A program made the translations under genes and the position numbers. The notes beneath the pieces are model-generated. The model did no database searches. It saw only the letters and a program-made list of their open reading frames with translations, and was not told the origin of the DNA. A stretch of DNA of 64,000 bases from NCBI RefSeq assembly GCF_002854065.1, contig NZ_CP024147.1. The stretch is one strand, 5' to 3'. How positions within the stretch are numbered: position 1 is the first letter of the stretch; the number at the start of each line of letters is the position of its first letter. Source of the stretch: Escherichia coli. Lineage in GTDB: Bacteria > Pseudomonadota > Gammaproteobacteria > Enterobacterales > Enterobacteriaceae. Below are positions 1 to 64,000 of this stretch, piece after piece.

Positions 1-2
1 CC

Positions 3-431
3 GTGGTTGGCTTATTATCGCTGGCTTATTTGACCGGTACATGGAGCTCACCCAAAGCCGGAACCATGACCACCCGCTATGGGCGTGGTCCAGTGATGTT
101 GTTTTCGACGGGGGTTATGCTGTTTGGTTTACTGATGACCTTATTCAGCTCGCTGTGGCTGATCTTTGCCGGAATGTTACTCTTCTCAGCCGGATTCTTC
201 GCAGCCCACTCAGTAGCCAGCAGCTGGATCGGCCCCCGCGCAAAACGCGCTAAAGGCCAGGCCTCCTCGCTGTATCTGTTCAGTTACTATCTGGGGTCGA
301 GTATTGCCGGGACGCTGGGTGGTTTTTTCTGGCATAACTATGGCTGGAACGGCGTCGGCGCATTTATTGCTCTGATGCTGGTCATTGCTCTGCTGGTCGG
401 GACGCGTTTGCATCGTCGTCTGCACGCCTGA
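3..431 (+). CDS. ynfM: MFS-family inner-membrane transporter, 3' portion (start lies upstream of window)
   Basis: Open frame from window edge; 142 aa hydrophobic C-terminal transporter segment; sits immediately upstream of asr as in E. coli. Confidence 0.8.
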   Translation: MVGLLSLAYLTGTWSSPKAGTMTTRYGRGPVMLFSTGVMLFGLLMTLFSSLWLIFAGMLLFSAGFFAAHSVASSWIGPRAKRAKGQASSLYLFSYYLGSSIAGTLGGFFWHNYGWNGVGAFIALMLVIALLVGTRLHRRLHA

Positions 432-434
432 AAA

Positions 435-474
435 ATAAGTCCGGACTGCGGTAAATACCCGTCCGGACTTATTG
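435..474. terminator. Inverted repeat (13-bp stem AATAAGTCCGGAC / GTCCGGACTTATT, about 14-nt loop) just after the ynfM stop; possible terminator or structured element
   Basis: Perfect complementarity read directly from sequence; no strong T-run follows, so terminator function is uncertain. Confidence 0.3.
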
Positions 475-737
475 CCTGCTCAAACCAACGTTAATAGCCA
501 TCCTAAAATAGACGAAGCGCCAGCCAATTCCCGCAGCGCGTCTAGCGTCATCAGGATTATAAGTACCCAAATAAACGGATTCATTTTGCTGTGTGTCATT
601 TATTACTGATGCGCAGTTATTCTACCGCTTTGTAAGTAGTAAAATAGTTAACCCGATCAAGACTACTATTATTGGTAGCTAAATTTCCCTTAAGTCACAA
701 TACGTTATTATCAATGCTGTAATTTATTCAGCGTTTG

Positions 738-751
738 TACATATCGTTACA
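738..751 (+). promoter_or_regulatory. RstA-box-like motif TACATATCGTTACA about 100 bp upstream of asr
   Basis: Matches the TACAtntnGTTACA motif as I recall it for RstA; asr is a reported RstAB/PhoBR target. Functional binding is inferred, not shown. Confidence 0.4.
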
Positions 752-854
752 CGCTGAAACCAACCACTCACGGAAGTCTGCCATTCCCAGGGATATAGTT
801 ATTTCAACGGCCCCGCAGTGGGGTTAAATGAAAAAACAAATTGAGGGTATGACA

Positions 855-1163
855 ATGAAAAAAGTATTAGCTCTGGTTGTTGCCGCTGCTATGGGTCTGT
901 CTTCTGCCGCCTTTGCTGCAGAGACTGCGACCACACCTGCTCCGACTGCGACGACCACCAAAGCAGCGCCGGCGAAAACTACACATCATAAAAAACAGCA
1001 TAAAGCAGCACCTGCCCAGAAAGCGCAGGCGGCTAAAAAGCATCATAAAAATACGAAAGCTGAACAGAAAGCCCCTGAACAAAAAGCGCAGGCAGCGAAG
1101 AAACACGCCGGGAAACACAGCCATCAGCAACCGGCAAAACCTGCTGCACAACCCGCAGCGTAA
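855..1163 (+). CDS. asr: Acid shock protein (periplasmic, low-complexity Ala/Lys/His/Gln-rich)
   Basis: ORF-track frame 828..1163; start moved to the ATG at 855 (MKKVLALVV signal peptide, GAGGG ribosome-binding site upstream), giving 102 aa. Characteristic repeated [16 protein letters not shown] segments. Confidence 0.9.
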
Positions 1164-1255
1164 GTTTTCAACAGTAATGCTGGCGCGCCCCCTCGCGCCT
1201 GAAAATTACGGTGCTAAGCGGGTAACGTTTAGCACCGTCTTTAGCGGAGGGTAGT

Positions 1256-1339
1256 ATGGTGGGCCGTTATCGCTTTGAGTTCATTCTTATCATCCTTATT
1301 TTATGCGCACTGATTGCCGCTCGTTTTTATCTTTCCTGA
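1256..1339 (+). CDS. ydgU: Small hydrophobic protein, 27 aa (MVGRYRFEFILIILILCALIAARFYLS)
   Basis: Hand-translated ATG..TGA; below ORF-track size cutoff; position between asr and ydgD matches the known small-protein gene. Confidence 0.6.
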   Translation: MVGRYRFEFILIILILCALIAARFYLS

Positions 1340-1438
1340 CTGTAGTTATCTGATTTTACTCCCACTTTCATCCCGTCCCGTCTATAGTATTTATGAGGGT
1401 TTGCTTTTAATAATCATAATTACCCACCAGAGTGTGAT

Positions 1439-2260
1439 ATGCGTACAACCATTGCTGTAGTGTTGGGTGCAATTAGTTTGACGTCTGCTTTTGTGTTTGC
1501 AGATAAACCAGACGTTGCCAAATCGGCAAACGATGAGGTCAGCACCCTGTTTTTTGGTCATGATGATCGTGTGCCAGTGAATGACACGACCCAATCACCG
1601 TGGGATGCGGTTGGGCAACTGGAAACGGCCAGCGGCAATTTATGTACGGCGACGCTGATTGCACCCAATCTGGCATTAACGGCAGGACACTGTTTATTGA
1701 CACCTCCAAAGGGTAAAGCCGATAAAGCAGTGGCGCTGCGTTTTGTGTCAAATAAAGGTCTTTGGCGCTATGACATCCACGACATAGAAGGCCGCGTTGA
1801 TCCGACACTGGGAAAGCGGTTAAAAGCAGATGGGGATGGTTGGATTGTACCTCCCGCAGCCGCGCCGTGGGACTTCGGATTGATTGTGCTACGTAATCCC
1901 CCTTCTGGCATTACGCCGTTGCCGTTATTTGAGGGAGATAAAGCCGCGCTTACCGCCGCATTAAAAGCGGCAGGTCGTAAAGTGACTCAGGCAGGATACC
2001 CTGAAGATCATCTCGATACGTTGTACAGTCATCAAAACTGTGAAGTGACTGGCTGGGCGCAAACGTCGGTGATGTCACATCAGTGCGATACCTTGCCGGG
2101 TGACAGCGGTTCGCCTCTGATGTTGCATACCGATGACGGCTGGCAATTAATTGGGGTGCAAAGTTCGGCTCCTGCCGCGAAAGATCGCTGGCGCGCCGAT
2201 AACCGGGCCATTTCTGTTACCGGTTTTCGCGACAAGCTGGATCAACTGTCGCAAAAATAA
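1439..2260 (+). CDS. ydgD: Secreted trypsin-like serine protease
   Basis: 273 aa; N-terminal signal peptide; catalytic motifs LTAGHC (His) and GDSGSP (Ser) visible in the translation. Confidence 0.9.
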
Positions 2261-2268
2261 TGTTCAAA

Positions 2269-2292
2269 CGCTGCCCGACAGCGCGGGCAGCG
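2269..2292. terminator. Hairpin (CGCTGCCCG / CGGGCAGCG) between convergent ydgD and mdtI; candidate bidirectional terminator
   Basis: 9-bp perfect stem, 6-nt loop, in the 38-bp gap between convergent stop codons. Confidence 0.45.
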
Positions 2293-2298
2293 TCTTCA

Positions 2299-2628
2299 TC
2301 AGGCAAGTTTCACCATGATCATTCCAGCCAACAGCAAGACCAGGCCAATCCAGCCTTTACGATTTAACCGTTGACCAAACAAGATCCAACCTGCGGCTAA
2401 CGTGGCGGCAATACCAAACCCGCCCCACAATGCATAAGCGACAGACAAGTCGATCCCTTTAACGGCCTGAGAAAGCGCACTAAAGGCAGCCAGCACCGCC
2501 GCAAGGGAGAGCAAGCCAAATATTTTGCGACGAAAGCCGTCAGAAAATTTCAAAAAGACGTTAGCAACGATTTCCAGCACGATTGCCAATGCCAGCCAGG
2601 CGGCGTGAACCCATTCAAACTGCGCCAT
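2299..2628 (-). CDS. mdtI: SMR-family spermidine exporter subunit
   Basis: 109 aa, four-helix small multidrug resistance-like hydrophobic protein; overlaps mdtJ 3' end as in the mdtJI operon. Confidence 0.9.
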
Positions 2629-2980
2629 GGTTCACCTCCAGTTCAGGTTTACGCGCTTTACGGGTACCTGATTTTATCAACACAATCCCGGCGACCAGGG
2701 TGGTTAACCCGGCAATTTTCATCAGCGATAAACTTTCGTCGAATAACAAAACGCTAAACAAGGTAATAAATAAAATACCGATACCTTCCCACAGCGCATA
2801 AGCTACGCCTAAGGCGATTTTTTTAACGGCGAAAGAGAGAAATATATACGACAGAGAAATCATCACCAGCATTAAAATAAAGCCGCCATTTCCCTCACTG
2901 ACGCTCGCCCATTTCATGGACAGCGTACCGGTAATTTCTGTAGCAATAGCCAGACCTAATAAAATCCAATAAATATACAC
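2615..2980 (-). CDS. mdtJ: SMR-family spermidine exporter subunit
   Basis: 121 aa SMR-like protein directly upstream of and overlapping mdtI. Confidence 0.9.
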
Positions 2981-3391
2981 TGTCCTTCTCCTGCAAGAGA
3001 ATTATTTTAATTTTCGCTTAATTCAGCGAAACCAAAGTAAAGTGGTCAAGCCCCGCGCTTAGCGCAAGCTTTGGCAGAAGAAAGGACTAAAGCGCGTTGC
3101 GCCAGTGCTGCTCACCTACGAGCAAGATAGTGGATGAGGTACGAAGATGGGTAAATGTAGAAAATAACGTCCTGAACAAATTGTCCATAATATTACAATT
3201 ATCCGCAGTGTTGCTTCTCGTCATCGCGGATGATAATTGTCCTCGGTAGTTGAACACGCCTGATTTGTATCATAGCTTAAGAATTAACTCAAAATATTTT
3301 CACTTCTTTACCTGAGCGGTTTGATTTTCGTTATGATGACGGAGCGAAAAAGACATTATTATTAGCAAAGGAAGAAAAAACGGGGACAAGC

Positions 3392-4426
3392 ATGGCAAAG
3401 CCGATCATCACGCTCAATGGCCTAAAAATCGTCATTATGTTGGGAATGCTGGTCATTATTCTCTGCGGTATCCGTTTTGCCGCCGAGATCATCGTGCCGT
3501 TTATTCTCGCATTATTTATTGCTGTTATTCTTAACCCGCTGGTGCAACACATGGTCCGCTGGCGAGTGCCGCGTGTACTGGCGGTGTCGATTTTGATGAC
3601 CATCATCGTGATGGCGATGGTGTTGCTGTTAGCTTATCTGGGTTCCGCGCTCAACGAGTTGACGCGGACGTTACCGCAATATCGCAACTCTATTATGACG
3701 CCGCTGCAAGCTCTTGAACCGTTGTTGCAACGCGTAGGGATTGACGTCTCAGTTGACCAACTGGCGCATTACATTGATCCGAACGCGGCGATGACGTTGC
3801 TCACCAACTTATTGACGCAGTTATCTAATGCCATGTCATCAATATTTTTATTGCTGCTGACGGTGCTGTTTATGCTGCTCGAAGTGCCACAATTGCCCGG
3901 AAAATTTCAGCAAATGATGGCGCGTCCGGTTGAAGGGATGGCGGCGATTCAGCGTGCGATTGACAGTGTGTCTCATTATCTGGTGCTGAAAACAGCCATC
4001 AGCATCATCACCGGCCTGGTCGCATGGGCGATGCTCGCCGCCCTCGATGTTCGCTTCGCTTTTGTCTGGGGATTGCTGGCCTTTGCGCTTAATTACATCC
4101 CTAATATTGGTTCAGTTCTCGCAGCAATTCCCCCTATCGCTCAGGTACTGGTGTTTAATGGCTTCTACGAAGCGTTGTTGGTGCTGGCGGGATATCTGCT
4201 GATTAATCTGGTCTTCGGCAATATTCTGGAGCCACGCATCATGGGGCGTGGGCTGGGACTTTCCACATTGGTGGTATTTTTGTCGTTGATTTTTTGGGGA
4301 TGGTTGTTAGGACCGGTGGGTATGCTGCTTTCCGTGCCGTTAACAATTATTGTCAAAATTGCGCTTGAACAAACAGCGGGAGGTCAAAGCATCGCCGTTC
4401 TGTTAAGCGATCTCAATAAAGAGTGA
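3392..4426 (+). CDS. tqsA: Autoinducer-2 exporter (AI-2E/PerM family membrane protein)
   Basis: 344 aa polytopic membrane protein; sequence and position match tqsA (ydgG). Confidence 0.9.
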
Positions 4427-4446
4427 CGGCCTCCGCAGAGGCCGTC
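4425..4446. terminator. Hairpin (GACGGCCTC / GAGGCCGTC, loop CGCA) between convergent tqsA and pntB
   Basis: 9-bp perfect stem overlapping the tqsA stop codon; lies in the 24-bp convergent intergenic gap. Confidence 0.5.
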
Positions 4447-4450
4447 AGGG

Positions 4451-5842
<1,392 letters not shown>

Positions 5843-5849
5843 TTACCCC

Positions 5850-7445
<1,596 letters not shown>

Positions 7446-7905
7446 TCATGTACGAGCTAAATGTTACTCCGTTAAAATAAATTAGTAACAAACGCCCTAT
7501 AACGTACTGAAAATTATGCCTGTGATCTAGCGCCAAAAATCAGTATTTCGGCGTGAACTCGCAAAATATTAACGATTCAGCCGTGATAGTGGGATAAACA
7601 CCTTAGAACGCCGGATAAAGACTGATAATTGTCTTCGACGGTCGGGTAAAACGAGACAACGCCCCGGCACGAATCACTACTTAACATTAAATTAACTTAT
7701 ACAATTCAGTTGCTTCAGTAGTATTGATGCTGATACGGCTGTTTTTTAAGCATAGACGGTCATTTGAGCAGGATTAAAATTGGTTTAAGGAATGTGATAT
7801 GAAAAATGACGCAGACAGTTACACCGTTTAAATGCAATAATCAGCCACGTTTCTCGTTAATAACAATACCAGTACCTGGTTTGCGCAAGGCGAAGGATTA
7901 TTTTT

Positions 7906-8850
7906 ATGAAGCTTAAGAACACCCTCCTGGCGTCGGCACTGCTTTCTGCTACGGCATTCTCCGTTAACGCAGCAACAGAACTGACACCGGAGCAAGCGGC
8001 AGCGGTTAAACCTTTTGACCGTGTAGTGGTTACCGGTCGTTTTAATGCTATTGGCGAAGCGGTGAAAGCCGTTTCTCGTCGCGCAGATAAAGAAGGTGCC
8101 GCCTCTTTTTATGTTGTCGACACTTCTGATTTTGGTAACAGCGGTAACTGGCGTGTGGTCGCTGACCTCTATAAAGCCGATGCTGAAAAAGCAGAAGAAA
8201 CAAGTAATCGCGTAATTAACGGTGTTGTCGAACTGCCGAAAGATCAGGCTGTTCTGATTGAACCGTTTGACACGGTCACCGTCCAGGGCTTCTATCGTAG
8301 CCAGCCAGAAGTCAATGATGCCATCACCAAAGCGGCAAAAGCGAAAGGTGCCTACTCTTTCTACATTGTTCGTCAAATCGATGCCAACCAGGGCGGCAAC
8401 CAGCGTATTACTGCATTCATCTATAAAAAAGATGCTAAGAAACGTATCGTCCAGAGCCCGGATGTGATCCCGGCAGATTCCGAAGCAGGACGTGCAGCTC
8501 TGGCTGCCGGTGGCGAAGCCGCGAAGAAAGTTGAGATCCCGGGTGTTGCGACTACCGCATCACCAAGTTCTGAAGTCGGTCGCTTCTTTGAAACCCAGTC
8601 ATCAAAAGGCGGGCGTTACACCGTCACGCTCCCGGATGGCACTAAAGTCGAAGAACTGAACAAAGCGACCGCAGCGATGATGGTCCCGTTCGACAGCATC
8701 AAATTCTCTGGCAACTACGGCAACATGACCGAAGTCTCCTATCAGGTTGCGAAACGTGCCGCGAAGAAAGGTGCTAAGTATTACCACATCACCCGCCAGT
8801 GGCAGGAACGTGGTAATAACCTGACCGTCAGCGCAGATCTGTATAAATAA
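7906..8850 (+). CDS. ydgH: Periplasmic protein with three tandem DUF1471 (YdgH/BhsA/McbA-like) repeats
   Basis: 314 aa with signal peptide; three internally similar segments of about 90 aa, each ending in an ADLYK-like motif. Confidence 0.9.
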   Translation: MKLKNTLLASALLSATAFSVNAATELTPEQAAAVKPFDRVVVTGRFNAIGEAVKAVSRRADKEGAASFYVVDTSDFGNSGNWRVVADLYKADAEKAEETSNRVINGVVELPKDQAVLIEPFDTVTVQGFYRSQPEVNDAITKAAKAKGAYSFYIVRQIDANQGGNQRITAFIYKKDAKKRIVQSPDVIPADSEAGRAALAAGGEAAKKVEIPGVATTASPSSEVGRFFETQSSKGGRYTVTLPDGTKVEELNKATAAMMVPFDSIKFSGNYGNMTEVSYQVAKRAAKKGAKYYHITRQWQERGNNLTVSADLYK

Positions 8851-8868
8851 CTATTCAGTTACTCCTAT

Positions 8869-8899
8869 AAGGCGGCTTGATGCCGCCTTTCGCATTTTT
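8869..8899 (+). terminator. Rho-independent terminator downstream of ydgH
   Basis: Stem AAGGCGGC / GCCGCCTT, 5-nt loop, followed by TCGCATTTTT. Confidence 0.6.
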
Positions 8900-9035
8900 A
8901 GTCACAAATTTCCCCGCGACCATTGCATGCAGACACATCTCTTCGTAAAATCCCGCGCTTCAGTGGCAAACTCCATTTTTATGCGTTTTGCCCTAATATT
9001 TATTCTTCTTATCACGTTTTAATCACTGGATATCG

Positions 9036-10418
9036 ATGGAAAAGAAACTGGGACTGAGCGCACTCACCGCGCTGGTATTAAGCTCAATGCTGGGCGCGGG
9101 TGTTTTCAGTCTGCCGCAAAATATGGCGGCAGTTGCCAGCCCGGCAGCACTGCTCATCGGCTGGGGTATTACTGGCGCTGGCATTTTATTGCTGGCCTTT
9201 GCCATGCTGATCCTCACGCGCATTCGTCCCGAACTTGACGGCGGTATCTTTACCTACGCCCGCGAAGGGTTTGGCGAGCTAATCGGCTTTTGTTCCGCAT
9301 GGGGATACTGGCTGTGCGCAGTCATCGCCAACGTCTCCTATCTGGTGATCGTTTTTTCCGCGTTAAGCTTTTTTACGGACACGCCGGAATTGCGCCTGTT
9401 TGGCGATGGTAATACCTGGCAATCGATAGTCGGTGCATCGGCTTTATTGTGGATTGTTCACTTTTTGATCCTGCGCGGGGTGCAAACCGCTGCCAGCATT
9501 AACCTGGTGGCGACACTGGCAAAATTGTTGCCGCTGGGTCTGTTTGTTGTGCTGGCGATGATGATGTTCAAACTGGATACCTTCAAGCTCGACTTCACCG
9601 GACTTGCACTTGGCGTACCTGTTTGGGAACAGGTGAAAAACACCATGCTGATCACCCTGTGGGTTTTCATTGGTGTGGAAGGTGCCGTGGTTGTTTCTGC
9701 GCGTGCGCGTAATAAACGTGATGTTGGCAAAGCGACACTGCTGGCGGTTCTCTCCGCTCTGGGCGTTTACTTGCTGGTAACGCTGCTTTCGCTGGGTGTG
9801 GTGGCACGTCCTGAACTGGCTGAAATTCGTAACCCATCAATGGCCGGTCTGATGGTGGAAATGATGGGACCATGGGGCGAAATCATCATCGCTGCCGGTT
9901 TGATCGTTTCCGTTTGCGGCGCGTACTTAAGCTGGACCATCATGGCGGCAGAAGTTCCGTTCCTGGCTGCCACTCATAAAGCATTCCCACGCATTTTTGC
10001 GCGCCAGAACGCACAAGCTGCGCCATCCGCCTCACTGTGGTTGACCAACATCTGCGTGCAAATTTGTCTGGTACTCATCTGGCTGACCGGTTCCGATTAC
10101 AACACGTTGCTGACCATCGCCTCAGAAATGATTCTGGTGCCCTATTTCCTGGTCGGCGCGTTCTTGCTGAAAATCGCAACCCGTCCACTGCATAAAGCGG
10201 TAGGTGTCGGTGCCTGCATTTATGGCTTATGGTTATTGTACGCCTCTGGTCCAATGCACTTGCTGTTATCCGTTGTTCTGTATGCACCGGGGCTGCTGGT
10301 TTTCCTGTATGCGCGCAAAACGCATACACATGATAATGTACTGAACCGTCAGGAAATGGTGCTGATTGGCATGCTGTTAATTGCCTCAGTTCCGGCGACC
10401 TGGATGCTGGTGGGATAA
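9036..10418 (+). CDS. ydgI: APC-family amino acid antiporter (putative arginine:ornithine antiporter)
   Basis: 460 aa, about 12 predicted transmembrane segments; matches ydgI (arcD-like). Confidence 0.9.
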   Translation: MEKKLGLSALTALVLSSMLGAGVFSLPQNMAAVASPAALLIGWGITGAGILLLAFAMLILTRIRPELDGGIFTYAREGFGELIGFCSAWGYWLCAVIANVSYLVIVFSALSFFTDTPELRLFGDGNTWQSIVGASALLWIVHFLILRGVQTAASINLVATLAKLLPLGLFVVLAMMMFKLDTFKLDFTGLALGVPVWEQVKNTMLITLWVFIGVEGAVVVSARARNKRDVGKATLLAVLSALGVYLLVTLLSLGVVARPELAEIRNPSMAGLMVEMMGPWGEIIIAAGLIVSVCGAYLSWTIMAAEVPFLAATHKAFPRIFARQNAQAAPSASLWLTNICVQICLVLIWLTGSDYNTLLTIASEMILVPYFLVGAFLLKIATRPLHKAVGVGACIYGLWLLYASGPMHLLLSVVLYAPGLLVFLYARKTHTHDNVLNRQEMVLIGMLLIASVPATWMLVG

Positions 10419-10454
10419 CGTTCATCCCATCGTTGGATAGTAAAGGAGATAACG

Positions 10455-11177
10455 ATGGGTAAAACCCAGCCCTTGCCAATATTAATTACTGGCGGAGGTC
10501 GTCGCATCGGCCTCGCCCTTGCATGGCATTTCATTAATCAAAAGCAACCGGTGATTGTCAGCTATCGGACACACTATCCAGCCATTGATGGACTGATTAA
10601 TGCAGGTGCGCAGTGTATTCAGGCTGATTTTTCGACCAACGACGGTGTGATGGCGTTTGCCGATGAAGTACTAAAAAGCACCCATGGTCTGCGTGCTATT
10701 TTGCATAACGCCAGTGCGTGGATGGCGGAAAAACCGGGTGCGCCACTGGCCGACGTACTGGCTTGCATGATGCAGATCCACGTTAATACCCCATACCTGC
10801 TCAACCATGCGCTGGAAAGATTACTGCGTGGGCACGGACACGCCGCCAGCGATATCATTCACTTTACCGATTATGTGGTGGAGCGCGGTAGCGACAAGCA
10901 TATTGCGTATGCTGCAAGCAAAGCGGCACTGGATAATATGACCCGCTCGTTTGCCCGCAAGCTGGCACCGGAAGTGAAAGTGAATTCTATTGCGCCATCG
11001 CTGATCCTGTTTAATGAACATGATGATGCCGAATATCGACAACAGGCGCTGAATAAATCACTGATGAAAACCGCGCCTGGCGAGAAAGAAGTGATCGACC
11101 TGGTCGATTACTTACTTACCAGTTGCTTTGTCACCGGACGCAGTTTCCCACTTGATGGCGGTCGTCATCTGCGTTAA
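10455..11177 (+). CDS. folM: Dihydromonapterin / dihydrofolate reductase (short-chain dehydrogenase family)
   Basis: 240 aa; N-terminal TGGGRRIG Rossmann motif; matches folM (ydgB). Confidence 0.9.
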   Translation: MGKTQPLPILITGGGRRIGLALAWHFINQKQPVIVSYRTHYPAIDGLINAGAQCIQADFSTNDGVMAFADEVLKSTHGLRAILHNASAWMAEKPGAPLADVLACMMQIHVNTPYLLNHALERLLRGHGHAASDIIHFTDYVVERGSDKHIAYAASKAALDNMTRSFARKLAPEVKVNSIAPSLILFNEHDDAEYRQQALNKSLMKTAPGEKEVIDLVDYLLTSCFVTGRSFPLDGGRHLR

Positions 11178-11509
11178 TGCAGCTTTATCCAGCATATAAT
11201 CAACACCCATGCGCTTATCCCCCAACACGCAACAGAACCAACAAAAGCAGCGGGTAAGCGCATCATTCCGGTGAAATACCACAGTGACACCAGGTAAACA
11301 AAATAGGGAATAATCGACCACATGCTAAAAATGATGGTTGCACGCAAGGCTTCGATGCCACGTTCGCTGGCAACAATATAATGCGCGATGAGCGCAAAGG
11401 TCGGGAAAAGTGGAATCAGCCCGGCGATATAATAATTTTTCGTTTTTGCTAAAACACCAATCAACAGCACTACCAGCGCACCGAGCGCGGCTTTGATTAC
11501 CAGCCCCAT
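11174..11509 (-). CDS. ydgC: GlpM-family inner-membrane protein
   Basis: 111 aa hydrophobic protein, convergent with folM; the two stop codons overlap in TTAA at 11174..11177. Confidence 0.85.
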   Translation of the reverse strand: MGLVIKAALGALVVLLIGVLAKTKNYYIAGLIPLFPTFALIAHYIVASERGIEALRATIIFSMWSIIPYFVYLVSLWYFTGMMRLPAAFVGSVACWGISAWVLIICWIKLH

Positions 11510-11637
11510 CTTTTTACCTTAACACTTCCATAACAAGTCATCAGTAGAATACCTGATGAAAACTTGTTTAGAAACGATTGATAGTAAGTAAAAACAGCGC
11601 GGTGTATTGTGACGTTTTTATATCTACCGTGAATGTT

Positions 11638-12357
11638 ATGAACACTATCGTATTTGTGGAAGATGATGCGGAAGTCGGTTCACTGATTGCCGCGTACCTG
11701 GCAAAACATGATATGCAGGTTACCGTAGAGCCGCGCGGCGACCAGGCCGAAGAAACCATTTTGCGAGAAAATCCGGATTTGGTGTTACTCGACATCATGC
11801 TACCAGGCAAGGACGGCATGACCATTTGTCGTGATTTACGCGCAAAGTGGTCCGGACCGATTGTTCTTCTAACCTCTCTCGATAGCGATATGAACCACAT
11901 CCTGGCACTGGAAATGGGTGCCTGCGACTATATTCTCAAAACGACGCCCCCTGCTGTTTTGTTAGCGCGTTTACGTTTGCATTTGCGTCAGAATGAGCAA
12001 GCCACACTGACCAAAGGTCTTCAGGAAACGTCTCTGACTCCCTACAAAGCCCTGCATTTCGGCACGTTGACCATCGATCCCATCAACCGCGTAGTCACCC
12101 TGGCTAACACTGAAATCTCGCTCTCGACAGCTGATTTCGAATTATTGTGGGAATTAGCTACCCATGCCGGGCAAATCATGGACCGCGATGCATTGCTGAA
12201 AAATTTACGCGGCGTCAGTTATGACGGACTGGATCGTAGCGTGGACGTGGCTATTTCGCGGTTAAGAAAAAAACTGCTCGATAACGCCGCAGAACCTTAT
12301 CGCATTAAAACTGTGCGTAACAAAGGCTATCTTTTTGCGCCTCATGCATGGGAATAA
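11638..12357 (+). CDS. rstA: Two-component response regulator (OmpR family)
   Basis: ORF-track frame 11578..12357; start moved to the ATG at 11638 (MNTIVFVEDD), giving 239 aa with receiver and winged-helix domains. Confidence 0.9.
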   Translation: MNTIVFVEDDAEVGSLIAAYLAKHDMQVTVEPRGDQAEETILRENPDLVLLDIMLPGKDGMTICRDLRAKWSGPIVLLTSLDSDMNHILALEMGACDYILKTTPPAVLLARLRLHLRQNEQATLTKGLQETSLTPYKALHFGTLTIDPINRVVTLANTEISLSTADFELLWELATHAGQIMDRDALLKNLRGVSYDGLDRSVDVAISRLRKKLLDNAAEPYRIKTVRNKGYLFAPHAWE

Positions 12358-12360
12358 GCG

Positions 12361-13662
12361 ATGAAAAAACTGTTTATCCAGTTTTACCTGTTATTGTTTG
12401 TCTGCTTCCTTGTGATGTCTCTGCTGGTTGGGCTGGTGTACAAATTTACCGCCGAACGCGCGGGCAAACAGTCGCTGGATGATTTGATGAACAGTTCGCT
12501 GTATCTGATGCGCAGCGAATTGCGTGAGATCCCCCCACACGACTGGGGTAAGACGCTGAAAGAGATGGATTTAAATCTCTCTTTCGATCTGCGTGTCGAG
12601 CCACTGAGTAAATACCATCTTGATGATATTTCCATGCACCGACTGCGTGGCGGCGAAATTGTCGCCCTGGACGATCAGTACACGTTTTTGCAGCGTATCC
12701 CGCGCAGCCACTACGTGCTGGCAGTTGGTCCTGTTCCTTATCTTTATTATCTCCATCAGATGCGATTGCTGGATATCGCCCTGATCGCTTTTATTGCTAT
12801 TTCCCTCGCCTTTCCGGTGTTTATCTGGATGCGTCCGCACTGGCAGGATATGTTAAAACTGGAAGCAGCGGCGCAACGATTTGGCGATGGGCATCTCAAT
12901 GAACGTATCCACTTTGATGAGGGTTCGAGCTTTGAACGACTTGGTATCGCATTTAACCAGATGGCGGACAATATCAACGCCTTGATTGCCAGCAAAAAAC
13001 AGCTTATTGACGGTATCGCTCACGAACTGCGAACACCGTTAGTGCGCCTGCGTTATCGACTGGAGATGAGCGATAACCTGAGCGCCGCCGAATCCCAGGC
13101 GTTGAATCGTGATATCAGTCAACTTGAAGCTTTAATTGAAGAGCTGCTGACTTATGCCCGACTCGATCGCCCACAAAACGAGCTTCATCTTAGCGAACCA
13201 GACCTGCCGTTGTGGCTATCAACGCATCTGGCAGATATTCAGGCAGTAACGCCCGATAAAACGGTACGGATAAAAACGCTCATGCAAGGCCATTATGCGG
13301 CGTTGGATATGCGCTTAATGGAGCGCGTGCTGGATAATTTGCTCAATAACGCCCTGCGCTACTGCCATTCAACGGTTGAAACCAGCCTGCTACTGTCGGG
13401 GAATAGAGCGACATTAATTGTTGAGGATGATGGCCCAGGGATTGCCCCAGAAAACCGCGAACATATCTTTGAACCTTTTGTTCGCCTCGATCCCAGCCGG
13501 GATCGCTCAACCGGCGGCTGCGGGCTGGGGCTGGCAATTGTCCACTCTATAGCACTGGCAATGGGCGGTACGGTTAATTGTGACACCAGCGAACTGGGTG
13601 GTGCCCGCTTCTCGTTTAGCTGGCCGTTATGGCATAACATCCCGCAATTTACCTCTGCTTGA
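12361..13662 (+). CDS. rstB: Two-component sensor histidine kinase
   Basis: 433 aa; two transmembrane segments, HAMP, H-box (HELRTP) and ATPase motifs; immediately downstream of rstA. Confidence 0.9.
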   Translation: MKKLFIQFYLLLFVCFLVMSLLVGLVYKFTAERAGKQSLDDLMNSSLYLMRSELREIPPHDWGKTLKEMDLNLSFDLRVEPLSKYHLDDISMHRLRGGEIVALDDQYTFLQRIPRSHYVLAVGPVPYLYYLHQMRLLDIALIAFIAISLAFPVFIWMRPHWQDMLKLEAAAQRFGDGHLNERIHFDEGSSFERLGIAFNQMADNINALIASKKQLIDGIAHELRTPLVRLRYRLEMSDNLSAAESQALNRDISQLEALIEELLTYARLDRPQNELHLSEPDLPLWLSTHLADIQAVTPDKTVRIKTLMQGHYAALDMRLMERVLDNLLNNALRYCHSTVETSLLLSGNRATLIVEDDGPGIAPENREHIFEPFVRLDPSRDRSTGGCGLGLAIVHSIALAMGGTVNCDTSELGGARFSFSWPLWHNIPQFTSA

Positions 13663-13704
13663 CACTACGCGCACGGTGGTCAAGTCACCACCACTGTGCT
13701 ATAA

Positions 13705-16067
<2,363 letters not shown>

Positions 16068-16180
16068 GGCCTGCTCCTCACCTGATTAATTTTTTCTTTC
16101 TGCTTTGCTTTCGTTAAGCAACTTTTAGCTCACTCATTATTTACCATTTGATAACAAATGTTTGGTCTTTCGTGCCATAT

Positions 16181-16202
16181 AAAAAAAACGCCCCGAAGGG
16201 CG
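16181..16202 (-). terminator. Rho-independent terminator downstream of fumA (reads on minus strand)
   Basis: Hairpin CGCCC / GGGCG with loop CGAA; the plus-strand A8 run gives a U-tract on the minus strand directly after the stem. Confidence 0.55.
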
Positions 16203-16209
16203 GCTCTGT

Positions 16210-17856
16210 TTATTTCACACAGCGGGTGCATTGTGTGAGTTGTATCTGCTGGAAGAAGTCATTTCCTTTATCATCCACAAGGATAAACGCCGGGAAATCT
16301 TCCACTTCAATTTTCCAGATGGCTTCCATTCCCAGTTCCGGATATTCAACACATTCCAGGCTCTTAATACTTCCCTGCGCCAATACAGCGGCCGGACCAC
16401 CGATACTGCCAAGGTAGAAGCCGCCGTGTTTTTTACAGGCATCCGTCACCTGCTGGCTGCGGTTGCCTTTCGCCAGCATGATCATACTTCCGCCCTGCGC
16501 TTGCAGTTGATCGACATAAGAATCCATCCGTCCGGCGGTCGTTGGGCCAAGAGAACCGGAGGCATAACCTTCCGGCGTTTTGGCCGGACCCGCGTAGTAA
16601 ATCGGATGATCTTTAATGTACTGCGGCAGCCCTTCACCGTTATCCATCCGCTCTTTCAGTTTGGCGTGAGCAATATCACGACCGACGATAATCGTGCCGT
16701 TAAGCGATAAGCGTGTAGAAACGGGATACTGCGACAACTGTGCGAGGATCTCTTTCATCGGACGGTTAAGGTCAACGCGCACCGCTTCGCCTTCTCCCGC
16801 TTTGCGCAGCTCTTCCGGGATATATTTGCCTGGATTATGTTCCAGTTTTTCGATCCAGATCCCCTGACGGTTGATCTTCGCTTTGATATTACGGTCAGCA
16901 GAGCAGGAGACGCCCATACCGACCGGGCAGGATGCGCCGTGACGTGGCAGGCGAATCACGCGGATGTCGTGAGCGAAGTATTTACCACCAAACTGCGCAC
17001 CCAGACCAAGATTTTGCGCTTCGATCAGCAATTCTTTTTCCAGTTCCACATCGCGGAACGCCTGACCGTGCTCATTCCCTTCCGTTGGCAGTTCATCATA
17101 GTATTTCGCGGAAGCCAGTTTCACCGTTTTAAGGTTCGTTTCTGCAGAAGTTCCACCAATAACGAACGCAATATGATACGGAGGACAGGCCGCCGTACCC
17201 AGCGTGCGCATCTTCTCAACCAGGTAATTTTTCAGTTTCCCCGGCGTCAGTAACGCTTTGGTTTCCTGATAGAGATACGTCTTGTTTGCCGAACCACCAC
17301 CTTTGGCGATACAGAGGAATTTGTATTCGTCGCCATCAACGGCATAAAGATCGATCTGCGCTGGCAGATTGGTGCCGGTATTCACTTCTTTATACATATC
17401 CAGCGGCGCGTTTTGCGAGTAGCGCAGATTATCTTCGATATAAGTGTTATAGACACCGCGCGCCAGCGCCGCTTCATCACCACCACCGGTCCATACACGC
17501 TGCCCTTTTTTACCAACAATAATCGCGGTGCCGGTATCCTGACAGGTTGGCAGAACGCCTTTCGCCGCGATGTCGGAGTTACGCAGGAATTGCAGCGCCA
17601 CATATTTATCATTTTCGCTGGCCTCCGGGTCACGCAGAATGTCGGCCACCTGTTGTTGGTGAGCCGGACGCAGCATAAACGACGCATCATGAAACGCCTG
17701 ACGCGCCAACAGAGTTAACGCTTCGGGTGCGACTTTCAAAATCTCCTGCCCTTCAAATTCAGATACGCTAACGTGTTCGCTGGTTAGCAGGTAATACTCA
17801 GTATCATCTTTTTTGAGTGGAAAAGGAGCCTGATAATGAAAGGGTTTGTTTGACAT
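16210..17856 (-). CDS. fumA: Fumarate hydratase class I (Fe-S dependent, aerobic)
   Basis: 548 aa; class I fumarase family; sits upstream of fumC on the same strand. Confidence 0.95.
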
Positions 17857-18054
17857 TGTTCTCTCACTTACTGCCTGGTTTGGTTATGCTCTGGGCGGGT
17901 GTTCCGTTGCCCTGTTAAAAGCGAGTAACAATATCCTACACACTTTTTTAACAAAAACTGAGACTAGTACGACTTTTTGCGGCTCCAGGTTACTTCCCGT
18001 AGGATTCTTGCTTTAATAGCGGGATTAATTTCCACATTAAAACAGGGATTGATC

Positions 18055-19230
18055 ATGCAAAAACTCATTAACTCAGTGCAAAACTATGCCTGGGGCAGCA
18101 AAACGGCGTTGACTGAACTTTATGGTATGGATAATCCGTCCAGCCAGCCGATGGCCGAGCTGTGGATGGGCGCACATCCGAAAAGCAGTTCACGAGTGCA
18201 GAATGCCGCCGGAGATATCGTTTCACTGCGTGATGTGATTGAGAGTGATAAATCGACTCTGCTCGGAGAGGCCGTTGCCAAACGCTTTGGCGAACTGCCT
18301 TTCCTGTTCAAAGTATTATGCGCAGCACAGCCACTCTCCATTCAGGTTCATCCAAACAAACACAATTCTGAAATCGGTTTTGCCAAAGAAAATGCCGCAG
18401 GTATCCCGATGGATGCCGCCGAGCGTAACTATAAAGATCCTAACCACAAGCCGGAGCTGGTTTTTGCGCTGACGCCTTTCCTTGCGATGAACGCGTTTCG
18501 TGAATTTTCCGAGATTGTCTCCCTACTCCAGCCAGTCGCAGGTGCACATCCGGCAATTGCTCACTTTTTACAACAGCCACATGCCGAACGTTTAAGCGAA
18601 CTGTTCGCCAGCCTGTTGAATATGCAGGGTGAAGAAAAATCCCGCGCGCTGGCGATTTTAAAATCGGCGCTCGACAGTCAGCAGGGTGAACCGTGGCAAA
18701 CGATTCGTTTAATTTCTGAATTTTACCCGGATGACAGCGGCCTGTTCTCTCCGCTGTTGCTGAATGTGGTGAAATTGAATCCTGGCGAAGCGATGTTCCT
18801 GTTCGCTGAAACACCGCACGCTTACCTGCAAGGCGTGGCGCTGGAAGTGATGGCAAACTCCGATAACGTGCTGCGTGCGGGTCTGACGCCTAAATACATT
18901 GATATTCCGGAACTGGTTGCCAATGTGAAGTTCGAAGCCAAACCGGCTAACCAGTTGTTGACCCAGCCGGTGAAACAAGGTGCAGAACTGGACTTCCCGA
19001 TTCCTGTTGATGATTTTGCCTTCTCGCTGCATGACCTTAGTGATAAAGAAACCACCATTAGCCAGCAGAGTGCCGCCATTTTGTTCTGTGTCGAAGGCGA
19101 TGCAACGCTGTGTAAAGGTTCTCAGCAGTTACAGCTTAAACCGGGTGAATCAGCGTTTATTGCCGCCAACGAATCACCGGTGACTGTTAAAGGCCACGGC
19201 CGTTTAGCGCGTGTTTACAACAAGCTGTAA
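18055..19230 (+). CDS. manA: Mannose-6-phosphate isomerase
   Basis: ORF-track frame 17977..19230; start moved to the ATG at 18055 (MQKLINSVQNYAWGSK), giving 391 aa. Confidence 0.95.
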   Translation: MQKLINSVQNYAWGSKTALTELYGMDNPSSQPMAELWMGAHPKSSSRVQNAAGDIVSLRDVIESDKSTLLGEAVAKRFGELPFLFKVLCAAQPLSIQVHPNKHNSEIGFAKENAAGIPMDAAERNYKDPNHKPELVFALTPFLAMNAFREFSEIVSLLQPVAGAHPAIAHFLQQPHAERLSELFASLLNMQGEEKSRALAILKSALDSQQGEPWQTIRLISEFYPDDSGLFSPLLLNVVKLNPGEAMFLFAETPHAYLQGVALEVMANSDNVLRAGLTPKYIDIPELVANVKFEAKPANQLLTQPVKQGAELDFPIPVDDFAFSLHDLSDKETTISQQSAAILFCVEGDATLCKGSQQLQLKPGESAFIAANESPVTVKGHGRLARVYNKL

Positions 19231-19330
19231 GAGCTTACTGAAAAAATTAACATCTCTTGCTAAGCTTATTAAAGGCTTATAACACCTTCAGGCGGCCAGT
19301 CCGCCTGATTTCATTTTATGGATAATCATT

Positions 19331-20839
19331 ATGAATAAATCGCTGGTAGCGGTAGGCGTCATTGTTGCGCTAGGCGTAGTCTGGACAGGCGGCGCATGGT
19401 ATACAGGCAAGAAGATTGAAACCCATCTCGAAGACATGGTCGCGCAGGCGAACGCGCAACTCAAACTGACCGCTCCTGAATCCAACCTGGAAGTGAGTTA
19501 TCAAAACTATCATCGCGGCGTATTCAGCAGTCAGCTGCAACTGTTGGTGAAACCCATTGCCGGGAAAGAAAATCCGTGGATTAAAAGCGGTCAGAGCGTC
19601 ATCTTCAACGAATCGGTTGATCATGGTCCCTTCCCCCTTGCCCAGCTTAAAAAACTGAACCTGATCCCATCGATGGCATCAATTCAAACCACGCTGGTCA
19701 ATAACGAAGTAAGCAAACCACTGTTTGATATGGCAAAAGGTGAAACGCCTTTTGAGATTAACTCCCGCATTGGTTACAGCGGTGATTCCAGTTCCGATAT
19801 TTCGCTCAATCCGCTGAATTACGAGCAAAAGGATGAAAAAGTCGCCTTTAGCGGCGGCGAGTTCCAGTTAAATGCGGACAGAGACGGCAAAGCTATCTCC
19901 CTTTCCGGGGAGGCGCAAAGTGGTCGGATAGACGCAGTTAACGAATACAACCAGAAAGTGCAGTTGACCTTTAATAATCTGAAAACTGACGGTTCCAGCA
20001 CGCTGGCAAGTTTTGGTGAGCGCGTAGGAAACCAAAAACTGTCACTGGAAAAAATGACCATTTCAGTGGAAGGCAAAGAACTGGCACTGCTGGAAGGCAT
20101 GGAGATCAGCGGTAAATCGGATCTGGTCAATGACGGTAAAACGATCAATAGCCAACTGGATTACTCGCTAAACAGCCTGAAGGTACAGAATCAGGATCTG
20201 GGCAGCGGCAAGCTGACTTTAAAAGTCGGCCAAATTGATGGCGAAGCCTGGCATCAGTTTAGCCAGCAATATAACGCGCAAACTCAGGCGCTGCTGGCAC
20301 AGCCAGAAATTGCCAACAATCCCGAACTTTATCAGGAGAAAGTGACGGAAGCCTTCTTTAGCGCCCTGCCGCTGATGTTGAAAGGCGATCCGGTGATTAC
20401 TATCGCGCCACTAAGCTGGAAAAACAGTCAGGGTGAAAGTGCACTGAATCTGTCGCTGTTCCTGAAAGATCCGGCAACGACTAAAGAAGCGCCGCAAACG
20501 CTGGCGCAGGAAGTAGATCGTTCGGTTAAATCTCTGGATGCGAAACTGACCATTCCGGTGGATATGGCAACTGAGTTGATGACTCAGGTAGCGAAGCTGG
20601 AAGGTTATCAGGAAGATCAAGCGAAAAAACTGGCGAAACAGCAAGTTGAAGGTGCATCAGCAATGGGGCAGATGTTCCGTCTGACCACCTTGCAGGACAA
20701 TACCATCACCACCAGCCTGCAATATGCTAACGGTCAGATAACGTTAAATGGGCAGAAAATGCCACTGGAAGATTTCGTTGGTATGTTTGCAATGCCGGCA
20801 TTAAACGTTCCGGTCGTACCCGCTATTCCGCAGCAGTAA
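19331..20839 (+). CDS. ydgA: DUF945-family protein with N-terminal membrane anchor or signal peptide
   Basis: 502 aa; hydrophobic N-terminus then hydrophilic body; matches ydgA. Confidence 0.9.
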   Translation: MNKSLVAVGVIVALGVVWTGGAWYTGKKIETHLEDMVAQANAQLKLTAPESNLEVSYQNYHRGVFSSQLQLLVKPIAGKENPWIKSGQSVIFNESVDHGPFPLAQLKKLNLIPSMASIQTTLVNNEVSKPLFDMAKGETPFEINSRIGYSGDSSSDISLNPLNYEQKDEKVAFSGGEFQLNADRDGKAISLSGEAQSGRIDAVNEYNQKVQLTFNNLKTDGSSTLASFGERVGNQKLSLEKMTISVEGKELALLEGMEISGKSDLVNDGKTINSQLDYSLNSLKVQNQDLGSGKLTLKVGQIDGEAWHQFSQQYNAQTQALLAQPEIANNPELYQEKVTEAFFSALPLMLKGDPVITIAPLSWKNSQGESALNLSLFLKDPATTKEAPQTLAQEVDRSVKSLDAKLTIPVDMATELMTQVAKLEGYQEDQAKKLAKQQVEGASAMGQMFRLTTLQDNTITTSLQYANGQITLNGQKMPLEDFVGMFAMPALNVPVVPAIPQQ

Positions 20840-20850
20840 TTCACAGCCAA

Positions 20851-20878
20851 AACGCCGGAGGTTTTTCTCTCCGGCGTT
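20851..20878. terminator. Bidirectional terminator between convergent ydgA and uidC
   Basis: Stem AACGCCGGAG / CTCCGGCGTT with T-rich loop, followed by ATTTCTTACTT. Confidence 0.55.
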
Positions 20879-20883
20879 ATTTC

Positions 20884-22149
20884 TTACTTCAGCATAAAGT
20901 CATACTGAATACTCATTTTCACATCCCAGTAATTCAGGCGATCGCCCAGCACACTGCCATCGCGCTTTTCCCCCCCTTTATCGGCAGCAAGAAAGAAATT
21001 CATCCCTTGTAACGGCCCTTCGCTGACCCGATAGTTCATACCACCTAAGATACCCGCGCCTTCAATCCGCACATCTCGTTTACTGGATTCATAGCCGCGA
21101 GTCACAATCGGTGCAAATGTCAGTGTAAATTGCGGCGTTAAACGATAGTTGACGCCCAATTGCCAGGACTGCATTCCTTCACGGTTACGATAAAGACTTA
21201 ATGAAAAGGGATAGCCAATGTCGGTATCCACCACGGCACCATTCATTGCATGGCGCAAATAACCACCACTGCCAAATACGCTTCCCCACGGCGCATTCCA
21301 GGTCAATTGTCCACTAACCAACGCCGTTTCATTGGGCTGACTGGTATTACGACTTAAACCTTCGAGCTGCGCGTAAAAGCCGAGCAACTCCCCTTTCAAC
21401 GTATAATTCGGGTCGAGCGGTATGCTTTTCTCGAGAATACTTTGTATCTGATTGGAAACATCTTTCTGTACCGATGCCCCCAGAGAATAGCGACTGGTAT
21501 CATCATGCCAACTGGCGGCTAAAAAAGAACGTGCGCGATGTTTATCGTATTTTCCCGTCTGGCTGTTATAAACCCCTTCATCACGAATACCGGTTGTTGA
21601 ATCGGTCCATAAAAATACTCGTGAACGCCACATTCCCCACAGATCAATATTTGGCGTTAACGCCCAATAACCTAATGCTCCTTCAGAAACTGTCGGTAAT
21701 GTACGTTGCGAACTGCCAGCCATTAACGGAATACGATAAGGTAAGCTACCATAACTATAATCCGTCCCGAAGCGACCTAATTTAAGCTGGCTATTTTCAC
21801 TGGGTTTTATTTTTACTGCCCCCAGGGCAAAGCCAAAACTTTTATCACCATCAAGATACCACCGGGTACTCATATCAGCACGAGCACCTAATTTATAAAC
21901 ATAATACGCTCCGCCTTCAACGCCAATAATATTGGAATAATAACCACTATTGAAATCGAGCAATCCTCCCTGTACCCATGCGTAAATATCTCTTCCCGCG
22001 CCAGCACTGGGCTTATCCGCCCTGCGCAATTCGTTTTTCAGTCTGATGCGTAGTCCCGCTTCATCGTCAGCCAGTTGCGCCGCGTAAGCAGAGGTAAGGC
22101 CAGAGGCAGCCGTCAGGCAAATAACGGCCATGGCCACTATTTTTCTCAT
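20884..22149 (-). CDS. uidC: Outer-membrane beta-barrel protein of the glucuronide utilisation operon
   Basis: 421 aa with signal peptide and terminal aromatic residue pattern typical of porins; now separated from uidB/uidA by IS1. Confidence 0.9.
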   Translation of the reverse strand: MRKIVAMAVICLTAASGLTSAYAAQLADDEAGLRIRLKNELRRADKPSAGAGRDIYAWVQGGLLDFNSGYYSNIIGVEGGAYYVYKLGARADMSTRWYLDGDKSFGFALGAVKIKPSENSQLKLGRFGTDYSYGSLPYRIPLMAGSSQRTLPTVSEGALGYWALTPNIDLWGMWRSRVFLWTDSTTGIRDEGVYNSQTGKYDKHRARSFLAASWHDDTSRYSLGASVQKDVSNQIQSILEKSIPLDPNYTLKGELLGFYAQLEGLSRNTSQPNETALVSGQLTWNAPWGSVFGSGGYLRHAMNGAVVDTDIGYPFSLSLYRNREGMQSWQLGVNYRLTPQFTLTFAPIVTRGYESSKRDVRIEGAGILGGMNYRVSEGPLQGMNFFLAADKGGEKRDGSVLGDRLNYWDVKMSIQYDFMLK

Positions 22150-22187
22150 AGTTGCACCTTTGATGTTCTGATTATTTTTATTGAATA

Positions 22188-22323
22188 TTAATTAGTGATA
22201 TCGCTGATTAATTGCTGCTGCACTTTTTTACGATTATCAATTTCAACCACGATTTCTTTGAATTTTTTATCCGTGAGCGGATAAAACCAGATAATGACGA
22301 ATGCCAGTAACATAAATCCGCAA
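22188..22323 (-). pseudogene. uidB: 3' fragment of uidB (last 42 codons plus stop), detached by the IS1 insertion
   Basis: Hand translation of the minus strand across the target duplication continues the uidB frame ([42 protein letters not shown], then stop at 22188..22190); 415 + 42 = 457 codons. Confidence 0.8.
22315..22323. repeat. IS1 target-site duplication, copy 1 (AATCCGCAA)
   Basis: 9-bp sequence immediately flanking the IS1 end, identical to 23092..23100. Confidence 0.9.
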
Positions 22324-22338
22324 GGTAATGACTCCAAC

Positions 22339-22842
22339 TTATTGATAGTGTTTTATGTTCAGATAATGCCCGATGACTTTGTCATGCAGCTCCACCGATT
22401 TTGAGAACGACAGCGACTTCCGTCCCAGCCGTGCCAGGTGCTGCCTCAGATTCAGGTTATGCCGCTCAATTCGCTGCGTATATCGCTTGCTGATTACGTG
22501 CAGCTTTCCCTTCAGGCGGGATTCATACAGCGGCCAGCCATCCGTCATCCATATCACCACGTCAAAGGGTGACAGCAGGCTCATAAGACGCCCCAGCGTC
22601 GCCATAGTGCGTTCACCGAATACGTGCGCAACAACCGTCTTCCGGAGCCTGTCATACGCGTAAAACAGCCAGCGCTGGCGCGATTTAGCCCCGACGTATC
22701 CCCACTGTTCGTCCATTTCCGCGCAGACGATGACGTCACTGCCCGGCTGTATGCGCGAGGTTACCGACTGCGGCCTGAGTTTTTTAAATGGCGGAAAATC
22801 GTGTTGAGGCCAACGCCCATAATGCGGGCGGTTGCCCGGCAT
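22339..22842 (-). CDS. insB: IS1 transposase InsB (expressed as InsAB' fusion by -1 frameshift)
   Basis: 167-aa ORF with the canonical IS1 InsB sequence as I recognise it. Confidence 0.9.
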
Positions 22843-23036
22843 CCAACGCCATTCATGGCCATATCAATGATTTTCTGGTGCGTACCGGGTTGAGAAGCGG
22901 TGTAAGTGAACTGCAGTTGCCATGTTTTACGGCAGTGAGAGCAGAGATAGCGCTGATGTCCGGCAGTGCTTTTGCCGTTACGCACCACCCCGTCAGTAGC
23001 TGAACAGGAGGGACAGCTGATAGAAACAGAAGCCAC
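22761..23036 (-). CDS. insA: IS1 repressor/transposition inhibitor InsA
   Basis: 91 aa with zinc-finger-like CxxC...CxxC N-terminus; overlaps insB across the A6C slippery site. Confidence 0.9.
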
Positions 23037-23091
23037 TGGAGCACCTCAAAAACACCATCATACACTAAATCAGTAAGTTGGCAGCATCACC

Positions 23092-26208
<3,117 letters not shown>

Positions 26209-26536
26209 TGTGTTGCACACAGTTATCTGTGAGAAACCCATGGAAGAGAAATGGAAATAAAAAGAACTGACACCGCGATCAAAAAACCAAAAACTGCAAT
26301 ACCCACAGCGTGATATAGATCGCATTAATCTTTAAAACAGCGTTGACAGAAGCCATAAAACAAGCAATCGAACGTTCGTTCTATCGTATTGGGAACGATA
26401 AACTCTCATGACATATGGCTACGGTGAATATTTTAGGGAGGAATTCCCCGCTCCGGCGAGATTGTATTTTGTACAGGGAAATTAAAGTATGAAACGCGGG
26501 CTCAGTTGTCACCAGCCCGCGGAAAGAGAGAGAGAA

Positions 26537-27127
26537 TCAGGATGCGGTTAAGATACCGCCAATCATCGCGCGTAATCCCTGAGCAAACGACACTTCACGC
26601 GCCAGGTCTTCCGCTTCGATATCGGCCAGTACACCGTAGGTCAGATCCAGCAGTAAACGTGAAGTCATTGCCGTGTTGATGTCTGGGCTTATCTCGCCTT
26701 TTTGCTGGGCATCACGCATCCGCTGAGCAACAAATTCAGTGATCGTCATATGCTTATTTTTAAGCATGGCGGCGACCTGTGGGTTACGCATCCCTTCCGC
26801 CATAATTTCGACCACCAGCGCCCGTTGCCCAAAGGCTTCATGGGTGAGAGAGACAATAGACTCGACCATATAGTCAACAAAATGAATCCCTTCAATCGGT
26901 TCCCGGAAACGAGCCAGCGCCCTCTCCTGATCCTGTAAGATAATCGCCTGAATCAAGGCTTCTTTGGAGATGAAATGGTGATAGAGCGTCCCGGGACTAA
27001 TGGCGCAAGATTTACAGATGGCTTTCATCGAGGCACTGTGAAATCCATTTTCTGAAAAAATCTCTCTGGCAGCATTGAGGATCCGGGTCCGTGTCGGTTG
27101 TGCTTCAGTCTGCATGTTATCCATCAT
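26537..27127 (-). CDS. uidR: TetR-family transcriptional repressor of the glucuronide operon
   Basis: 196 aa; N-terminal helix-turn-helix of TetR type; located upstream of uidA. Confidence 0.9.
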   Translation of the reverse strand: MMDNMQTEAQPTRTRILNAAREIFSENGFHSASMKAICKSCAISPGTLYHHFISKEALIQAIILQDQERALARFREPIEGIHFVDYMVESIVSLTHEAFGQRALVVEIMAEGMRNPQVAAMLKNKHMTITEFVAQRMRDAQQKGEISPDINTAMTSRLLLDLTYGVLADIEAEDLAREVSFAQGLRAMIGGILTAS

Positions 27128-27237
27128 TAAACCATTATAGTTAGCGTGAATAACTAGTTTACCGCGTTGTCAGGTGAGCGCCTATCATTGCTGTTGAATA
27201 GTGCGAAGGCACACTCTATTCGTATGCTTTTCATCCA

Positions 27238-27257
27238 GCTATTGGTTAACCAATAGC
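27238..27257. promoter_or_regulatory. Perfect 20-bp palindrome GCTATTGGTTAACCAATAGC upstream of uidR (candidate operator)
   Basis: Exact dyad symmetry read from sequence; TGGT..ACCA arms resemble GntR-family (UxuR/ExuR-type) operators. Which regulator binds it is inferred. Confidence 0.4.
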
Positions 27258-27355
27258 CGTGATTTGGCTGCCAGTTGTTTAGCAGAGACGTTGATGAATT
27301 GCACACGCTATCCCGGTAAACAACACATACGGCTGTTTACCGGTTCGTTAGTGTA

Positions 27356-28123
27356 TTAATTGAGCTCTTGTACCCCACCACCGGAGACGGTGAGAATTTG
27401 TCCGCTTACCCAGCTGGCTGCAGGCGAGCAAAGGAACAGCGCTGCGTTAGCAATATCTTGCGGTTGGCCCAGACGTCTGATCGGCGTGTGCTGTAACATT
27501 TTTTGTTCAATTTCTGGTGTAATAACGGATTTCAGGGCATCGGTTAATATTGCCCCCGGCGCAATGCCATTTACCCGAATATTTTTTTCACCCAGGTCAA
27601 ACGCCATATTTCTGACCAGATGACTGGCCGCAGCTTTAGATGATGCATAGGAAGTCATGTTTATATTTTTATTTTCTGCCGCCATAGAAGTGATGGTCAG
27701 AATAACGCCACCGCCATTTTTTTCCATTTCTGGCGCAACAAGTTGTGACAGATGGAAAAAAGAAAACACATTCAGTTCATAAGCACGGCGAAAATCCGCC
27801 ATTGGCATATCAAACGGTTTAGGTCCACCGCCACCGGCGTTGTTAACCAGAATATCAACTTTACCCAGCTTACTGATAGCAAAGTCTGCCAGTGCAGAGA
27901 GTTCCTGTTCGGAAGTAATATCACAACGGCAGGCAAATGCCTGACCACCCAGTTGTTGAATTTCGTCTACAACATGGTTAGCTGCGTCGGCGTTAATATC
28001 ACTGACCACCACAGATGCGCCAGCTGTCGCGAATGTAATGGCGATTTCTTTACCAATACCTGCACCCGCACCTGTGATGATGGCGCATTTTCCGTCGAGT
28101 CTCAGGTTGTCAGAATTAAACAC
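27356..28123 (-). CDS. hdhA: 7-alpha-hydroxysteroid dehydrogenase (SDR family)
   Basis: 255 aa; TGAGAGIG cofactor motif and SDR catalytic YxxxK (YASSK) present. Confidence 0.9.
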   Translation of the reverse strand: MFNSDNLRLDGKCAIITGAGAGIGKEIAITFATAGASVVVSDINADAANHVVDEIQQLGGQAFACRCDITSEQELSALADFAISKLGKVDILVNNAGGGGPKPFDMPMADFRRAYELNVFSFFHLSQLVAPEMEKNGGGVILTITSMAAENKNINMTSYASSKAAASHLVRNMAFDLGEKNIRVNGIAPGAILTDALKSVITPEIEQKMLQHTPIRRLGQPQDIANAALFLCSPAASWVSGQILTVSGGGVQELN

Positions 28124-28156
28124 ATAAACCTCCTGTGAACTTCAGTAAAAATAAAA

Positions 28157-28173
28157 GGCACCGCCTGTGTGCC
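28157..28173. terminator. Short hairpin flanked by A/T runs between hdhA start and malI stop; candidate malI terminator
   Basis: GGCAC / GTGCC stem with T-rich flank on both strands; stem is only 5 bp. Confidence 0.35.
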
Positions 28174-28234
28174 ACATTTTTTATCATTAACCTTGAGGAA
28201 AGGACACTACCAGGTATAGCAGATAAAGAGAGGA

Positions 28235-31030
<2,796 letters not shown>

Positions 31031-31039
31031 GGATAAGAT

Positions 31040-32212
31040 ATGTTCGATTTTTCAAAGGTCGTGGATCGTCATGGCACATGGTGTACGCAGTGGGATTATG
31101 TCGCTGACCGTTTCGGCACTGCTGACCTGTTACCGTTCACGATTTCAGACATGGATTTTGCCACTGCCCCCTGCATTATCGAGGCGCTGAATCAGCGCCT
31201 GATGCACGGCGTGTTTGGCTACAGCCGCTGGAAGAACGATGAGTTTCTCGCGGCTATTGCCCACTGGTTTTCCACCCAGCATTACACCGCCATCGATCCT
31301 CAGTCGGTGGTGTATGGCCCTTCTGTTATCTATATGGTCTCAGAACTGATTCGTCAGTGGTCTGAAACAGGTGAAGGCGTGGTGATCCACACACCCGCCT
31401 ATGACGCATTTTACAAGGCCATTGATGGTAATCAGCGCACAGTAATGCCCGTTGCTTTAGAGAAGCAGGCTGACGGCTGGTTTTGCGATATGGGCAAGCT
31501 GGAAGCCGTGTTGGCGAAACCAGAATGTAAAATTATGCTCCTGTGTAGCCCACAGAATCCTACCGGGAAAGTGTGGACGTGCGATGAGCTGGAGATCATG
31601 GCTGACCTGTGCGAGCGTCATGGTGTGCGGGTTATTTCCGATGAAATCCATATGGATATGGTTTGGGGCGAGCAGCCGCATATTCCCTGGAGTAATGTGG
31701 CTCGCGGAGACTGGGCGTTGCTAACGTCGGGATCGAAAAGTTTCAATATTCCCGCCCTGACCGGTGCTTACGGGATTATAGAAAATAGCAGTAGCCGCGA
31801 TGCCTATTTATCGGCACTGAAAGGCCGTGATGGGCTTTCTTCCCCTTCGGTACTGGCGTTAACTGCCCATATCGCCGCCTATCAGCAAGGCGCGCCGTGG
31901 CTGGATGCCTTACGCATCTATCTGAAAGATAATCTGACGTATATCGCAGATAAAATGAACGCCGCGTTTCCTGAACTCAACTGGCAGATCCCGCAATCCA
32001 CTTATCTGGCCTGGCTTGATCTACGTCCATTGAATATTGACGACAACGCGTTGCAAAAAGCGCTTATCGAGCAAGAAAAGGTCGCGATCATGCCGGGGTA
32101 TACCTACGGTGAAGAAGGTCGTGGTTTTGTCCGTCTCAATGCCGGCTGCCCACGTTCGAAACTGGAAAAAGGTGTGGCTGGATTAATTAACGCCATCCGC
32201 GCTGTTCGTTAA
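31040..32212 (+). CDS. malY: PLP-dependent cystathionine beta-lyase / Mal regulon modulator
   Basis: 390 aa aminotransferase class I/II fold; directly downstream of malX. Confidence 0.9.
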   Translation: MFDFSKVVDRHGTWCTQWDYVADRFGTADLLPFTISDMDFATAPCIIEALNQRLMHGVFGYSRWKNDEFLAAIAHWFSTQHYTAIDPQSVVYGPSVIYMVSELIRQWSETGEGVVIHTPAYDAFYKAIDGNQRTVMPVALEKQADGWFCDMGKLEAVLAKPECKIMLLCSPQNPTGKVWTCDELEIMADLCERHGVRVISDEIHMDMVWGEQPHIPWSNVARGDWALLTSGSKSFNIPALTGAYGIIENSSSRDAYLSALKGRDGLSSPSVLALTAHIAAYQQGAPWLDALRIYLKDNLTYIADKMNAAFPELNWQIPQSTYLAWLDLRPLNIDDNALQKALIEQEKVAIMPGYTYGEEGRGFVRLNAGCPRSKLEKGVAGLINAIRAVR

Positions 32213-32218
32213 CCCCAA

Positions 32219-32246
32219 TTGCGCAACGTAAAAAATCGTTGCGCAA
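32219..32246. terminator. 10-bp perfect inverted repeat (TTGCGCAACG / CGTTGCGCAA) downstream of malY, upstream of add
   Basis: Perfect stem with A-rich 8-nt loop; T-run follows a few bp later. Could alternatively be an operator. Confidence 0.4.
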
Positions 32247-32315
32247 TCGTGGATTTTTACCCTGCTTTGTTTTTATAATGGTGCGCACTTTTATATCCAG
32301 AAAAAGAGTGCGACC

Positions 32316-33317
32316 ATGATTGATACCACCCTGCCATTAACTGATATCCATCGCCACCTTGATGGCAACATTCGTCCCCAGACCATTCTTGAACTTGGCC
32401 GCCAGTATAATATCTCGCTTCCTGCACAATCCCTGGAAACACTGATTCCCCACGTTCAGGTCATTGCCAACGAACCCGATCTGGTGAGCTTTCTGACCAA
32501 ACTTGACTGGGGCGTTAAAGTTCTCGCCTCTCTTGATGCTTGTCGCCGCGTGGCATTTGAAAACATTGAAGATGCAGCCCGTCACGGCCTGCACTATGTC
32601 GAGCTGCGTTTTTCTCCAGGCTACATGGCAATGGCACATCAGCTGCCTGTTGCAGGTGTTGTTGAAGCGGTGATCGATGGCGTACGTGAAGGTTGCCGCA
32701 CCTTTGGTGTGCAGGCGAAGCTTATCGGCATTATGAGCCGAACCTTCGGCGAAGCCGCCTGTCAGCAAGAGCTGGAGGCCTTTTTAGCCCACCGTGACCA
32801 GATTACCGCACTTGATTTAGCCGGTGATGAACTTGGTTTCCCGGGAAGTCTGTTTCTTTCTCACTTCAACCGCGCGCGTGATGCGGGCTGGCATATTACC
32901 GTCCATGCAGGCGAAGCTGCCGGGCCGGAAAGCATCTGGCAGGCGATTCGTGAACTGGGTGCGGAGCGTATTGGACATGGCGTAAAAGCCATTGAAGATC
33001 GGGCGCTGATGGATTTTCTCGCCGAGCAACAAATTGGTATTGAATCCTGTCTGACCTCCAATATTCAGACCAGCACCGTGGCTGAGCTGGCTGCACATCC
33101 GCTGAAAACGTTCCTTGAGCATGGCATTCGTGCCAGCATTAACACTGACGATCCCGGCGTACAGGGAGTGGATATCATTCACGAATATAACGTTGCCGCG
33201 CCAGCTGCTGGGTTATCCCGCGAGCAAATCCGCCAGGCACAGATTAATGGTCTGGAAATGGCTTTCCTCAGCGCTGAGGAAAAACGCGCACTGCGAGAAA
33301 AAGCCGCAGCGAAGTAA
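32316..33317 (+). CDS. add: Adenosine deaminase
   Basis: 333 aa; metal-binding HxH motif near the N-terminus (DIHRHLDG) and conserved SLNTDDP motif near the C-terminus. Confidence 0.95.
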
Positions 33318-33322
33318 CAAAA

Positions 33323-33349
33323 ATGGATGGTGCAAATTGCACCATCCAT
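33323..33349. terminator. Bidirectional rho-independent terminator between convergent add and ydgJ
   Basis: Stem ATGGATGGTGC / GCACCATCCAT, 5-nt loop, with an A-run upstream and T-run downstream so it serves both strands. Confidence 0.6.
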
Positions 33350-33352
33350 TTT

Positions 33353-34393
33353 TCATGCAAGGCACAAAGTCGCGCGATGTTTGGCGGATTCAATGCCCAG
33401 CTCAATCAACTCCATTACCTGGATTGCCTGGCTTGCCGGAACCGGATTTTCACCATCGCCATTTAACGCATCACGAATCGCCGCATAGTAAGCCGGATAA
33501 TTCCCAGGCACCGTCAACAGCGTTTCTTCGACACGTTCCTCACCTACCACGCGGGTAAGTACGCCATCACGCATATCGTAGCCCCAGTCTTCCTGCGGCA
33601 GACGCTCGCCACTTTTCAGACGTTCTTCCTGTGGATCGAGGCCATATTTCACATAACTGCCTCGGGATCCATGCACGATATACCGTGCTGACTCAGCGGC
33701 TGCCAGCATGGTACCGTGTAAAATGACTCGCCGCTGTGGATAGGACAAGATGGCGTGGAAATAATCGGTCGACTGCGCTCCGGGCCGTAACTGTGCCAAA
33801 TCTACCGTCATGCTGACCGGTAAACCAAATAGCGTAATGGCCTGATCAAGAAGATGTGGTGCTAAATCGTACCAGATACCGCTGCCTGGGCCGCCCTGTT
33901 CACGCCAACGATCGCGCACCTGCGGACGGAAGCGGTCAAAATGAGACTCAAAGTAAGCAACTTCACCCAGCACGCCTTCCGCGAGCAAACCTTTTAGCGT
34001 CAAGAAATCGCTATCCCAACGACGGTTATGGAATACAGACAGCACACGCCCCAGGCTTTTTGCCAGCGCATCCAGCTCTCGCGCTTGTGACAGTGTCACG
34101 GTAAAGGGTTTATCAACGACCACATGTTTACCCGCCTCAAGCGCCGCTTTGGCTAACAGGAAATGGGTATCGTTGGGTGTAGGAATGACAATCAGGTCTA
34201 TGTTGGGATCGTTAAACAGATGCTTCGGCTCAGAGACAACCGTAACCGTTGGCCAGTCGGCTTTTACTTTTGTTTCATCACTGCTGGAGATTACCGCCAG
34301 TTCCAGCCCGGGCGTGCCCGCAATCAGGGGCGCATGGAAGGTTTTGCTCGCATAACCATACCCAATCAACCCAACACGGATGTTGTCGCTCAT
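33353..34393 (-). CDS. ydgJ: Gfo/Idh/MocA-family NAD(P)-dependent oxidoreductase
   Basis: ORF-track frame 33353..34432; start moved to the ATG at 34393 (MSDNIRVGLIGYGYASK) with GAGAGG ribosome-binding site, giving 346 aa. Confidence 0.85.
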   Translation of the reverse strand: MSDNIRVGLIGYGYASKTFHAPLIAGTPGLELAVISSSDETKVKADWPTVTVVSEPKHLFNDPNIDLIVIPTPNDTHFLLAKAALEAGKHVVVDKPFTVTLSQARELDALAKSLGRVLSVFHNRRWDSDFLTLKGLLAEGVLGEVAYFESHFDRFRPQVRDRWREQGGPGSGIWYDLAPHLLDQAITLFGLPVSMTVDLAQLRPGAQSTDYFHAILSYPQRRVILHGTMLAAAESARYIVHGSRGSYVKYGLDPQEERLKSGERLPQEDWGYDMRDGVLTRVVGEERVEETLLTVPGNYPAYYAAIRDALNGDGENPVPASQAIQVMELIELGIESAKHRATLCLA

Positions 34394-34634
34394 GTCATTG
34401 CCTCTCATTGAAGTATGATGGCTATTTGACACTATCCTTTACCCTCGCTCAACAGTTTAATAACCTGCCAGCAATAAGGGATGTTGTTTAACTTAAGTCA
34501 AAAAAATAGCGATTTTTCCAACGACAAAAGCTAAATATCGCAAAAACCTCAGTAAAAATCTTGCTGGAGCTATTATTGCTAAGTAACATTTACCCCCTGA
34601 AGTTAATGGATCAATCAACAGAGATGTGAGTTGT

Positions 34635-34760
34635 AATGAATCGTCTTATTGAATTAACAGGTTGGATCGTTCTTGTCGTTTCAGTCATTCTTCTTGGCGT
34701 GGCGAGTCACATTGACAACTATCAGCCACCTGAACAGAGTACTACGGTACAACACAAGTA
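34635..34760 (+). CDS. blr: Small membrane protein, 41 aa (beta-lactam resistance / divisome-associated)
   Basis: Hand-translated MNRLIELTGWIVLVVSVILLGVASHIDNYQPPEQSTTVQHK; below ORF-track cutoff; position between ydgJ and cnu matches blr. Confidence 0.6.
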
Positions 34761-35033
34761 AGCTCTGCGCTTGTAGAGCGACATGCTGCCCGTCCGGGTG
34801 CATGTTTTCACTTGTCGGATATTAAACCAGGAATTTATTATCTTGTTCGGTGTTGTTGGTGATTGTCAGGGATAGTAAAGCGCGTTACTCTTTTCATAGC
34901 AGTTTTTCATCCCTGAATATTTGCCATCAGCGCATTCTTATTATTGTAATAACACAAGCGTTCACTTTTGGTGAAATTTTATCATCACTAATAATACCTA
35001 CCCCTTTGGTATTAATTATTTTATGGACCTTTT

Positions 35034-35249
35034 ATGACTGTTCAGGACTACTTATTAAAATTTCGCAAAATCAGTTCACTCGAAAGTCTGGAAAAACTCT
35101 ACGACCATCTTAATTACACCCTGACGGACGATCAGGAACTGATCAATATGTATCGTGCTGCCGATCACCGTCGCGCAGAGCTGGTTTCTGGCGGGCGTTT
35201 GTTTGACCTTGGCCAGGTACCGAAGTCCGTCTGGCACTATGTCCAATAA
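35034..35249 (+). CDS. cnu: Hha/YmoA-family nucleoid-associated modulator (oriC-binding nucleoid-associated protein)
   Basis: 71 aa; matches Cnu (YdgT), an Hha paralogue. Confidence 0.9.
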
Positions 35250-35334
35250 AGAAAGTAGCGATCGGTTATAAAAGCCTTATAATAACGCCCCTAAAATTAG
35301 ATTTGCCTGTTTGCGTCGCTATTCTGGAGAACCT

Positions 35335-35775
35335 ATGACCACCACAACGCCACAACGTATTGGAGGCTGGTTGCTTGGCCCGTTGGCCTGGCTTTTAGTC
35401 GCTCTGTTAAGTACGACGCTGGCGTTGTTGCTGTATACCGCTGCGTTATCTTCTCCGCAAACATTTCAAACGCTCGGCGCACAAGCACTGACGACACAAA
35501 TCTTATGGGGCGTTTCTTTTATTACCGCTATCGCCATGTGGTATTACACACTGTGGTTGACCATCGCTTTCTTTAAACGTCGGCGTTGTGTTCCTAAACA
35601 CTATATTATCTGGCTGCTTATTTCCGTATTGCTGGCAGTAAAAGCGTTCGCTTTTTCACCCGTGGAAGATGGCATAGCCGTTCGCCAGTTGCTGTTTACT
35701 TTGTTGGCAACCGCATTGATCGTCCCCTATTTCAAACGCTCGTCGCGGGTGAAAGCGACGTTTGTGAATCCGTAA
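35335..35775 (+). CDS. ydgK: DUF2569-family inner-membrane protein
   Basis: ORF-track frame 35311..35775; start moved to the ATG at 35335 (MTTTTPQRIG) with GGAGA ribosome-binding site, giving 146 aa. Confidence 0.8.
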   Translation: MTTTTPQRIGGWLLGPLAWLLVALLSTTLALLLYTAALSSPQTFQTLGAQALTTQILWGVSFITAIAMWYYTLWLTIAFFKRRRCVPKHYIIWLLISVLLAVKAFAFSPVEDGIAVRQLLFTLLATALIVPYFKRSSRVKATFVNP

Positions 35776-35851
35776 TAACCTTACAGTTAACCTGTTGTCG
35801 CCTGCTCTGGATTAACGGATAATAGGCGGCTTTTTTATTTCAGGCCGAAAA

Positions 35852-36432
35852 ATGACTGACTACCTGTTACTGTTTGTTGGAACTGTACTGGTCAATAACT
35901 TTGTACTGGTCAAGTTTCTCGGTCTCTGTCCGTTTATGGGAGTTTCCAAAAAGCTGGAAACCGCGATGGGCATGGGGCTGGCAACAACGTTTGTGATGAC
36001 GCTGGCGTCTATTTGCGCCTGGCTTATCGATACGTGGATTTTGATCCCACTTAATCTGATTTACCTGCGCACCCTGGCATTTATTCTGGTGATTGCTGTG
36101 GTCGTGCAGTTCACCGAGATGGTGGTGCGCAAAACCAGCCCGGTGCTTTACCGTTTGCTGGGGATTTTTTTGCCGCTTATCACCACCAACTGTGCCGTGC
36201 TCGGCGTGGCGTTGCTGAATATCAATCTCGGGCACAATTTCTTGCAGTCGGCGCTGTACGGTTTTTCCGCCGCTGTCGGTTTTTCGCTGGTGATGGTTCT
36301 CTTCGCAGCCATCCGCGAACGCCTTGCTGTGGCTGATGTCCCGGCACCTTTTCGCGGTAATGCCATTGCGTTAATTACCGCAGGTCTTATGTCTCTGGCC
36401 TTTATGGGCTTTAGTGGTTTGGTGAAGTTGTA

Positions 36433-36433
<1 letters not shown>
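35852..36433 (+). CDS. rsxA: Rsx/Rnf electron transport complex subunit A
   Basis: 193 aa polytopic membrane protein; first gene of the rsxABCDGE-nth cluster. Confidence 0.95.
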
Positions 36434-39322
<2,889 letters not shown>

Positions 39323-40381
39323 ATGGTATTCAGAATAGCTAGCTCCCCTTATACCCATAACCAGCGCCAGACATCGCGCATTATGCTGTTGGCGTTGCTC
39401 GCAGCCGTGCCAGGAATCGCAGCGCAACTGTGGTTTTTTGGTTGGGGTACTCTCGTTCAGATCCTGTTGGCGTCGGTCAGTGCTCTGTTAGCCGAAGCTC
39501 TCGTACTCAAACTACGCAAGCAGTCGGTAGCCGCAACGTTGAAAGATAACTCAGCATTGCTGACAGGCTTATTGCTGGCGGTAAGTATTCCCCCCCTCGC
39601 GCCATGGTGGATGGTCGTGCTGGGTACGGTGTTTGCGGTGATCATCGCTAAACAGTTATATGGCGGTCTGGGACAAAACCCGTTTAATCCGGCAATGATT
39701 GGTTATGTGGTCTTACTGATCTCCTTCCCGGTGCAGATGACCAGCTGGTTACCGCCACATGAAATTGCGGTCAACATCCCTGGTTTTATCGACGCCATAC
39801 AGGTTATTTTCAGCGGGCATACCGCCAGTGGTGGTGATATGAACACACTACGCTTAGGTATTGATGGCATTAGTCAGGCGACACCGCTGGATACATTTAA
39901 AACCTCTGTCCGTGCCGGTCATTCGGTTGAACAGATTATGCAATATCCTATCTACAGCGGTATGCTGGCGGGCGCTGGTTGGCAATGGGTAAATCTCGCC
40001 TGGCTGGCTGGCGGCGTGTGGTTGCTATGGCAGAAAGCGATTCGCTGGCATATTCCCCTCAGCTTCTTAGTAACGCTGACGTTATGCGCAACGTTGGGCT
40101 GGTTGTTCTCACCAGAAACACTGGCAGCACCGCAAATTCATCTGCTGTCTGGAGCGACCATGCTCGGCGCATTCTTTATTTTGACTGACCCGGTTACCGC
40201 TTCTACGACCAATCGTGGTCGTCTTATTTTCGGCGCGCTTGCGGGCTTATTAGTCTGGTTGATCCGCAGTTTCGGCGGCTATCCTGACGGCGTGGCTTTT
40301 GCCGTCCTGCTGGCGAACATCACGGTTCCTCTGATCGATTACTACACCCGTCCGCGCGTCTACGGCCATCGCAAAGGGTAA
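39323..40381 (+). CDS. rsxD: Rsx/Rnf electron transport complex subunit D
   Basis: 352 aa polytopic membrane protein. Confidence 0.95.
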
Positions 40382-40384
40382 ACC

Positions 40385-41005
40385 ATGCTGAAAACTATCC
40401 GAAAACACGGCATTACGTTAGCGCTATTTGCAGCGGGTTCAACAGGGTTAACTGCGGCCATCAACCAGATGACCAAAACGACGATTGCTGAACAGGCCAG
40501 TCTGCAACAAAAGGCATTATTTGATCAGGTGCTGCCAGCCGAACGCTATAACAATGCGCTGGCACAGAGTTGCTATCTGGTAACTGCGCCAGAGTTAGGT
40601 AAAGGTGAGCATCGGGTTTACATCGCCAAACAGGATGACAAACCGGTAGCCGCCGTTCTGGAAGCAACCGCACCAGATGGCTATTCCGGTGCGATTCAGC
40701 TGCTGGTGGGAGCCGATTTTAACGGCACGGTACTTGGCACGCGCGTGACAGAGCACCACGAAACGCCAGGTCTTGGCGATAAAATCGAACTGCGCCTTTC
40801 TGACTGGATCACCCATTTTGCGGGTAAAAAAATCAGTGGTGCGGATGATGCGCACTGGGCGGTGAAGAAAGATGGTGGTGATTTCGACCAGTTCACCGGC
40901 GCGACGATTACTCCCCGCGCGGTGGTTAATGCGGTAAAACGCGCCGGATTGTACGCTCAGACGTTACCGGCACAACTTTCTCAACTTCCTGCCTGTGGAG
41001 AATAA
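40385..41005 (+). CDS. rsxG: Rsx/Rnf electron transport complex subunit G (FMN-binding)
   Basis: 206 aa with N-terminal anchor and FMN-binding domain. Confidence 0.95.
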
Positions 41006-41008
41006 AGC

Positions 41009-41704
41009 GTGAGCGAAATTAAAGACGTTATTGTTCAGGGGTTGTGGAAAAACAACTCTGCGCTGGTCCAGTTGCTCGGCCTTTGTCCTCTGTTGGCGGT
41101 CACGTCCACTGCCACTAACGCTCTGGGTTTAGGACTTGCGACTACGCTGGTACTGACGCTGACCAACCTGACCATTTCGACGCTGCGTCACTGGACGCCA
41201 GCCGAGATCCGCATTCCCATTTACGTGATGATCATCGCCTCGGTGGTCAGCGCTGTACAGATGCTGATCAACGCCTACGCCTTTGGCCTGTATCAATCAT
41301 TAGGGATTTTTATTCCGCTGATTGTCACTAACTGTATCGTTGTGGGCCGCGCTGAAGCCTTCGCCGCCAAAAAAGGTCCGGCGCTTTCGGCACTGGACGG
41401 CTTTTCAATTGGTATGGGCGCAACCTGCGCCATGTTCGTGCTGGGTTCACTACGCGAAATTATCGGCAATGGCACATTGTTTGACGGTGCAGATGCGCTG
41501 TTAGGTAGCTGGGCAAAAGTATTACGCGTGGAGATTTTCCACACCGACTCCCCTTTCCTGCTGGCGATGCTGCCACCAGGTGCATTTATTGGCCTGGGAC
41601 TGATGCTGGCAGGAAAATACCTGATTGATGAAAGAATGAAAAAGCGCCGTACTGAAGCAGCTGCCGAACGTGCATTGCCAAACGGTGAAACAGGGAATGT
41701 CTGA
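41009..41704 (+). CDS. rsxE: Rsx/Rnf electron transport complex subunit E
   Basis: 231 aa membrane protein paralogous to RsxA. Confidence 0.95.
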
Positions 41705-42339
41705 TGAACAAAGCAAAACGCCTGGAGATCCTCACTCGCCTGCGTGAGAACAATCCTCATCCCACCACCGAGCTTAATTTCAGTTCGCCTTTTGAATTGC
41801 TGATTGCCGTACTGCTTTCCGCTCAGGCGACCGATGTCAGTGTTAATAAGGCGACGGCGAAACTCTACCCGGTGGCGAATACGCCTGCAGCGATGCTTGA
41901 ACTGGGCGTTGAAGGGGTGAAAACCTATATCAAAACGATTGGGCTTTATAACAGCAAAGCAGAAAATATCATCAAAACCTGCCGTATCTTACTGGAGCAG
42001 CATAATGGCGAGGTTCCGGAAGATCGTGCTGCGCTTGAAGCCCTGCCCGGCGTAGGTCGTAAAACAGCCAACGTCGTATTAAACACTGCATTCGGCTGGC
42101 CGACTATTGCTGTCGACACGCACATTTTCCGCGTTTGTAATCGTACTCAATTTGCGCCGGGGAAAAACGTCGAACAGGTAGAAGAAAAGCTACTGAAAGT
42201 GGTTCCGGCAGAGTTTAAAGTCGACTGCCACCATTGGTTGATCCTGCACGGGCGTTATACCTGCATTGCCCGCAAGCCCCGCTGTGGCTCTTGTATTATT
42301 GAAGATCTTTGTGAATACAAAGAGAAAGTTGACATCTGA
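41704..42339 (+). CDS. nth: Endonuclease III (DNA glycosylase / AP lyase)
   Basis: 211 aa; helix-hairpin-helix and C-terminal 4Fe-4S cluster (Cx6CxxCx5C) motif. Confidence 0.95.
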   Translation: MNKAKRLEILTRLRENNPHPTTELNFSSPFELLIAVLLSAQATDVSVNKATAKLYPVANTPAAMLELGVEGVKTYIKTIGLYNSKAENIIKTCRILLEQHNGEVPEDRAALEALPGVGRKTANVVLNTAFGWPTIAVDTHIFRVCNRTQFAPGKNVEQVEEKLLKVVPAEFKVDCHHWLILHGRYTCIARKPRCGSCIIEDLCEYKEKVDI

Positions 42340-42345
42340 AGAAAA

Positions 42346-42365
42346 GGGGTAACACCGATTACCCC
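42346..42365 (+). terminator. Hairpin (GGGGTAA / TTACCCC) immediately after nth stop; candidate operon terminator
   Basis: 7-bp perfect stem, 6-nt loop, followed by T-rich ATTGATAACCTTTCTTTATCC. Confidence 0.4.
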
Positions 42366-42949
42366 ATTGATAACCTTTCTTTATCCTCTTTTAAAACATC
42401 TTTTTAACGTCAATGATGCCATTGCTTAGCGTTATCATCAGGTAATCCGTTTGCGAATAACCAAAAATGCAGGTTAATTGTTTTTTTAATAGCGAAATTT
42501 TCTATTCATTCGTGATCAAGATCACGATGCTGTGGCAATGTAAAAACATTGCAAGAATCAGGTTAAAATCATTTAAATTTACATACGCAACAAATATTGA
42601 CCTACAAAACATTACACTGGCTATTTTTCAGAAACTGGACTATCTCACTAGGAAAAACGCTAAATAGCAGAACATATCGCCGTCAAGCCATCATCCCCCT
42701 CTCAATGCAGTGAAAAAATCTGCCGTTACGTTTTTTGAAAAATTTAACGCTGGATAACATTTCCCGGAATGGTTGAATTCCCCGCCTCAGTTATATGTAA
42801 CAGATTATTACAAAGGACTTGTCTGAAAGTGCAAGATAGTGAACATTACCTGCCGTTTCCCCTCCCACTATAACAATTGCGCGTATGTTTTTTAGACATA
42901 ACGCGAGAAAGCACCCCCGTTAATATGGGATGTAAAAAAAGAGGTAAAA

Positions 42950-44452
42950 GTGTCCACTGCAAACCAAAAACCAACTGAAAGCGTCAGTTTGAACGCTTTC
43001 AAACAACCGAAGGCGTTCTATCTCATTTTCTCGATTGAGTTATGGGAACGTTTTGGTTATTACGGCCTACAAGGAATTATGGCTGTTTACCTGGTTAAAC
43101 AACTGGGTATGTCTGAAGCGGATTCAATCACCCTTTTCTCTTCCTTTAGTGCCCTGGTTTATGGTCTGGTCGCTATCGGCGGCTGGTTAGGTGACAAGGT
43201 ACTGGGTACTAAACGCGTAATTATGCTTGGCGCTATTGTGCTGGCGATTGGTTATGCTCTGGTTGCCTGGTCTGGTCACGACGCCGGTATCGTTTATATG
43301 GGTATGGCGGCTATTGCGGTCGGTAACGGCCTGTTTAAGGCTAACCCGTCTTCTCTGCTTTCTACATGCTATGAGAAAAACGACCCGCGTCTGGACGGTG
43401 CATTCACCATGTACTACATGTCCGTCAACATCGGCTCTTTCTTCTCTATGATTGCTACGCCGTGGCTGGCCGCGAAATACGGCTGGAGCGTTGCGTTTGC
43501 ATTGAGCGTTGTAGGCCTGCTGATCACTATCGTTAACTTCGCCTTCTGCCAACGCTGGGTTAAACAGTACGGTTCAAAACCAGACTTCGAGCCTATCAAC
43601 TACCGTAACCTGCTGCTGACCATTATTGGTGTTGTGGCACTGATCGCTATCGCCACCTGGCTGCTGCACAATCAGGAAGTTGCGCGTATGGCGCTGGGCG
43701 TTGTTGCCTTTGGTATCGTGGTTATCTTCGGTAAAGAAGCCTTCGCGATGAAAGGTGCTGCGCGTCGTAAAATGATCGTTGCCTTCATCCTGATGCTCGA
43801 AGCCATTATCTTCTTCGTGCTGTACAGCCAGATGCCAACGTCACTGAACTTCTTTGCGATTCGTAACGTTGAACACACCATTCTGGGCCTGGCCGTAGAA
43901 CCTGAGCAGTATCAGGCACTGAACCCGTTCTGGATCATCATTGGTAGCCCGATTCTGGCCGCTATCTATAACAAGATGGGCGATACTCTGCCGATGCCAA
44001 CTAAGTTTGCAATCGGTATGGTGATGTGTTCTGGTGCGTTCCTGATTCTGCCGCTGGGTGCAAAATTCGCGTCTGACGCAGGTATCGTGTCTGTAAGCTG
44101 GCTGGTCGCAAGCTATGGCCTGCAGAGTATCGGGGAACTGATGATCTCTGGTCTGGGTCTGGCAATGGTTGCACAACTCGTTCCGCAGCGTCTGATGGGC
44201 TTCATTATGGGTAGCTGGTTCCTGACCACTGCCGGTGCAAACCTGATTGGTGGTTATGTTGCGGGTATGATGGCTGTGCCGGATAACGTTACCGATCCGC
44301 TGATGTCACTGGAAGTCTATGGTCGCGTATTCTTGCAGATTGGTGTCGCTACTGCCGTTATTGCAGTACTGATGCTGTTTACCGCGCCGAAACTGCACCG
44401 CATGACGCAGGATGACGCTGCTGACAAAGCGGCGAAAGCTGCTGTAGCGTAA
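42950..44452 (+). CDS. dtpA: Proton-dependent di/tripeptide permease (POT family)
   Basis: 500 aa beginning [10 protein letters not shown] from a GTG start with AAGAGG ribosome-binding site; POT-family motifs and about 14 transmembrane segments. Confidence 0.95.
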
Positions 44453-44474
44453 AATTCAGGGAAACTCTTTTACA

Positions 44475-44507
44475 AGCCGCTAACTTTTCGTTAGCGGCTT
44501 TTTTTTT
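44475..44507 (+). terminator. Strong rho-independent terminator downstream of dtpA
   Basis: Stem AGCCGCTAAC / GTTAGCGGCT, loop TTTTC, followed by a run of nine T. Confidence 0.8.
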
Positions 44508-44557
44508 GTTCAGCAACGCACTACCATACTTTAAACCACAGACAAAAGGAGTTACCG

Positions 44558-45163
44558 ATGAAATTGTTCTACAAACCGGGCGCCTGCTCTCTCGCTTCCC
44601 ATATCACCCTGCGTGAGAGCGGAAAGGATTTTACGCTCGTCAGTGTGGATTTAATGAAAAAACGTCTCGAAAACGGTGACGATTACTTTGCCGTTAACCC
44701 TAAGGGACAGGTACCTGCATTGCTGCTGGATGACGGTACTTTGCTGACGGAAGGTGTAGCGATTATGCAGTATCTTGCCGACAGCGTCCCCGACCGCCAG
44801 TTGCTGGCACCGGTAAACAGTATTTCCCGCTATAAAACCATCGAATGGCTGAATTACATCGCCACCGAGCTGCATAAAGGTTTCACACCTCTGTTTCGCC
44901 CTGATACACCGGAAGAGTACAAACCGACAGTTCGCGCGCAACTGGAGAAGAAGCTGCAATATGTGAACGAGGCACTGAAGGATGAGCACTGGATCTGCGG
45001 GCAAAGATTTACAATTGCTGATGCCTATCTGTTTACGGTTCTGCGCTGGGCATACGCGGTGAAACTGAATCTGGAAGGGTTAGAGCACATTGCGGCATTT
45101 ATGCAACGTATGGCTGAACGTCCGGAAGTACAAGACGCGCTGTCAGCGGAAAGCTTAAAGTAA
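44558..45163 (+). CDS. gstA: Glutathione S-transferase
   Basis: 201 aa; GST N-terminal thioredoxin-like and C-terminal helical domains. Confidence 0.95.
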
Positions 45164-45170
45164 TAGCCAT

Positions 45171-45194
45171 CGGCCCACAGGTCGTTGTGGGCCG
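45171..45194. terminator. Hairpin (CGGCCCACA / TGTGGGCCG) between convergent gstA and pdxY
   Basis: 9-bp perfect stem, 6-nt loop in the 43-bp convergent gap. Confidence 0.45.
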
Positions 45195-45206
45195 AAATGA
45201 GATATT

Positions 45207-46070
45207 TCAGAGCTTTGTTGCGCTGAAGTAATGTTCTGGTTTGGCAATACGATCCTGAGCAGCCACCACTTGCAGCTCATATTCCTGCATTGCTTTGGTG
45301 GTCACCATGATTTCGTAGACTGCAGCGGTCACATGTTCCAGGGCCTCCTGCAGCGTTGCCCCCTGAAGCAGTTTCACCAGCAGTAAACCGCTCGTCACAT
45401 CACCAACACCTACCGGCTGGCGCATACCAAAATCCACCAGTGGACGGCTGATATGCCAGGCTTCATCGGCGGTGACCAGCAACATTTCAAAACGGTCACG
45501 GCTGTAGCCAGCTCGCGCCAGGTGTTTAACCAATACAATTTGTGGCCCTTGCGCAATGAGTTCGCGCGCTGCCAGAACCGCTTCTTCGACGTTATTTACC
45601 GGATGCTCACAGAGTATTTCCAGCTCAACAAGATTCGGCGCAATGATATCGCTGGCAGGCAAACCGTGCCGCACATGAAACTCTGCGACACCCGGTGCAA
45701 CGATACAGCCTTTTTCCGGATGACCCATTACCGGATCGCAAAAATATTTCGCCTGCGGATTCGCTGCTTTCACCTGACGGACGATACCGAGGATATGTTC
45801 ACCCTGCTCCGCCGATCCCAGATAGCCACTTAATACGGCATCACAGGTGTGTAATTTATCAATGGCGGCAATGCCTTGCACAATTTCGGTTAAATGGCTG
45901 GGCGGCATCACGCAGCCAGTCCATTTGCCGTATTGGGTGTGATTAGAAAATTGAACGGTGTTCAGCGGCCAGACGTTCGCGCCCAGGCGGCGCATCGGAA
46001 ACTCTGCCGCACTGTTACCCGCATGACCATAAACAACGTGAGACTGGATAGCGAGAATATTTTTCATCAT
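45207..46070 (-). CDS. pdxY: Pyridoxal kinase 2
   Basis: 287 aa ribokinase-superfamily protein; last gene of the pdxH-tyrS-pdxY arrangement. Confidence 0.95.
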
Positions 46071-46128
46071 GTTCCCTGTATAAAAACCAGGGGGAGTGAT
46101 TTCTCACTCCCCCTTTCCACTTAATGCA

Positions 46129-47403
46129 TTATTTCCAGCAAATCAGACAGTAATTCTTTTTGCCGCGACGCAGTAAGGTAAAACGACCAAACAGACGATC
46201 TTCTTCTTTAAAGAAGTATTCAGGATCGGACTGTTTTTCACCGTTAATGGTGATGGCATTGGAGGCGATAGTTTTACGCGCCTGACCACGGGAAGGTTGC
46301 AGTTCAGAATCGACCAGCGCCTGCATCAGGTCTGCGCCCTTTTCCATCTCAACCATCGGTACGCCGTCCTGCGCCAGCTGTTCGAAGTCCGCTTCAGTCA
46401 GCGCACTCAAGGAACCGCTGAACAGGCATTCGGTAATACGTTTTGCCGCCTGCAAACCTTCTTCACCGTGAACCAGACGAGTCACCTGCTCCGCCAGTAC
46501 ATACTGGGCGCGCGGTGCTTTACCGCTATTTTTATCTTCTTCTTCCAGGGCGTTGATCTCTTCAATGCTCATAAAGGTGAAGAACTTCAGGAAGCGGTAA
46601 ACGTCGGCATCCGCAGTGTTGATCCAGAACTGGTAGAATTTGTACGGGCTGGTTTTCTTCGGATCCAACCAGACTGCGCCGCCTTCAGTTTTACCAAATT
46701 TGGTGCCGTCTGCTTTGGTGATCAGCGGAACGGTCAGGCCAAACACCTGATTCTGATGCAGACGACGGGTCAGGTCGATACCAGAAGTGATGTTACCCCA
46801 CTGGTCAGAACCACCAATTTGCAGCACCACACCGTACTGTTTGTTCAGACAGGCGAAGTCATAACCCTGCAACAGGTTGTAGGAAAACTCAGTGAACGAA
46901 ATCCCCTGATCTTCACGGTTGAGACGCTGCTTAACCGCTTCTTTGTTGATCATCTGGTTAACGGAGAAGTGTTTGCCAATATCGCGCAGGAAGGTCAGCA
47001 CATTCATATTGCCGAACCAGTCATAGTTGTTCGCCGCGATAGCAGAGTTTTCTCCACAGTCGAAATCGAGGAACGGGGCAACCTGCTTGCGGATTTTGTC
47101 CACCCACTCCTGAACAGTTTCTTCGGTGTTCAGCTTACGCTCGGCAGCTTTGAAGCTCGGGTCGCCAATCAGACCCGTCGCGCCGCCTACCAGCGCAACC
47201 GGCTTGTGGCCCGCCTGCTGGAAGCGTTTCAGGCATAACAATGGAACAAGATGCCCCAAATGCAAGCTGTCAGCGGTAGGATCGAAGCCGCAATAGAGCG
47301 CGATCGGGCCTTGCGCCAGTCGCTCTGCTAACGCTTCCTCGTCCGTCACCTGGGCTACCAGCCCCCGCTCTTGCAATTGTTTAATCAAGTTACTGCTTGC
47401 CAT
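46129..47403 (-). CDS. tyrS: Tyrosine--tRNA ligase
   Basis: ORF-track frame 46129..47415; start moved to the ATG at 47403 ([14 protein letters not shown]), giving 424 aa; HIGH (HLGH) and KMSKS-like (KFGKT) motifs present. Confidence 0.95.
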
Positions 47404-47531
47404 CAAAATCTCCATGTATATAACGACTGCACCTTTGCCGGTACACGACTTTTCGCCAGATGCGAAAGAGACATAGAATAAAGTGCCAGAATCAGGAGTA
47501 CCAGCGATTAAAGCAAGATTTTTGCATCTTT

Positions 47532-48188
47532 TCAGGGTGCAAGACGATCAATCTTCCACGCATCATTTTCACGCTGGTACAAAAAGCGGTCATGCAGGCG
47601 ATGCTCACCACCCTGCCAGAACTCAATCTGTTCAAGGCTGACGCGAAAACCGCCCCAAAAGCTCGGCAATGGCACTTCGCCCTGTTGAAACTTCTGCTTC
47701 AGCTCCAGGAATTTACTTTCAAGGATACCGCGGGCAGAAATGCGACTGGACTGCTTCGAAACCCATGCACCAATCTGGCTATCACGCGGGCGGCTATGAA
47801 AATATTTCATCACTTCGAGAGTCGAAAGTCGTTCCGCTTTACCGATCACCATCACCTGGCGCTCAAGGGTATGCCACGGGAACAGCAGGCTAACGCGCGG
47901 ATTATTTTCGATTTGATGTGCTTTACGGCTGCCGAGGTTGGTGTAAAACACCATGCCTTTTTCGTCGTAATGTTTGAGTAAAACGATGCGCTGATAAGGC
48001 TGACCATGTTCATCCACGGTAGCGACCACCATCGCGGTAGGGTCCGCCAGTTTGGCTTCACAAGCCTGAGAGAGCCAACGTTCAAAAAGGGTTAATGGAT
48101 CGGCGGGAAGATCGCGGCGGCGTAACCCGCCTTTGGTGTATTCACGGCGCAGATGCGCGATTTGCTGCAATTCGTCGTTATCAGACAT
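47532..48188 (-). CDS. pdxH: Pyridoxine/pyridoxamine 5'-phosphate oxidase
   Basis: 218 aa FMN-dependent oxidase. Confidence 0.95.
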
Positions 48189-48246
48189 GGTTTTCTTTAC
48201 GGATTGTCAGTGGGTGACGCTATTGTGCGCCGCCCCTGGAAAAATC

Positions 48247-48576
48247 TCAACGCTGTGAATTTTGTAACTGACAGTTATTCAAGACGATGCGGTCGCGTTT
48301 ATAGACAGTCGCTTCCTCGCCTTTCGACCAGAAAACATAGATTCCGTCAGTGTAACGTGCACCAGAGGCTGAAATGCCCTGTTTGAGATGCAGTAGTTGA
48401 TTATCGTAAACAAAACTGACTTCCTGGCGCGGATTATTCAGTTTGACCGTCAACGGTTTTTCATCACACTGGTATTCCAGCGTATCGGTTTGCATGCGCT
48501 CAACCAGTTGATTGAACGCGCTACAGCCGGTGAGAAGCACCGGCAAACAGATCAGTAACAGTTTTTTCATAGACAT
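48247..48576 (-). CDS. mliC: Membrane-bound lysozyme inhibitor of C-type lysozyme (lipoprotein)
   Basis: 109 aa with lipoprotein signal (LLTGCSA); matches mliC (ydhA). Confidence 0.9.
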
Positions 48577-48673
48577 TTCCCGAAGACTTTCCTGGTCTGG
48601 AGGGCAATACGCCCTCCCTAACGTTCCAAGTGTAACGGCAGACGCGGTAAGAAAAATTCAGTTAACTCTGATA

Positions 48674-49783
48674 TCACGGGTTAGCGGGGAAAATAGCCCC
48701 CAGTACCGTCTCCTGGCTTGCGCCAGTGACGGAAGGCAGATTTCCTGGTAATCCCGCCAGCGTCCGCCAGGCAAGCCAGGCGAAAGCCAATGCTTCCATG
48801 TCATCGCCACTAATGCCAACGGCATCGGTGGTGGTGACTTCTGTGCCTGGCAGTAATGCCGCCAGACGCGCCATGAGTAGCGGATTACGACTACCTCCAC
48901 CACATACCATCAATCGTTCGCAGCCACCGCTCAACAAAACTTGTTCAGAAATGGTCACGGCGGTGAGTTCTGCCAGTGTGGCCTGCACATCACGGGGATC
49001 AACACCCGGAAAATGGCGTAAATGGCGCTCCAGCCAGCCGTAGTTAAAGTATTCGCGTCCGGTGCTTTTCGGTGCAGGTTGCGAGAAATATGGGTCGCTG
49101 AGCATATTTTGCAGCAGTGGGAGAATAACTTTACCCGCCCGTGCCCACTCGGCATCTTTATCGTAAGGTTTACCGGCCTGACGCCAGATCCAGGCATCCA
49201 TCAGCATGTTACCAGGACCGGTATCGTAGCCGCCAACCGGCTGCCCAGGAATGAGCAGTGACAGATTGGCGATGCCGCCAATATTGAGCACCATTCGTCG
49301 CTCGGTTGGGTGAGCCAGAAAGGCATGATGGAACGCAGGTGCCAGCGGTGCGCCTTGTCCTCCCAAGGCAATATCGCGACGGCGAAAATCACCGACAACC
49401 GTAATTCCGGTGCGTGCCACAATTTGATTGTTATCGCCAATCTGTAAAGTGTGTGGTGCCACGCCCGTCGGTTCATGCCAGACGGTTTGACCGTGACAGC
49501 CGATCGCAACTATATCTCTCGCCTGCAGGTTTTGTTCCTTAAGCAAGGCATTGACCGCATCAGCAAAAAGTCGCCCGAGTTGAGTATCAAGCTGTCCAAA
49601 CTGCGAAAGTGTAAGCTGCTGGCCCTGGCAAATATCCAGTACAGCCTGTTTCAGAGACACCGGGATCGGCCAGCTCAAACTTGCCAGCTGTGCGACCCGG
49701 TGTTCATCAATTGTCGCCAACACAACATCAACACCATCAAGGCTGGTGCCTGACATAACGCCAATAAAGCGGCCCGATTTCAT
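48674..49783 (-). CDS. anmK: Anhydro-N-acetylmuramic acid kinase
   Basis: 369 aa beginning [19 protein letters not shown]. Confidence 0.95.
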
Positions 49784-50056
49784 AGTTCATCCTTTTTCAA
49801 TCTGACGTTTGCGCACCACTCAAACATAAACTTTTCGTGAATACCATGCGGAATGACCGATTTTTACCGTTGGTAGTAAAACATTATCTTCAAATCAATA
49901 ATCATCATGAATGTTTTGTTTATAATTGGTTGATCCTACTTTCATTATGATTTGCTCATATTTGGTAGAACATATAACCATGGATTCACATATGCCATAT
50001 ACTTTGACCATGAGGGATGCTTGCGTGGCGTTTCATGGTGAACAGGAGATTTTTCA

Positions 50057-50524
50057 ATGATTAAACGCGTATTGGTTGTTTCAATGGTAGGTCTGTCTCT
50101 TGTCGGTTGTGTTAATAACGACACCCTGTCAGGGGATGTTTATACCGCTTCTGAAGCGAAACAAGTACAGAATGTCAGCTATGGAACCATCGTTAACGTA
50201 CGTCCGGTACAGATTCAGGGCGGTGATGATTCCAACGTTATCGGTGCAATTGGCGGTGCTGTTCTTGGTGGTTTCCTGGGAAATACTGTTGGTGGCGGAA
50301 CCGGGCGTTCTCTGGCTACTGCAGCAGGCGCTGTTGCAGGTGGCGTAGCTGGTCAGGGCGTACAGAGTGCAATGAACAAAACGCAAGGTGTCGAGCTGGA
50401 AATTCGTAAAGACGATGGTAATACCATCATGGTGGTACAGAAACAAGGCAACACTCGTTTCTCTCCGGGCCAACGTGTCGTACTGGCCAGCAATGGCAGT
50501 CAGGTGACCGTTTCTCCGCGCTAA
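50057..50524 (+). CDS. slyB: Outer-membrane lipoprotein (glycine-zipper)
   Basis: 155 aa with lipobox (LVGCVN) and Gly-rich GAIGGAVLGGFLG segment. Confidence 0.95.
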   Translation: MIKRVLVVSMVGLSLVGCVNNDTLSGDVYTASEAKQVQNVSYGTIVNVRPVQIQGGDDSNVIGAIGGAVLGGFLGNTVGGGTGRSLATAAGAVAGGVAGQGVQSAMNKTQGVELEIRKDDGNTIMVVQKQGNTRFSPGQRVVLASNGSQVTVSPR

Positions 50525-50532
50525 ATAAGTTT

Positions 50533-50560
50533 GCGTGTGGTCAGGTTACTGACCACACGC
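50533..50560. terminator. Bidirectional terminator hairpin between convergent slyB and slyA
   Basis: 12-bp perfect stem GCGTGTGGTCAG / CTGACCACACGC with loop GTTA. Confidence 0.6.
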
Positions 50561-50570
50561 CCCCTTCATT

Positions 50571-51005
50571 TCACCCTTTGGCCTGTAACTCAATGATATT
50601 ATGCTCAAGTTTTGCGATGAGCGTAATCAGTTGTTCCAGTTCCTCTGCGGAGATGCCATGTAAGATTTCCGCGCGGGTTTTGTTAATAACAGCTTCCATT
50701 TCGCTGATCAGTGGCTCTGCCTTTTCCGTCAGTTTAATACGTTTAGCCCGACGATCGCTGGCACAAGTTTGACGCGAAATTAACCCTTTTTCTTCCAGTT
50801 GGTCCAGAGTACGGACCAGTGAGGGCTGCTCGATGCCAATCGCTTTTGCCAGTTGAATTTGCGACTGGTCTGGAGGTAACTGATGGATATTGTGTAACGT
50901 AACCCAATGGGTTTGTGTTAACTCCAGCGGTTTCAGGCGATGGTCTATCAGAGCACGCCATATGCGCACCAACCGTGCCAGATCAGAACCTAGTGGCGAT
51001 TCCAA
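50571..51005 (-). CDS. slyA: MarR-family transcriptional regulator
   Basis: ORF-track entry 50571..51011 (146 aa, MKLESPLG); the shorter 144-aa product from the in-frame TTG two codons downstream is the annotated start as I recall it, so the start is uncertain by 6 nt. Confidence 0.85.
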
Positions 51006-51205
51006 TTTCATCTCCTTATAATTAGCTTGCTAAGATATTATGCGGCTTTTAGAATAGTGTGCAGCAATTGTATTGCTAAAACAAATGTATTGCTGCATTT
51101 GGTTACCGTCAGACATATTTTTCAGAAATTGCGCGTAAATTTTTCGCACTTAAAGAATATTTATTAATCTAACGCAATATATTCGGTCGTAAAGGAATCT
51201 ACTTT

Positions 51206-51442
51206 GTGAAGTTTATGCTCAATGCAACAGGATTGCCCTTACAAGATCTGGTGTTCGGTGCGTCCGTCTATTTTCCTCCGTTTTTCAAAGCCTTCGCGTT
51301 TGGATTCGTCATCTGGCTTGTCGTACACCGCCTGCTTCGTGGCTGGATCTACGCCGGTGACATCTGGCATCCCTTGTTAATGGATTTATCGCTGTTTGCG
51401 ATTTGCGTTTGCCTTGCTCTGGCAATACTGATTGCGTGGTAA
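51206..51442 (+). CDS. ydhI: DUF1656-family small inner-membrane protein (AaeX-like)
   Basis: 78 aa, two hydrophobic helices; first gene of the ydhIJK cluster, divergent from slyA. Confidence 0.85.
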
Positions 51443-51444
51443 CT

Positions 51445-52302
51445 ATGTCAATTAAAACAATTAAGTATTTCTCAACAATCATTGTAGCGGTAGTTGCGGT
51501 TCTTGCCGGATGGTGGCTGTGGAATTATTACATGCAATCTCCGTGGACACGCGACGGGAAAATACGCGCAGAACAGGTTTCTATCACCCCACAGGTGTCG
51601 GGACGTATTGTTGAGCTGAATATAAAAGACAACCAGCTGGTTAATGCGGGGGATCTTATGCTCACGATCGATAAAACGCCCTTTCAGATCGCCGAGCTGA
51701 ACGCACAGGCTCAGCTGGCGAAAGCGCAATCTGACCTCGCAAAAGCCAATAACGAAGCGAATCGTCGTCGTCATCTCTCACAAAATTTTATTTCTGCCGA
51801 AGAACTCGATACCGCTAACCTCAATGTTAAAGCGATGCAGGCCAGTGTTAATGCCGCACAGGCGACGCTGAAACAGGCACAATGGCAACTGGCGCAAACG
51901 GAAATTCGCGCCCCGGTGAGTGGATGGGTGACTAACCTTACTACCCGCATCGGCGATTACGCTGATACCGGGAAACCGCTGTTTGCCCTTGTCGACAGCA
52001 ACTCGTTTTACGTCATTGGTTATTTTGAAGAAACCAAGTTGCGCCATATCCGCGAAGGTGCACCAGCACAAATTACCCTCTATAGTGATAACAAAACGTT
52101 ACAGGGTCACGTTTCCAGTATCGGTCGGGCGATTTATGATCAGAGCGTTGAAAGTGACTCAAGCCTTATTCCGGATGTGAAACCTAACGTCCCCTGGGTT
52201 CGACTCGCCCAACGCGTTCCCGTCCGCTTTGCGCTGGATAAAGTCCCAGGCGATGTCACGCTGGTGTCGGGCACCACCTGTAGCATTGCCGTAGGTCAAT
52301 AA
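51445..52302 (+). CDS. ydhJ: HlyD-family membrane fusion (periplasmic adaptor) protein
   Basis: ORF-track frame 51403..52302; start moved to the ATG at 51445 ([14 protein letters not shown]), giving 285 aa; N-terminal anchor plus coiled-coil region. Confidence 0.85.
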
Positions 52303-54314
52303 TGAACGCATCGTCATGGTCCTTGCGCAATTTGCCCTGGTTCAGGGCCACGCTGGCGCAATGGCGTTATGCGTTACGCAATACCATTGCCATGTGTCTG
52401 GCGCTGACGGTTGCCTATTATTTAAATCTGGATGAACCCTATTGGGCGATGACCTCGGCTGCAGTGGTTAGCTTTCCCACCGTTGGCGGTGTTATCAGCA
52501 AAAGCCTCGGACGCATCGCTGGCAGTTTGCTCGGAGCCATTGCGGCACTGCTTCTTGCCGGACATACACTTAATGAGCCGTGGTTTTTTCTATTGAGCAT
52601 GGCGGCGTGGCTTGGCTTTTGTACCTGGGCCTGTGCGCACTTCACGAATAATGTCGCGTATGCATTTCAACTGGCGGGCTACACGGCTGCCATCATCGCC
52701 TTTCCGATGGTTAATATTACTGAGGCCAGCCAGCTGTGGGATATCGCTCAGGCGCGCGTTTGCGAGGTGATTGTCGGTATTTTGTGCGGCGGCATGATGA
52801 TGATGATCCTGCCTAGCAGTTCCGATGCTACAGCCCTTTTAACCGCATTGAAAAACATGCACGCCCGACTACTTGAACATGCCAGTTTACTCTGGCAGCC
52901 TGAAACAACCGATGCCATTCGTGCAGCACATGAAGGGGTGATTGGGCAGATACTGACCATGAATTTGCTGCGTATCCAGGCTTTCTGGAGCCACTATCGT
53001 TTTCGCCAGCAAAACGCGCGCCTTAATGCGCTGCTCCACCAGCAATTACGTATGACCAGTGTCATCTCCAGCCTGCGACGTATGTTGCTCAACTGGCCCT
53101 CACCGCCAGGTGCCACACGAGAAATTCTCGAACAGTTGCTGACGGCGCTCGCCAGTTCGCAAACAGATGTTTACACCGTCGCACGTATTATCGCCCCGCT
53201 ACGCCCGACCAACGTCGCCGACTATCGGCACGTCGCCTTCTGGCAGCGACTACGTTATTTTTGCCGCCTTTATCTGCAAAGTAGTCAGGAATTACATCGT
53301 CTGCAAAGCGGTGTAGATGATCATACCAGACTCCCACGGACATCCGGCCTGGCTCGTCATACCGATAACGCCGAAGCTATGTGGAGCGGGCTGCGTACAT
53401 TTTGTACGTTGATGATGATTGGCGCATGGAGTATTGCTTCGCAATGGGATGCCGGTGCCAATGCATTAACGCTGGCAGCAATTAGCTGCGTACTCTACTC
53501 CGCCGTCGCAGCACCGTTTAAGTCGTTGTCACTGCTGATGCGCACGCTGGTGTTACTTTCGCTATTCAGCTTTGTGGTCAAATTTGGTCTGATGGTCCAG
53601 ATTAGCGATCTGTGGCAATTTTTACTGTTTCTCTTTCCACTGCTGGCGACAATGCAGCTTCTTAAATTGCAGATGCCCAAATTTGCCGCATTGTGGGGGC
53701 AACTGATTGTTTTTATGGGTTCTTTTATCGCTGTCACTAATCCCCCGGTGTATGATTTTGCTGATTTTCTTAACGATAATCTGGCAAAAATCGTTGGCGT
53801 CGCGTTGGCGTGGTTAGCGTTCGCGATTCTGCGTCCAGGATCGGATGCTCGCAAAAGCCGCCGCCATATTCGCGCGCTGCGCCGGGATTTTGTCGATCAA
53901 CTAAGCCGCCATCCAACACTGAGTGAAAGCGAATTTGAATCGCTCACTTATCATCACGTCAGTCAGTTGAGTAACAGCCAGGATGCGCTGGCTCGCCGTT
54001 GGTTATTACGCTGGGGTGTAGTGCTGCTGAACTGTTCTCATGTTGTCTGGCAATTACGCGACTGGGAATCGCGTTCCGATCCGTTATCGCGAGTACGGGA
54101 TAACTGTATTTCACTGTTGCGGGGAGTGATGAGTGAGCGTGGCGTTCAGCAAAAATCACTGGCGGCCACACTTGAAGAATTACAGCGGATTTGCGACAGC
54201 CTTGCCCGTCATCATCAACCTGCCGCCCGTGAGCTGGCGGCAATTGTCTGGCGGCTGTACTGCTCGCTTTCGCAACTTGAGCAAGCACCACCGCAAGGTA
54301 CGCTGGCCTCTTAA
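52302..54314 (+). CDS. ydhK: FUSC (fusaric acid resistance)-family inner-membrane efflux protein (AaeB-like)
   Basis: 670 aa with two hydrophobic blocks separated by a soluble region. Confidence 0.85.
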
Positions 54315-54836
54315 TTACTTAATTACACCACAGGCATAGCGTTCACCGCCACCGCCCAGCGGTTTAGGTTGATCGGACATATTATCGCCGCCAACGTGGA
54401 CCATCAGCGCTTTGTCTTTGATTTCATCCAGTGATTTCAGACGAGGCGCGATGACGGCATTGGTAGCTTTGCCGTCATTATTGACGACCAGTGCAGGCAG
54501 ATCGCCTAAATGCCCGGCACCTTCTGGCCCTTCATGTTTACCGGTATTTTGTGGATCAAGATGCCCGCCTGCGGATTCCGCGGCGCTGGCTTTGCCATCT
54601 TTGGTGGCTGGCTGGCAGCTTCCTTTGGCATGAATATGGAAGCCATGTTCACCGGGGGGTAATGCTTTCAGATCGGGCGAAAACTCCAGACCTTTATCGG
54701 TTTCAGTAATGGTGACGCTACCAATTGACTGCCCAACCCCTTGCGACGTGACGAGGTTCATCTCGACTTTTTCACTGGCAGCTTGTGCGCCGGTCGCAAC
54801 AACCAGCGCCAGAATGGCCAGACTAAAACGTTTCAT
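54315..54836 (-). CDS. sodC: Periplasmic Cu/Zn superoxide dismutase
   Basis: ORF-track frame 54315..54887; start moved to the ATG at 54836 (MKRFSLAILALVVATGAQA), giving 173 aa; His-rich metal-binding motifs present. Confidence 0.95.
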   Translation of the reverse strand: MKRFSLAILALVVATGAQAASEKVEMNLVTSQGVGQSIGSVTITETDKGLEFSPDLKALPPGEHGFHIHAKGSCQPATKDGKASAAESAGGHLDPQNTGKHEGPEGAGHLGDLPALVVNNDGKATNAVIAPRLKSLDEIKDKALMVHVGGDNMSDQPKPLGGGGERYACGVIK

Positions 54837-54916
54837 AGGACCTCCGTTCATTGTGCATTCCTGAATAAGTGTAAACCAGTGACACATTTTTGAACGGCGG
54901 CTATTCCTAAAAGTGC

Positions 54917-55813
54917 TTACGGTACGTCGTACCCCAGTGCCGCTTTACGGATACGAAACCATTGTTGACGGGTCATTTTCAGTGTTTCTGCTTCGACAGC
55001 TGCCCGTACGCGCTCAATTTTACCTGAGCCGATAATTGGCAGCGGCTGCGACGGTAAACGTAATACCCAGGCGTAAACCACCTGTTCAATCGAGCCCGCG
55101 TTTAACTCCTCCGCCACCACAGCCAGTTCATCACGCAGCGGCTGGAAATAATCATCATTAAACAGACGACCACCACCAAGGCAGGACCACGCCATCGGAC
55201 GAACACGCAGTTGTTGCAGTTGGTCGAGCGTGCCATCCAGCAGTAACGGCTGATGTACCGGGGATATTTCCACCTGATTAGTGGCAAGGGTAAACGGCAG
55301 ACGTGATTGCAACAGGGCAAATTGCGCAGGCGTAAAGTTCGATACGCCAAAATGACGCACTTTGCCGCTCTGATGCAGATGTTTGAACGCGTCCGCCACT
55401 TCATCGGCATCCATTAACGGGTCCGGGCGGTGGATTAACAGCAGATCCAGATGATCGGTCGCAAGATTAATTAGCGACTGTTCGGCGCTCTTAATGATGT
55501 GATCGCGGTCAGTGATGTAATGACCAATGACGTTTTCTTCACGCGCGGTCGTCGCGATACCGCATTTACTGACGATTTCCATCCGCTCACGCAGGTGAGG
55601 TGCCAGTTTCAGCGCCTCGCCAAACGCCGCTTCGCACTGATAGCCACCATAAATATCAGCATGGTCCACGGTGGTCACGCCGAGATCCAGATGCTCTTCA
55701 ATAAAACTGACCAGCTGGCGGGCGGACATATTCCAGTCCATCAATCGCCAGTAGCCCATCACAAAACGGGAAAACTCCGGGCCTTGCGGCGCAATAGTAA
55801 TACGCTGAACCAT
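54917..55813 (-). CDS. ydhF: Aldo-keto reductase family oxidoreductase
   Basis: 298 aa. Confidence 0.9.
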   Translation of the reverse strand: MVQRITIAPQGPEFSRFVMGYWRLMDWNMSARQLVSFIEEHLDLGVTTVDHADIYGGYQCEAAFGEALKLAPHLRERMEIVSKCGIATTAREENVIGHYITDRDHIIKSAEQSLINLATDHLDLLLIHRPDPLMDADEVADAFKHLHQSGKVRHFGVSNFTPAQFALLQSRLPFTLATNQVEISPVHQPLLLDGTLDQLQQLRVRPMAWSCLGGGRLFNDDYFQPLRDELAVVAEELNAGSIEQVVYAWVLRLPSQPLPIIGSGKIERVRAAVEAETLKMTRQQWFRIRKAALGYDVP

Positions 55814-55861
55814 ATTCGCTTCCTCTTATCAGATATGAGAGGAGTATACGCAAGATTAGGC

Positions 55862-56101
55862 TCAAAAGAGTGATGGTTGCTCCGGTTCGTCTGATGACGC
55901 TGGCTTATTTGCACGTAATTTGCGCATTAATCGCTGCCGACAAAGGCGCAGCACCTCTTGTTTTTCGCCATCGCTCATTTTATTCCAGTTAAAACGCTCA
56001 TCCCGGCTTCGAAAACAGCCGCGACAAAACCCGCGTTCGTCAGACTGGCAAATTCCCCGGCACGGGCTCTGGACGGGAAAGAACTCTAATTGCTCCGCCA
56101 C
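55862..56101 (-). CDS. ydhL: DUF1289-family cysteine-rich small protein
   Basis: 79 aa with CRGIC...CRGC pattern suggesting a metal-binding fold. Confidence 0.85.
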   Translation of the reverse strand: MAEQLEFFPVQSPCRGICQSDERGFCRGCFRSRDERFNWNKMSDGEKQEVLRLCRQRLMRKLRANKPASSDEPEQPSLF

Positions 56102-56173
56102 TTAGCCCTCCTCAGATAAGATTATTACCATTATTGAAGCTGTTAATGTCCAAAGTAGCAACTTTGCTTGCAC

Positions 56174-56189
56174 TAGACCGACTGGTCTA
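56174..56189. promoter_or_regulatory. NemR-box-like inverted repeat TAGACCGACTGGTCTA upstream of nemR
   Basis: TAGACC-N4-GGTCTA dyad about 15-30 bp upstream of the nemR start; matches the autoregulatory operator as I recall it. Confidence 0.5.
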
Positions 56190-56203
56190 CTACACTCCAA
56201 CAC

Positions 56204-56803
56204 ATGAACAAACACACCGAACATGATACTCGCGAACATCTCCTGGCGACGGGCGAGCAACTTTGCCTGCAACGTGGATTCACCGGGATGGGGCTAAGCG
56301 AATTACTAAAAACCGCTGAAGTGCCGAAAGGGTCCTTCTATCACTACTTTCGCTCTAAAGAGGCGTTTGGCGTTGCCATGCTTGAGCGCCATTATGCCGC
56401 ATATCACCAGCGACTGACTGAGTTGCTGCAATCCGGCGAAGGTAACTACCGCGACCGCATACTGGCTTATTACCAGCAAACACTGAACCAGTTTTGCCAA
56501 CATGGAACCATCAGTGGTTGCCTGACAGTAAAACTCTCTGCCGAAGTGTGCGATCTTTCAGAAGATATGCGTAGCGCGATGGATAAAGGCGCTCGCGGCG
56601 TGATCGCCCTGCTCTCGCAGGCTCTGGAAAATGGCCGTGAGAACCACTGTTTAACCTTTTGTGGCGAACCGCTGCAACAGGCACAAGTGCTTTACGCACT
56701 ATGGCTGGGTGCGAATCTGCAGGCCAAAATTTCGCGCAGTTTCGAGCCGCTGGAAAACGCGCTGGCACATGTAAAAAACATTATTGCGACGCCTGCCGTT
56801 TAG
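56204..56803 (+). CDS. nemR: TetR-family electrophile-sensing repressor
   Basis: 199 aa. Confidence 0.9.
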   Translation: MNKHTEHDTREHLLATGEQLCLQRGFTGMGLSELLKTAEVPKGSFYHYFRSKEAFGVAMLERHYAAYHQRLTELLQSGEGNYRDRILAYYQQTLNQFCQHGTISGCLTVKLSAEVCDLSEDMRSAMDKGARGVIALLSQALENGRENHCLTFCGEPLQQAQVLYALWLGANLQAKISRSFEPLENALAHVKNIIATPAV

Positions 56804-56839
56804 CAGGCATTTTTTATCACCAGACGACCGGGAGCCTTT

Positions 56840-57937
56840 ATGTCATCTGAAAAACTGTATTCCCCACTGAAAGTGGGCGCAATAACTGCGGCAAACCGTA
56901 TTTTTATGGCACCGCTGACGCGTCTGCGCAGTATTGAACCGGGTGACATCCCTACCCCGTTGATGGCGGAATACTATCGCCAACGTGCCAGTGCCGGTTT
57001 GATTATTAGCGAAGCCACGCAAATTTCTGCCCAGGCAAAAGGGTATGCTGGTGCACCTGGCATCCATAGTCCGGAACAAATTGCCGCATGGAAAAAAATT
57101 ACCGCTGGCGTTCATGCTGAAAATGGACATATGGCCGTACAGCTGTGGCACACCGGACGCATTTCTCACGCCAGCCTGCAACCTGGCGGTCAGGCACCGG
57201 TAGCGCCTTCAGCACTTAGCGCGGGAACACGTACTTCTCTGCGCGATGAAAATGGTCAGGCGATCCGTGTTGAAACATCCATGCCGCGTGCGCTTGAACT
57301 GGAAGAGATTCCAGGTATCGTCAATGATTTCCGTCAGGCCATTGCTAACGCGCGTGAAGCCGGTTTTGATCTGGTAGAGCTCCACTCTGCTCACGGTTAT
57401 TTGCTGCATCAGTTCCTTTCCCCTTCTTCAAACCATCGTACCGATCAGTACGGCGGCAGCGTGGAAAATCGCGCACGTTTGGTACTGGAAGTGGTCGATG
57501 CCGGGATTGAAGAATGGGGTGCCGATCGCATTGGCATTCGCGTTTCGCCAATCGGTACTTTCCAGAACACGGATAACGGCCCGAATGAAGAAGCCGATGC
57601 ACTGTATCTGATTGAACAACTGGGTAAACGCGGCATTGCTTATCTGCATATGTCAGAACCAGATTGGGCGGGGGGTGAACCGTATACTGATGCGTTCCGC
57701 GAAAAAGTACGCGCCCGTTTCCACGGTCCGATTATCGGCGCAGGTGCATACACGGTAGAAAAAGCCGAAACGCTGATTGGCAAAGGGTTAATTGATGCGG
57801 TGGCATTTGGTCGTGACTGGATTGCGAACCCGGATCTGGTCGCCCGCTTGCAGCGCAGAGCTGAGCTTAACCCACAACGTGCCGAAAGTTTCTACGGTGG
57901 CGGCGCGGAAGGCTATACCGATTACCCGACGTTGTAA
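56840..57937 (+). CDS. nemA: N-ethylmaleimide reductase (Old Yellow Enzyme family, FMN)
   Basis: 365 aa TIM-barrel flavoprotein. Confidence 0.95.
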
Positions 57938-58017
57938 TCCAACATTGCGAGCGGCGTAAAGCCGCCGCTATACTAAAACAACATTTTGAATCTGTTAGCC
58001 ATTTTGAGGATAAAAAG

Positions 58018-58425
58018 ATGCGTCTTCTTCATACCATGCTGCGCGTTGGCGATTTGCAACGCTCCATCGATTTTTATACCAAAGTTCTGGGCATGAAACT
58101 GCTGCGTACCAGCGAAAACCCGGAATACAAATACTCACTGGCGTTTGTTGGCTACGGCCCGGAAACCGAAGAAGCGGTGATTGAACTGACCTACAACTGG
58201 GGCGTGGATAAATACGAACTCGGCACTGCTTATGGTCACATCGCGCTTAGCGTAGATAATGCCGCTGAAGCGTGCGAAAAAATCCGTCAAAACGGGGGTA
58301 ACGTGACCCGTGAAGCGGGTCCGGTAAAAGGCGGTACTACGGTTATCGCGTTTGTGGAAGATCCGGACGGTTACAAAATTGAGTTAATCGAAGAGAAAGA
58401 CGCCGGTCGCGGTCTGGGCAACTAA
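58018..58425 (+). CDS. gloA: Glyoxalase I (lactoylglutathione lyase)
   Basis: 135 aa beginning [26 protein letters not shown]. Confidence 0.95.
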
Positions 58426-58527
58426 TCTCCTGCCGGGCGTGAACTCCTCGCGCCCGCATCTTTACTGCATCGACAAGTAATATTTGTCATAATGCGCGCT
58501 GCAATTTATCCGTATTAAGAGAATCAG

Positions 58528-59175
58528 ATGTCCGATAACGCTCAACTTACCGGTCTGTGCGACCGTTTTCGTGGTTTTTATCCTGTTGTGATCGATGTTG
58601 AAACAGCCGGATTTAACGCCAAAACCGATGCGCTGCTTGAGATTGCCGCCATCACCCTGAAAATGGATGAACAAGGCTGGCTGATGCCGGACACCACATT
58701 ACATTTCCACGTCGAACCATTTGTCGGCGCAAATTTGCAACCAGAAGCCCTTGCCTTCAACGGCATTGACCCGAACGATCCCGATCGCGGCGCGGTCAGC
58801 GAATACGAGGCGCTGCACGAAATTTTTAAAGTTGTACGTAAAGGTATTAAAGCGAGCGGCTGTAACCGCGCCATTATGGTGGCGCACAACGCCAATTTCG
58901 ATCACAGCTTTATGATGGCCGCCGCAGAACGCGCCTCACTGAAACGTAACCCGTTCCACCCTTTCGCCACTTTTGACACTGCTGCACTGGCCGGGCTGGC
59001 ACTCGGACAAACCGTATTGTCAAAGGCTTGCCAGACCGCTGGCATGGACTTCGACAGCACCCAGGCGCACTCCGCGCTGTACGACACCGAACGCACTGCG
59101 GTGCTGTTTTGTGAAATCGTCAACCGCTGGAAACGTCTGGGAGGCTGGCCGCTACCTGCCGCCGAAGAGGTGTAA
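58528..59175 (+). CDS. rnt: Ribonuclease T (DEDDh 3'-5' exoribonuclease)
   Basis: 215 aa; DEDD catalytic motifs ([14 protein letters not shown]). Confidence 0.95.
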
Positions 59176-59267
59176 TCGAGTCGATGCCTGATGACATGCA
59201 ATGATTCAGGCATCTATAGTGAGGCTATTCCACGCATCATGCATGATATTCACGGGGAATAGCGTTA

Positions 59268-62200
59268 ATGGCAGATAATCCAAACCCTTCATCGCCCCTG
59301 CCGGACGTGTTTTCACCGGCGACCCGCGACTGGTTTCTTCGCGCCTTTAAACAGCCGACCGCTGTCCAGTCGCAAACCTGGCATGTGGCGGCGCGAGGCG
59401 AACATGCGCTGGTGATTGCACCGACCGGCTCCGGGAAAACGCTGGCAGCATTTCTCTACGCCCTCGATCGGCTCTTCCGCGAAGGCGGCGAAGATACCCG
59501 CGAGGCGCATAAGCGTAAAACCTCACGCATTCTCTATATTTCACCGATAAAAGCCCTGGGCACCGACGTTCAGCGCAACTTGCAGATCCCGTTACAGGGT
59601 ATTGCCGATGAACGGCGGCGGCGCGGCGAAACGGAAGTCAATCTTCGCGTGGGGATCCGTACTGGCGATACGCCTGCACAGGAACGCAGCAAACTCACCC
59701 GTAATCCGCCGGATATTCTGATCACCACACCCGAATCACTCTATCTGATGCTGACCTCCCGCGCGCGCGAAACGCTACGCGGCGTCGAAACGGTAATTAT
59801 TGATGAAGTCCACGCGGTAGCGGGCAGTAAACGTGGTGCGCATCTGGCGTTAAGTCTGGAGCGGCTCGATGCGCTGCTCCACACCTCAGCACAGCGAATT
59901 GGCCTTTCTGCCACTGTGCGCTCAGCCAGCGATGTGGCAGCATTTCTTGGCGGCGATCGCCCGGTTACGGTAGTCAACCCGCCCGCAATGCGCCATCCGC
60001 AGATACGGATTGTCGTACCGGTCGCCAATATGGATGATGTCTCATCGGTCGCCAGCGGCACTAGCGAAGACAGCCATGCCGGCCGGGAAGGCTCCATCTG
60101 GCCATATATTGAAACGGGTATCCTTGATGAAGTGTTGCGCCATCGCTCGACCATTGTCTTTACTAATTCGCGGGGGCTGGCGGAAAAACTGACGGCACGA
60201 TTAAATGAGCTTTACTCCGCACGCTTACAGCGTTCCCCGTCTATCGCCGTTGATGCGGCCCATTTCGAGTCGACCTCCGGCGCAACCTCTAACCGTGTAC
60301 AAAGTAGCGACATTTTTATTGCCCGCTCACACCACGGCTCCGTCTCTAAAGAACAACGAGCAATAACCGAACAGGCGCTGAAATCGGGTGAATTACGCTG
60401 CGTGGTCGCAACTTCCAGTCTCGAACTGGGGATTGATATGGGCGCTGTGGATCTGGTGATTCAGGTGGCAACGCCGCTTTCTGTTGCCAGTGGGTTACAA
60501 CGCATTGGACGTGCCGGACACCAGGTAGGTGGTATCTCCAAAGGGCTTTTTTTCCCCCGAACCAGGCGTGACTTAGTCGATTCCGCAGTCATTGTAGAGT
60601 GTATGTTCGCAGGCAGGCTGGAAAACCTGATACCACCGCATAATCCACTCGACGTCCTTGCGCAGCAAACCGTTGCCGCCGCGGCGATGGATGCATTACA
60701 GGTAGACGAATGGTACTCCCGCGTACGCCGTGCCGCACCGTGGAAAGATCTGACAAGACGTGTTTTTGACGCCACGCTGGATATGCTTTCCGGGCGCTAT
60801 CCCTCTGGCGATTTTTCTGCTTTTCGCCCCAAACTGGTCTGGAACAGGGAGACCGGGATATTGACCGCCCGACCTGGCGCTCAGCTGTTGGCGGTTACCA
60901 GCGGCGGCACCATTCCGGATCGTGGCATGTATAGCGTGTTATTACCCGAAGGGGAAGAACAGGCCGGTTCGCGACGGGTGGGTGAACTGGATGAGGAGAT
61001 GGTATATGAGTCACGGGTGAACGATATTATCACTCTCGGCGCAACCTCATGGCGGATCCAGCAAATCACCCGCGATCAGGTGATTGTGACTCCTGCTCCG
61101 GGTCGTTCTGCCCGGCTCCCCTTCTGGCGTGGTGAAGGTAACGGACGTCCGGCTGAATTAGGCGAGATGATCGGCGATTTTCTTCATTTACTGGCGGATG
61201 GAGCGTTCTTTTCCGGGACTATTCCCCCGTGGCTGGCTGAAGAAAATACGATCGCCAATATTCAGGGGTTGATTGACGAGCAGCGCAACGCGACGGGCAT
61301 CGTTCCGGGGAGTCGTCATCTGGTCCTCGAACGGTGCCGTGATGAAATTGGCGACTGGCGTATTATTTTGCACTCTCCCTATGGAAGACGGGTGCATGAA
61401 CCCTGGGCGCTGGCGATTGCCGGGCGAATACATGCGCTATGGGGCGCTGATGCATCTGTGGTCGCCAGTGATGACGGCATTGTTGCGCGCATTCCTGACA
61501 CTGATGGTAAATTGCCCGACGCCGCGATTTTTTTGTTTGAACCAGAAAAGTTGCTGCAAATTGTCCGCGAGGCGGTAGGCAGTTCGGCACTTTTCGCCGC
61601 CCGTTTTCGCGAATGCGCCGCGCGGGCATTATTAATGCCGGGCCGCACGCCGGGCCATCGCACCCCGCTCTGGCAACAACGGCTGCGCGCCAGTCAGTTG
61701 CTGGAAATCGCTCAGGGATATCCGGATTTTCCGGTCATTCTCGAAACCCTACGCGAATGTCTGCAAGATGTTTATGATCTTCCCGCACTGGAACGTTTGA
61801 TGCGTCGCCTGAACGGTGGCGAAATTCAAATATCCGATGTAACGACTACTACGCCCTCGCCTTTCGCCACAAGTTTATTGTTCGGCTATGTCGCGGAATT
61901 TATGTACCAGAGCGACGCCCCGCTGGCAGAGCGCCGGGCATCCGTACTGTCGCTGGACAGCGAGTTACTGCGCAATCTACTCGGACAGGTCGATCCGGGG
62001 GAATTACTCGACCCGCAGGTCATTCGCCAGGTGGAAGAAGAGTTGCAACGACTGGCTCCTGGCAGAAGAGCGAAAGGTGAAGAAGGATTGTTCGACCTGC
62101 TGCGCGAACTGGGGCCAATGACCGTCGAAGACCTGGCGCAACGGCATACAGGCAGCAGTGAAGAGATTGCGTCGTATCTGGAAAATCTTCTTACAGTAAA

Positions 62201-63884
62201 ACGCATCTTCCCGACGATGATTAGCGGACAGGAGCGTCTTGCCTGTATGGATGATGCCGCCAGGCTGCGCGATGCCCTCGGCGTACAACTACCAGAGTCT
62301 CTGCCAGAGATTTATTTGCATAGAGTCAGTTACCCGCTTCGCGACCTCTTTCTGCGCTATCTCCGGGCTCATGCTCTGGTCACGGCTGAACAACTGGCTC
62401 ATGAGTTTAGTCTCGGTATTGCCATTGTCGAAGAGCAGCTTCAGCAACTGCGCGAACAGGGTCTGGTGATGAATCTGCAACAAGACATCTGGGTGAGCGA
62501 TGAAGTATTTCGTCGTCTGCGTTTGCGCTCGCTGCAAGCCGCCAGAGAAGCGACGCGTCCCGTTGCAGCCACGACCTATGCGCGATTGCTGCTGGAACGT
62601 CAGGGCGTATTACCCGCCACCGATGGTAGCCCGGCGCTCTTTGCCTCAACATCGCCAGGCGTTTATGAGGGCGTGGATGGCGTGATGCGGGTGATCGAAC
62701 AGCTTGCCGGAGTCGGTTTACCCGCCTCACTCTGGGAAAGCCAGATCCTGCCTGCCCGCGTACGCGACTATTCGCCAGAAATGCTCGATGAATTACTGGC
62801 AACCGGAGTGGTTATCTGGTCGGGACAAAAAAAGCTGGGTGAAGATGACGGCCTGGTGGCACTGCATCTACAGGAATATGCCGCAGAATCGTTCACTCCC
62901 GCCGAAGCGGATCAGGCGAATCGTTCGGCGCTGCAGCAAGCGATAGTCGCTGTTCTGGCTGACGGAGGAGCCTGGTTTGCACAACAAATCAGCCAACGGA
63001 TACGCGACAAAATCGGCGAATCGGTTGATCCCTCGGCACTGCAAGAGGCGTTATGGGCGCTGGTCTGGCAAGGCGTCATCACCAGCGATATTTGGGCACC
63101 GTTACGCGCCCTCACCCGCAGCAGTTCCAACGCACGCACCTCAACTCGCCGCAGTCACCGGGCTCGTCGTGGGCGTCCTGTCTATGCACAACCCGTCTCG
63201 CCGCGGGTATCTTACAACACACCAAATCTGGCTGGACGCTGGTCGTTATTGCAGGTGGAGCCACTAAACGATACCGAAAGGATGCTGGCGCTGGCGGAAA
63301 ATATGCTCGACCGCTACGGCATCATCAGTCGTCAGGCGGTGATAGCCGAAAATATCCCTGGCGGGTTTCCATCGATGCAAACGCTTTGTCGAAGTATGGA
63401 AGATTCCGGGCGAATTATGCGAGGTCGTTTTGTAGAAGGTCTGGGTGGCGCGCAATTCGCTGAACGTCTGACTATTGACCGCTTGCGCGACCTGTCGACA
63501 CAAGCCGCGCAAACGCGCCACTATACACCAGTGGCGCTCTCCGCCAACGATCCGGCTAATGTGTGGGGAAATCTTCTGCCCTGGCCTGCACATCCGGCAA
63601 CGCTGGTACCAACGCGTCGGGCGGGTGCGCTGGTGGTCGTTTCTGGCGGCAAATTGTTACTCTATCTGGCGCAAGGTGGCAAAAAAATGCTGGTCTGGCA
63701 GGAAAAAGAGGAATTACTCGCCCCAGAGGTTTTCCACGCGCTGACTACCGCACTGCGTCGCGAACCACGGCTGCGCTTTACGCTAACAGAAGTGAATGAT
63801 CTACCGGTCCGGCAAACGCCGATGTTTACGCTGCTGCGTGAGGCGGGATTTTCAAGTTCGCCACAAGGGCTGGATTGGGGATAG
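59268..63884 (+). CDS. lhr: Large SF2 helicase-related protein Lhr (ATP-dependent)
   Basis: 1538 aa; Walker A APTGSGKT, DEVH box, helicase motif VI and a long C-terminal extension. Confidence 0.95.
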   Translation: MADNPNPSSPLPDVFSPATRDWFLRAFKQPTAVQSQTWHVAARGEHALVIAPTGSGKTLAAFLYALDRLFREGGEDTREAHKRKTSRILYISPIKALGTDVQRNLQIPLQGIADERRRRGETEVNLRVGIRTGDTPAQERSKLTRNPPDILITTPESLYLMLTSRARETLRGVETVIIDEVHAVAGSKRGAHLALSLERLDALLHTSAQRIGLSATVRSASDVAAFLGGDRPVTVVNPPAMRHPQIRIVVPVANMDDVSSVASGTSEDSHAGREGSIWPYIETGILDEVLRHRSTIVFTNSRGLAEKLTARLNELYSARLQRSPSIAVDAAHFESTSGATSNRVQSSDIFIARSHHGSVSKEQRAITEQALKSGELRCVVATSSLELGIDMGAVDLVIQVATPLSVASGLQRIGRAGHQVGGISKGLFFPRTRRDLVDSAVIVECMFAGRLENLIPPHNPLDVLAQQTVAAAAMDALQVDEWYSRVRRAAPWKDLTRRVFDATLDMLSGRYPSGDFSAFRPKLVWNRETGILTARPGAQLLAVTSGGTIPDRGMYSVLLPEGEEQAGSRRVGELDEEMVYESRVNDIITLGATSWRIQQITRDQVIVTPAPGRSARLPFWRGEGNGRPAELGEMIGDFLHLLADGAFFSGTIPPWLAEENTIANIQGLIDEQRNATGIVPGSRHLVLERCRDEIGDWRIILHSPYGRRVHEPWALAIAGRIHALWGADASVVASDDGIVARIPDTDGKLPDAAIFLFEPEKLLQIVREAVGSSALFAARFRECAARALLMPGRTPGHRTPLWQQRLRASQLLEIAQGYPDFPVILETLRECLQDVYDLPALERLMRRLNGGEIQISDVTTTTPSPFATSLLFGYVAEFMYQSDAPLAERRASVLSLDSELLRNLLGQVDPGELLDPQVIRQVEEELQRLAPGRRAKGEEGLFDLLRELGPMTVEDLAQRHTGSSEEIASYLENLLTVKRIFPTMISGQERLACMDDAARLRDALGVQLPESLPEIYLHRVSYPLRDLFLRYLRAHALVTAEQLAHEFSLGIAIVEEQLQQLREQGLVMNLQQDIWVSDEVFRRLRLRSLQAAREATRPVAATTYARLLLERQGVLPATDGSPALFASTSPGVYEGVDGVMRVIEQLAGVGLPASLWESQILPARVRDYSPEMLDELLATGVVIWSGQKKLGEDDGLVALHLQEYAAESFTPAEADQANRSALQQAIVAVLADGGAWFAQQISQRIRDKIGESVDPSALQEALWALVWQGVITSDIWAPLRALTRSSSNARTSTRRSHRARRGRPVYAQPVSPRVSYNTPNLAGRWSLLQVEPLNDTERMLALAENMLDRYGIISRQAVIAENIPGGFPSMQTLCRSMEDSGRIMRGRFVEGLGGAQFAERLTIDRLRDLSTQAAQTRHYTPVALSANDPANVWGNLLPWPAHPATLVPTRRAGALVVVSGGKLLLYLAQGGKKMLVWQEKEELLAPEVFHALTTALRREPRLRFTLTEVNDLPVRQTPMFTLLREAGFSSSPQGLDWG

Positions 63885-63892
63885 AGAAAGGA

Positions 63893-63920
63893 CTGACGGA
63901 TGCCCGTTCGCATCCGTCAG
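63893..63920. terminator. Bidirectional terminator hairpin between convergent lhr and grxD
   Basis: 11-bp perfect stem CTGACGGATGC / GCATCCGTCAG with loop CCGTTC; T-rich flank on the minus strand. Confidence 0.5.
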
Positions 63921-63934
63921 TATTGCAGGACGGA

Positions 63935-64000
63935 TTATTCCGCGTCCGGCTCTTCAGACTTGTATTTAGCGGCAGTTTCTTTGATCAGCTGCTGCAGTTC
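63935..64000 (-). CDS. grxD: Monothiol glutaredoxin Grx4, 3' end only (start lies beyond window)
   Basis: Minus-strand translation ends ELQQLIKETAAKYKSEEPDAE then stop, consistent with the GrxD C-terminus and its position after lhr. Confidence 0.75.
   Translation of the reverse strand, partial: ELQQLIKETAAKYKSEEPDAE

Follow-up and report, generated by a model that had tools for sequence, protein, structure and literature searches.

Bidirectional termination sites are known for many convergent gene pairs of Escherichia coli, and the SEnd-seq work of Ju et al. in 2019 reportedly describes bidirectional terminators at such pairs. The spacer between ynfM and asr has an earlier record as well: according to PMC4070566, Raghavan et al. 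2011 (Genome Res 21:1487) reported from RNA-seq in E. coli an intergenic RNA, 'ynfM-asr', that is independent of Hfq and has a Rho-independent terminator.

We examined a long inverted repeat located directly after ynfM in a window of E. coli DNA (the whole stretch analysed, 64,000 nucleotides), which starts inside ynfM, shows 100% identity to E. coli chromosomes and converts to K-12 numbering as window position = NC_000913.3 position minus 1670521. A first-pass annotation had considered the repeat unlike a canonical intrinsic terminator. From this examination, we consider it likely that the repeat is the hairpin of an intrinsic terminator placed at the junction of ynfM and a convergent gene of the KPN_01571 family, and that within Escherichia it mainly serves this small minus-strand gene. 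The positions of the features discussed are collected in Table 1.

Table 1. Features around the ynfM 3' end and the reference terminator of the same window (window positions; d, terminator discriminant)
Feature	Positions	Strand	Details
ynfM, 3' part (MFS transporter)	3..431	+	stop TGA 429-431; from the ORF list and the RefSeq annotation of identical or near-identical E. coli records
U-tract of the putative minus-strand terminator	431..438	-	AAAAATAA on the plus strand, UUAUUUUU in minus-strand RNA; tail score T=3.5-3.7, d=+5.0
Hairpin	434..473		outer stem 434-446/461-473, 13 bp perfect; inner pairs 448-460, 450-459, 451-458, 452-457; apical loop 453-456; d=-15.8 on the plus strand, +5.0 on the minus strand
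Weak U-rich tail	469..480	+	UUAUUGCCUGCU; best d=-15.8
Small membrane-protein gene, KPN_01571 family (NF033695, 'trnsprt_adja_30')	480..599	-	ORF; NCBIfam match; PGAP; coding signature
Candidate -10 element TAGAAT	619..624	-	about 35 nt upstream of the conserved ATG; predicted
Canonical terminator used for calibration	33319..33353		d=+21.9 on the plus strand, +32.7 on the minus strand

A stable hairpin between two convergent stop codons

The two arms, AATAAGTCCGGAC (434-446) and GTCCGGACTTATT (461-473), show full complementarity and are separated by 14 nt. The 13-bp perfect inverted repeat reported in the first-pass annotation is therefore real, with two corrections: its coordinates, given there as 435-474, were off by one, and the gap to the ynfM stop comprises two bases (432-433) instead of 4 bp. 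The spacing of roughly 14 nt was also right, but these nucleotides do not form an open loop. It was noted that they pair further through G448-C460, G450-C459, G451-C458 and T452-A457, leaving only a 4-nt apical loop above an upper stem that contains a bulge and an internal mismatch; the GC core of the hairpin reads GUCCGGAC / GUCCGGAC. Structure prediction, which had been proposed as a check, bore the repeat out: the whole hairpin comprises 17 bp and folds at -22.3 kcal/mol on either strand (z = -6.9), and none of 200 shuffled sequences folded as well. Among the local folds of the ynfM-asr spacer it was the most stable by far (-23 versus -14 for the second).

Repeats of this kind are rare by chance. 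In first-order Markov simulations of the window, perfect inverted repeats of at least 13 bp with a loop of 3-20 nt occurred at a mean of 0.04 per 64 kb, and they were present in only 5 of 200 simulations. Two exist in the real window, the hairpin after ynfM and a canonical terminator at 33319-33353. The latter, AAAAATGGATGGTGCAAATTGCACCATCCATTTTT, is located right after a TAA codon (33315-33317) and is by its discriminant a textbook bidirectional intrinsic terminator on both strands.

Some further features of the arms were recorded. The arm segments 439-446 and 461-468 each contain GTCCGGAC, which is itself palindromic, so that in this strain the arms are direct as well as inverted repeats. 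This self-symmetry is gone in other Escherichia (GTCCGGGT/ACCCGGAC, GCCCGGGT/ACCCGGGC) and, because it is lost there, appears incidental.

On its other side the hairpin lies 6 nt past the stop codon of the small gene, which is convergent with ynfM. This gene encodes 39 aa from ATG 599-597, or 34 aa (MNPFIWV...) from the conserved start ATG 584-582, and ends at TGA 482-480. Its product is hydrophobic, and the ORF matches NF033695 with 63.3 bits against a cutoff of 35. PGAP annotates the gene in most complete E. coli genomes; it is unannotated in the K-12 MG1655 RefSeq record NC_000913.3, where the locus is 1671001-1671120. In ynfM loci surveyed with tblastn from 80 Enterobacteriaceae species, a homologue stood tail-to-tail with ynfM in 26, including Escherichia, some Citrobacter, Klebsiella, Raoultella, Kosakonia and Phytobacter. 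The conserved core of the protein is MNPFxWxxxxLxxxDAxRExxGxSSxL. Column entropy summed by codon position across the 26 species was 23/7/35, with the third position the most variable and the second the least, and this is the signature of a translated gene.

The small protein is possibly a partner of the MFS transporter YnfM. In the literature on small proteins, the locus goes unmentioned in the supplement to the Stringer et al. 2021 preprint and in the main texts of another E. coli ribosome-profiling paper and of an Enterobacteriaceae microproteome preprint. A useful by-product of the analysis is one of annotation, namely that the MG1655 record lacks this conserved ('transporter-adjacent') gene for a small membrane protein.

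Reading the hairpin on both strands

Viewed on the minus strand, the repeat has the features expected of an intrinsic terminator. The stem-loop is stable and GC-rich with a short loop, closely follows a gene read from that strand, is maintained as a paired structure in evolution, and is followed by a U-rich tract, since the stem runs directly into UUAUUUUUCAGG. The order in minus-strand RNA is ...UGA GCAGGC, the hairpin and then UUUUUCAGG, and the tail becomes UUAUUUUU when the A-U base of the stem is counted. This tract extends over the stem base and the final nucleotide of the ynfM stop codon. The earlier statement that the repeat has no U-tract thus holds for the plus strand and fails on the minus strand, and the contrast with canonical intrinsic terminators falls with it, given the 4-nt loop and the UUAUUUUU tail 6 nt after a stop codon. 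That contrast had been drawn because one strand was read and the convergent gene at 480-599 was missed. Hairpins accordingly need to be read on both strands before they are labelled non-canonical.

On the plus strand, the U-rich tract that should immediately follow the stem is lacking for ynfM. Only UUAUUGCC follows the hairpin there, degenerating past five bases, and positions 474-479 vary freely among Escherichia (GCCTGC, GCCAGC, GCTTGC, GTCTGC, GTTTAC). With this tail the hairpin would be no more than a partial terminator of ynfM; since it retains the proximal UUAUU, partial activity is possible. The convergent arrangement of a bidirectional layout is in place, with a good tract on the minus strand and a weak one on the plus strand.

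The discriminants in Table 1 are of the d'Aubenton-Carafa type with ViennaRNA energies and are approximate values; that of the minus strand is only marginally positive. Judged by the classical criteria, the hairpin would be a modest intrinsic terminator of the small gene and would fail as a terminator of ynfM. A simple promoter and terminator scan left the hairpin unflagged, as the bulged upper stem exceeds its 8-nt loop limit.

If the hairpin acts as proposed, RNA polymerase on the small gene would pass the stop codon at 482-480 and go on through the GC-rich stem-loop (473 to 434) into the tract UUAUUUUU (438 to 431). Hairpin formation in the exit channel and melting of the weak rU:dA hybrid would release a transcript of about 185 nt with a predicted 3' end near 426-432. 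On the plus strand, the same hairpin would be a leaky ynfM terminator at best, or alternatively a block to 3' exonucleases that sets the end of ynfM mRNA whose transcription has terminated at a site beyond the hairpin. Termination itself and its efficiency on either strand are what we infer from these features.

The candidate -10 element TAGAAT does not vary among six Escherichia species and also occurs in Citrobacter, and other genera carry CATAAT or TAAACT at the equivalent place (compared at window 619-624 on the minus strand and at the equivalent positions of eight further loci). A simple sigma-70 scan gave no full promoter for the small gene, and no good -35 was seen near TAGAAT. Were TAGAAT the -10 of the small gene, the predicted transcript would extend from near 612 to near 428 and, at about 185 nt, have the size of an sRNA.

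Mapped transcript ends were also consulted. Among the entries listed in the accessible portion of the Term-seq data of Adams et al. 2021, 3' ends are given inside ynfM (1669718) and ydgD (1672076), and none at K-12 16709xx-16710xx. The SMRT-Cappable-seq supplements give no 3' end near the hairpin, and the supplement of a terminator-prediction paper has no entry for the site. Both genes may be poorly expressed in those conditions. The terminator of the 'ynfM-asr' RNA is very probably the hairpin at 434-473, because this is the only terminator-like structure in the spacer, and an earlier catalogue may already list the transcript of the small gene as the non-coding sRNA 'ynfM-asr'.

Evolution of the hairpin and alternative explanations

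We assessed the history of the stem in an alignment of ten Escherichia sequences, comprising E. coli variants, two cryptic-clade genomes, E. albertii, E. whittamii and Escherichia sp. MOD1. The hairpin is syntenic across the species, and 97.7% of the outer-stem cells are paired, so that the conservation whose absence would have counted against the repeat was found. Compensatory double changes occurred at three of the 13 outer pairs: 440/467 (T-A to C-G), 445/462 (A-T to G-C) and 446/461 (C-G to T-A). Covariation measures as high as those observed arose in only 9 to 11 of 500 column shuffles, and RNAalifold on the minus strand recovered the same stem; because the sample of ten sequences is small, the covariation supports the structure and is no proof of it. 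The apical loop differs in sequence and length, and the spacing between the arms is 14, 16 or 18 nt within the genus. The basal AAUAA/UUAUU is invariant, and every Escherichia species sampled retains the adjoining run of 5-6 A.

Variation within E. coli bears on the two strands differently. The change T440C was found in 1316 of 5426 complete genomes (~24%), with the right arm unchanged in about 1307. In minus-strand RNA it gives a G·U wobble (-20.9 to -21.7 kcal/mol) and in plus-strand RNA a C·A mismatch (-14.8 to -17.2 kcal/mol). The stem variant G461A of E. coli strain MEW has the same polarity as T440C. E. albertii is the opposite intermediate, with U·G in plus-strand RNA and C·A in minus-strand RNA, so that the asymmetry between the strands is no more than a tendency. 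In MEW (NZ_CM192120.1, locus positions ~1-400), it was also noted that an IS200C copy abuts the left arm at the equivalent of window 434, where it takes the place of the A-run and the ynfM stop junction and sets its own terminator-like hairpin (CCCCCAGC...GCTGGGGGTTTT) beside the arm.

In the other genera with a small gene convergent to ynfM, the spacer nearly always has a GC-rich hairpin of unrelated sequence. The U-tract lies on the ynfM (plus) strand in Kosakonia and Phytobacter, is weak on both strands in Citrobacter, and is clear on neither strand in Klebsiella and Raoultella. Because the side of the tract varies, what is conserved across genera is a hairpin between convergent stops and not a minus-strand terminator. 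In eight loci of Klebsiella, Raoultella and relatives the convergent stops are only 28-35 nt apart, and their spacers are filled by a GC hairpin, e.g. ACGTGGCC...GGCCACGT, with no clear U-tract on either strand. One further locus has its two stop codons 1 nt apart and no hairpin.

A true bidirectional terminator is a possibility to which we give a tentative, minority share of belief. Here the hairpin, with AAAAAUAA on one side and UUAUU on the other, would stop both transcripts efficiently, possibly aided by head-on collisions of RNA polymerases, a form of collision-assisted bidirectional termination described in bioRxiv 10.1101/2022.10.23.513370. A single hairpin within a few nucleotides of two convergent stops invites this reading, as do the first five tail bases (UUAUU), which are identical on both strands and belong to the invariant stem base. 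The U·G that E. albertii keeps on the plus strand, a plus-strand tail richer in U in some lineages (e.g. UUAUUGUUUAC), and the U-tract on the ynfM strand of the equivalent hairpin in Kosakonia and Phytobacter are likewise consistent with it. Efficient termination of ynfM is, however, poorly matched by a plus-strand discriminant of -15.8, by bases 474-479, which are unconstrained and GC-rich in most E. coli, and by the C·A mismatch that ~24% of E. coli genomes tolerate in the plus-strand stem.

We regard it as rather unlikely that the hairpin is solely a stability or processing element, with transcripts ending elsewhere (e.g. through Rho) and 3'-5' exonucleases trimming them back to a hairpin that protects the ynfM mRNA, the small-gene mRNA or both. 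A strong hairpin directly after each stop codon would suit such a role, and the Klebsiella and Raoultella hairpins, without U-tracts on both strands, fit a protective hairpin better than an intrinsic terminator; among the Term-seq entries listed in the accessible data, the lack of a 3' end here means that nothing there contradicts it. The run of 5-6 A (U in minus-strand RNA) beside the stem argues the other way, as it is conserved in all Escherichia species sampled although it belongs to neither coding region. A hairpin that served purely to block exonucleases could do without it, and the conserved run therefore indicates that the U-tract matters on the minus strand. A protective role is possible for the ynfM mRNA on the plus strand especially. 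The first-pass proposal of an RNA processing or stability element in the ynfM 3' UTR was close in naming an element of RNA 3' ends, although a terminator is the better reading.

A more elaborate arrangement, which we hold to be improbable, would make the terminator an asymmetric insulator. The small-gene transcript would be stopped efficiently and part of ynfM transcription would read through, giving RNA antisense to the KPN_01571-family mRNA and collisions of RNA polymerases. Expression of YnfM would then be coupled inversely to that of the small protein, possibly its accessory subunit or regulator, and T440C would tune this coupling between E. coli lineages because it weakens only the plus-strand hairpin.

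It is very unlikely that the repeat acts at the level of DNA, as the operator of a dimeric regulator or as a cruciform acting on asr or ynfM. The perfect 13-bp palindromic pair is compatible with such a dyad, and RcdA, H-NS and RpoD holoenzyme are reported to bind somewhere in the ynfM-asr spacer (RcdA: PMC3535384). The RpoD, H-NS and minor-sigma SELEX papers nevertheless assign their signals in the spacer to asr, the proposed RpoD promoter (GTCACA-18-TGTAAT) falls near 693-722 and is likewise assigned to asr, and the RcdA box TTGTnnACA (PMC3535384) is absent from 434-473. The spacing between the arms varies and the spacer sequence is unconserved; complementarity is kept rather than sequence, and single-sided changes compatible with G·U are frequent. 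An RcdA-type operator was rejected on the box mismatch, on a spacing that moves from 14 to 16-18 nt, and on half-sites that change complementarily. The protein-binding dyad raised in the first-pass annotation is disfavoured on these grounds, and its other suggestion, an element of the extended asr upstream region, gained nothing, as no finding links the hairpin to the control of asr: it is placed at the 3' ends of genes, ~380 nt from asr with the small gene in between.

We give next to no weight to a repeated extragenic family (REP/BIME or similar) or a mobile-element remnant: the hairpin is extragenic and IS200C abuts its left arm in MEW, but it is present as one copy in 5421 of 5426 E. coli genomes (word size 11, E up to 10), has no other close copy in the window (the nearest being 2 mismatches from a single arm), has no Rfam family match and keeps a syntenic position among Escherichia species. 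The Rfam scan of positions 1-1500 (E up to 10) returned nothing overlapping 380-900 and two chance matches, both elsewhere. REP/BIME membership was rejected at a median of 1 place per genome and a highest value of 2 across 5421 genomes, so that the search for the dyad elsewhere upheld the earlier remark that it does not resemble REP.

Comparison with known systems

The hairpin resembles REP/BIME elements in being an extragenic, GC-containing palindrome at a gene 3' end, and differs from them in being single-copy and in lacking a match to the REP consensus. With the bidirectional terminators of convergent pairs it shares the placing of one hairpin between two genes, flanked by an A-tract and, on the opposite side, a T-tract. 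It differs in a plus-strand tail that degenerates past five bases (UUAUUGCC).

The 'ynfM-asr' sRNA candidate of Raghavan, Groisman and Ochman 2011 is, as described in the citing paper PMC4070566, an Hfq-independent RNA from the same intergenic region with a Rho-independent terminator. The transcript proposed here would by contrast be a small mRNA with an ORF of 34-39 codons and not a non-coding sRNA.

The closest likeness is to the Rho-independent terminators of E. coli. The bulged and mismatched upper stem, which simple scanners miss, sets the hairpin apart from them, as does a U-tract that is broken by one A and partly pairs with the upstream A-tract, with a marginal d of +5.0 versus +22 to +33 for the canonical terminator of the same window. 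In common with them it has a GC-rich stem-loop, a short apical loop, a U-rich run (UUAUUUUU, minus strand), a place within nucleotides of a stop codon, and compensatory changes in its stem. Being probably an intrinsic terminator of a routine sort, possibly weakly bidirectional, where two genes converge, the hairpin itself matters little; it is a known kind of element, and probably an instance that has already been reported.

Follow-up and report, generated by a model that had tools for sequence, protein, structure and literature searches.

Gene content and promoter map of the asr locus

The stretch of Escherichia coli DNA analysed here, 64 kb in length and referred to throughout as the window, carries the ynfM-asr-ydgU-ydgD...rstA-rstB-tus region of E. 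coli in its first 16 kb. Positions 430–1440 were 100 % identical to strain CUWW06. Of 5426 complete E. coli genomes, 5422 contain this segment. The window and the CUWW06 record differed at three positions in the first 16000 bases, none of them close to asr. The identity of asr (855..1163, + strand, 102 aa) was given by RefSeq annotation of the identical sequence and by two family models, the Asr equivalog NF033636 (99.2 bits, cut-off 50) and PF06392 (46.3 bits, cut-off 24.9). Downstream on the same strand is ydgU (1256..1339), for which both RefSeq annotation and model NF052476 small_YdgU (70.3 bits) indicated a 27-aa membrane peptide; the gene has been renamed samT and forms one operon with asr (PMC13425233). 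Further along, rstA (11638..12357, +) encodes the response regulator RstA according to RefSeq annotation and the RstA equivalog NF007977 (485 bits), and rstB (12361..13662, +) encodes a sensor kinase according to the annotation of a near-identical record. The start of rstA lies 10.5 kb beyond the end of asr, the distance given for rstAB in a preliminary description of this DNA made from the sequence alone.

An in-frame ATG at 828, 27 nt 5′ of the asr start, was considered as an alternative start giving a 111-aa form of Asr, a form that carries no RefSeq annotation. This ATG was found in only 20 of 117 homologous loci, and 855 was therefore taken as the real start. Searching positions 400–1500 of the window against Rfam at E ≤ 1 gave no matches. 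Between ynfM and asr, on the minus strand, a 39-aa hydrophobic ORF (480–599) matched NF033695, ‘KPN_01571 family protein’, at 63 bits; the RefSeq annotation of this ORF varies in length, at 105 or 120 nt. Ahead of rstA, some 55–70 bp before its start, TTGTTTAGAAACGATTGATAG at 11565–11585 (+) resembles a PhoP box (TGTTTA-N5-xxTTxA), which is consistent with the known control of rstA by PhoP.

The promoter was mapped by comparison with a characterized one. Window positions 726–854 were identical to the published 129-bp MG1655 asr promoter, and coordinates were transferred using that sequence and the wild-type N9 spacer TCCCAGGGA, both from the supplement to PMC9026648. That study places an RstA box at −77..−55 and a PhoB box at −39..−22, followed by a 9-bp spacer and the −10 element (PMC9026648); it served here as a second-hand source for the footprint limits and the +1, in place of the primary footprint and start-site papers. 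On the plus strand of the window, the published RstA region falls at 729..751 and the PhoB box CTCACGGAAGTCTGCCAT at 767..784, where it overlaps the −35 position. The spacer then occupies 785..793 (−21..−13), and directly 3′ of it lies the −10 hexamer TATAGT at 794..799 (−12..−7). The exact transcription start would be at 806 by the same numbering, given that the PhoB box ends at −22, that N9 covers −21..−13 and that the wild type has A at −17 and −13. A Shine-Dalgarno sequence for the ATG at 855, GAGGG at 843..847 (+), was read from the sequence and is the ‘native SD’ of the published construct.

A generic sigma70 scan of positions 430–1450 found no complete promoter, a result that fits control by an activator without bearing on it further. 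No good −35 hexamer accompanies the −10.

The RstA box and its regulator

The RstA box TACATATCGTTACA lies at 738..751 (+), corresponding to −68..−55 with its centre at −61.5, and consists of two TACA half-sites 10 bp apart. It matched all 12 of the 12 specified positions of the published RstA box TACATNTNGTTACA, a consensus quoted from the genomic SELEX of Ogasawara et al. 2007 (PMC4117788, PMC6824119), and E. coli asr is described as having the canonical TACA repeat (PMC4117788). The preliminary description had proposed this motif from a consensus; that consensus agrees with the published one and the match is exact. It was also the only exact match to TACATNTNGTTACA on both strands of the 64 kb window, where shuffled sequence gave a mean of 0.01 such matches and one in only 1 of 100 shuffles. 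Looser matches, with at most two mismatches, were at chance level across the window (5 found, 3.8 expected), and the other matches of this kind were dropped. Measured to the asr ATG, the distance is 117 bp from the first base of the box and 103 bp from its last, in agreement with the value of about 100 bp first put forward.

Comparison with the published footprints placed the 14-mer at the 3′ end of the RstA region (−77..−55), with the PhoB box separate from it and nearer to the −10 element. Since the published RstA region contains the motif and the PhoB box lies elsewhere, the footprint data leave the proposed assignment of the motif to RstA standing.

Conservation of the promoter was assessed within E. 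coli and across species. The 32-nt stretch containing the RstA box occurred once each in 5406 of the 5426 complete E. coli genomes, at 99 % identity or higher in 5405. For the wider comparison, one genome per species was scanned with a degenerate Asr signal-peptide pattern, which targets the coding sequence and not the promoter, and 120 asr loci were recovered. These came from some 20 or more genera, including Escherichia, Salmonella, Citrobacter, Enterobacter, Klebsiella, Raoultella, Kluyvera and Kosakonia as well as Cedecea, Serratia, Rahnella, Ewingella and Hafnia. An RstA box matching at least 10 of the 12 positions and starting 117–122 nt before the asr ATG was present in every one of the 117 Enterobacterales loci whose upstream sequence extended to 200 nt or more. 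The distance from the start of the box to the −10 element was exactly 56 bp in 85 of these 117 loci, the hexamer being TATAGT in 84 and the variant TAAAGT in one.

When 118 unique upstream regions were aligned, the mean information content came to 1.74 bits over the 12 box positions vs 0.08 bits in the flank at 700–734. Within the box, TAC and GTTAC were invariant or nearly so across species, and the T at consensus position 7 was weak (0.30 bits). The phylogenetic consensus is thus closer to TGTACAT-N3-GTTACA, and the consensus adopted at the outset, although as published, is not upheld across species at position 7.

The asr promoter is a textbook direct target of RstA and is in use as an acid-inducible promoter in strain engineering. 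RstA retards the asr promoter in EMSA and no longer binds when the box is deleted or scrambled (PMC11135836); the shift has also been reported in EHEC (PMC6824119). Purified RstA binds Pasr in DRaCALA and, on its own, activates transcription by sigma70 holoenzyme in vitro, and acid induction of a Pasr fusion requires RstBA and is lost in rstA mutants (PMC13425233). These assays used the asr promoter from other E. coli strains, and the MG1655 promoter sequence is that of the window.

The main competing regulator is PhoB, which could be the principal activator of asr through the Pho-box-like site over the −35 position, leaving the RstA 14-mer incidental. Control of asr by phoBR is in the literature, as is the PhoB box at −39..−22 (PMC9026648), but RstA binding requires the 14-mer (PMC11135836), and the in vitro activation by RstA alone and the loss of acid induction in rstA mutants (PMC13425233) also weigh against an incidental role.

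The sequence of the PhoB site itself bears on both sides of the question. A Pho box is made of two direct repeats of 7 bp that resemble CTGTCAT, have a period of 11 bp and stand in place of the −35 element. Against the Pho-box consensus, positions 767–784 matched 12 of 18 positions, which favours a role for PhoB. The orthologous asr promoters, however, mostly scored 7–9 of 18, with about 5 expected at random, and conservation was confined to the 5′ half of the site (1.76 bits, vs 0.34 bits for the 3′ half at 776–784), whereas the RstA box was found in every locus examined. On this evidence we consider a PhoB-driven promoter with an incidental RstA motif very improbable. As the RstA and PhoB sites do not overlap, PhoB input would add to RstA control and not replace it.

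Conservation across Enterobacterales covers the RstA box and its distance from the −10 element but not the full Pho box. This argues that RstA control would be the ancestral input to asr, with PhoB acting as a weaker or lineage-specific input.

A related regulator such as OmpR could instead be the main user of the box, the match to the RstA consensus then reflecting a general site of the OmpR family. RstA and OmpR do act on csgD through one DNA motif (PMC13425233), and the TACA-N6-TACA core of the asr box also occurs upstream of dtpA in the window. Presumably dtpA (tppB) is itself OmpR-regulated. At asr, however, it is RstA that has been tested, in EMSA with mutated boxes, in DRaCALA, by transcription in vitro and through rstA deletions, and no report of OmpR acting at asr was found in the RstA and asr literature examined. 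Principal use of the box by OmpR accordingly seems even less probable to us than principal activation by PhoB, and RstA is retained as the regulator of the box.

The core upstream of dtpA was one of three TACA-N6-TACA matches in the window, where about one was expected. It lies within TACAAAACATTACA at 42603–42616 (+), between nth and dtpA and 334 bp ahead of dtpA, which starts at 42950, and is a perfect match to the core. It may represent an OmpR site, an RstA site or a chance occurrence, and no literature was found that treats tppB, OmpR and RstA together.

Asr composition and alternative open frames

Asr comprises a signal peptide (codons 1–21, 855–917), with its boundary presumably at codon 21, and a mature part of 81 aa that is repetitive and basic. 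The mature residues are of just 10 types; A, K, T, Q, P and H account for 93 % of the 81. The coding strand of asr contains 13.6 % T vs 24.9 % for the window, and the coding region carries imperfect direct repeats of 36 and 30 nt. Across the recovered loci, Asr was between about 69 and about 160 aa long, depending on the number of QKAQAAKKH-type repeat units, and several species (among Rahnella, Raoultella, Cedecea, Ewingella and some Enterobacter) had two asr copies per genome.

Two further long ORFs overlap asr: one on the same strand in the +1 frame (877..1254, 125 aa), and one on the opposite strand in register with the asr codons (867..1151, −, 94 aa). Their presence had been noted in the preliminary description and attributed to composition. 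Leu, Ile, Val, Met and Phe are absent downstream of codon 20, so that no asr codon there has T at its second position and the +1 frame has no way of containing TAA, TAG or TGA. A stop in the antisense frame requires the sense codon TTA, CTA or TCA, and asr has one such codon, the TTA at codon 5. The frames stay open because mature Asr lacks the residues whose codons could produce stops in them. The compositional bias originally invoked is real, but the operative feature is the absence of codons with T at position 2, of Leu codons and of TCA Ser codons, and not richness in Ala, Lys, Gln and His as such.

The long lengths of the two ORFs (125 and 94 aa), and the persistence of the antisense frame, which was open in 99 of 113 unique homologues, could be taken as signs that one or both are real overlapping genes. 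However, the Asr protein sequence is by itself enough to predict both: when codons were resampled synonymously with the protein held fixed, open runs at least as long as those observed arose in 41 % of cases for the +1 frame (P = 0.41) and 49 % for the antisense frame (P = 0.49). Long antisense frames of this type are also found opposite ordinary E. coli genes, as 20 % of the 103-codon segments taken from long open frames of the window reached the observed length in the codon-aligned antisense frame.

Among the homologues, the +1 frame was broken in 107 of 113 and open in only 6, and it breaks in nearly all of those with at least two Val-type codons in the mature part. The openness of the antisense frame in 99 homologues is in line with a neutral expectation of about 98 of 113, calculated from Ser codon counts and a TCA usage of 12 %. 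Neither frame, therefore, is kept open more often among the 113 homologues than expected neutrally.

Pfam and NCBIfam gave no match to either ORF at E ≤ 0.01, and neither is annotated in the three RefSeq records that were inspected. Each begins at a TTG, with no obvious Shine-Dalgarno sequence ahead of it. A coding role for one or both of these frames has, in our judgement, next to no probability, and is the least credible of the alternatives weighed here. Both ORFs are compositional artefacts and not genes, as the codon argument, the simulation and the cross-species comparison agree, and the codon argument shows why two long ORFs over asr should stay unannotated.

Further conserved elements, regulatory model and known systems

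Conservation of the promoter extends beyond the RstA 14-mer. Immediately downstream of it, between the box and the −35 region, the block CGCTGAAACCAACCACTCACGGAAG at 752..776 (+, −54..−30) had a mean information content of 1.67 bits across 118 Enterobacterales asr promoters vs 1.74 bits for the RstA box. Only the 3′ part of this block overlaps the published PhoB box, and in many species TACC occurs exactly 10 bp 3′ of the second TACA. This 25-bp block, as conserved as the box itself, is a counterpoint to the simple model below, as one RstA dimer leaves it unexplained. It could be an operator for further RstA protomers or for another regulator.

A second conserved element, GGCCCCGCAGUGGGGUU at 809..825 (+, +4..+20), is predicted to fold into a stem-loop at the 5′ end of the mRNA (−9 kcal/mol). 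It was nearly invariant across Enterobacterales (1.83 bits), and its rare variants alter the loop and keep the stem. The folding energy was not unusual (z −0.2), so that it is the conservation alone that is noteworthy. The predicted hairpin may stabilise the 5′ end of the asr mRNA. Neither the block nor the stem-loop was mentioned in the asr promoter literature examined. Taken together, the suggestion that the block is an undescribed operator and the stem-loop an element for mRNA stability or translation is a tentative one, drawn from conservation in the alignment, and we hold it with rather low confidence.

The spacer between asr and ydgU (1164..1255, +) also appears structured, the fold predicted for 1155–1262 having an energy of −44.5 kcal/mol and a z of −2.87. 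The prediction includes a long hairpin at about 1208–1238 followed by CUUU, and a CCCCCUC segment (about 1188–1194) can pair with the ydgU Shine-Dalgarno sequence GGAGGG (about 1246–1251). Such a structure could lead to partial termination or to control of samT translation.

The model best supported by the map and the published work is as follows. RstA, a regulator of the OmpR/PhoB family, would bind as a dimer to the two direct TACA half-sites, head to tail, its gene lying 10.5 kb downstream. From −61.5 it would help sigma70 RNA polymerase at a promoter that has a good −10 (TATAGT) and lacks a usable −35. From the position of the box, we infer a class-I-like mechanism via the alpha subunit of the polymerase. 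The action of RstA at the promoter would turn asr on at acid pH; PhoQP would raise rstA expression, and the weaker PhoB site at −39..−22 would add a phosphate input.

The resulting transcript, beginning at about 806, would encode first Asr, a secreted, repetitive, basic and disordered periplasmic protein, and then the 27-aa SamT, which would feed back on RstB. SamT has been reported to inhibit RstB, constituting a negative feedback, and Asr to affect the system positively (PMC13425233).

Overall, we conclude with high confidence that 738–751 is the RstA operator already known from the E. coli asr-ydgU (samT) promoter and that the additional ORFs over asr are not genes. The identification of the box is correct but ordinary, all of it being already known. 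As a discovery it matters little, and the value of the check lies in the confirmed consensus, in an exact coordinate map of the asr promoter in the window and in the codon argument against annotating the two ORFs.

The closest known system is the RstA box of E. coli K-12 asr (Ogasawara et al. 2007, J Bacteriol 189:4791, as cited in PMC4117788, PMC9026648 and PMC13425233), with which the present site shares promoter sequence, position, gene and a nearby regulator. There is no difference in the promoter between the two, although the strain here is not K-12. The RstA boxes of csgD and of Klebsiella pneumoniae asr (PMC4117788) likewise consist of direct half-sites in tandem with a 10-bp spacing, to which an RstA dimer binds in acid-responsive activation. 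The K. pneumoniae asr box, TACA/TACT, has been crystallized with the RstA DNA-binding domain (PMC4117788); its second half-site is imperfect, whereas in E. coli asr both half-sites are perfect TACA. A further difference is that the csgD motif is shared with OmpR.

The PhoB site resembles the Pho boxes of PhoB-dependent promoters in being an 18-bp site in the −35 position, 9–10 bp upstream of the −10 element. It differs from typical Pho boxes in matching only 12 of 18 positions and in having a 3′ half that is unconserved among orthologues, and it is separate from the RstA 14-mer. The alternative frames over asr, finally, belong with the long ‘shadow’ ORFs of compositionally biased genes and share their cause, the codon repertoire of the real frame being unable to yield stops elsewhere. 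Compared with the usual shadow ORFs, asr is extreme, as +1 stops are strictly impossible over its whole mature region.

Follow-up and report, generated by a model that had tools for sequence, protein, structure and literature searches.

Short membrane-protein genes samT (ydgU) and blr in a 64-kb window of the Escherichia coli chromosome, and a candidate attenuator between asr and samT

Two short frames in E. coli DNA, one of 27 and one of 41 amino acids, raise the question of whether they are genes for small membrane proteins or belong to the many frames that open by chance in non-coding spacers. Both lie in the window (the whole 64-kb stretch of DNA that was analysed), which is a piece of the E. 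coli chromosome running from ynfM to mepH. A first-pass annotation, made from the sequence alone, had placed an ATG-to-stop frame for ydgU at 1256..1339 and one for blr at 34635..34760. The coordinates of ydgU are exact; those of blr are one base too low, while the 41-aa frame itself is right and lies at 34636..34761. The features on which the analysis of both genes is based are listed below.

855..1163, + strand: asr, acid-shock periplasmic protein, gene 1 of the operon (K-12 b1597; RefSeq CDS at the same coordinates)
1246..1251, + strand: Shine–Dalgarno sequence GGAGGG of ydgU/samT, 4 nt before the ATG
1256..1339, + strand: ydgU = samT, ATG-to-stop frame of 27 aa, MVGRYRFEFILIILILCALIAARFYLS; single-pass inner-membrane peptide, RstB modulator
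1439..2260, + strand: ydgD, trypsin-like serine peptidase, the conserved neighbour 3' of ydgU
11638..12357, + strand: rstA, intact, response regulator activating asr–samT (role: PMC13425233)
12361..13662, + strand: rstB, intact, sensor kinase to which SamT is reported to bind (PMC13425233)
34624..34629, + strand: in-frame ATG followed by TGA, four codons before the blr start, a start–stop pair in this strain
34636..34761, + strand: blr, 41 aa, MNRLIELTGWIVLVVSVILLGVASHIDNYQPPEQSTTVQHK; single-pass membrane peptide, division septum/beta-lactam resistance protein

Gene calls and family matches in the window

The RefSeq CDSs match both frames exactly, with ydgU corresponding to K-12 b4601 and blr to K-12 b4409, so that both do stand in intergenic positions annotated in E. 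coli, as had been claimed. The ydgU product (WP_000233090.1) is labelled in RefSeq either ‘hypothetical protein’ or ‘small membrane protein YdgU’, and the blr product (WP_001296096.1) ‘division septum protein Blr’. Concerning the family models, YdgU scores 70.3 bits against NF052476 (small_YdgU; curated cut-off 24), with residues 1–27 aligned to positions 1–27 of the profile, and 74.5 bits against NF011341 (PRK14758; cut-off 66). Blr scores 91.3 bits against NF033231 (small_Blr; curated cut-off 40) and 87.9 bits, over its full length, against the Pfam family PF24673 (Blr_divisome; cut-off 27). Each peptide contains one strongly hydrophobic segment, and the best 15-residue Kyte-Doolittle window reaches 3.06 in YdgU and 2.71 in Blr, which bears out the description of both as single hydrophobic helices.

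Both loci are widespread in the species. Of 5426 complete E. coli genomes, 5418 contain the 1.5-kb segment surrounding ydgU and 5388 the 1-kb segment surrounding blr, and the exact YdgU protein and the exact Blr protein are each present on at least 1000 contigs. In K-12 the ydgU locus has the same order (asr, ydgU, ydgD), the peptide has 27 aa of which 26 are identical to those of the window, and the Shine–Dalgarno sequence is the same; the single difference is Thr22 in K-12 against Ala22 in the window. K-12 Blr likewise lies in the order ydgJ, blr, cnu, has 41 aa and shares the transmembrane segment and the SHIDNYQPP motif, and its tail differs by two substitutions (SASV in K-12, STTV in the window). 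All the functional evidence comes from K-12, and the window carries the T22A form of YdgU and a Blr that differs in two residues.

As to the strain, the window matches E. coli CUWW06 without a difference as far as position 2982 and stays collinear with it from there on. In the uidC/uidB area (~21500..22500) it is about 667 nt longer than CUWW06, which has an IS1 and a truncated uidC there.

The length of such frames says little, as 16 ORFs of at least 20 aa overlap each of the 800-nt neighbourhoods of ydgU and blr. Because short frames are this common by chance, the case for the two genes rests on conservation, purifying selection, family models and published expression. Based on these, both frames are almost certainly real E. 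coli genes for small inner-membrane proteins that have been described before. Both genes are already known, being recorded in RefSeq, K-12/EcoCyc and NCBIfam, and in Pfam for blr, and their functions are published. The first-pass annotation had also stated that any size-filtered annotation would miss the two genes; this holds for a naive filter on ORF length, but not for RefSeq/PGAP, where dedicated HMMs call both.

Conservation, selection and start codons of ydgU and blr

The ydgU loci were collected through the neighbouring protein YdgD alone, with one genome per species, which avoids ascertainment bias; this gave 21 loci. A YdgU frame of 26–27 codons precedes ydgD by 100–233 nt, in the same orientation, in 20 of the 21, and these come from Escherichia, Citrobacter, Enterobacter, Phytobacter, Pseudescherichia, Erwinia, Izhakiella and Dickeya. 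The start codon is ATG in 19 of the 20 and GTG in the remaining one, which belongs to a low-quality assembly. The gene asr lies directly 5' of ydgU in 18 of the 20 loci; in the two from Dickeya the sequence 5' of the gene is too short to show what lies there. The gap between ydgU and ydgD is nearly constant (100–116 nt in 18/20 species; 155–233 nt in Dickeya), and GGAGG is present before the start, at the same spacing as in the window, in most of the 20 species. Across these species the peptide follows the consensus M-(V/L)-x-R-Y-x-F-E, then a hydrophobic stretch with a conserved Cys and an (R/S)-F-(Y/F)-(L/F) end. The YdgU of the window fits this pattern, with the basic N-terminus R-Y-x-F-E and one hydrophobic helix containing the conserved Cys.

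Homologues of Blr (100) were found in at least eight genera, namely Escherichia, Shigella, Citrobacter, Salmonella, Enterobacter, Lelliottia, Leclercia and Intestinirhabdus. Conservation of the frames across Enterobacteriaceae, one of the checks proposed with the first-pass annotation, is thus documented for ydgU as well as for blr. In an alignment of 23 Blr sequences, R3, E6 and L7 are invariant and so is S-H-I-D-N-Y-Q-x-P just after the helix; eight of the nine residues of the motif S-H-I-D-N-Y-Q-P-P never change and its first P is at least 90% conserved. The Blr of the window has the same layout of a single transmembrane helix followed by SHIDNYQPP. In the window and in K-12, blr stands between ydgJ, on the opposite strand, and cnu (ydgT), and the order add, ydgJ (− strand), blr, cnu, ydgK, rsxA is kept in Salmonella, Enterobacter, Lelliottia and C. 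koseri. The 90% protein cluster (JGI) that holds the 41-aa Blr also lists a 542-aa ‘chaperonin GroEL’, presumably an artefact of database clustering.

Published work on Blr concerns cell division and the cell wall. PMC10470546 names Blr as a component of the divisome (citing Karimova 2012) and as a substrate of RseP, and PMC12350097 cites Wong 2000 on Blr and beta-lactam susceptibility. Blr, a bitopic protein, is reported to be found at the cell-division machinery, to stabilise it, and to alter susceptibility to inhibitors of peptidoglycan synthesis. The contacts of Blr with the divisome, like that of SamT with RstB, rest largely on bacterial two-hybrid assays, and the DrpB paper cautions that membrane-tethered two-hybrid fusions, among which it names Blr, give implausibly many partners.

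The two frames could in principle be chance ORFs in non-coding spacers (the asr 3'UTR/ydgD 5'UTR and the ydgJ–cnu spacer) that encode no functional protein, a reading for which the abundance of ORFs of at least 20 aa in both neighbourhoods speaks, as does the literature examined, which reports no required phenotype for either peptide. The pattern of substitution is against it. The ydgU frame is free of stops in 20/20 species, whereas every one of the remaining five is broken in 14 to 20 of the 20. Variation is in excess at third codon positions, the variable sites at positions one, two and three numbering 18, 13 and 25 of 26 in ydgU and 13, 7 and 35 of 40 in blr. The pN/pS is 0.17 for blr and 0.35 for ydgU, the latter pooled over 20 loci in which synonymous sites are near saturation. 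The conserved Shine–Dalgarno sequence, the matches to curated HMMs, and the published ribosome footprints, tagging and genetics also count against chance, which retains practically no probability; this reading of ydgU and blr is already refuted. A different possibility is that ydgU is mainly a translated leader (upstream ORF) which controls ydgD and does not act through its peptide. It would agree with the shared strand and the short, steady distance to ydgD and with the fact that a terminator-like site between ydgU and ydgD was not found; the constancy of this adjacency is partly built in because the loci were chosen via ydgD. However, the amino-acid sequence of YdgU is conserved beyond what the frame alone would require, the peptide is membrane-localised (PMC11429745), and samT supplied alone in trans restores the negative feedback on Pasr (PMC13425233). 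A role mainly as a leader is therefore very improbable, and we read ydgU as the gene of a membrane peptide.

Concerning blr, the doubt is about its start. Two in-frame ATGs lie 5' of the gene, at 34606 and 34624 (within 34606..34635, + strand), and the one at −4 codons is present in every species compared. In K-12 the upstream sequence is ATG-TGG, with no TGA, so that a frame of 45 or 51 aa is open; in Salmonella, C. koseri and Lelliottia, too, no stop interrupts the frame as far as the ATGs at −4 and −10 codons, and the longer forms are also open in Citrobacter. A longer form is what many records of Salmonella, Citrobacter and Lelliottia give, and Enterobacter and Lelliottia have ATT or ATC at the position of the E. 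coli ATG, which means that an upstream or non-canonical start is needed there (PGAP gives the Enterobacter Blr an ATT start). These points speak for a true Blr of 45 or 51 aa. In the window, however, the ATG at −4 is directly followed by TGA, so only the 41-aa Blr is possible in this strain. Of 5321 E. coli genomes, 396 carry the exact 54-nt allele with ATG-TGA (O157:H7 and O145 are among them), and the residues upstream of Asn2 are poorly conserved. We thus consider a longer Blr unlikely.

Further short genes and conserved blocks in the spacers

The list of short genes in the first-pass annotation was correct for ydgU and blr but incomplete, as two more genes of fewer than 50 aa are found in the window.

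480..599, − strand: small hydrophobic ORF of the KPN_01571 family, 39 codons as called, between ynfM and asr
3087..3188, − strand: mdtU (formerly ydgV), 33 aa, upstream ORF of mdtJI (K-12 b4777)

MdtU is described as a translated upstream ORF of mdtJI (PMC10746267) and has no NCBIfam match. Its C-terminal GEQHWR-AL is invariant from Escherichia to Tenebrionibacter and the middle of the peptide varies freely; a fixed C-terminus with a variable middle is a pattern that suits a regulatory nascent peptide. The KPN_01571-family ORF scores 63.3 bits against NF033695 (cut-off 35) and is conserved in Escherichia, Citrobacter, Enterobacter and Phytobacter. Over 11 distinct sequences its pN/pS is 0.25, a sign of purifying selection. 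The conserved start is probably Met6, which would give a peptide of 34 aa (MNPFIWVLIILMTLDALRELAGASSILGWLLTLV); no obvious Shine–Dalgarno sequence was seen for this ORF. A PGAP CDS is present for it here, and in K-12 (NC_000913.3) the ORF is intact yet unannotated. A search of the literature for KPN_01571 found no paper.

Two other intergenic regions, 7437..7905 and 42340..42949, had been suggested as places where similar short ORFs could hide. This did not hold up, since no ORF of at least 20 codons in either region is conserved, matched by NCBIfam or annotated in K-12. The ORFs of at least 20 aa in 7383..7905 and 42340..42949 were rejected as hidden genes because they have neither an NCBIfam match nor a K-12 annotation and are not kept in Salmonella, Enterobacter, C. 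koseri or Citrobacter. Eight candidate ORFs of 34–66 aa, taken from or beside the two regions, gave no NCBIfam match in a search in which the KPN_01571 control was matched. In 42340..42949, 20 ORFs have at least 10 codons, and of those with 20 codons or more none has been kept in Salmonella, Enterobacter and C. koseri. In 7383..7905 no ORF of at least 20 codons is preserved in Citrobacter; this pntA–ydgH spacer was compared mainly with one Citrobacter sequence, and Salmonella covered its last 216 nt only. Two shorter frames, a 12-codon ORF at 42808..42846 (− strand) and a 10-codon ORF at 7799..7831, are open in other genera. They were judged not to be genes because they lie inside highly conserved non-coding blocks and display no synonymous bias.

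Such blocks, strongly conserved and non-coding, are present in both regions. About 90 nt before the ydgH start (~7815..7905, + strand) are almost 100% identical in E. coli, Citrobacter and Salmonella. This is far more than in the rest of the spacer and exceeds what is typical of coding sequence, and the block includes the hairpin ACCAG-TAC-CTGGT. A regulatory role as part of the 5'UTR is probable for this block. The nth–dtpA spacer (42340..42949) has kept a length of 601–611 nt and several non-coding blocks across four genera, among them ATATGTAACAGATTATTACAAA and GATAGTGAACATTACCTGCCGTTTCCCCTCCCACTATAACAAT. It also contains a short hairpin, (G/T)ATG...CAT(C/A), in which the inner bases differ between genera and the pairing is kept. 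These blocks likely serve as the promoter and 5'UTR control of dtpA. Rfam at gathering thresholds gave no match anywhere in the 64-kb window.

As a discovery, the presence of ydgU and blr carries little weight; as a check on annotation quality it is useful. An ORF cut-off of 50 or 60 aa conceals at least four conserved genes here (samT, blr, mdtU and the KPN_01571-family ORF). One of them, samT, was shown in 2026 to regulate a virulence-relevant two-component system that is encoded in the same window, and many RefSeq records still call its ORF a ‘hypothetical protein’.

The asr–samT operon: promoter, spacer and the function of SamT

The RstA-box consensus, as reportedly given by Ogasawara et al. 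2007, is TACATNTNGTTACA. A match to it upstream of asr and two hairpins in the spacer between asr and ydgU are the elements from which the control of the operon can be considered.

738..751, + strand: RstA-box match TACATNTNGTTACA with zero mismatches, ~100 nt upstream of asr; the sole zero-mismatch match in the 64-kb window
1182..1199, + strand: GC hairpin GGCGCG-CCCCCT-CGCGCC in the asr–ydgU spacer; its C-rich part pairs with the ydgU Shine–Dalgarno sequence in the MFE fold
1208..1238, + strand: terminator-like hairpin with a 13-bp stem and a 5-nt loop, −21.7 kcal/mol, then CTTTAG; 17 nt lie between the hairpin and the ydgU ATG

The match at 738..751 is probably the RstA operator of the asr–samT operon. 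The gene ydgU was described as part of the asr transcription unit in work on acid stress, where ribosome profiling at pH 4.4 placed it third among the induced genes (Ribo-seq log2FC 9.22; PMC10746267). Under Mg starvation, which was also profiled, its induction is PhoQP-dependent and is driven by the sequence 5' of asr; the sequence directly 5' of ydgU does not drive it (PMC11429745). A GFP–YdgU fusion is localised in the membrane, and neither deletion nor overexpression of ydgU affects growth under low Mg (PMC11429745). Ribosome profiling and tagging, which the first-pass annotation had proposed as checks, are thus both available from published work. The gene was renamed samT in a paper of July 2026, according to which the induction of asr and samT at pH 5 is RstA-dependent, as is the Northern signal (PMC13425233). 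In that paper samT alone, placed in trans at another locus, restores repression of Pasr. This effect is gone in the rstA mutants D52A and D52E and in rstB mutants. In two-hybrid assays the T18-SamT fusion gives a strong signal with T25-RstB and weaker ones with PhoQ and EnvZ (PMC13425233). The effect of asr is opposite (positive) to that of samT (PMC13425233).

According to these published reports, the asr promoter, activated by RstA, gives an asr–samT operon transcript with samT as its second gene. Acid and low-Mg stress lead to strong translation of SamT, whose single helix inserts in the inner membrane. There SamT is reported to bind RstB, encoded ~11 kb from samT in the window, and to limit phosphotransfer from RstB to RstA at acid pH, which amounts to a negative feedback on this acid-sensing system.

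The spacer between the two genes has features that may bear on their relative expression. It is 92 nt long, and its MFE fold has −41.5 kcal/mol (z = −3.15). A hairpin equivalent to 1208..1238, with a T-rich tail and −15 to −23 kcal/mol, ends 14–21 nt before the samT ATG in 20/20 species. An ungapped stem search finds it in 19 of the 20, and the bulged stem of Phytobacter is seen only in the MFE fold. The stems fall into at least four unrelated sequences among the 20 species, and the Shine–Dalgarno sequence comes directly after the hairpin. A scan with a terminator consensus did not call the E. coli hairpin at 1208..1238 a terminator because its T-run is short, with three T only.

In the same MFE fold, the C-rich stretch 1186..1194 pairs with 1243..1252, which covers the samT Shine–Dalgarno sequence. 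The C-rich hairpin is found in Escherichia and in some Citrobacter and is missing in many other genera. A conserved translational switch based on this pairing was rejected as a general feature because of this absence. In Escherichia the C-rich stretch may nevertheless add a layer of control on samT.

Our tentative interpretation, which we rate as somewhat less than an even chance, is that the asr–samT spacer is a conserved attenuator, a leaky intrinsic terminator whose read-through would set, and might also tune, the ratio of Asr to SamT. To judge from the sequence, with a terminator-like hairpin between asr and the ribosome-binding site of samT only read-through transcripts would encode SamT. 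SamT would then be held at a fraction of Asr. If true, the attenuator would give rise to the ‘differential expression of asr and samT’ which the SamT authors raised as a possibility (PMC13425233), and a hairpin beside the samT ribosome-binding site suggests a simple way to fix the ratio of two opposing regulators. The main text of the SamT paper, outside its references, does not mention a terminator, read-through or hairpin element in this spacer (PMC13425233), and its preprint mentions neither a terminator nor mono- or bicistronic transcripts. Our literature search for an asr terminator gave no relevant report, and no transcript 3'-end data were found. The conserved terminator-like hairpin adjoining the samT Shine–Dalgarno sequence is the one modestly new point.

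A known system that works in a similar way is that of MgrB, the inhibitor of PhoQ. Like SamT, MgrB is a small inner-membrane peptide with a single helix, and its gene is activated by a two-component system (PMC13425233). Each of the two peptides binds the sensor kinase of its own system, PhoQ in the case of MgrB and RstB in that of SamT, and gives rise to a negative feedback (PMC13425233). The SamT authors report no strong sequence homology between them (PMC13425233), so the likeness is one of functional class and not of sequence family. There is also a difference in gene arrangement: samT comes second in its operon, behind asr, whose effect is the opposite of its own.

Follow-up and report, generated by a model that had tools for sequence, protein, structure and literature searches.

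The ydgH gene of Escherichia coli encodes a Sec-exported, three-module periplasmic monomer that is most likely a non-enzymatic binding factor of envelope homeostasis, a reading to which we give a probability of roughly 0.55. The architecture is certain; a binding role is the most likely one because the protein carries no catalytic or cofactor signature, and a Pfam/NCBIfam search of YdgH returned no family besides DUF1471 types. The gene is of moderate interest as a conserved Enterobacterales periplasmic factor that alters susceptibility to cephalosporins and biocides. We analyzed it within a window of 64,000 nucleotides of E. coli DNA (contig NZ_CP024147.1), in which the locus has the following features:

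7383..7905, no strand: divergent pntA–ydgH spacer of 523 bp, between the annotated neighbors pntA (−) and ydgH (+)
7906..8850, + strand: ydgH CDS (ORF list, NF040471, identity to annotated ydgH)
8869..8899, + strand: terminator-like hairpin with an 8-bp stem (6 GC) and then a T-rich tail (terminator scan)

The reading frame at 7906–8850 (+) is intact, with an ATG start, 314 codons, and a TAA stop (ORF list and translation), and by inspection a Shine-Dalgarno-like AAGGA (7893..7897, + strand) lies 8 nt 5′ of the ATG. The product matches the equivalog model NF040471 (ydgH_STM1478) over its full length (560 bits against a cut-off of 350; aa 1–314 = profile positions 1–319 of 319), and the ORF is 100% identical to annotated E. 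coli ydgH (RefSeq label: DUF1471 family protein YdgH); the gene name in the original prediction was therefore right. Of 5426 complete E. coli genomes, 5423 have the gene. Several complete E. coli chromosomes match the 1351-base stretch around it at 100% identity, and the allele in the window is the common E. coli allele. Gene order is likewise that of standard E. coli: tqsA, pntB, and pntA, divergent from ydgH, followed by ydgI, folM, ydgC, rstAB, and tus. The intrinsic-terminator-like hairpin starts 19 nt after the stop codon, the next gene, ydgI, begins at 9036, and ydgH looks monocistronic. An antisense ORF overlapping ydgH (7828–8376, 182 aa, TTG start) was set aside as a mechanical ORF without supporting evidence. 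On the pntA side, the mechanical ORF at 5850–7436 (−) takes a GTG start 18 codons upstream of the annotated ATG (528 vs. 510 aa); we regard this longer start as an artefact of the longest-ORF rule and not as a real feature.

The Pfam family PF07338 (YdgH/BhsA/McbA-like, formerly DUF1471) matches YdgH with 203.2 bits (cut-off 27) in three stretches. To locate the copies, we cut the protein into segments and scanned each alone against Pfam. The E values of these segment scans are included in the following map of the protein:

7906..7971, + strand: Sec-type signal peptide, aa 1–22, MKLKNTLLASALLSATAFSVNA with ATE following the cleavage site (by inspection)
7972..8178, + strand: DUF1471 domain I, aa 23–91 (PF07338 copy I, aa 35–90 = 8008–8175, E = 5.5e-20)
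8179..8217, + strand: linker 1, aa 92–104, acidic (net charge −2)
8218..8430, + strand: DUF1471 domain II, aa 105–175 (PF07338 copy II, aa 119–174 = 8260–8427, E = 1.7e-19)
8431..8613, + strand: linker 2, aa 176–236 (no Pfam match, no domain similarity, z < 1)
8614..8640, + strand: RYTVTLPDG, aa 237–245 (conserved; predicted first strand and turn of a beta-hairpin)
8635..8847, + strand: DUF1471 domain III, aa 244–314, as in the crystal construct (PF07338 copy III, aa 259–314 = 8680–8847, E = 7.6e-22)

Single copies score 70–78 bits each. Pairwise Smith-Waterman alignments of the domains gave scores of 89–125 against a shuffle mean of about 23 (z = 14.4–22.7), and the observed score was reached by 0 of 1000 shuffles, so the similarity among the domains is far beyond chance; identity between copies is 37–39% across 64–67 aa. 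Three tandem copies had been predicted, and since the profile search (matches at about E = 1e-20) yields three and not fewer, that interpretation stands, as does the description of YdgH as a triplicated member of the BhsA/McbA/YdgH family, PF07338 being present three times. Apart from a long linker with much Ala, Ser, and Gly, we found nothing in favor of chance or low-complexity similarity with only one or two genuine domains, a reading with next to no probability that is already refuted by the three independent Pfam matches, the pairwise z-scores, three confidently folded domains in the AF2 model, and the retention of all three across orthologues.

The repeat unit is shorter than the ~90 aa originally proposed, consisting of a 55-aa Pfam core within a structural domain of about 70 aa (23–91, 105–175, and 244–314). 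Nor are the copies evenly spaced: the FD motifs lie 84 aa apart from start to start between copies I and II and 141 aa apart between II and III, because linker 1 has about 13 aa and linker 2 about 61–68 aa. The proposed start motif FD.V...G.[FY] holds in its strict form in copies I and II but not in copy III (FDSIKFSGNY), and the proposed end motif [AS]DLYK holds strictly in copies I and III but not in copy II (AFIYK); relaxed forms of both occur in all three. A hidden, degenerate fourth copy in the 61–68-aa linker between II and III was considered and rejected, since aa 175–260 give no Pfam match even at E ≤ 10 and the linker has z < 1 against every copy. A recent tandem duplication was rejected as well: DNA identity among the copies is merely 52–57%, with only short in-register matches around the KGA.SFY segment, and this low identity indicates that the triplication is ancient.

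We built an AF2 model of YdgH from a 30-sequence alignment (mean pLDDT 72.8, pTM 0.37). It contains three strand-helix-strand-strand domains with pLDDT of about 75–90 (domain II about 76–91) and gives no confident prediction of how the domains are arranged relative to one another. A sequence search of the PDB returned Salmonella domain III (4EVU, aa 244–314, E = 6.7e-41) and Salmonella domain I (2M2J, NMR, aa 18–91, E = 2e-36); these are the two solved domains, and domain II has no experimental structure. Foldseek comparison placed the model closest to 4EVU (TMt 0.95, rmsd 1.0 Å) and 2M2J (TMt 0.90, rmsd 1.2 Å), with SrfN 2MA8 at TMt 0.64. On this model the YdgH domains share the compact alpha+beta fold of 2MA8, 2MA4, 2M2J, and 4EVU. 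The signal peptide has K2 and K4, a hydrophobic stretch at aa 6–18, and VNA/A at aa 20–23, with V-N-A at positions −3 to −1; pLDDT is below 50 over aa 1–20, and there is neither a lipobox nor a cysteine in the whole 314 aa. The Sec signal is thus assigned here by inspection, and for the Serratia orthologue SignalP gives 1–22 and periplasmic localization has been shown experimentally (PMC11705850).

Much of this was known. The division into three domains has been in print since 2014, as have structures of domain I (2M2J) and domain III (4EVU); Eletsky et al. obtained each of the three domains by expression as a folded fragment, solved I and III, and described YdgH as monomeric with an RcsF-like fold. 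The triple-DUF1471 architecture recovered here is an accurate re-discovery of a known annotation and, being already textbook annotation, matters little as a finding of a genome scan. Lazarus et al. (bioRxiv 10.1101/2021.04.16.440252, 2021; Microbiol Spectr 2024, PMC11705850) reported that Serratia, Enterobacter, and E. coli (both BW25113 and the O157:H7 strain EDL933) become less susceptible to cefoxitin and third-generation cephalosporins, and more susceptible to ionic detergents, when ydgH is deleted. They found YdgH to be a compact periplasmic monomer whose periplasmic location is needed for function; domains B and C with the intervening region suffice and domain A is dispensable, including for the cefoxitin phenotype, so that domains II and III are the required ones (PMC11705850). 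The remark in the original prediction that the function is not well defined is fair for the mechanism, but understates these published structures, the periplasmic monomer, the domain requirement, and the phenotypes.

The proteins that share PF07338, a Sec signal, and a small alpha+beta fold with YdgH are YhcN, BhsA/YcfR, BsmA/YjfO, McbA/YbiM, SrfN, and YahO. These paralogues have one domain and about 85–100 aa, whereas YdgH has three domains and a long linker; SrfN is a dimer, and YdgH is a monomer. YdgH falls below every single-domain equivalog cut-off (YhcN, BhsA, BsmA, and McbA: 86.8 < 125, 52.2 < 90, 51.2 < 100, and 23.8 < 110), and is accordingly a paralogue of YhcN, BhsA, BsmA, and McbA that lies outside their equivalogs. 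The link of the single-domain members to biofilm and stress, also part of the original prediction, is made in the literature (PMC4092069). Salmonella enterica YdgH/SssB (STM1478, P0005) is the orthologue, with 90% identity over 314 aa, three domains with matching boundaries (21–91, 108–175, and 244–314), and point substitutions as the only differences; the virulence and secretion reports concern Salmonella. The YdgH proteins that Lazarus et al. studied in Serratia marcescens and Enterobacter cloacae as well as E. coli belong to the same family, with no difference in kind.

The family is narrow, with 129 of 1.84 billion 50%-identity representatives matching at E ≤ 1e-3. Every full-length relative has three PF07338 stretches, down to 36% identity, and the layout of a short I–II linker and a long II–III linker is common to orthologues over the same range. 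Named distant relatives with three copies occur in Budvicia and Thorsellia (Enterobacterales) and in Frischella and Gilliamella; Gilliamella belongs to Orbales in the NCBI taxonomy, which takes three-copy relatives slightly past the published statement that the family is confined to Enterobacterales. Module III with the RYTVTLPDG hairpin is the most conserved part (0.61, vs. 0.55 for modules I and II). It is also basic in most orthologues (+4 to +6; E. coli module III including the hairpin has net charge +5 and pI 9.6), whereas module I is mostly near neutral or acidic. The mature protein is free of cysteine in 27 of 30 orthologues.

Gene order around ydgH varies among these relatives. The divergent pntA–ydgH pair is kept in Budvicia and lost in Thorsellia, Frischella, and Gilliamella. 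In Budvicia (L002), the order is fnr-like, uspE-like, pntB, and pntA, divergent from ydgH; in Thorsellia (L003), a uspE-like gene stops 35 nt 5′ of ydgH on the same strand; and in Frischella (L004), an Fnr/Crp-family gene stops 30 nt 5′ of ydgH. Together, the three gene orders suggest an ancestral fnr-uspE-ydgH neighborhood, and co-transcription of ydgH with the upstream gene is possible in the Thorsellia and Frischella lineages. In E. coli, fnr and uspE lie away from ydgH. The Gilliamella proteins (P0271, P0189, and P0172; L005, 6001–6801) are compact, with 266 aa and three DUF1471 copies, and have neither the RYTVTL hairpin nor the long linker. Their genomic setting also differs, with rpoE-rseA-rseB and cyaA a few kb away; they could represent either YdgH in a reduced form or a triplication that arose independently.

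One relative, P0001 (398 aa), has four PF07338 copies, with linker 1 and domain II duplicated and the duplicated copies differing at about 10% of residues. It comes from a one-member cluster on a single 1757-nt ENA metagenome contig, and because it is one member on one short contig, it is more likely to be a chimera assembled from two strains than a genuine variant with four domains. The match to P0231 (920 aa, seven matched stretches) proved spurious, consisting of Big_7 Ig domains and low-complexity matches without DUF1471. The weak matches P0244 and P0202 have no PF07338, and P0239 has one copy; these three were left out of the comparison.

In a comparison of 13 divergent orthologues, RYTVTLPDG (aa 237–245) tied as the most conserved 9-mer (0.74 vs. 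a maximum of 0.75), with Y238, V240, T241, L242, D244, and G245 invariant or nearly so. All YdgH-type orthologues examined (36–90% identity) have it, and the compact Gilliamella proteins do not. In the AF2 model, strands at aa 238–241 and 247–250 form a predicted beta-hairpin at domain III's N-terminal edge. The Pfam model does not cover this stretch, and the crystallized domain III fragment leaves out most of it, the 4EVU construct beginning at aa 244 and being ordered from K247 (PMC4092069); in the literature it figures only as the tail of an “unstructured region”.

The rest of linker 2 is far less constrained. Conservation is 0.50 for aa 176–200 and falls to 0.32, with 31% gaps, for aa 201–233; aa 201–236 are hypervariable and of low confidence (pLDDT < 50 for aa 213–237), a helix at aa 193–207 is predicted with modest confidence, and linker length in orthologues ranges from near absent to about 60 aa longer. 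Linker 1 is poorly conserved as well (mean top-residue frequency 0.40). A semi-conserved motif, IPADSEAG, marks the start of linker 2 (aa 188–195 = 8467–8490), and is duplicated in the 377-aa relative P0142. An E. coli allele, P0042 (285 aa, from a 277-kb NCBI contig), has lost 29 linker residues, IPADSEAG included, by a deletion flanked by short AAGAAA direct repeats (window region 8440–8526). Because this natural variant lacks the motif, IPADSEAG is perhaps dispensable, or else the P0042 allele may be defective. For work on the mechanism of YdgH, mutagenesis has concrete targets in the conserved hairpin and in the linker motif.

In the model that we favor, the ydgH product is a Sec-exported, soluble, cysteine-free periplasmic monomer of three anciently duplicated alpha+beta modules, with a short linker joining modules I and II and a long, mostly disordered linker between II and III ending in the predicted RYTVTLPDG hairpin of module III. 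It would act by binding, as an accessory to peptidoglycan remodeling and/or to phospholipid and outer-membrane balance; the interaction surface would be made up of basic module III with its conserved hairpin, and of module II, and loss of the interaction would alter outer-membrane permeability. The conservation and basic charge of module III and the hairpin agree with the published requirement for II and III and with the binding of sulfate and sucrose-octasulfate by Salmonella domain III (PMC4092069). The envelope link is supported by the deletion phenotypes and by the detergent-resistant suppressors, which fall in yhdP (twice), mepM, ftsI, ftsA, lpxM, and several RNA-metabolism genes (PMC11705850). 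The suppressors are heterogeneous, proQ, pnp, fadR, and rapZ being among them, and point to no single pathway (PMC11705850). Against an envelope role, several obvious pathways have been excluded by others: ompC/ompF transcripts, the LPS ladder, and sigma-E activity did not change on deletion of ydgH, whether alone or in double mutants (PMC11705850). Against binding, no partner of YdgH has been found so far, and the high-throughput candidates FepE, YtfK, and OmpN showed no genetic interaction (PMC11705850). We infer the mechanistic part of the model; a more specific version of it, in which the hairpin is the docking element by which modules II and III bind an envelope partner, is unlikely. That partner could be an AsmA-like lipid transporter (YhdP) or a peptidoglycan endopeptidase/protease module (MepM, Prc). 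If so, YdgH would be dedicated to regulating the homeostasis of outer-membrane lipid or of the cell wall, which would account for the phenotypes with beta-lactams and detergents.

Three other functions have to be weighed against a binding factor of the envelope. YdgH (SssB) might mainly be a secreted virulence effector, released in outer-membrane vesicles and acting inside host cells, as has been proposed for Salmonella SssB and its paralogue SrfN; the mutant is reported to be attenuated in mice at day 1 post-infection. As an account of the main role this is improbable. The gene is core in E. coli of every lifestyle (5423/5426 genomes) and is also carried by bacteria of the environment and of insect guts (Budvicia, Thorsellia, and Frischella), the envelope phenotypes arise in vitro without a host, function needs periplasmic localization, and presence in vesicles could merely reflect periplasmic abundance. 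Effector and envelope roles are compatible and not mutually exclusive.

RcsF is a lipoprotein with a lipobox cysteine and two disulfides. A role for YdgH as an RcsF-like envelope-stress sensor or decoy, feeding Rcs or another pathway through contacts with outer-membrane proteins, is quite unlikely: the alpha+beta topology is similar, but YdgH has no lipobox, no disulfide, and no detectable sequence similarity to RcsF, and with zero cysteines in 314 aa and a weak fold resemblance alone it does not belong with RcsF. Foldseek does list RcsF 2Y1B for the YdgH model (probability 0.96, TMt 0.57), but the match is weak (E = 0.28, 14% identity). The DUF1471 fold has been reported as most similar to RcsF (PMC4092069; PMC12282094). 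Deletion of ydgH causes no sigma-E activation (PMC11705850).

On the basis of transcriptome clustering, pntA adjacency, and a growth lag in H2O2, YdgH was proposed in 2025 to have an oxidoreductive function or to protect against oxidative stress; this is very doubtful. The deletion mutant grew about 36% less 1 h after 2.5 mM H2O2 and had recovered by 5 h, ydgH was induced about 13-fold at 5 h (PMC12356324), and YhcN, a paralogue, carries the annotation peroxide/acid stress protein. Mature YdgH, however, has no cysteine, cofactor, or redox motif, which makes direct redox chemistry implausible; pntA is a divergently transcribed neighbor, in a pairing kept in Budvicia and lost in Thorsellia, Frischella, and Gilliamella; and a transient H2O2 lag is equally expected from changed envelope permeability. 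The effector, RcsF-like, and oxidative-stress readings are all weaker than the binding model but may hold as secondary roles.

The 523-bp pntA–ydgH spacer is unusually long, and the ydgH promoter must sit within it. A sigma-70-like consensus matched the + strand of the spacer twice (7753–7780 and 7812–7841), against 1.9 matches expected from shuffles, and because the matches are no commoner than in shuffles, we claim no promoter. For sigma-E, the consensus is GGAACTT-N15–17-TCAAA/TCTGA; a scan of 7383–7905 with this consensus gave no close match, and by eye there is only one weak candidate, TGAACTC-N16-TCAGC at about 7554–7581. The sigma-E promoter upstream of ydgH that is stated in PMC11705850 was thus not confirmed by the consensus scan of 7383–7905. 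An RpoE-holoenzyme SELEX peak is reported for the divergent spacer, its direction ambiguous between the two genes (PMC5493296). An Rfam search of the 523-bp spacer gave no family match, and an Rfam hit inside the CDS (DUF805b, antisense, 15 bits against a gathering threshold of 35.6) was taken as chance and rejected as a structured RNA. The spacer also contains a putative 10-codon ORF (MKNDADSYTV) with its ATG at 7800, about 100 nt 5′ of ydgH.

Follow-up and report, generated by a model that had tools for sequence, protein, structure and literature searches.

The window analysed here is a 64-kb stretch (64,000 nucleotides) of an Escherichia coli chromosome with the gene order uidC-uidB-uidA-uidR-hdhA-malI-malX, all on the minus strand except malX. 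Annotation of matching genomes places uidA, which encodes β-glucuronidase, at 24335..26146 (minus strand) and uidR (also called gusR) at 26537..27127 (minus strand); uidR codes for the TetR-family repressor of uidABC and contains a Pfam TetR_N domain. The hdhA-uidR spacer harbors a perfect 20-bp palindrome, GCTATTGGTTAACCAATAGC (27238..27257), which is allele-specific in the outermost 3 bp of either arm. Its conserved 14-bp core, ATTGGTTAACCAAT (27241..27254), represents a UxuR-type (GT-N2-AC) box, as judged from its evolutionary footprint and its match to the uxuA/gntP and uxuR boxes. A preliminary description of this DNA had reported an exact dyad about 110 bp upstream of uidR, and we find it perfect over precisely the coordinates given there, 111-130 bp upstream of the annotated uidR ATG (27127), or 123-142 bp upstream of an alternative start at 27115.

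The palindrome GCTATTGGTTAACCAATAGC has no second copy in the 64-kb window, even when 3 mismatches are allowed. Perfect palindromes of at least 20 bp occur twice in the window, compared with 0.11 expected per 64 kb from Markov-1 resamples. The shorter motif ATTGGTNNACCAAT returns two matches at ≤1 mismatch (0.17 expected in 64 kb), and both are located in uid regulatory spacers, one at uidR and one at uidA. The other perfect 20-bp palindrome, TTTCCTCAGCGCTGAGGAAA (33263-33282), is found inside the 3' end of a 333-amino acid open reading frame (32316-33317), which is probably add, and has no evident function. A perfect 16-bp palindrome, GATAAAACGTTTTATC (29372-29387), maps to the divergent malI-malX spacer and presumably corresponds to the MalI operator.

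Two boxes of the same type precede uidA

Motif scanning and conservation define a uidA-proximal UxuR-type box, GATTAGTTAACCAATT (26193..26208, box B), with one mismatch to ATTGGTNNACCAAT. This is the related motif that had been placed 50-60 bp upstream of uidA, and it indeed extends from 47 to 62 bp upstream of the uidA ATG (26146). Box B is conserved in Escherichia and has counterparts (ACAAGTTAACCAGTT) in Enterobacter, Salmonella, and Cedecea. The preliminary description counted two motif copies at the uid promoters, and both are present, but it missed a further uidA box, ATACTGGTCAACCTTTAA (26171..26188, box A), also of the UxuR type and centered ∼20 bp from box B. Tandem boxes spaced 19-22 bp apart are likewise found upstream of K-12 uxuR and of gusA in Enterobacter, Salmonella, Cedecea, Yersinia, Erwinia, and Pantoea. 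The best promoter-like arrangement at uidA, obtained with a looser scan, is CTCACA-17-CAGAAT with a predicted transcription start near position 26198. Relative to this predicted promoter, box B would cover the -10/+1 region and box A would lie just downstream, and we infer the standard geometry of a repressor. CRP-like readings of CTGTGTGCAACACAG on the uidA side and of AGTGTGCCTTCGCACT on the uidR side were dropped upon visual inspection, as their spacing does not fit TGTGA-N6-TCACA.

Conservation is confined to a 14-bp core

The 20-bp dyad is real in this strain, but its extent depends on the allele: the K-12 allele reads GCTATTGGTTAACCAATTTC and is palindromic over 14 bp only (ATTGGTTAACCAAT). 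When aligned, the window and K-12 spacers are near-identical, with clustered differences immediately next to the core on the side facing uidR (...ACCAATAGCTGGATG in the window, ...ACCAATTTCAGAGTG in K-12). The right flank is AGC in the window and TTC, ATC, or TGC in other E. coli. Exact 30-mers representing the window and K-12 alleles are found in 1101 and 1796 of 5426 complete E. coli genomes, respectively. A 32-mer that comprises the left flank and ends at the core has a match in 4878 of the 5426 genomes, a megablast count for which a 28-base exact word is sufficient and which thus still includes variants in the last few core bases.

An alignment of 11 Escherichia sequences, among them E. 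whittamii and two divergent lineages, shows strong divergence in either flank of the core, whereas variation in the core itself is limited to a TA/TG center, one ACCAGT, and CTGG or TTGG in place of ATTGG in two lineages. The box is also retained in Escherichia sp. MOD1-EC7003, which lacks hdhA and has malI as the upstream neighbor. By the measure of sequence conservation, the constrained unit is the 14-bp box, and the 20-bp perfection is a strain- or allele-specific accident around this core.

The palindrome core has the spacing of UxuR sites

The core reads TTGGT-TA-ACCAA; its arms are of the TnGT/ACnA form, and GT and AC are two bases apart. Such a two-base spacing is reported for UxuR sites, whereas most sites of the FadR subfamily, those of ExuR included, have three bases (Suvorova et al., PMC4494728). 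As a comparison set, we retrieved the hexuronate control regions of K-12 (gntP-uxuA, uxuR, exuR, and uxaB). The gntP-uxuA spacer contains the boxes TGGTCAACCA and TGGTTAACCA (longer forms AAATTGGTCAACCATTGT and GATGTGGTTAACCAATTT), and the uxuR upstream region contains TGGTTGACCA and TGGTCAATCA (longer forms TATTTGGTTGACCAGTTT and TTACTGGTCAATCAAACT) 20 bp apart; all are of the TGGT-YR-ACCA type seen at uidR and uidA. In contrast, GT and AC are three bases apart in the boxes upstream of exuR (GTGGTATAACA) and uxaB (GTGGTAGAACA). This assigns the uid boxes to the UxuR type. Comparison with known operators, as the preliminary description had proposed, thus matches the core to the uxuA/gntP and uxuR boxes and not to the N3 boxes of exuR and uxaB. 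A working UxuR-responsive biosensor employs AAATTGGTATACCAATTT as its UxuR site (PMC8092373), and the Tutukina and Ozoline group, citing comparative genomics, includes uidR in the UxuR regulon (PMC10016265). Neither uidR nor UxuR sites appear in the supplementary data of PMC4494728, and a literal literature search for TTGGTTAACCAA returned a single, unrelated match.

In a scan of the 64 kb with a weight matrix built from the four K-12 uxu boxes only, box B comes 1st, with the palindrome at rank 6 and box A at rank 7, but with this very small training set scores of this size arise in 27-64 of 200 random 64-kb sequences.

GT-N2-AC boxes recur in gus loci of other genera

A scan of genome contigs with UidR yielded three loci, all from Escherichia. 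Additional gus loci were reached through UidR protein homologues (50-66% identity) in Enterobacter, Salmonella, Cedecea, Yersinia, Buttiauxella, Mixta, Erwinia, and Pantoea. At the gusA promoter, 7 of 9 genera have GT-N2-AC boxes, mostly as a tandem pair with 19-22 bp spacing and as three boxes in Yersinia; the Buttiauxella and Mixta gus loci contain none. A gusR-side box occurs once each in Enterobacter and Cedecea and is absent from the Salmonella and Yersinia gus loci. The exact motif GGTYRACC is found 12 times in 3959 bp of gus regulatory DNA from the nine genera (0.14 expected).

The Erwinia and Pantoea clusters are arranged as uxuB-uxaC-[GntR/FCD regulator]-gusR-gusA-gusB, with only 15 bp between the regulator gene and gusR. 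This regulator shares 73% sequence identity with E. coli UxuR and 50% with ExuR. Given this genomic linkage and the gusR-side boxes described above, coupling of gusR to UxuR appears to be a recurring theme that is reached in different ways.

Several of these loci show additional features. A GCACTCA tandem repeat occupies the gusR-gusA spacer in Erwinia sp. S43 (at least 5 copies) and Pantoea coffeiphila (∼14 copies). In two Enterobacter hormaechei loci (L009 and L010), the neighbors of the gus cluster on its flanks are IS1, a group II intron reverse transcriptase, and IS elements. The L010 cluster also adjoins H-NS-like genes and partition genes of the plasmid type; this context suggests a mobile gus locus in Enterobacter.

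A separate palindrome is the likely UidR operator

A different palindrome, AATCGAACGTTCGTTC (CGAACGTTCG; 26366..26381), lies between gusR and gusA and is a candidate for O1, an operator of the TetR-family protein UidR/GusR. Its GAAYGTTC core (palindrome CGAAYGTTCG) occurs once per gus locus and always between gusR and gusA, in 9 of 9 genera. The high-affinity GusR operator O1 has been deleted using primers DE6279 and DE6280 (Pellegrino et al., PMC9881133), after which expression was equal under repressing and inducing conditions and glucuronide-responsive control was abolished. We mapped the published 159-bp deletion to positions 26324-26482 of the window; it includes CGAACGTTCG and spares the boxes at 26171-26208. 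From its position in this deletion and its universal occurrence, AATCGAACGTTCGTTC is likely the UidR/GusR operator. It shares with the UxuR-type boxes the locus and the nature of a palindromic repressor site, but it is unrelated to them in sequence, is positioned 220-235 bp upstream of the uidA start codon, and, unlike the boxes, is universal in gus loci.

Start codon and promoter of uidR

The real uidR start is probably the third in-frame ATG at 27115, which would yield a 192-amino acid protein. This start is supported by INRI-seq and by N-terminal mass spectrometry, and the first ATG (27127) is replaced by ACG in some Escherichia. A perfect TATAAT ends 6 nucleotides before the first ATG, and the uidR 5' UTR may therefore be only ∼12 nucleotides long.

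A consensus promoter scan of the uidR region gave no match, and a looser scan returned three competing candidates. Two overlapping promoter-like arrangements, TAGGCG-17-TAAACT and TAAACT-16-TATAAT (27134..27184, minus strand), are contained in a block that is invariant in Escherichia. Visual comparison shows TAGGCG-17-TACACT at the equivalent position ahead of gusR in Enterobacter and Cedecea, with TAGGCG and TACACT about as far upstream in Salmonella. This block may be the uidR promoter. An RpoD SELEX signal in the hdhA-uidR spacer has instead been assigned to TTAACC-17-TATACG (Shimada et al., PMC3946193). The -35 element of this assignment, TTAACC, is the center of the palindrome, and the invariant promoter-like block is located ∼60-110 bp further downstream. 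The SELEX-assigned -10 element is poorly conserved (TATACG, CATACG, CTTACG, TAAACG, or TTCATG). In the Escherichia alignment the 17-bp spacer of this promoter is kept in length and varies in sequence, which would explain the variable flank of the box.

The segment GTGTGCCTTCGCACTATTCAACAGCAATGA (27186-27211) is invariant across the sampled Escherichia except for one substitution in the divergent 'E. coli' SCPM-O-B-8794, whereas the DNA from there up to the box diverges. It contains the imperfect dyad AGTGTG-CCTT-CGCACT and may be the site of another regulator of uidR.

Discussion

Our analysis points to the palindrome as a predicted operator of UxuR, the GntR/FadR-family repressor of glucuronate catabolism, with ATTGGTTAACCAAT as its functional core; we put the probability of this reading at about 0.8. 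That the motif resembles GntR-family operators of the UxuR/ExuR kind, as had been suggested initially, agrees with the K-12 uxu boxes, the N2 spacing, the footprint, and the recurrence in other genera. The analysis favors the UxuR half of this suggestion over the ExuR half, as ExuR sites are of the GT-N3-AC form. The proposal of one shared repressor for the uidR and uidA control regions is likewise supported by the UxuR-type boxes present at both. The palindrome has in common with the E. coli uxuAB/gntP and uxuR operators the TTGGT-YR-ACCAA sequence, the GT-N2-AC spacing, an A/T-rich periphery, and the occurrence as single boxes or as tandem boxes ∼20 bp apart, far upstream of start codons. 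It differs from them in being perfect to 20 bp in this strain, with outer GCT/AGC where the consensus has AAA/TTT, and in that its target is the gene of a regulator from another family (TetR, uidR). The ExuR operators (exuT, uxaCA, uxaB, exuR) belong to the same protein subfamily and pathway and share the TGGT half-site, but their GT and AC are separated by three bases and their right arm is AAC(A), as in AGTGGTATAACAAAT and AGTGGTAGAACACAT.

The regulator that recognizes the box could in principle be a different one. TetR-family repressors bind short palindromes and often autoregulate, and two GusR sites, O1 and O2, are drawn upstream of gusA in PMC9881133; the palindrome and the uidA motif might thus be UidR operators, with the upstream copy serving uidR autoregulation. 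We consider this very unlikely. It is AATCGAACGTTCGTTC, and not the GTTAAC box, that accompanies gusR in all nine genera, and the glucuronide response is lost upon O1 deletion with the GTTAAC boxes left in place. Buttiauxella and Mixta have gusR and gusA but lack the box. Because CGAACGTTCG is universal, the GT-N2-AC boxes are also found at uxu promoters, and the hdhA-uidR spacer contains no O1-like sequence, the GTTAAC boxes do not appear to be UidR sites, and the alternative raised to this effect in the preliminary description is not supported. To our knowledge, classical genetics places the uxu promoters outside UidR control. That ExuR or an ExuR-UxuR heterodimer, and not a UxuR homodimer, is the main protein at the site is in our view unlikely. 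Such binding would fit with genomic SELEX, which when performed with UxuR alone recovered only the gntP/uxuA spacer and not the uid sites, but the accepted uxuR and uidA targets were also missed in that experiment (PMC5934670). The palindrome has two bases between GT and AC and not the three of ExuR sites and of the K-12 exuR and uxaB boxes, and in Erwinia and Pantoea it is the UxuR orthologue that is linked to gusR. Given the SELEX result, binding of UxuR at the uid sites may be weak or partner-dependent.

Two further readings dispense with a bound protein. The palindrome could form an RNA or DNA hairpin, as part of an hdhA terminator or as a transcript-stabilizing stem, and its location downstream of hdhA and the predicted stability of the minus-strand transcript stem (-17.9 kcal/mol, z = -4.7 for the window allele) are consistent with this. 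The K-12 allele, however, folds no better than shuffled sequence (-7.5 kcal/mol, z = -1.0), and it is the outer arms that are unconserved and the central bases, which would form the loop and inner stem, that are conserved. No T-run follows the palindrome on either strand, so that, with the stem lost in K-12, the site does not resemble an intrinsic terminator. In addition, a separate hairpin is present nearer to the hdhA stop codon, and the box is kept in the MOD1-EC7003 locus that lacks hdhA; we regard the hairpin reading as extremely improbable. That the palindrome is a functionless product of chance receives next to no credence from us: perfect 14-bp palindromes are indeed expected ∼5 times per 64 kb, but this core is preserved between diverged flanks, corresponds to an established type of operator, and represents a motif that occurs in gus regulatory DNA of several genera at ∼80 times the expected rate. 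The hairpin closer to hdhA (27313-27343) is a 10-bp inverted repeat, CCGGTAAACA/TGTTTACCGG, just past the stop codon (-22 kcal/mol, no T-run). By eye, its outer pair shows apparent compensating changes in E. whittamii (TCGG...CCGA), and it is probably the hdhA 3' hairpin.

If UxuR is the cognate regulator, a UxuR dimer would bind the box with one winged-helix domain per TTGGT/ACCAA half-site, and the two further boxes at 26171-26208 would place UxuR over the uidA promoter region. Build-up of D-fructuronate or D-glucuronate, products downstream of glucuronide hydrolysis, would release UxuR from the DNA, and in this way both the glucuronidase operon and uidR, the gene of its repressor, would become linked through UxuR to hexuronate pathway flux. 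Actual binding of UxuR at the uidR site is an inference, as is the way in which UxuR would affect uidR, in sign as well as in mechanism; repression is the most likely effect. UxuR could repress by occluding the -35 element (TTAACC) of the SELEX-assigned uidR promoter. Should the proximal block be the real promoter, the box would be centered at about -98 to -120 in E. coli and about -60 in Enterobacter and Cedecea, and UxuR would act by another route, for example as a roadblock to hdhA read-through, by looping, or by activation. Since the SELEX-assigned -10 element varies and the proximal block is invariant, the site may lie ∼100 bp upstream of the real start, which would be odd for simple occlusion.

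It is conceivable, if rather doubtful, that the variable flank beside the invariant core acts as a natural tuning knob of UxuR affinity or of uidR promoter strength. The flank would do so by completing the 20-bp dyad in about one-fifth of E. coli genomes and by altering bases between the putative -35 (TTAACC) and -10 elements. Strain-specific UidR levels and β-glucuronidase inducibility in the gut would be the consequence.

Classical genetics of the 1970s and 1980s established that uidA is under dual control by UidR and UxuR. Our reading of the palindrome is thus the correct view of an already known and catalogued element, with uidR already counted in the UxuR regulon. The analysis cleanly separates the two operator types of the uid locus and identifies only 14 bp of the palindrome as constrained, and it adds nothing new in principle. 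The mildly new points are that the palindrome is extended in an allele-specific manner, that the flank beside the core varies, and that uidR and its box are retained where uidABC has been lost. The wiring of the gus locus is of practical interest, as gut bacterial β-glucuronidase reactivates glucuronidated drugs.

The loss of uidABC concerns Escherichia sp. MOD1-EC7003 and SCPM-O-B-8794, in which these genes are deleted and uidR is directly followed by ydgA. In both, uidR is intact (92-94% identity) and preceded by the UxuR-type box; SCPM-O-B-8794 additionally contains the two uidA-side boxes and has lost the CGAACGTTCG site. Because uidR and the box are retained in lineages devoid of uidABC, UidR could have targets beyond the gus operon.

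The uid operon of the strain analysed here carries a lesion of its own. A 768-bp IS1 element with InsA and InsB open reading frames is inserted in the 3' end of uidB (22324-23091) and is bordered by a 9-bp target duplication, AATCCGCAA (22315-22323 and 23092-23100). The uidB reading frame comprises 422 amino acids compared with 457 in K-12, and the IS1 element separates uidC from the operon; the strain may be defective in glucuronide uptake.

Follow-up and report, generated by a model that had tools for sequence, protein, structure and literature searches.

The nth–dtpA spacer of Escherichia coli, probably a cis-regulatory region of dtpA conserved in blocks at fixed spacing

DtpA is the main proton-coupled importer of di- and tripeptides in E. 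coli, and a model for human PepT1/2. Its gene, also called tppB and ydgR, has an OmpR-dependent promoter that was reportedly described in E. coli and Salmonella by Gibson in 1987 and by Goh, Siino and Igo in 2004. It belongs to the OmpR class: a weak sigma-70 promoter, activated by OmpR bound to a repeat just upstream of the –35 hexamer. Goh et al. (2004) aside, the literature surveyed gives no account of the distal 300 bp of this DNA, of fixed spacing within it, or of hairpins in the 5' UTR. The closest described system is that of ompF, where OmpR occupies three sites by the promoter (F1–F3) and a distal one (F4) some 360 bp upstream, with DNA looping between them. Like ompF, dtpA is controlled by OmpR and has a long upstream region, with response-regulator-type direct repeats next to the –35 and at about –100, and a further one at about –315 in most genera. 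It differs in three respects: in E. coli dtpA the distal repeat has decayed, and an inverted repeat unrelated to it stands in its place; excess OmpR represses even a fusion from which the distal part is absent; and ompF has no counterpart to the CRP-type site or to several blocks of dtpA that have no assigned factor. Multi-factor nucleoprotein control regions such as malEp–malKp (CRP plus MalT) and csgD–csgB offer a second comparison: there, as here, sites extend over hundreds of base pairs, a CRP site lies far from the start, the DNA is AT-rich and its length is conserved, although the dtpA region serves a single downstream gene and has no divergent partner. Finally, a conserved C/A-rich stretch in the 5' UTR links dtpA to the amino-acid and peptide transporter mRNAs regulated by GcvB (dppA, oppA, cycA and others). 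Overall, the nth–dtpA spacer is a regulatory region of an ordinary and largely known kind, whose architecture is moderately interesting and in part unexplained.

The window analysed here is a stretch of 64,000 nucleotides of E. coli DNA (contig NZ_CP024147.1), and all coordinates refer to it. In it, nth ends at 42339 and the GTG start of dtpA lies at 42950. The spacer between them (42340–42949) was singled out in a preliminary description as a 610-bp AT-rich gap, among the largest in the window, with several A/T tracts. These coordinates are exact, and the spacer is in fact the largest annotated intergenic gap, followed by pntA–ydgH (523 bp) and ynfM–asr (423 bp). With a GC content of 0.367, where the window as a whole has 0.51, it is the lowest-GC stretch of its length there; only 0.08% of 610-bp windows are equally AT-rich, and every one of these overlaps it. 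Eleven runs of A or T of at least five nucleotides occur within it, and in base composition and tracts it resembles the AT-rich, curved DNA of H-NS-bound regions. Of 5426 complete E. coli genomes, 5423 carry the spacer, which is single-copy, with no paralogous copies found elsewhere in E. coli. In K-12, RefSeq places nth and dtpA at identical coordinates and annotates no feature between them.

We examined 80 orthologous loci, and scored conservation against E. coli across representatives of 24 genera; a conservation profile was among the checks that the preliminary description had proposed. nth lies upstream of dtpA in all 80 loci. The spacer is 570–638 bp long in 70 of them, 735 bp in one, and about 1060–1185 bp in the remaining nine. 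Its length variation sits almost wholly in the first 126 bp (42340–42465). At 163 of the 610 positions identity to E. coli is at least 90%, and these positions form contiguous blocks, invariant across some 20 genera up to 480 bp from the dtpA start codon. Between the blocks identity falls to 0.29–0.36, below the 0.54 found at four-fold degenerate sites of dtpA itself. Even so, and unexpectedly, from 42466 to the promoter almost no insertions or deletions have occurred across ~20 genera, although the inter-block spacers have reached saturation with substitutions: the alignment is free of gaps over 42604–42790 (gap fraction 0), and nearly every genus has the anchors CAGGTTAAT and CCGTTTCCCC 380–382 bp apart. 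In short, both the blocks and their exact spacing are conserved over ~385 bp of DNA ahead of the promoter, across some 20 enterobacterial genera. Substitutions within Escherichia avoid the positions that are conserved in other genera (odds ratio 0.03–0.09, P ≤ 5e-13). Two observations count against a strict constraint. In Kosakonia-type loci some blocks are absent and ~139 bp are inserted between two middle blocks. A 10–11-bp periodicity of conservation, such as phasing of sites on one face of the helix might produce, was not found (P about 0.6), and a peak near 33 bp is not significant (P 0.18–0.42). The blocks are only partly explained by known regulators, and include AGCAGAACATATCGCC, CAGGTTAAT-T7 and ATTTTTCAGA..CTATATCACT.

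We consider it likely that the spacer is a cis-regulatory region of dtpA that contains no separate gene and is made up of three parts: the 3' flank of nth, which is dispensable and carries a hairpin resembling a terminator (42340–42465), protein-binding DNA that would feed one weak sigma-70 promoter (42466–42851), and a 5' UTR (~42852–42949) whose hairpins and C-rich 5' segment would set translation and stability. The anatomy of the region, its conservation and fixed spacing, the covariation of its hairpin, and the lack of an ORF or of a consensus RNA structure upstream come from the present analysis. The binding of OmpR, GadX, YdcI and CRP, the promoter-up mutation, and control by GcvB are taken from published papers. 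The coordinates of the individual features are collected in the table below.

Table. Features of the nth–dtpA spacer, in window coordinates
Feature	Position	Strand	Basis or remark
nth 3' flank, fast-evolving, indel-rich spacer	42340..42465		identity 0.31, gap fraction 0.138 (24 genera)
Hairpin GGGGTAACACCGATTACCCC directly after nth stop codon	42346..42365	+	terminator scan, fold
Distal conserved blocks CAGGTTAA, T7 and AATTTTCTAT	42470–77, 42481–87, 42496–505		at least 90% conserved among non-Escherichia genera
CRP-type palindrome ttCGTGATCAAGATCACGat, centre 42518.5; TGTGATCnnGATCAC in other genera	42508..42529		read from sequence
Inverted repeat GCAATG-TAAAAA-CATTGC (Escherichia)	42535..42552		alignment
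Middle conserved module ACAAAACATTACAC, ATTTTTCAGA, CTAT(A/C)TCACT, AGCAGAACATATCGCC	42604..42681		alignment
Published GadX ChIP-exo peak, repressor, –151 from transcription start	42691..42711		poorly conserved spacer
Conserved block GCAGTGAAAAAATCTGC	42707..42723		alignment
Conserved block GAAAAATTTAACGCTGGATAACATTT; minus strand AATGTTATCCAGCGTTAAAT	42737..42762	–	response-regulator-type direct repeat, centre about –102 from start
OmpR site, minus strand TTTGTAATAATCTGTTACAT	42795..42814	–	16/20 against repeat quoted in PMC5438342, z 6.7, top score of region
dtpA promoter: –35 TTGTCT (42819–24), 17-bp spacer, –10 AACATT (42842–47)	42819..42847	+	invariant runs, mutation, ChIP-exo tables
dtpA 5' UTR, ~96–98 nt	42852..42949	+	start inferred from ChIP-exo tables
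CCUC within invariant CCGUUUCCCCUCC, predicted to pair with Shine-Dalgarno GAGG (42941–44)	42861..42864	+	RNAalifold and single-sequence MFE
5' UTR hairpin 1, 9 bp, one bulged A	42880..42905	+	covariation
5' UTR hairpin 2 (CCCGU/AUGGG), just 5' of Shine-Dalgarno	42916..42929	+	alignment
Shine-Dalgarno GAGG and GTG start of dtpA	42941..42952	+	invariant in 30 genera

The promoter-proximal part is the best documented. The preliminary description had taken the spacer for a promoter region with response-regulator binding, and dtpA for an OmpR-dependent gene. Both views hold: a published OmpR ChIP-exo peak (~42778–42837, centre –46.5 from the start, with activation) overlaps the best OmpR motif match of the region, OmpR ChIP-chip at dtpA has been reported, and the activity of PdtpA-lacZ is lost in an ompR deletion. 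The matching site lies inside a 19-nt invariant run, is conserved in 24 genera, and ends 4 bp before the –35, so that tandem 10-bp half-sites of the GTTACAnnnnGTTACA type adjoin the promoter. The promoter hexamers, both in invariant runs, match at four of six (–35) and three of six (–10) positions, and the promoter is too weak for a consensus promoter scan to detect. Transcription starts at about 42852–42854, as implied by the OmpR and GadX ChIP-exo tables. An A-to-T mutation that arises repeatedly in long-term stationary phase, with the published position +503/–108, raises dtpA mRNA ~23-fold; it maps to 42842, the first base of the –10, and changes AACATT to TACATT. Hexamers, scan and mutation together mark this as a weak core promoter in need of an activator. 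A dtpA fusion spanning –201..+15 is OmpR-dependent: low OmpR levels activate it and high levels repress it, which its authors found reminiscent of ompF. Since this fusion already shows both activation and repression, the distal half of the region is not needed for that behaviour, which counts against a role of the whole spacer in it.

Within the same fusion falls the conserved block at 42737..42762. At 73% of its positions conservation is at least 90%, and among independent matches to the published OmpR 20-mer it ranks second. A response-regulator-like direct repeat, GATAAC-N4-TGTTA-N6-TGTT(G/A), occupies 42535..42552 in genera other than Escherichia, where it matches an OmpR/ArcA-like consensus weakly. 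Judged by sequence, both may be sites of OmpR/ArcA type. Between these two repeats, the middle module (42604..42681) has a mean identity of 0.66, with 32% of its positions at least 90% conserved and a gap fraction of 0, and includes AGCAGAACATATCG, invariant over 14 nt. Its blocks are contiguous and have no 3-nt periodicity, no conserved ORF and no RNA consensus structure. A pairing of the GCTAT and ATAGC blocks was considered and rejected, there being no compensatory changes.

Binding of two further proteins has been published. YdcI ChIP-exo finds binding upstream of dtpA, for which no coordinates are given, and a GadX peak, which falls between the middle module and the repeat near –102, was reported at 1710534–1710554 in NC_000913.2 (PMC4918353 supplement). 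GadX coordinates were converted by adding 1976 to reach version 3 and subtracting 1669819 to reach the window. This shift agrees with the ompF entry of the OmpR table, given the ompF coordinates and the 110-nt 5' UTR that we take to be correct. The conserved block GCAGTGAAAAAATCTGC has flanking arms that covary in part; the resulting 4-bp stem is unconvincing as RNA. The block matches the Lrp consensus at 12 of 15 positions, a score that about one sequence per region reaches by chance. The best match to this consensus is at 42491–505, on the minus strand, and is a lead only. Consensus scans for Lrp, IHF, ArcA, FNR, ArgR, Fis, NarL and Nac gave Lrp-like and response-regulator-like leads; scores at conserved blocks are inflated in these scans, and single-sequence matches lie within chance expectation. 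Factor assignments for most of the blocks draw on such consensus strings and are tentative.

In the distal part lies the CRP-type palindrome. It has the 22-bp layout of a CRP site with TGTGA-N6-TCACA cores, in the form cGTGATCAAGATCACg in E. coli and TGTGATCnnGATCAC in other genera. Of the 70 orthologous loci whose spacers measure ~570–640 bp, 51 have it, and its position does not vary. Genomic SELEX with CRP names tppB as a target bound upstream, no coordinates being given. The centre of the palindrome is ~334 bp upstream of the only mapped transcription start, beyond the reach of ordinary class I or class II activation. The literature surveyed holds no experiment that ties this site to dtpA expression, a point that counts against reading the whole spacer as dtpA control DNA. 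The inverted repeat that follows the palindrome in Escherichia was considered as an RNA stem and discarded, as no compensatory changes were seen. Together with the strong conservation, the fixed spacing over ~385 bp and a structured 5' UTR of ~96 nt, this near-consensus palindrome goes beyond what the preliminary description had recorded.

The 5' UTR is the one part of the spacer with secondary structure supported by covariation, in hairpin 1 (42880–42905). It folds with an MFE of –20.6 kcal/mol (z –2.1). Compensatory changes occur in seven of the nine pairs of hairpin 1, whose sliding-window z averages –2.5 on the plus strand and is below –1.5 in 79% of genera. Hairpin 2 is paired in 98% of cells, and keeps its pairing despite base changes in Salmonella (UCCCUG...CGGGG and CAGGG) and in Franconibacter. 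For the full three-helix structure, the covariation observed was reached in none of 500 shuffles, and pairing drops from 89.6% to about 40% when the partners are slid against each other. The third, predicted helix would pair CCUC with the Shine-Dalgarno sequence, and is paired in 97.5% of alignment cells. Since none of its pairs shows compensatory change on both sides, covariation neither supports nor refutes it; CCUC is a possible anti-Shine-Dalgarno sequence, as the folding predicts. The start codon is GTG in 79 of the 80 loci. No U-run follows either hairpin, and no Rfam match was found at E values up to 10, so neither the alternative terminator of a riboswitch or attenuator nor a ligand-binding fold was found here. 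An upstream ORF from ATG 42925 is rejected because this ATG is lost where hairpin 2 covaries.

To our knowledge, neither a covarying hairpin nor a possible anti-Shine-Dalgarno pairing is part of the GcvB model. The dtpA 5' UTR would be a target of this sRNA: tppB/dtpA is listed as a GcvB target, verified in Salmonella and conserved in E. coli, that is regulated through the R1 region and forms RIL-seq chimeras (PMC9299463). When the 5' UTR was searched for the R1 pairing site, the duplex energy obtained was no better than for shuffled UTRs.

Taken as control DNA of dtpA, the spacer would work as follows. OmpR, on the direct repeat abutting the –35, would activate the promoter, with extra inputs from the upstream invariant blocks, the repeat near –102 and the CRP-type palindrome near –334. 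Among the signals fed in would be carbon status and pH, the latter by way of GadX and YdcI, and perhaps signals that act via Lrp or ArcA. These sites probably form one joint stereospecific nucleoprotein assembly, and it is because they probably act as one that insertions and deletions would not be tolerated among them. Distal and proximal modules may cooperate, perhaps by looping, and the unassigned blocks may bind factors of the kinds suggested by their sequences. A bolder form of the same idea would make of the ~385-bp indel-free region a single looping or wrapping nucleoprotein machine—a CRP-type site at ~–334, response-regulator repeats and at least five factorless blocks—that integrates carbon, oxygen, amino-acid, pH and envelope signals and employs one or more factors new to dtpA, or else would have the region hide a conditional distal transcript. 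We regard this as possible, with perhaps one chance in its favour for several against.

Less likely again is a second, distal dtpA promoter, for example one dependent on CRP, which would turn most of 42560–42850 into a long leader RNA. The strength of the CRP-type palindrome (42508–29) and the presence of tppB in the CRP SELEX speak for such a promoter, as does a –10-like GTTAAAAT near 42562–69 that E. coli, Citrobacter and Salmonella have in common, and constraint on an RNA could also give fixed spacing. At class I or class II distance from the palindrome, however, no conserved –10-like hexamer was found on either strand, and 38% of genera have the best candidate in 42450–42600. With the TAAAAT hexamer as –10, CRP would sit near –57.5, which is off phase; this hexamer is absent outside one clade. 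RNAalifold predicts no pairs over 42464–42809, sliding folding z-scores stay near 0 except at the UTR hairpin, and invariant blocks of 14–19 nt set in random spacers resemble protein sites rather than a leader.

A small RNA is a much weaker candidate still. The preliminary description had seen no convincing one, and this judgement stands: ahead of the 5' UTR the alignment yields no consensus RNA structure, and Rfam has no real match for the region (at a permissive threshold) or for seven orthologous loci (at the gathering threshold). The terminator scan found terminator-like hairpins only at the nth end and in or near dtpA, and no promoter and Rho-independent terminator enclose a structured transcript. 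Among the rows listed, the supplementary text of a Term-seq study mentions neither nth nor dtpA, and the supplements of RIL-seq sRNA predictions contain only the dtpA CDS and no entry for the nth.dtpA IGR. The one specific proposal, a minus-strand RNA of ~135 nt starting near 42479 and ending at the hairpin 42365–42346, starts from the finding that the terminator scan flags this hairpin on the minus strand only, where GGGGTAATCGGTGTTACCCC is followed by TTTTCTT, and that the CRP centre lies ~30 bp from the centre of a minus-strand TATTAA, in roughly class II geometry. The interval concerned is, however, the least conserved part of the spacer, with many indels; the TATTAA is without the final T and shows no conservation; and in other genera the nth hairpin has no minus-strand T-run. 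With no Rfam match, no fold signal and no entry among the Term-seq and RIL-seq rows listed, the candidate was rejected as very improbable.

The hairpin in question is probably the terminator of nth/rsx. Its fold is worth –12.5 kcal/mol on the plus strand and –14.5 on the minus; no T run follows it on the plus strand in E. coli, and in the alignment rows inspected by eye several other genera have, directly behind nth, an inverted repeat that differs in sequence but can likewise fold into a hairpin. A weak hairpin with T7 at 42459–87 was also tried as a terminator, and dismissed with folding no better than that of shuffles (z –0.55).

That the spacer might be AT-rich filler coated by H-NS, its sequence-specific function confined to a single short promoter at the 3' end, fits its low GC and the failure of consensus promoter scans to find anything in it; the invariant blocks out to 480 bp, the fixed spacing and the depletion of substitutions within Escherichia leave this reading with hardly any probability. 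Least credible of all is a small protein encoded by the 66-aa ORF at 42467..42667—described earlier as the only ORF present and as no gene, of which the first is right for ORFs of at least 60 aa only—or by one of several ORFs of 25–42 aa, for although such frames exist, and the longest starts where conservation sets in, its ATG occurs in 5 of 54 orthologous sequences (E. coli included), the median position of its first stop is codon 25, its frame is open in 2 of 54, no ORF with a start at the orthologous position is conserved, no frame in the spacer is stop-free across genera, the 66-aa product has no Pfam match, the conserved positions lie in contiguous blocks and show no codon periodicity, and K-12 RefSeq annotates no small protein here yet includes ydgU and mdtU nearby.

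The question from which this work began is thereby closed, the spacer being regulatory DNA and not a hidden gene. The by-products are modest: a map of the conserved blocks at base resolution, a rigid spacing over 385 bp, a distant CRP-type site, and a covarying hairpin in the 5' UTR. dtpA is repeatedly selected in starving cultures through promoter-up mutations, and the block map flags several conserved sites that have no assigned factor, the whole offering cheap targets for dissecting how several signals are integrated at a weak promoter.

The best-supported reading of the spacer between nth (ORF 41704-42339) and dtpA (ORF 42950-44452) is that of a multi-input control region serving a single weak promoter; the locus is the known OmpR-dependent tppB/dtpA promoter. 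The window is E. coli chromosome, and the coordinates of both genes are identical in K-12 MG1655 after a shift by 1669819. The K-12 MG1655 annotation has no feature between them, and the two spacers align without indels and with 8 mismatches over 610 positions. The spacer is single-copy. Of 5426 complete E. coli genomes, 5423 have it and three lack it; a copy also occurs in one E. coli plasmid record. The long AT-rich gap of the preliminary description is confirmed: at 610 bp it exceeds every other annotated gap in the window, it has a GC content of 0.367 versus 0.51 for the window, and no other 610-bp stretch in the 64 kb is equally AT-rich. The next-largest annotated gaps are pntA-ydgH (523 bp; 8085-8607) and ynfM-asr (423 bp; 1134-1556).

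Published peaks for OmpR (ChIP-exo; 1710621-1710680 in NC_000913.2, centred at -46.5 from the start) and GadX (1710534-1710554 in NC_000913.2, at -151), converted to window coordinates by means of the ompF entry and the known IS5 insertion, place the start of dtpA transcription at 42852-42854. In a study of long-term stationary phase, one A-to-T change, at nth +503 / dtpA -108, recurred independently in three cultures and raised dtpA mRNA about 23-fold. This is window position 42842, the first base of the -10 element, where AACATT becomes TACATT. The promoter listed in the table follows from these three published data sets, and the OmpR-type repeat TTTGTAATAATCTGTTACAT falls inside the OmpR peak and adjoins the -35 element. 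YdcI, too, binds upstream of dtpA by ChIP-exo, without readable coordinates. Published binding of these three regulators, together with the conserved blocks described below, supports the earlier proposal of a regulator-bound dtpA promoter region.

Features of the nth-dtpA spacer (window coordinates)
Feature	Position	Strand	Basis or remarks
Hairpin after nth stop codon	42346-42365		in E. coli, T-run TTTTCTT on minus strand only; plus strand continues ATTGATAACC
CRP-type palindrome, near-consensus	centre 42518.5		position fixed in 51/70 loci with about 570-640-bp spacer
Other invariant blocks: CAGGTTAA, AATTTTCTAT, ATTTTTCAGA, CTAT(A/C)TCACT, AGCAGAACATATCG, CAGTGAAAAAA, AAATTTAACGCT..ATAACATTT			
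OmpR-type repeat TTTGTAATAATCTGTTACAT	42795-42814	minus	region's top match to repeat quoted in ChIP-exo paper
dtpA promoter: -35 TTGTCT, 17-bp spacer, -10 AACATT	42819-42824, 42842-42847	plus	ChIP-exo tables and mutation
Hairpin 1	42880-42905	plus	compensatory changes in 7/9 pairs
Hairpin 2	42916-42929	plus	pairing kept in 98% of cells; paired changes in Salmonella

The comparison used 80 orthologous loci, one genome per species, from Enterobacteriaceae of about 20 or more genera. All 80 have nth upstream of dtpA, with spacers of 570-638 bp in 70, 735 bp in one and about 1060-1185 bp in nine. The conservation profile suggested in the preliminary description was run, and splits the spacer sharply at 42466. 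The first 126 bp 3' of nth are practically unalignable (identity 0.31, gap-rich); from 42466 on, invariant blocks of 6-24 nt are interleaved with spacers of 0.29-0.36 identity. These inter-block spacers are substitution-saturated, since four-fold degenerate dtpA sites retain an identity of 0.54. Despite this saturation, CAGGTTAAT and CCGTTTCCCC stand 380-382 bp apart nearly everywhere, and the gap fraction of the alignment is 0 across 42604-42790. The pattern finds independent support within Escherichia: between E. coli and four other lineages of the genus, differences are 11- to 30-fold depleted at positions conserved in other genera (p at most 5e-13). Loci of Kosakonia/Phytobacter type (L045, at 1832-2290, L046, L052, L055-L057, L060, L070 and L082 of the fetched set) have one more gene between nth and dtpA, on the minus strand, for a membrane protein of 141-152 aa that matches Pfam UPF0093 (HemJ-like; E 6.5e-16). 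This gene, seen in three inspected loci of the nine with about 1060-1185 bp, explains the approximate doubling of the spacer.

The CRP-type site lies about 334 bp from the dtpA start, and tppB was a new target in CRP genomic SELEX. No conserved -10-like hexamer occurs on either strand at class I or II distance from the site, and the spacing does not fit a CRP promoter of either class. On the minus strand, AAATTTAACGCT..ATAACATTT forms a response-regulator-type direct repeat, the second-best OmpR-like match. A third such repeat, GATAAC-N4-TGTTA-N6-TGTT, lies just 3' of the CRP-type site in most genera other than Escherichia; Escherichia has at 42535-42552 a perfect inverted repeat, GCAATG-TAAAAA-CATTGC, unrelated to it, apparently a conserved site that was replaced in this lineage. 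The best matches to an Lrp consensus fall in three blocks, with weak statistics.

Within the spacer, RNA-structure signal is confined to the roughly 96-nt leader, where none of 500 shuffles matches the covariation observed for the full three-helix structure. Fold prediction pairs the invariant CCUC (42861-42864) with GAGG of the Shine-Dalgarno sequence; these predicted pairs have no compensatory changes that would speak for or against them. The 24 nt 5' of the dtpA start codon, AAAAAAAGAGGTA included, are almost invariant, and the codon is GTG in 79 of 80 loci. A 17-codon uORF from the ATG at 42925 (42925-42978), overlapping the dtpA start out of frame, was rejected: in Salmonella and Franconibacter the ATG is lost and hairpin 2 carries compensating changes, and so the conservation here reflects RNA structure. 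GcvB control of tppB, acting on the leader, has been reported by others; a GcvB pairing site was sought in the 5' UTR and not located.

By sequence, conservation and predicted structure, the spacer fails the tests for an sRNA gene or small-protein gene. The 66-aa ORF, dismissed earlier, is present but indeed no gene (ATG in 5 of 54 orthologous sequences, early stops elsewhere), and no frame holds a conserved ORF. That there is no convincing sRNA is likewise upheld: the spacer matches no Rfam family, RNAalifold finds no pairs across 42464-42809, and folding z-scores there are flat on both strands. The Term-seq supplementary files searched mention neither nth nor dtpA, and in the RIL-seq sRNA-prediction files searched the dtpA CDS is the only entry for the two genes. 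The hairpin after nth would be a poor intrinsic terminator for that gene because in E. coli its T-run is on the minus strand only; it could block transcripts that run from the spacer into nth. A minus-strand RNA ending there would span the stretch of the spacer with the lowest conservation.

According to published work, the promoter of this multi-input control region is activated by OmpR bound near -50 and repressed by GadX, and YdcI is a proposed activator; the last two link it to pH. The CRP-type site and unassigned blocks would add a carbon input, and probably an amino-acid or oxygen input. They may join the proximal sites in one assembly, given their joint conservation and indel intolerance. 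Against a strict assembly count a -201..+15 fusion that is by itself enough for both activation and repression by OmpR, the roughly 139 bp inserted between two conserved middle blocks in L045-type (Kosakonia-type) loci, and the lack of helical periodicity in the conservation. The closest layout is that of ompF, with proximal OmpR sites, a distal site, and activation by low and repression by high OmpR; there is also a resemblance to multi-factor regions such as malEp-malKp. In kind, and in most of its substance, the region was already known. Its rigidly spaced extended conservation, distant CRP-type site and covarying UTR hairpin were not found described in the literature searched, which leaves out the primary paper (Goh et al. 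2004). The feature is ordinary; its architecture is moderately interesting and unexplained. The mutation at 42842 means that promoter weakness holds dtpA expression low, and that selection acts on this expression in starvation.

Follow-up and report, generated by a model that had tools for sequence, protein, structure and literature searches.

The operon ydhI-ydhJ-ydhK occupies positions 51206-54314 of the window, by which we mean the whole 64,000-nucleotide stretch of Escherichia coli DNA (contig NZ_CP024147.1) that was analysed; its coordinates agree with the list of open reading frames and with the RefSeq annotation of E. coli CUWW06, to which the region 50500-54400 is 100% identical (Table 1). 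The locus belongs to the E. coli core genome and is carried by 5425 of 5426 complete genomes. As stated in the initial annotation, the three genes are tightly packed or overlapping, which agrees with both gene lists and with the junctions: a gap of 2 nt lies between ydhI and ydhJ (TAA CT ATG), and ydhJ and ydhK overlap by 1 nt (TAATG). On its other side ydhK converges with sodC, the junction being 0 nt. It should be noted that the mechanically called open reading frame of ydhJ is longer than the annotated gene and begins at TTG 51403. Since all three products have strong family matches and the locus is conserved in the core genome, these are not chance open reading frames. A search of 49500-56500 against Rfam found no RNA families. 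The database also contains YdhJ-YdhK fusion proteins (P0002, P0048), which could result from the change of a single base in the TAATG overlap or from an assembly error.

Table 1. Genes and regulatory features of the slyA-ydhIJK region (window coordinates).
Feature	Position	Strand	Description
slyA	50571..51005	-	144 aa, TTG start, MarR-family regulator; RefSeq, NCBIfam and Pfam
Divergent control region	51006..51205	.	200 bp, GC 31.5% vs 51% for the window
SlyA box I	51022..51033	.	Perfect palindromic consensus TTAGCAAGCTAA, read on the - strand
Candidate sigma-70-like promoter toward ydhI	51027..51055	+	TTGCTA-17-TAGAAT, 9/12 consensus matches
Candidate sigma-E-type promoter	51145..51172	+	CGCACTT-N16-TCTAA, from motif search; weak match
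SlyA box II	51161..51172	.	TTATTAATCTAA, TTAN6TAA, 9/12 consensus matches
ydhI	51206-51442	+	GTG start, 78 aa, DUF1656 membrane protein with two hydrophobic segments, AaeX/FusD-type accessory subunit
ydhJ	51445-52302	+	ATG start, 285 aa, inner-membrane-anchored periplasmic adaptor of the HlyD/EmrA/AaeA type
ydhK	52302-54314	+	670 aa, predicted FUSC/ArAE-family inner-membrane exporter, internally duplicated, ALMT-like

YdhI matches DUF1656 (PF07869; E 1.8e-14, 53.9 bits, cutoff 26.5) and has two hydrophobic segments in its hydropathy profile (residues ~21-44 and 58-76), so that its description as a small two-helix membrane protein is borne out. With AaeX it shares 33% identity over 51 amino acids (E 1e-5). 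The aligned enterobacterial loci agree in the position of its GTG/ATG start and in the AAGGA Shine-Dalgarno sequence, and a gene for a DUF1656 small subunit lies beside an adaptor gene also in about six related loci (L006, L008, L010-L014).

YdhJ, for which a HlyD-family periplasmic adaptor had been proposed, indeed matches HlyD_3, HlyD_D23 and Biotin_lipoyl_2 of Pfam (E ~1e-17) and scores 134 against TIGR01730 (cutoff 94.9). Together with the AF2 model (pLDDT 83) these matches give the protein all the parts of a membrane fusion protein: an N-terminal anchor, lipoyl and beta-barrel domains and a coiled-coil hairpin. The single N-terminal anchor spans residues 8-26 in the hydropathy profile and appears in the model as a transmembrane helix of residues 3-31; the hairpin consists of helices 78-109 and 118-150 and is ~48 Å long. 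No helix or strand elements are found in the model outside the transmembrane helix, hairpin, lipoyl and barrel parts. Among sequences in the PDB the best match is an RND-type adaptor fusion construct from P. aeruginosa (6vej), and EmrA, AcrA and MacA are further relatives.

YdhK matches the FUSC family over its full length (PF04632; residues 20-661, E 2.4e-140, 469.7 bits, cutoff 30.9), in agreement with its earlier designation as a large FUSC-family inner-membrane protein. The homology comparison with AaeA and AaeB that had been suggested as a check gave 41% identity for YdhJ (E 2e-68; 32% with MdtN) and 24% identity over 521 amino acids for YdhK (E 9e-28). Hydrophobic blocks lie at ~20-175 and 360-515 of YdhK, and its AF2 model (pLDDT 93.7) is all-helical, with no large periplasmic domain. 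A comparison of the N-terminal half (19-196) with the C-terminal half by hhalign revealed two repeats (probability 95.7%, E 1e-8), which are seen by profile-profile comparison only, BLASTP between the halves finding no significant repeat. When the model was compared with the PDB by Foldseek, the plant channels AtALMT1 and AtALMT9 were found with a probability of 1.00 and a target-normalised TM-score of 0.45-0.55, and no other match exceeded a probability of 0.2. A profile search against PDB sequences likewise found ALMT1, 9 and 12 at E ~1e-6; the single-sequence search against the PDB found a marginal ALMT12 match alone (E 0.24).

In the profile alignment R71 of YdhK coincides with R80 of AtALMT1 and R152 with R165, and both arginines are invariant or nearly so in a set of 90 homologues. 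They are kept in the first repeat only, the corresponding D492/N491 region of the second repeat being without arginines, so that the ALMT-type fold together with the pore arginines of TM3 and TM6 is predicted for the first repeat only. We infer from the model that YdhK is probably a single chain of two ALMT-like repeats, each of six transmembrane helices and a cytoplasmic helical domain; one such chain would therefore correspond to an ALMT homodimer. Such a pseudo-dimeric pore may export carboxylate anions driven mainly by the membrane potential, an energy coupling (channel or uniport vs proton antiport) that is suggested solely by the fold similarity with its TM-score of 0.45-0.55.

A different coupling would apply if YdhIJK were a tripartite antiporter driven by the proton motive force, with YdhJ docking to TolC as in EmrAB-TolC and xenobiotic aromatic acids being expelled directly to the medium. 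EmrA, AcrA and MacA are membrane fusion proteins to which YdhJ is genuinely homologous, related FUSC systems (MdtNOP, FusCDE with Bucl8, and FuaABC) carry their own outer-membrane factor (OMF), and the finding that about half of the SlyA regulon changes its expression in Salmonella when tolC is lost (PMC12506092) would fit TolC-dependent efflux of the ligands of SlyA. However, an OMF gene is absent from the ydhIJK operon and from the flanks of each of the eight related loci that were inspected, which lowers the claim to membership among the envelope-spanning tripartite pumps but not the possibility of it. Furthermore, the short hairpin of YdhJ has ~58 residues fewer than that of the OMF-bearing MdtN, neither the additional elements in YdhJ nor the large periplasmic domain in YdhK is seen in the models, the structural relatives of YdhK are channels only and not antiporters, and AaeAB itself has no assigned outer-membrane partner. 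A tripartite antiporter is therefore possible but rather doubtful, and we prefer the ALMT-like pore.

The regulator gene slyA is transcribed divergently from the operon across an AT-rich spacer, as had been described. Its product matches the NCBIfam SlyA equivalog NF002926 (278.7 bits, cutoff 120) and Pfam MarR (E 1.9e-16). RefSeq, the NCBIfam SlyA model and the paper reporting the EMSA experiments (PMC5797941) all place the start at TTG 51005; the spacer is therefore 51006-51205 and 200 bp long, and not 194 bp (51012..51205) as given previously, when slyA was taken to start at the ATG at 51011. In an alignment of five enterobacterial loci the slyA-proximal half of the spacer is invariant, and the ydhI-proximal half is variable and differs strongly between genera. 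SlyA box I is the sole perfect consensus match in the 64-kb window and is identical in all five aligned loci; at a distance of 22 bp upstream of slyA, it is listed as the PslyA site in Table 3 of PMC5797941. SlyA box II can be equated with the site given there as "161 bp upstream of slyA" and is not conserved between genera in the aligned loci.

The proposed control of the adjacent efflux system by its MarR regulator is already experimental fact: in E. coli SlyA binds the slyA-ydhI spacer in EMSA (PMC5797941), Salmonella SlyA represses ydhI ~19-fold in vitro, an effect that is relieved by salicylate (PMC6401476), and ydhIJK is in the SlyA-repressed set in RNA-seq (PMC12506092). With the equivalog match, the perfect operator in the shared spacer, and binding, in-vitro transcription and relief by salicylate known from the literature, slyA and ydhIJK qualify as a pair of MarR regulator and divergent efflux operon. 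In Salmonella, 4-hydroxybenzoate (4-HB) and 2,3-dihydroxybenzoate (2,3-DHB) are endogenous ligands of SlyA (PMC12506092), and deletion of ydhIJK delays growth in fusaric acid, a growth delay and not a measured efflux (PMC6401476). A lack of both SlyA dependence and phenotype, named in the initial annotation as what would speak against its reading, is contradicted by the published binding, repression and fusaric-acid delay.

The direction of SlyA control differs between the reports on E. coli and on Salmonella. When SlyA was overproduced in E. coli K-12, ydhIJK went up 2.2-fold, and slyA-ydhIJK was counted among the SlyA-activated divergent operons (PMC5797941); since the operon was raised and not repressed, the sign of SlyA control in E. 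coli is unsettled. One could go further and regard E. coli SlyA as mainly an activator of ydhIJK, a counter-silencer of H-NS on the AT-rich spacer, to which the classical picture of a MarR repressor is inapplicable. This agrees with the overproduction result and its classification by the authors, with the spacer GC content of 31.5%, which is typical of H-NS targets, and with the strong divergence of the ydhI-proximal half between genera. Yet E. coli does not differ from the other enterobacterial loci in the perfect palindrome or in the sequence around it, in-vitro transcription on the Salmonella region gave repression (PMC6401476), and the effect of overproduction may be indirect. We consider a mainly activating role unlikely and retain the repressor that is released by its ligands, as described for Salmonella.

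The promoter of ydhI can be given in candidates only, because a scan for promoters and terminators was not enriched over shuffled sequence (promoters 3 vs 5.0, terminators 5 vs 6.0). The candidate sigma-70-like promoter overlaps SlyA box I with its -35 hexamer and is conserved in all aligned loci. This conservation was rejected as proof of a ydhI promoter because the same bases, by eye, fit a slyA promoter on the opposite strand (TTAGCA-N17-TATTCT), which may be what the conservation reflects instead.

A second input was not mentioned in the initial annotation, namely the reported membership of ydhIJK in the sigma-E regulon. According to PMC7075262 and PMC2685091, the operon belongs to this regulon, its RNA rises ~20-fold upon induction of sigma-E, and overexpression of ydhK is toxic and lowers viability; PMC7075262 also places a sigma-E start site at ydhIJK. 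In the spacer, the candidate sigma-E promoter, whose -10 element overlaps SlyA box II, can be compared with the consensus GGAACTT/TCAAA (PMC1312014). Motifs of the same match quality occur 77 times in the window; within the spacer no other is directed towards ydhI. The motif is not conserved across genera in the aligned loci. That ydhIJK is primarily a sigma-E envelope-stress effector unrelated to aromatic-acid export, or a largely cryptic paralogue with an incidental fusaric-acid effect, would be in line with this induction, with the toxicity, with the entry of ydhK transposon insertions in a published table of genes that are candidates for fitness of UPEC in systemic infection, and with the expectation of the authors of the 2025 paper that ydhIJK has an as yet unidentified endogenous substrate (PMC12506092), but is improbable, considering that each of the three proteins has its homologue in an exporter shown to transport aromatic acids, that SlyA senses aromatic carboxylates, that the anion-binding arginines are conserved in YdhK, and that the sigma-E motif is weak and unconserved.

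The most probable explanation in our opinion, held with good though not full confidence, is that ydhIJK is a known core-genome paralogue of the aromatic-carboxylic-acid exporter AaeXAB, regulated by SlyA, with sigma-E as second input and with YdhK as ALMT-like translocator. YdhK would be the translocator in the inner membrane, with R71 and R152 of its first repeat matching the arginines that bind organic anions in the ALMT pore; YdhJ would be the adaptor anchored in the inner membrane, with its short hairpin, and YdhI, like AaeX or FusD, a small membrane protein in an accessory role. SlyA binds the shared spacer, in which it has the perfect palindrome and the weaker box II, and aromatic carboxylates (salicylate and, in Salmonella, 4-HB and 2,3-DHB) release it from the DNA, whereby expression of the pump would be coupled to the level of its likely substrates. 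Envelope stress would act through sigma-E as the second input.

A more far-reaching version of this explanation is offered tentatively, since we think it less likely to be right than wrong. YdhK might work as an ALMT-like anion channel or uniporter of fused and asymmetric build, and not as a proton antiporter, through which endogenous aromatic carboxylates (4-HB, 2,3-DHB or another metabolite) exit down the membrane potential, YdhJ and YdhI gating or shielding the periplasmic exit. With SlyA it might make up a homeostatic loop by which the level of SlyA ligands in the cell is set and the counter-silencing of virulence genes thereby tuned, and sigma-E might open the valve under envelope stress.

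ydhIJK is an already known and well-annotated operon. Its regulation by SlyA and sigma-E and its fusaric-acid phenotype in Salmonella being in print, the observation as originally stated adds nothing new. What we count as new in this analysis are the perfect SlyA palindrome at 51022-51033, the model of YdhK as an ALMT relative, its fused-dimer duplication, the restriction of the arginines to the first repeat and the lack of a linked OMF gene. The initial annotation was right to call the physiological role poorly defined, and this still applies; for example, a transporter table from 2024 lists ydhK under TC 2.A.85.1.6 as uncharacterized (PMC10971958). YdhIJK is one of the few envelope transport systems of E. 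coli still without an identified natural substrate, and its genes adjoin that of a regulator which is now believed to respond to aromatic intermediates of metabolism. If it is true that the FUSC family represents ALMT-like anion channels driven by the membrane potential, the label "efflux pump" would need revising. The questions of substrate and mechanism were already familiar to the field and are not raised by the present observation.

Of the known systems, AaeXAB (yhcRQP) for the efflux of p-hydroxybenzoate and other aromatic carboxylic acids, which is encoded elsewhere in the E. coli chromosome, is the one to which the architecture of ydhIJK had been likened, and rightly so: the gene order (DUF1656 protein, adaptor, FUSC protein) is the same, all three products are homologous, and in both cases a regulator gene is divergent. 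Both adaptors have a short hairpin and neither operon has a linked OMF gene; in the literature the partner of AaeAB in the outer membrane appears as "AaeAB-?". The regulators differ, AaeR being of the LysR type and SlyA of the MarR type, and for ydhIJK an additional sigma-E input is reported. Judged by their sequences, YdhI, YdhJ and YdhK are paralogues and not orthologues of AaeX, AaeA and AaeB; they score far below the NCBIfam equivalog cutoffs with 21.4 vs 82 (NF008615), 243.4 vs 400 (NF007850) and 120.3 vs 870 bits (NF007916). Two of three loci with a 50%-identical relative retain the three-gene module, and in the locus of a 28%-identical relative the adaptor-FUSC pair is kept, a DUF1656 gene not being called there.

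MdtNOP (yjcRQP) of E. coli also combines a FUSC-type inner-membrane protein with a HlyD adaptor. Unlike ydhIJK, its operon includes an OMF (MdtP), the hairpin of MdtN is the longer one, and ytcA, the small gene at the head of the operon, bears the annotation of a putative lipoprotein and not of a DUF1656 protein. MdtNOP was rejected as the closest paralogue because the similarity between YdhK and MdtO is just E 6e-6 over 198 amino acids. FusCDE-Bucl8 from Burkholderia and FuaABC from Stenotrophomonas share the FUSC protein and the adaptor with YdhIJK, and FusCDE also has a small DUF protein. Both are fusaric acid resistance pumps, which is paralleled by the fusaric-acid phenotype of the Salmonella ydhIJK deletion; however, their operons contain an OMF gene of their own, which ydhIJK does not, and a LysR regulator induced by fusaric acid.

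We know of no solved structure of a FUSC/AaeB-type exporter. The only solved relatives of YdhK are the plant ALMT channels (AtALMT1, AtALMT9 and GmALMT12/QUAC1), with which it has in common the fold of six transmembrane helices and a cytoplasmic helical domain. For the mycobacterial Rv2571c, a single-repeat bacterial FUSC protein, it has been argued that it is an ALMT-like anion channel that exports alpha-ketoglutarate and has an essential arginine in TM6 (bioRxiv 10.64898/2026.03.10.710584). ALMT and Rv2571c are single-repeat homodimers, whereas YdhK is a fused chain of two repeats that comes with an adaptor and a small subunit.

The ydhI-ydhJ-ydhK operon and its divergent neighbour slyA lie on the E. 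coli chromosome: the best-matching strain, CUWW06, is 100% identical to the window over 50500-54400, and 5425 of 5426 complete E. coli genomes carry this stretch (at least 80% covered in 5409). The gene calls were taken from an ORF list and the RefSeq annotation of CUWW06, which agree. The operon coordinates of the initial annotation are exact, and the genes are indeed tightly packed or overlapping, with a 2-nt gap between ydhI and ydhJ (TAA-CT-ATG) and a 1-nt overlap between ydhJ and ydhK (TAATG). The protein database contains YdhJ-YdhK fusion ORFs of 845 aa, with a 99%-identical YdhK, and of 900 aa in Salmonella (entries P0002 and P0048); these could stem from a change of one base in the TAATG overlap (window 52300-52304) or from assembly error. 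Another entry, P0065, is a 535-aa shortened YdhK variant with 519 member sequences.

Genes and candidate promoters of the slyA-ydhIJK region (window coordinates)
Feature	Position	Strand	Basis and remarks
slyB	50057-50524	+	ORF list and RefSeq
slyA	50571-51005	-	ORF list and RefSeq; TTG start at 51005, 144 aa
candidate sigma-70-like promoter	51027-51055	+	consensus match, TTGCTA-17-TAGAAT; -35 hexamer within palindrome
candidate sigma-E-like promoter (weak)	51145-51172		motif match, CGCACTT-N16-TCTAA; overlaps second SlyA box
ydhI	51206-51442	+	ORF list and RefSeq; 78 aa
ydhJ	51445-52302	+	ORF list and RefSeq; 285 aa
ydhK	52302-54314	+	ORF list and RefSeq; 670 aa
sodC	54315-54836	-	ORF list and RefSeq

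Family matches and hydropathy bear out the gene contents: YdhI has two hydrophobic segments and a DUF1656 match (E 1.8e-14), YdhJ hits the adaptor families HlyD, CusB and lipoyl, and YdhK matches the FUSC family along its full length (E 2.4e-140). Among solved structures the best sequence relative of YdhJ is a P. aeruginosa RND-type adaptor fusion construct (6vej); EmrA, AcrA and MacA are also found. The proposed likeness to aaeXAB holds as well, since the K-12 aaeXAB locus has the DUF1656, adaptor and FUSC genes in the same order, with a divergent regulator in both, and all three products are homologous (YdhI-AaeX 33% identity over 51 aa, E 1e-5; YdhJ-AaeA 41%, E 2e-68; YdhK-AaeB 24% over 521 aa, E 9e-28). 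The best NCBIfam models for the three proteins are the AaeX, AaeA and AaeB equivalogs. All scores are far under the cutoffs, which makes ydhIJK a paralogue of aaeXAB rather than a second copy. The MdtNOP proteins are further removed (YdhJ-MdtN 32% identity; YdhK-MdtO E 6e-6 at best). YdhI is presumably an accessory subunit, as is AaeX or FusD.

A search of 1.84 billion library representatives gave 3116 YdhK relatives at E<=1e-3; very few of them are more than 30% identical over the full length. The DUF1656-adaptor-FUSC module is present in two of three loci with a 50%-identical YdhK relative; the third has the adaptor-FUSC pair only, and so does the locus with a 28%-identical relative. No outer-membrane factor (OMF) gene was found in any of these four loci. 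Their regulators vary, with a LysR gene in two of the three 50%-identity loci and none in the 28%-identity locus, and linkage to slyA was seen in enterobacterial loci only. In a Klebsiella oxytoca locus (L013:760-1683) a DDE transposase gene between slyA and ydhI parts the regulator from the pump operon.

The slyA-ydhI spacer is AT-rich as described (31.5% GC versus 51% for the window); its length is, however, 200 bp (51006-51205) rather than 194 bp, because slyA is annotated from TTG 51005 and not from ATG 51011. The EMSA fragment in PMC5797941, a "200 bp intergenic region", has the same length, and the SlyA-site distances given there also fit. The published SlyA consensus TTAGCAAGCTAA has its sole perfect match in the 64-kb window at 51022-51033, and a second box, TTAN6TAA, lies at 51161-51172; both are PslyA sites in Table 3 of PMC5797941. 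In an alignment of five enterobacterial loci, one with a YdhK just 63% identical, the slyA-proximal ~100 bp (51006-51100) show essentially no variation, the palindrome and the neighbouring TTTTAGAATAG included, whereas the ydhI-proximal half (51100-51205) is highly variable, neither the candidate sigma-E promoter nor the second SlyA box being conserved. This split fits the published description (PMC6401476). Both promoter elements are candidates only, because neither is statistically distinctive and the conserved sigma-70-like element is also compatible with a slyA promoter on the opposite strand. A strong hairpin with a 12-bp stem (8 GC pairs) and T-runs at 50533-50560, between the convergent slyB and slyA, is probably a bidirectional terminator for both.

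That SlyA controls the adjacent pump is supported by EMSA with the spacer in E. coli K-12 (PMC5797941) and, in Salmonella, by a SlyA footprint close to the -35 of the ydhI start site and ~19-fold ydhI repression in vitro, relieved by salicylate (PMC6401476). RNA-seq places ydhIJK within the SlyA-repressed set, and 4-hydroxybenzoate and 2,3-dihydroxybenzoate inhibit SlyA (PMC12506092). In E. coli K-12, by contrast, ydhIJK was up 2.2-fold with SlyA overproduction (PMC5797941). Judged from the variable ydhI-proximal half, ydhI control may differ between species, which could explain these opposite effects. A growth phenotype has also been described: in 30 ug/ml fusaric acid, Salmonella ydhIJK and slyA ydhIJK mutants grew late and slyA mutants better (PMC6401476). 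The confirmed observation and its supported interpretation thus concern a known operon, annotated and classified, and the hypothesis with its two tests, SlyA dependence and efflux phenotype, has already been addressed in print. ydhIJK is reported in the sigma-E regulon, its RNA rising ~20-fold upon sigma-E induction (PMC7075262); ydhK overexpression reduces viability (PMC2685091); ydhK insertions appear in the candidate fitness gene table of a UPEC bacteraemia screen; and the TCDB assignment table of a 2024 paper lists ydhK as 2.A.85.1.6, "uncharacterized" (PMC10971958).

The ydhK stop TAA (54312-54314) directly adjoins the convergent sodC stop (54315-54317), 0 nt apart, and there is therefore no space for a terminator between both genes. 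Read-through from either gene must run into the other, so that mutual antisense or transcriptional interference between the sigma-E/SlyA operon and sodC is possible. In the related enterobacterial loci L010, L012 and L013, ydhK and sodC share 8-25 nt at their 3' ends.

Elsewhere in the window, uidB and uidC are separated by an IS1-family element (22339-23036). The same IS1 is present in CUWW06, where 667 bp of the 5' part of uidC (window 21657-22323) are missing, which looks like an IS1-adjacent deletion. In rsxC (38650-39275) BLAST self-matches reveal internal tandem repeats (period ~96 bp, 88-92% identity).

Our additions are modest refinements, consistent with recent family literature: a predicted ALMT-like pseudo-dimer with a single conserved arginine pair, a short-hairpin adaptor, the absence of a linked OMF gene and the conservation pattern across the spacer. 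The YdhJ model (pLDDT 83) comprises a TM helix at the N-terminus, lipoyl and barrel domains and a hairpin of two helices (~32 residues each, ~48 A), with no structured elements past these. YdhJ is without ~58 hairpin residues present in MdtN, which has its own OMF. TolC is a possible outer-membrane partner of YdhJ; even for AaeAB a major review gives the partner as a question mark ("AaeAB-?").

With 90 diverse homologues as the alignment, AlphaFold2 gave a confident, all-helical model of YdhK (pLDDT 93.7, pTM 0.91). In a PDB fold search its only real matches were plant ALMT1 and ALMT9 (probability 1.00, target-normalised TM-score 0.45-0.55), and the family sequence profile matched only ALMT1, 9 and 12 (E about 1e-6). 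ALMT channels are homodimers, in which the organic anion is bound in the central pore by arginines of TM3 and TM6. In the profile alignment R71 and R152 of YdhK are aligned with R80 and R165 of AtALMT1; among the 90 homologues R71 is nearly invariant and R152 invariant. An hhalign comparison shows the halves of YdhK to be homologous to each other (probability 95.7%, E 1e-8), the position of R152 being D492/N491 in the second half. A single-repeat bacterial FUSC protein, Rv2571c, has been argued to be an ALMT-like alpha-ketoglutarate channel (2026 preprint, bioRxiv 10.64898/2026.03.10.710584). We infer that YdhK would move a carboxylate anion outward, plausibly powered by the membrane potential. 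Whereas ALMT is a single-repeat homodimer, YdhK has both halves in one chain and the arginine pair in the first half only, and one YdhK chain would thus be a fused, asymmetric counterpart of the ALMT dimer.

Follow-up and report, generated by a model that had tools for sequence, protein, structure and literature searches.

Results

Organization of the nemR region

The window, a 64,000-nucleotide stretch of Escherichia coli DNA, contains the genes and predicted elements collected in Table 1; the genes were identified from the open reading frames and from the RefSeq annotation of a 100%-identical record. The genes rnt and lhr come next after gloA. The NemR protein encoded in the window matches the solved NemR structure (PDB 4yze) with E = 3.9e-127; among the NCBIfam models, no NemR model reached its cut-off, the best being CurR, whose 196 bits fell short of the required 300. 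In 12 NemR orthologs the sensor residues C21, C106, C116 and K175 do not vary, and across the same orthologs 30 of the 34 positions of the helix-turn-helix region (residues 25-58) are identical. The inverted repeat under study therefore lies directly before a bona fide nemR, which is followed by nemA and gloA.

The ydhL/nemR intergenic region occupies 102 bp (56102-56203), from the nucleotide next to the ydhL GTG codon (56101, minus strand) to the nucleotide before the nemR ATG (56204). This arrangement, with a divergently transcribed ydhL-ydhF pair, is exactly the gene geometry that the initial annotation had described.

Table 1. Genes, promoter elements and repeats of the nemR region, with positions in the window
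Feature	Position	Strand	Remarks
sodC	54315-54887	-	ORFs and 100%-identical RefSeq record
ydhF	54917-55813	-	Aldo/keto reductase family; comes after ydhL
ydhL	55862-56101	-	DUF1289, 79 aa; divergent neighbour of nemR
Predicted ydhL promoter	56133..56161	-	Inferred; -35 TTGCTA (56161 to 56156), 17-bp spacer, -10 TTCAAT (56138 to 56133)
Predicted nemR -35, TTGCAC	56168-56173	+	TTGC in 80/80 loci; next base A in 72/80
NemR operator O1, TAGACC-GACT-GGTCTA	56174..56189	.	Sequence read; arm conservation; RutR ChIP-chip site at ydhM (PMC2475637)
Predicted nemR -10, TACACT	56191-56196	+	T1, A2 and T6 in 80/80 loci; A4 in 77/80
Predicted nemR transcription start	56203..56204	+	On the A of the ATG or 1 nt before it
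nemR	56204-56803	+	TetR-family repressor, 199 aa; RefSeq annotation, PDB 4yze
Terminator-like hairpin GCCTGC-CGTTTA-GCAGGC + ATTTTTTATC	56791..56818	+	Overlaps the nemR stop codon; -11.4 kcal/mol
O2 relic CAGACGACCGGGAGC (also given as CAGACGACCGGgagc)	56821..56835	.	Invariant right arm lost
nemA	56840-57937	+	N-ethylmaleimide reductase; NCBIfam NF007899, 763 bits (cut-off 403); RefSeq annotation
gloA	58018-58425	+	Glyoxalase I; NCBIfam NF007629, 306 bits, passes cut-off

A perfect inverted repeat precedes nemR

The sequence read at 56174-56189 is TAGACCGACTGGTCTA, in which two perfect 6-bp arms, TAGACC and GGTCTA, flank a non-palindromic 4-bp centre (GACT); the TAGACC-N4-GGTCTA dyad that had been proposed to lie directly before nemR is thus confirmed. 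It starts 30 nt upstream of the nemR ATG and is centred 22.5 nt before it. The pattern was matched once in the 64-kb window with up to 2 mismatches allowed, and its 12 specified bases would be expected 0.004 times per 64 kb. A fairer null, weaker than this exact-12-base expectation, asks for any dyad in the shuffled 102-bp region: some perfect 6-N4-6 dyad appeared in 2.2% of the shuffles and a perfect 6-bp dyad with a spacer of 0-10 bp in 18%, and the window contains 274 dyads of the latter kind. The palindrome by itself is only mildly unusual, and it is its conservation across species that lifts it above chance.

Two further repeats were found in the vicinity. A second perfect 6-N4-6 dyad, CAAAGTAGCAACTTTG, lies at 56151-56166, 23 bp upstream of the first (centre to centre), and overlaps the predicted ydhL -35 element. 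Among the 80 enterobacterial loci described below it is confined to Escherichia, and we rejected it as a conserved operator because it is absent outside this genus. In addition, AGCAACTTTGCTTGCA at 56157-56172 forms a 15/16 direct repeat with AGCAACTTTGCCTGCA at 56256-56271, inside nemR (codons 18-23). A simple estimate gives about 0.001 such repeats in a region of 451 bp; the upstream copy is not conserved beyond Escherichia, and the repeat is probably a product of chance.

The site is identical to that of E. coli K-12

From 56105 to 56201, a segment spanning the -35 element, the dyad and the -10 element, the window is identical to the K-12 chromosome (NC_000913.3), so that the dyad has the same sequence as the K-12 site at which NemR binding was studied. 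Only two positions of the 102-bp intergenic region set them apart: 56104, where the window has A and K-12 has C, and 56202, two bases before the nemR ATG, where the window has A and K-12 has G. A 47-nt promoter query was found at 90% identity or more in 5,331 of 5,426 complete E. coli genomes and at 95% or more in all but two, with a match of at least 99% in only 30 of the 5,331. The window strain therefore has a minority allele, located at the predicted transcription start or directly beside it.

The dyad arms are conserved across Enterobacterales at a fixed distance from nemR

We scanned for NemR by alignment, keeping one genome per species, and obtained 80 Enterobacterales loci whose NemR proteins are 67-96% identical, from genera including Citrobacter, Salmonella, Enterobacter, Klebsiella, Kosakonia, Buttiauxella, Cedecea, Providencia and Morganella. 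Both arms are perfect in 68 of these loci, while 10 have one mismatch, 1 has two mismatches and 1 (Kosakonia cowanii) lacks the dyad. Wherever the dyad is present, it starts 29-31 nt before the nemR ATG.

Column information was calculated from a dyad-anchored, ungapped comparison of the 80 sequences. Columns 8 nt or more upstream of the dyad hold at most 0.64 bit (median about 0.14), and the block cTTGCAy-TAGACCGAnyGGTCTA-tTAcAgT mostly holds 1.4-2.0 bits, with about 1.5-2.0 bits in the arm columns. The centre of the dyad is variable (GACT, GAAC, GATT, AATC, GAAT, GATC, GAGC and GACC), as expected of a spacer between two half-sites, and the family consensus is a full palindrome, TAGACCGA/TCGGTCTA, with TAGACCGA as the half-site and TAGACCGATCGGTCTA as the ideal site. 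The half-sites are constrained, the spacer is free and the whole is co-conserved with its regulator; the near-invariant helix-turn-helix region of NemR matches these invariant half-sites. The changes seen in the arms are one-sided and none is compensatory, which favours a protein site over a hairpin.

The exception, Kosakonia cowanii 282A-S69 (locus L043, 2460-2500), retains a promoter, TTGCCA-N17-TAGAGT, with a spacer, TCACAAAGTTCGCCCGC, that contains no dyad. It has kept an intact NemR whose DNA-binding region is unchanged, as well as a second dyad before nemA (see below). From its sequence this locus looks like a natural operator loss, and with nemR intact in the absence of the dyad the site is dispensable in at least one lineage.

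The dyad fills the spacer of the predicted nemR promoter

A consensus promoter scan of 55800-56900 found no sigma-70 site. The nemR promoter was missed because TTGCAC matches the sigma-70 -35 consensus at only 3 of 6 positions, below the threshold of the scan; the -10 hexamer matches at 4 of 6. We therefore assigned both hexamers from their conservation, and with this assignment the dyad overlaps the core promoter: the predicted elements are 17 bp apart, a distance made up of the 16-bp dyad plus 1 nt.

The gap from the end of the -10 element to the nemR ATG is 7 nt, and it measures 6-8 nt throughout the 80 loci as well as in homologs of 45-54% identity. All 80 loci use ATG as their start codon, with too little space before it for a Shine-Dalgarno sequence. 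Together, this short distance and the lack of room suggest that the nemR mRNA is probably leaderless or near-leaderless. A literature search combining 'leaderless' with nemR or its synonym ydhM returned nothing relevant.

The dyad is associated with nemR and not with ydhL

A minus-strand pattern, TTGCnn-N17-TTCAAT, within a conserved gTCTTCAATa, recurs across 49 distinct ydhL-adjacent sequences and probably represents the ydhL promoter, placed back to back with that of nemR. ydhL is the immediate divergent neighbour of nemR in 49 of the 80 loci. Other genes, 0.75-1.9 kb in total extent, separate the two in 24 loci, and ydhL was not in the locus in a further 7, one of which (L033) merely lacks upstream sequence; the dyad is kept in both groups. 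The divergent arrangement is thus not universal. The intervening genes occur in L017-L036 and L057 (Enterobacter, Lelliottia, Leclercia) and in L072-L081 (Buttiauxella, Cedecea and others); in Enterobacter, Lelliottia and Leclercia a co-directional ORF ends just before the nemR -35 element.

These data bear on whether the dyad could be a bidirectional operator through which NemR would also repress ydhL-ydhF. The idea has some appeal, since YdhF, as a member of the aldo/keto reductase family, would be a plausible electrophile-detoxifying enzyme, the dyad lies in the 102-bp region common to ydhL and nemR, and the predicted -35 elements of the two genes are just 6 bp apart. However, the dyad is upstream of the predicted ydhL -35 element, with its centre about 55 nt away from the predicted ydhL start, which is not where a simple repressor blocks polymerase at ydhL. 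Moreover, ydhL lies anywhere from 98 to 222 bp from nemR depending on the genus, whereas the dyad keeps a fixed distance from nemR, and the dyad persists in 30 loci with no adjacent ydhL (24 with intervening genes and 6 without ydhL). SELEX and RegulonDB entries list nemRA-gloA only (PMC5934670), and among the six papers that a literature search retrieved for ydhL or ydhF together with nemR, titles and abstracts pointed to none that ties the expression of these genes to NemR. We therefore consider control of ydhL-ydhF by this site quite unlikely. The proposal of a shared control region stands as a description of the geometry; as to function, the dyad goes with nemR, and we found no evidence of ydhL-ydhF control.

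RutR recognises the same site

The 16-mer is also a target of RutR, the pyrimidine-catabolism regulator, in vivo and in vitro (PMC2475637). The RutR ChIP-chip study prints it for the region upstream of ydhM (as nemR was formerly called), with its centre 22.5 nt from the start codon, and includes it among 16 high-affinity EMSA targets; it matches the RutR box TTGACCAnnTGGTCAA at 11 of 14 positions, with the key A at position 4 and T at position 13 (PMC2475637). As RutR is a TetR-family paralog that binds the 16-mer, binding is not exclusive to NemR. One could then propose that the dyad is primarily a RutR operator, by which RutR would control nemRA-gloA and link the Rut pathway to NemA, an enzyme able to replace RutE, and it fits this proposal that mutations in nemR and in the nemR promoter suppress a rutE deletion (PMC3045373). 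According to a review, however, RutR binds upstream of nemRA-gloA without a role in the regulation of the operon (PMC5297802). The conservation pattern also argues against a primary role for RutR: position 2 is A and position 15 is T in 79 or 80 of the 80 loci, where the RutR consensus has T and A, so that selection maintains a non-RutR sequence, and the site stays at the same distance from nemR whatever the genomic context. Related TAGAC...GTCTA dyads are also found at the promoters of the genes for distant NemR homologs. A site serving RutR in the first place is in our view very improbable.

The weakest proposal, that the dyad arose by chance or serves as a nucleic-acid hairpin, such as a terminator or an RNA element, and binds no protein, could draw on the 18% of shuffles with a comparable dyad, on the non-conserved 6-N4-6 dyad 23 bp away and on the folding of the dyad strand into a weak hairpin (-4.2 kcal/mol, z = -2.4), but it is barely credible and effectively refuted by the conservation pattern, because the arms are near-invariant over NemR proteins of 67-96% identity while nearby DNA is randomised, the 80 loci show no covariation between the arms, no T run follows the dyad, the terminator scan gave no flag there, the dyad is upstream of the predicted start and would thus lie outside the nemR mRNA, and an Rfam search of 55800-56900 at E <= 1 returned only a spurious snoRNA match (E = 0.95).

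The dyad as the operator of NemR

The reading we favour, with a probability of about 93%, is that the dyad at 56174-56189 is the operator through which the TetR-family repressor NemR autoregulates nemR-nemA-gloA. The identities of the genes, the identity with K-12 and the phylogenetic footprint in the nemR core promoter all support the autoregulatory NemR operator suggested by the initial annotation. Published data agree with it. Secondary sources describe NemR binding to the inverted repeat in the nemR promoter and its loss with N-ethylmaleimide, methylglyoxal or hypochlorite (PMC13178969, PMC5297802, PMC7464077), and derepressing operator mutations and a NemR cysteine switch have been reported. 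Genomic SELEX identified nemR as the single NemR target (PMC5934670), deletion of nemR raises nemA 15-fold and gloA 5-fold, with gloA expressed by readthrough from the nemR promoter (PMC3739934), and the rutE suppressors include a nemR-promoter SNP predicted to remove repression (PMC3045373).

In the mechanism that we propose, a NemR homodimer would bind the two TAGACC(GA) half-sites and, because the dyad fills the -35/-10 spacer, the bound dimer would occupy the whole 17 bp and exclude RNA polymerase. While NemR is bound, nemR, nemA and, by readthrough, gloA would be kept off. Electrophiles (N-ethylmaleimide, methylglyoxal, quinones) or hypochlorite would modify the NemR cysteines, and the modified protein would leave the DNA and allow the operon to be transcribed. 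Of these elements, we infer the exact -35 and -10 hexamers, the steric exclusion of the polymerase and the leaderless start.

A second dyad before nemA is truncated in E. coli

The nemR-nemA spacer contains, in nearly all loci, a hairpin followed by TTTTTATTT over the nemR stop codon, in which 4 of 7 pairs keep pairing through two-sided changes. Such a structure is odd within what is described as one operon, and it may act as a partial terminator.

Directly before the nemA ribosome-binding site lies a second, 15-bp dyad, O2 (nAGnCGAyyGGTCTA, most often TAGACGACCGGTCTA), which 75 of the 78 orthologous nemR-nemA spacers (L004-L081) carry in intact form, with one-mismatch variants in 2 further loci. 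E. coli alone has a truncated O2, and its spacer measures 35-36 bp as against 51-61 bp in most other genera. We found no convincing -35/-10 pair around O2 in the other genera; it could possibly act by roadblock, by looping or through a weak promoter.

The 15-mer TAGACGACCGGTCTA, or one-base variants of it, also occurs at the promoters of genes for NemR-like TetR regulators of 37-45% identity (L089/L090, L092-L096), whose neighbours are old-yellow-enzyme, zinc alcohol dehydrogenase and DJ-1 genes. Its presence before regulators of only this identity suggests that the 15-mer may be the older operator of the family. Homologs of 51-54% identity (L083, L086, L087) have the 16-bp type of dyad in the -35/-10 spacer, and in one homolog of 51% identity both arms are changed symmetrically (TCGACC...GGTCGG). 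In L087/L088 and L089/L090 the annotated start codons seem to be placed 45-60 nt too far upstream.

A broader evolutionary scheme can be drawn from these comparisons, in which the E. coli dyad survives from an ancestral two-operator design, with a leaderless nemR, a conserved hairpin and then O2 before nemA, whose right half was deleted in E. coli so as to leave 56174-56189 as the sole NemR control point. We regard this scheme as evenly balanced between being right and wrong.

Discussion

NemR is a textbook redox- and electrophile-sensing switch of the TetR family, and work on the autoregulation of nemRA-gloA through a palindromic operator goes back to 2008. The NemR box of the K-12 nemRA(-gloA) promoter was reportedly defined by footprinting/EMSA (Umezawa et al. 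2008; Gray et al. 2013; Lee et al. 2013), and in line with secondary sources we take the exact 16-mer at 56174-56189 to be this published 'NemR box'. The dyad is an already known NemR operator, with nothing new for E. coli. The parts of this work that might be new are the comparative by-products, chiefly the O2 dyad lost in E. coli and the probably leaderless nemR; in the searchable literature we found no string of O2 or of the operator variants.

The main value of the analysis is one of annotation, as it places the operator exactly in the -35/-10 spacer, assigns it to nemR and not to ydhL, and marks it as cross-recognised by RutR. The by-products, namely the putative second operator lost in E. 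coli, the conserved terminator-like hairpin between nemR and nemA, the probably leaderless nemR mRNA and the operator-less Kosakonia cowanii, could modestly help the design of NemR-based biosensors for bleach or electrophiles and could aid the transfer of the E. coli model to Salmonella, Klebsiella, Enterobacter and Citrobacter.

Compared with known systems, the closest is the NemR box of the E. coli K-12 nemRA(-gloA) promoter, with which the window shares locus, site sequence and position, the site itself showing no difference. The RutR box TTGACCAnnTGGTCAA is likewise a 16-bp dyad with a GACC-N4-GGTC core, but its outer positions are TT...AA instead of the TA...TA of the NemR box, and its position 7 is A instead of G. 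The operator of AltR, a NemR homolog of Pantoea ananatis (PMC13178969), resembles the NemR box in that a cysteine-dependent, autoregulated TetR-family repressor acts on a perfect inverted repeat in its own core promoter. The AltR repeat differs in being CAATCTAC-N6-GTAGATTG and in overlapping the -10 element and the ribosome-binding site, whereas the NemR box fills the -35/-10 spacer, and AltR responds to thiosulfinates, not to N-ethylmaleimide or diamide. With tetO/TetR and other autoregulatory TetR-family operators NemR shares the binding of a homodimer to a short palindrome via N-terminal helix-turn-helix domains, together with repression by occlusion of the promoter, which ends once the C-terminal domain is modified or has bound its ligand. 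NemR and TetR differ in that TetR is induced reversibly by a ligand and NemR by covalent modification of cysteines, and in that tetO1 and tetO2 are arranged in tandem, whereas E. coli has one NemR operator.
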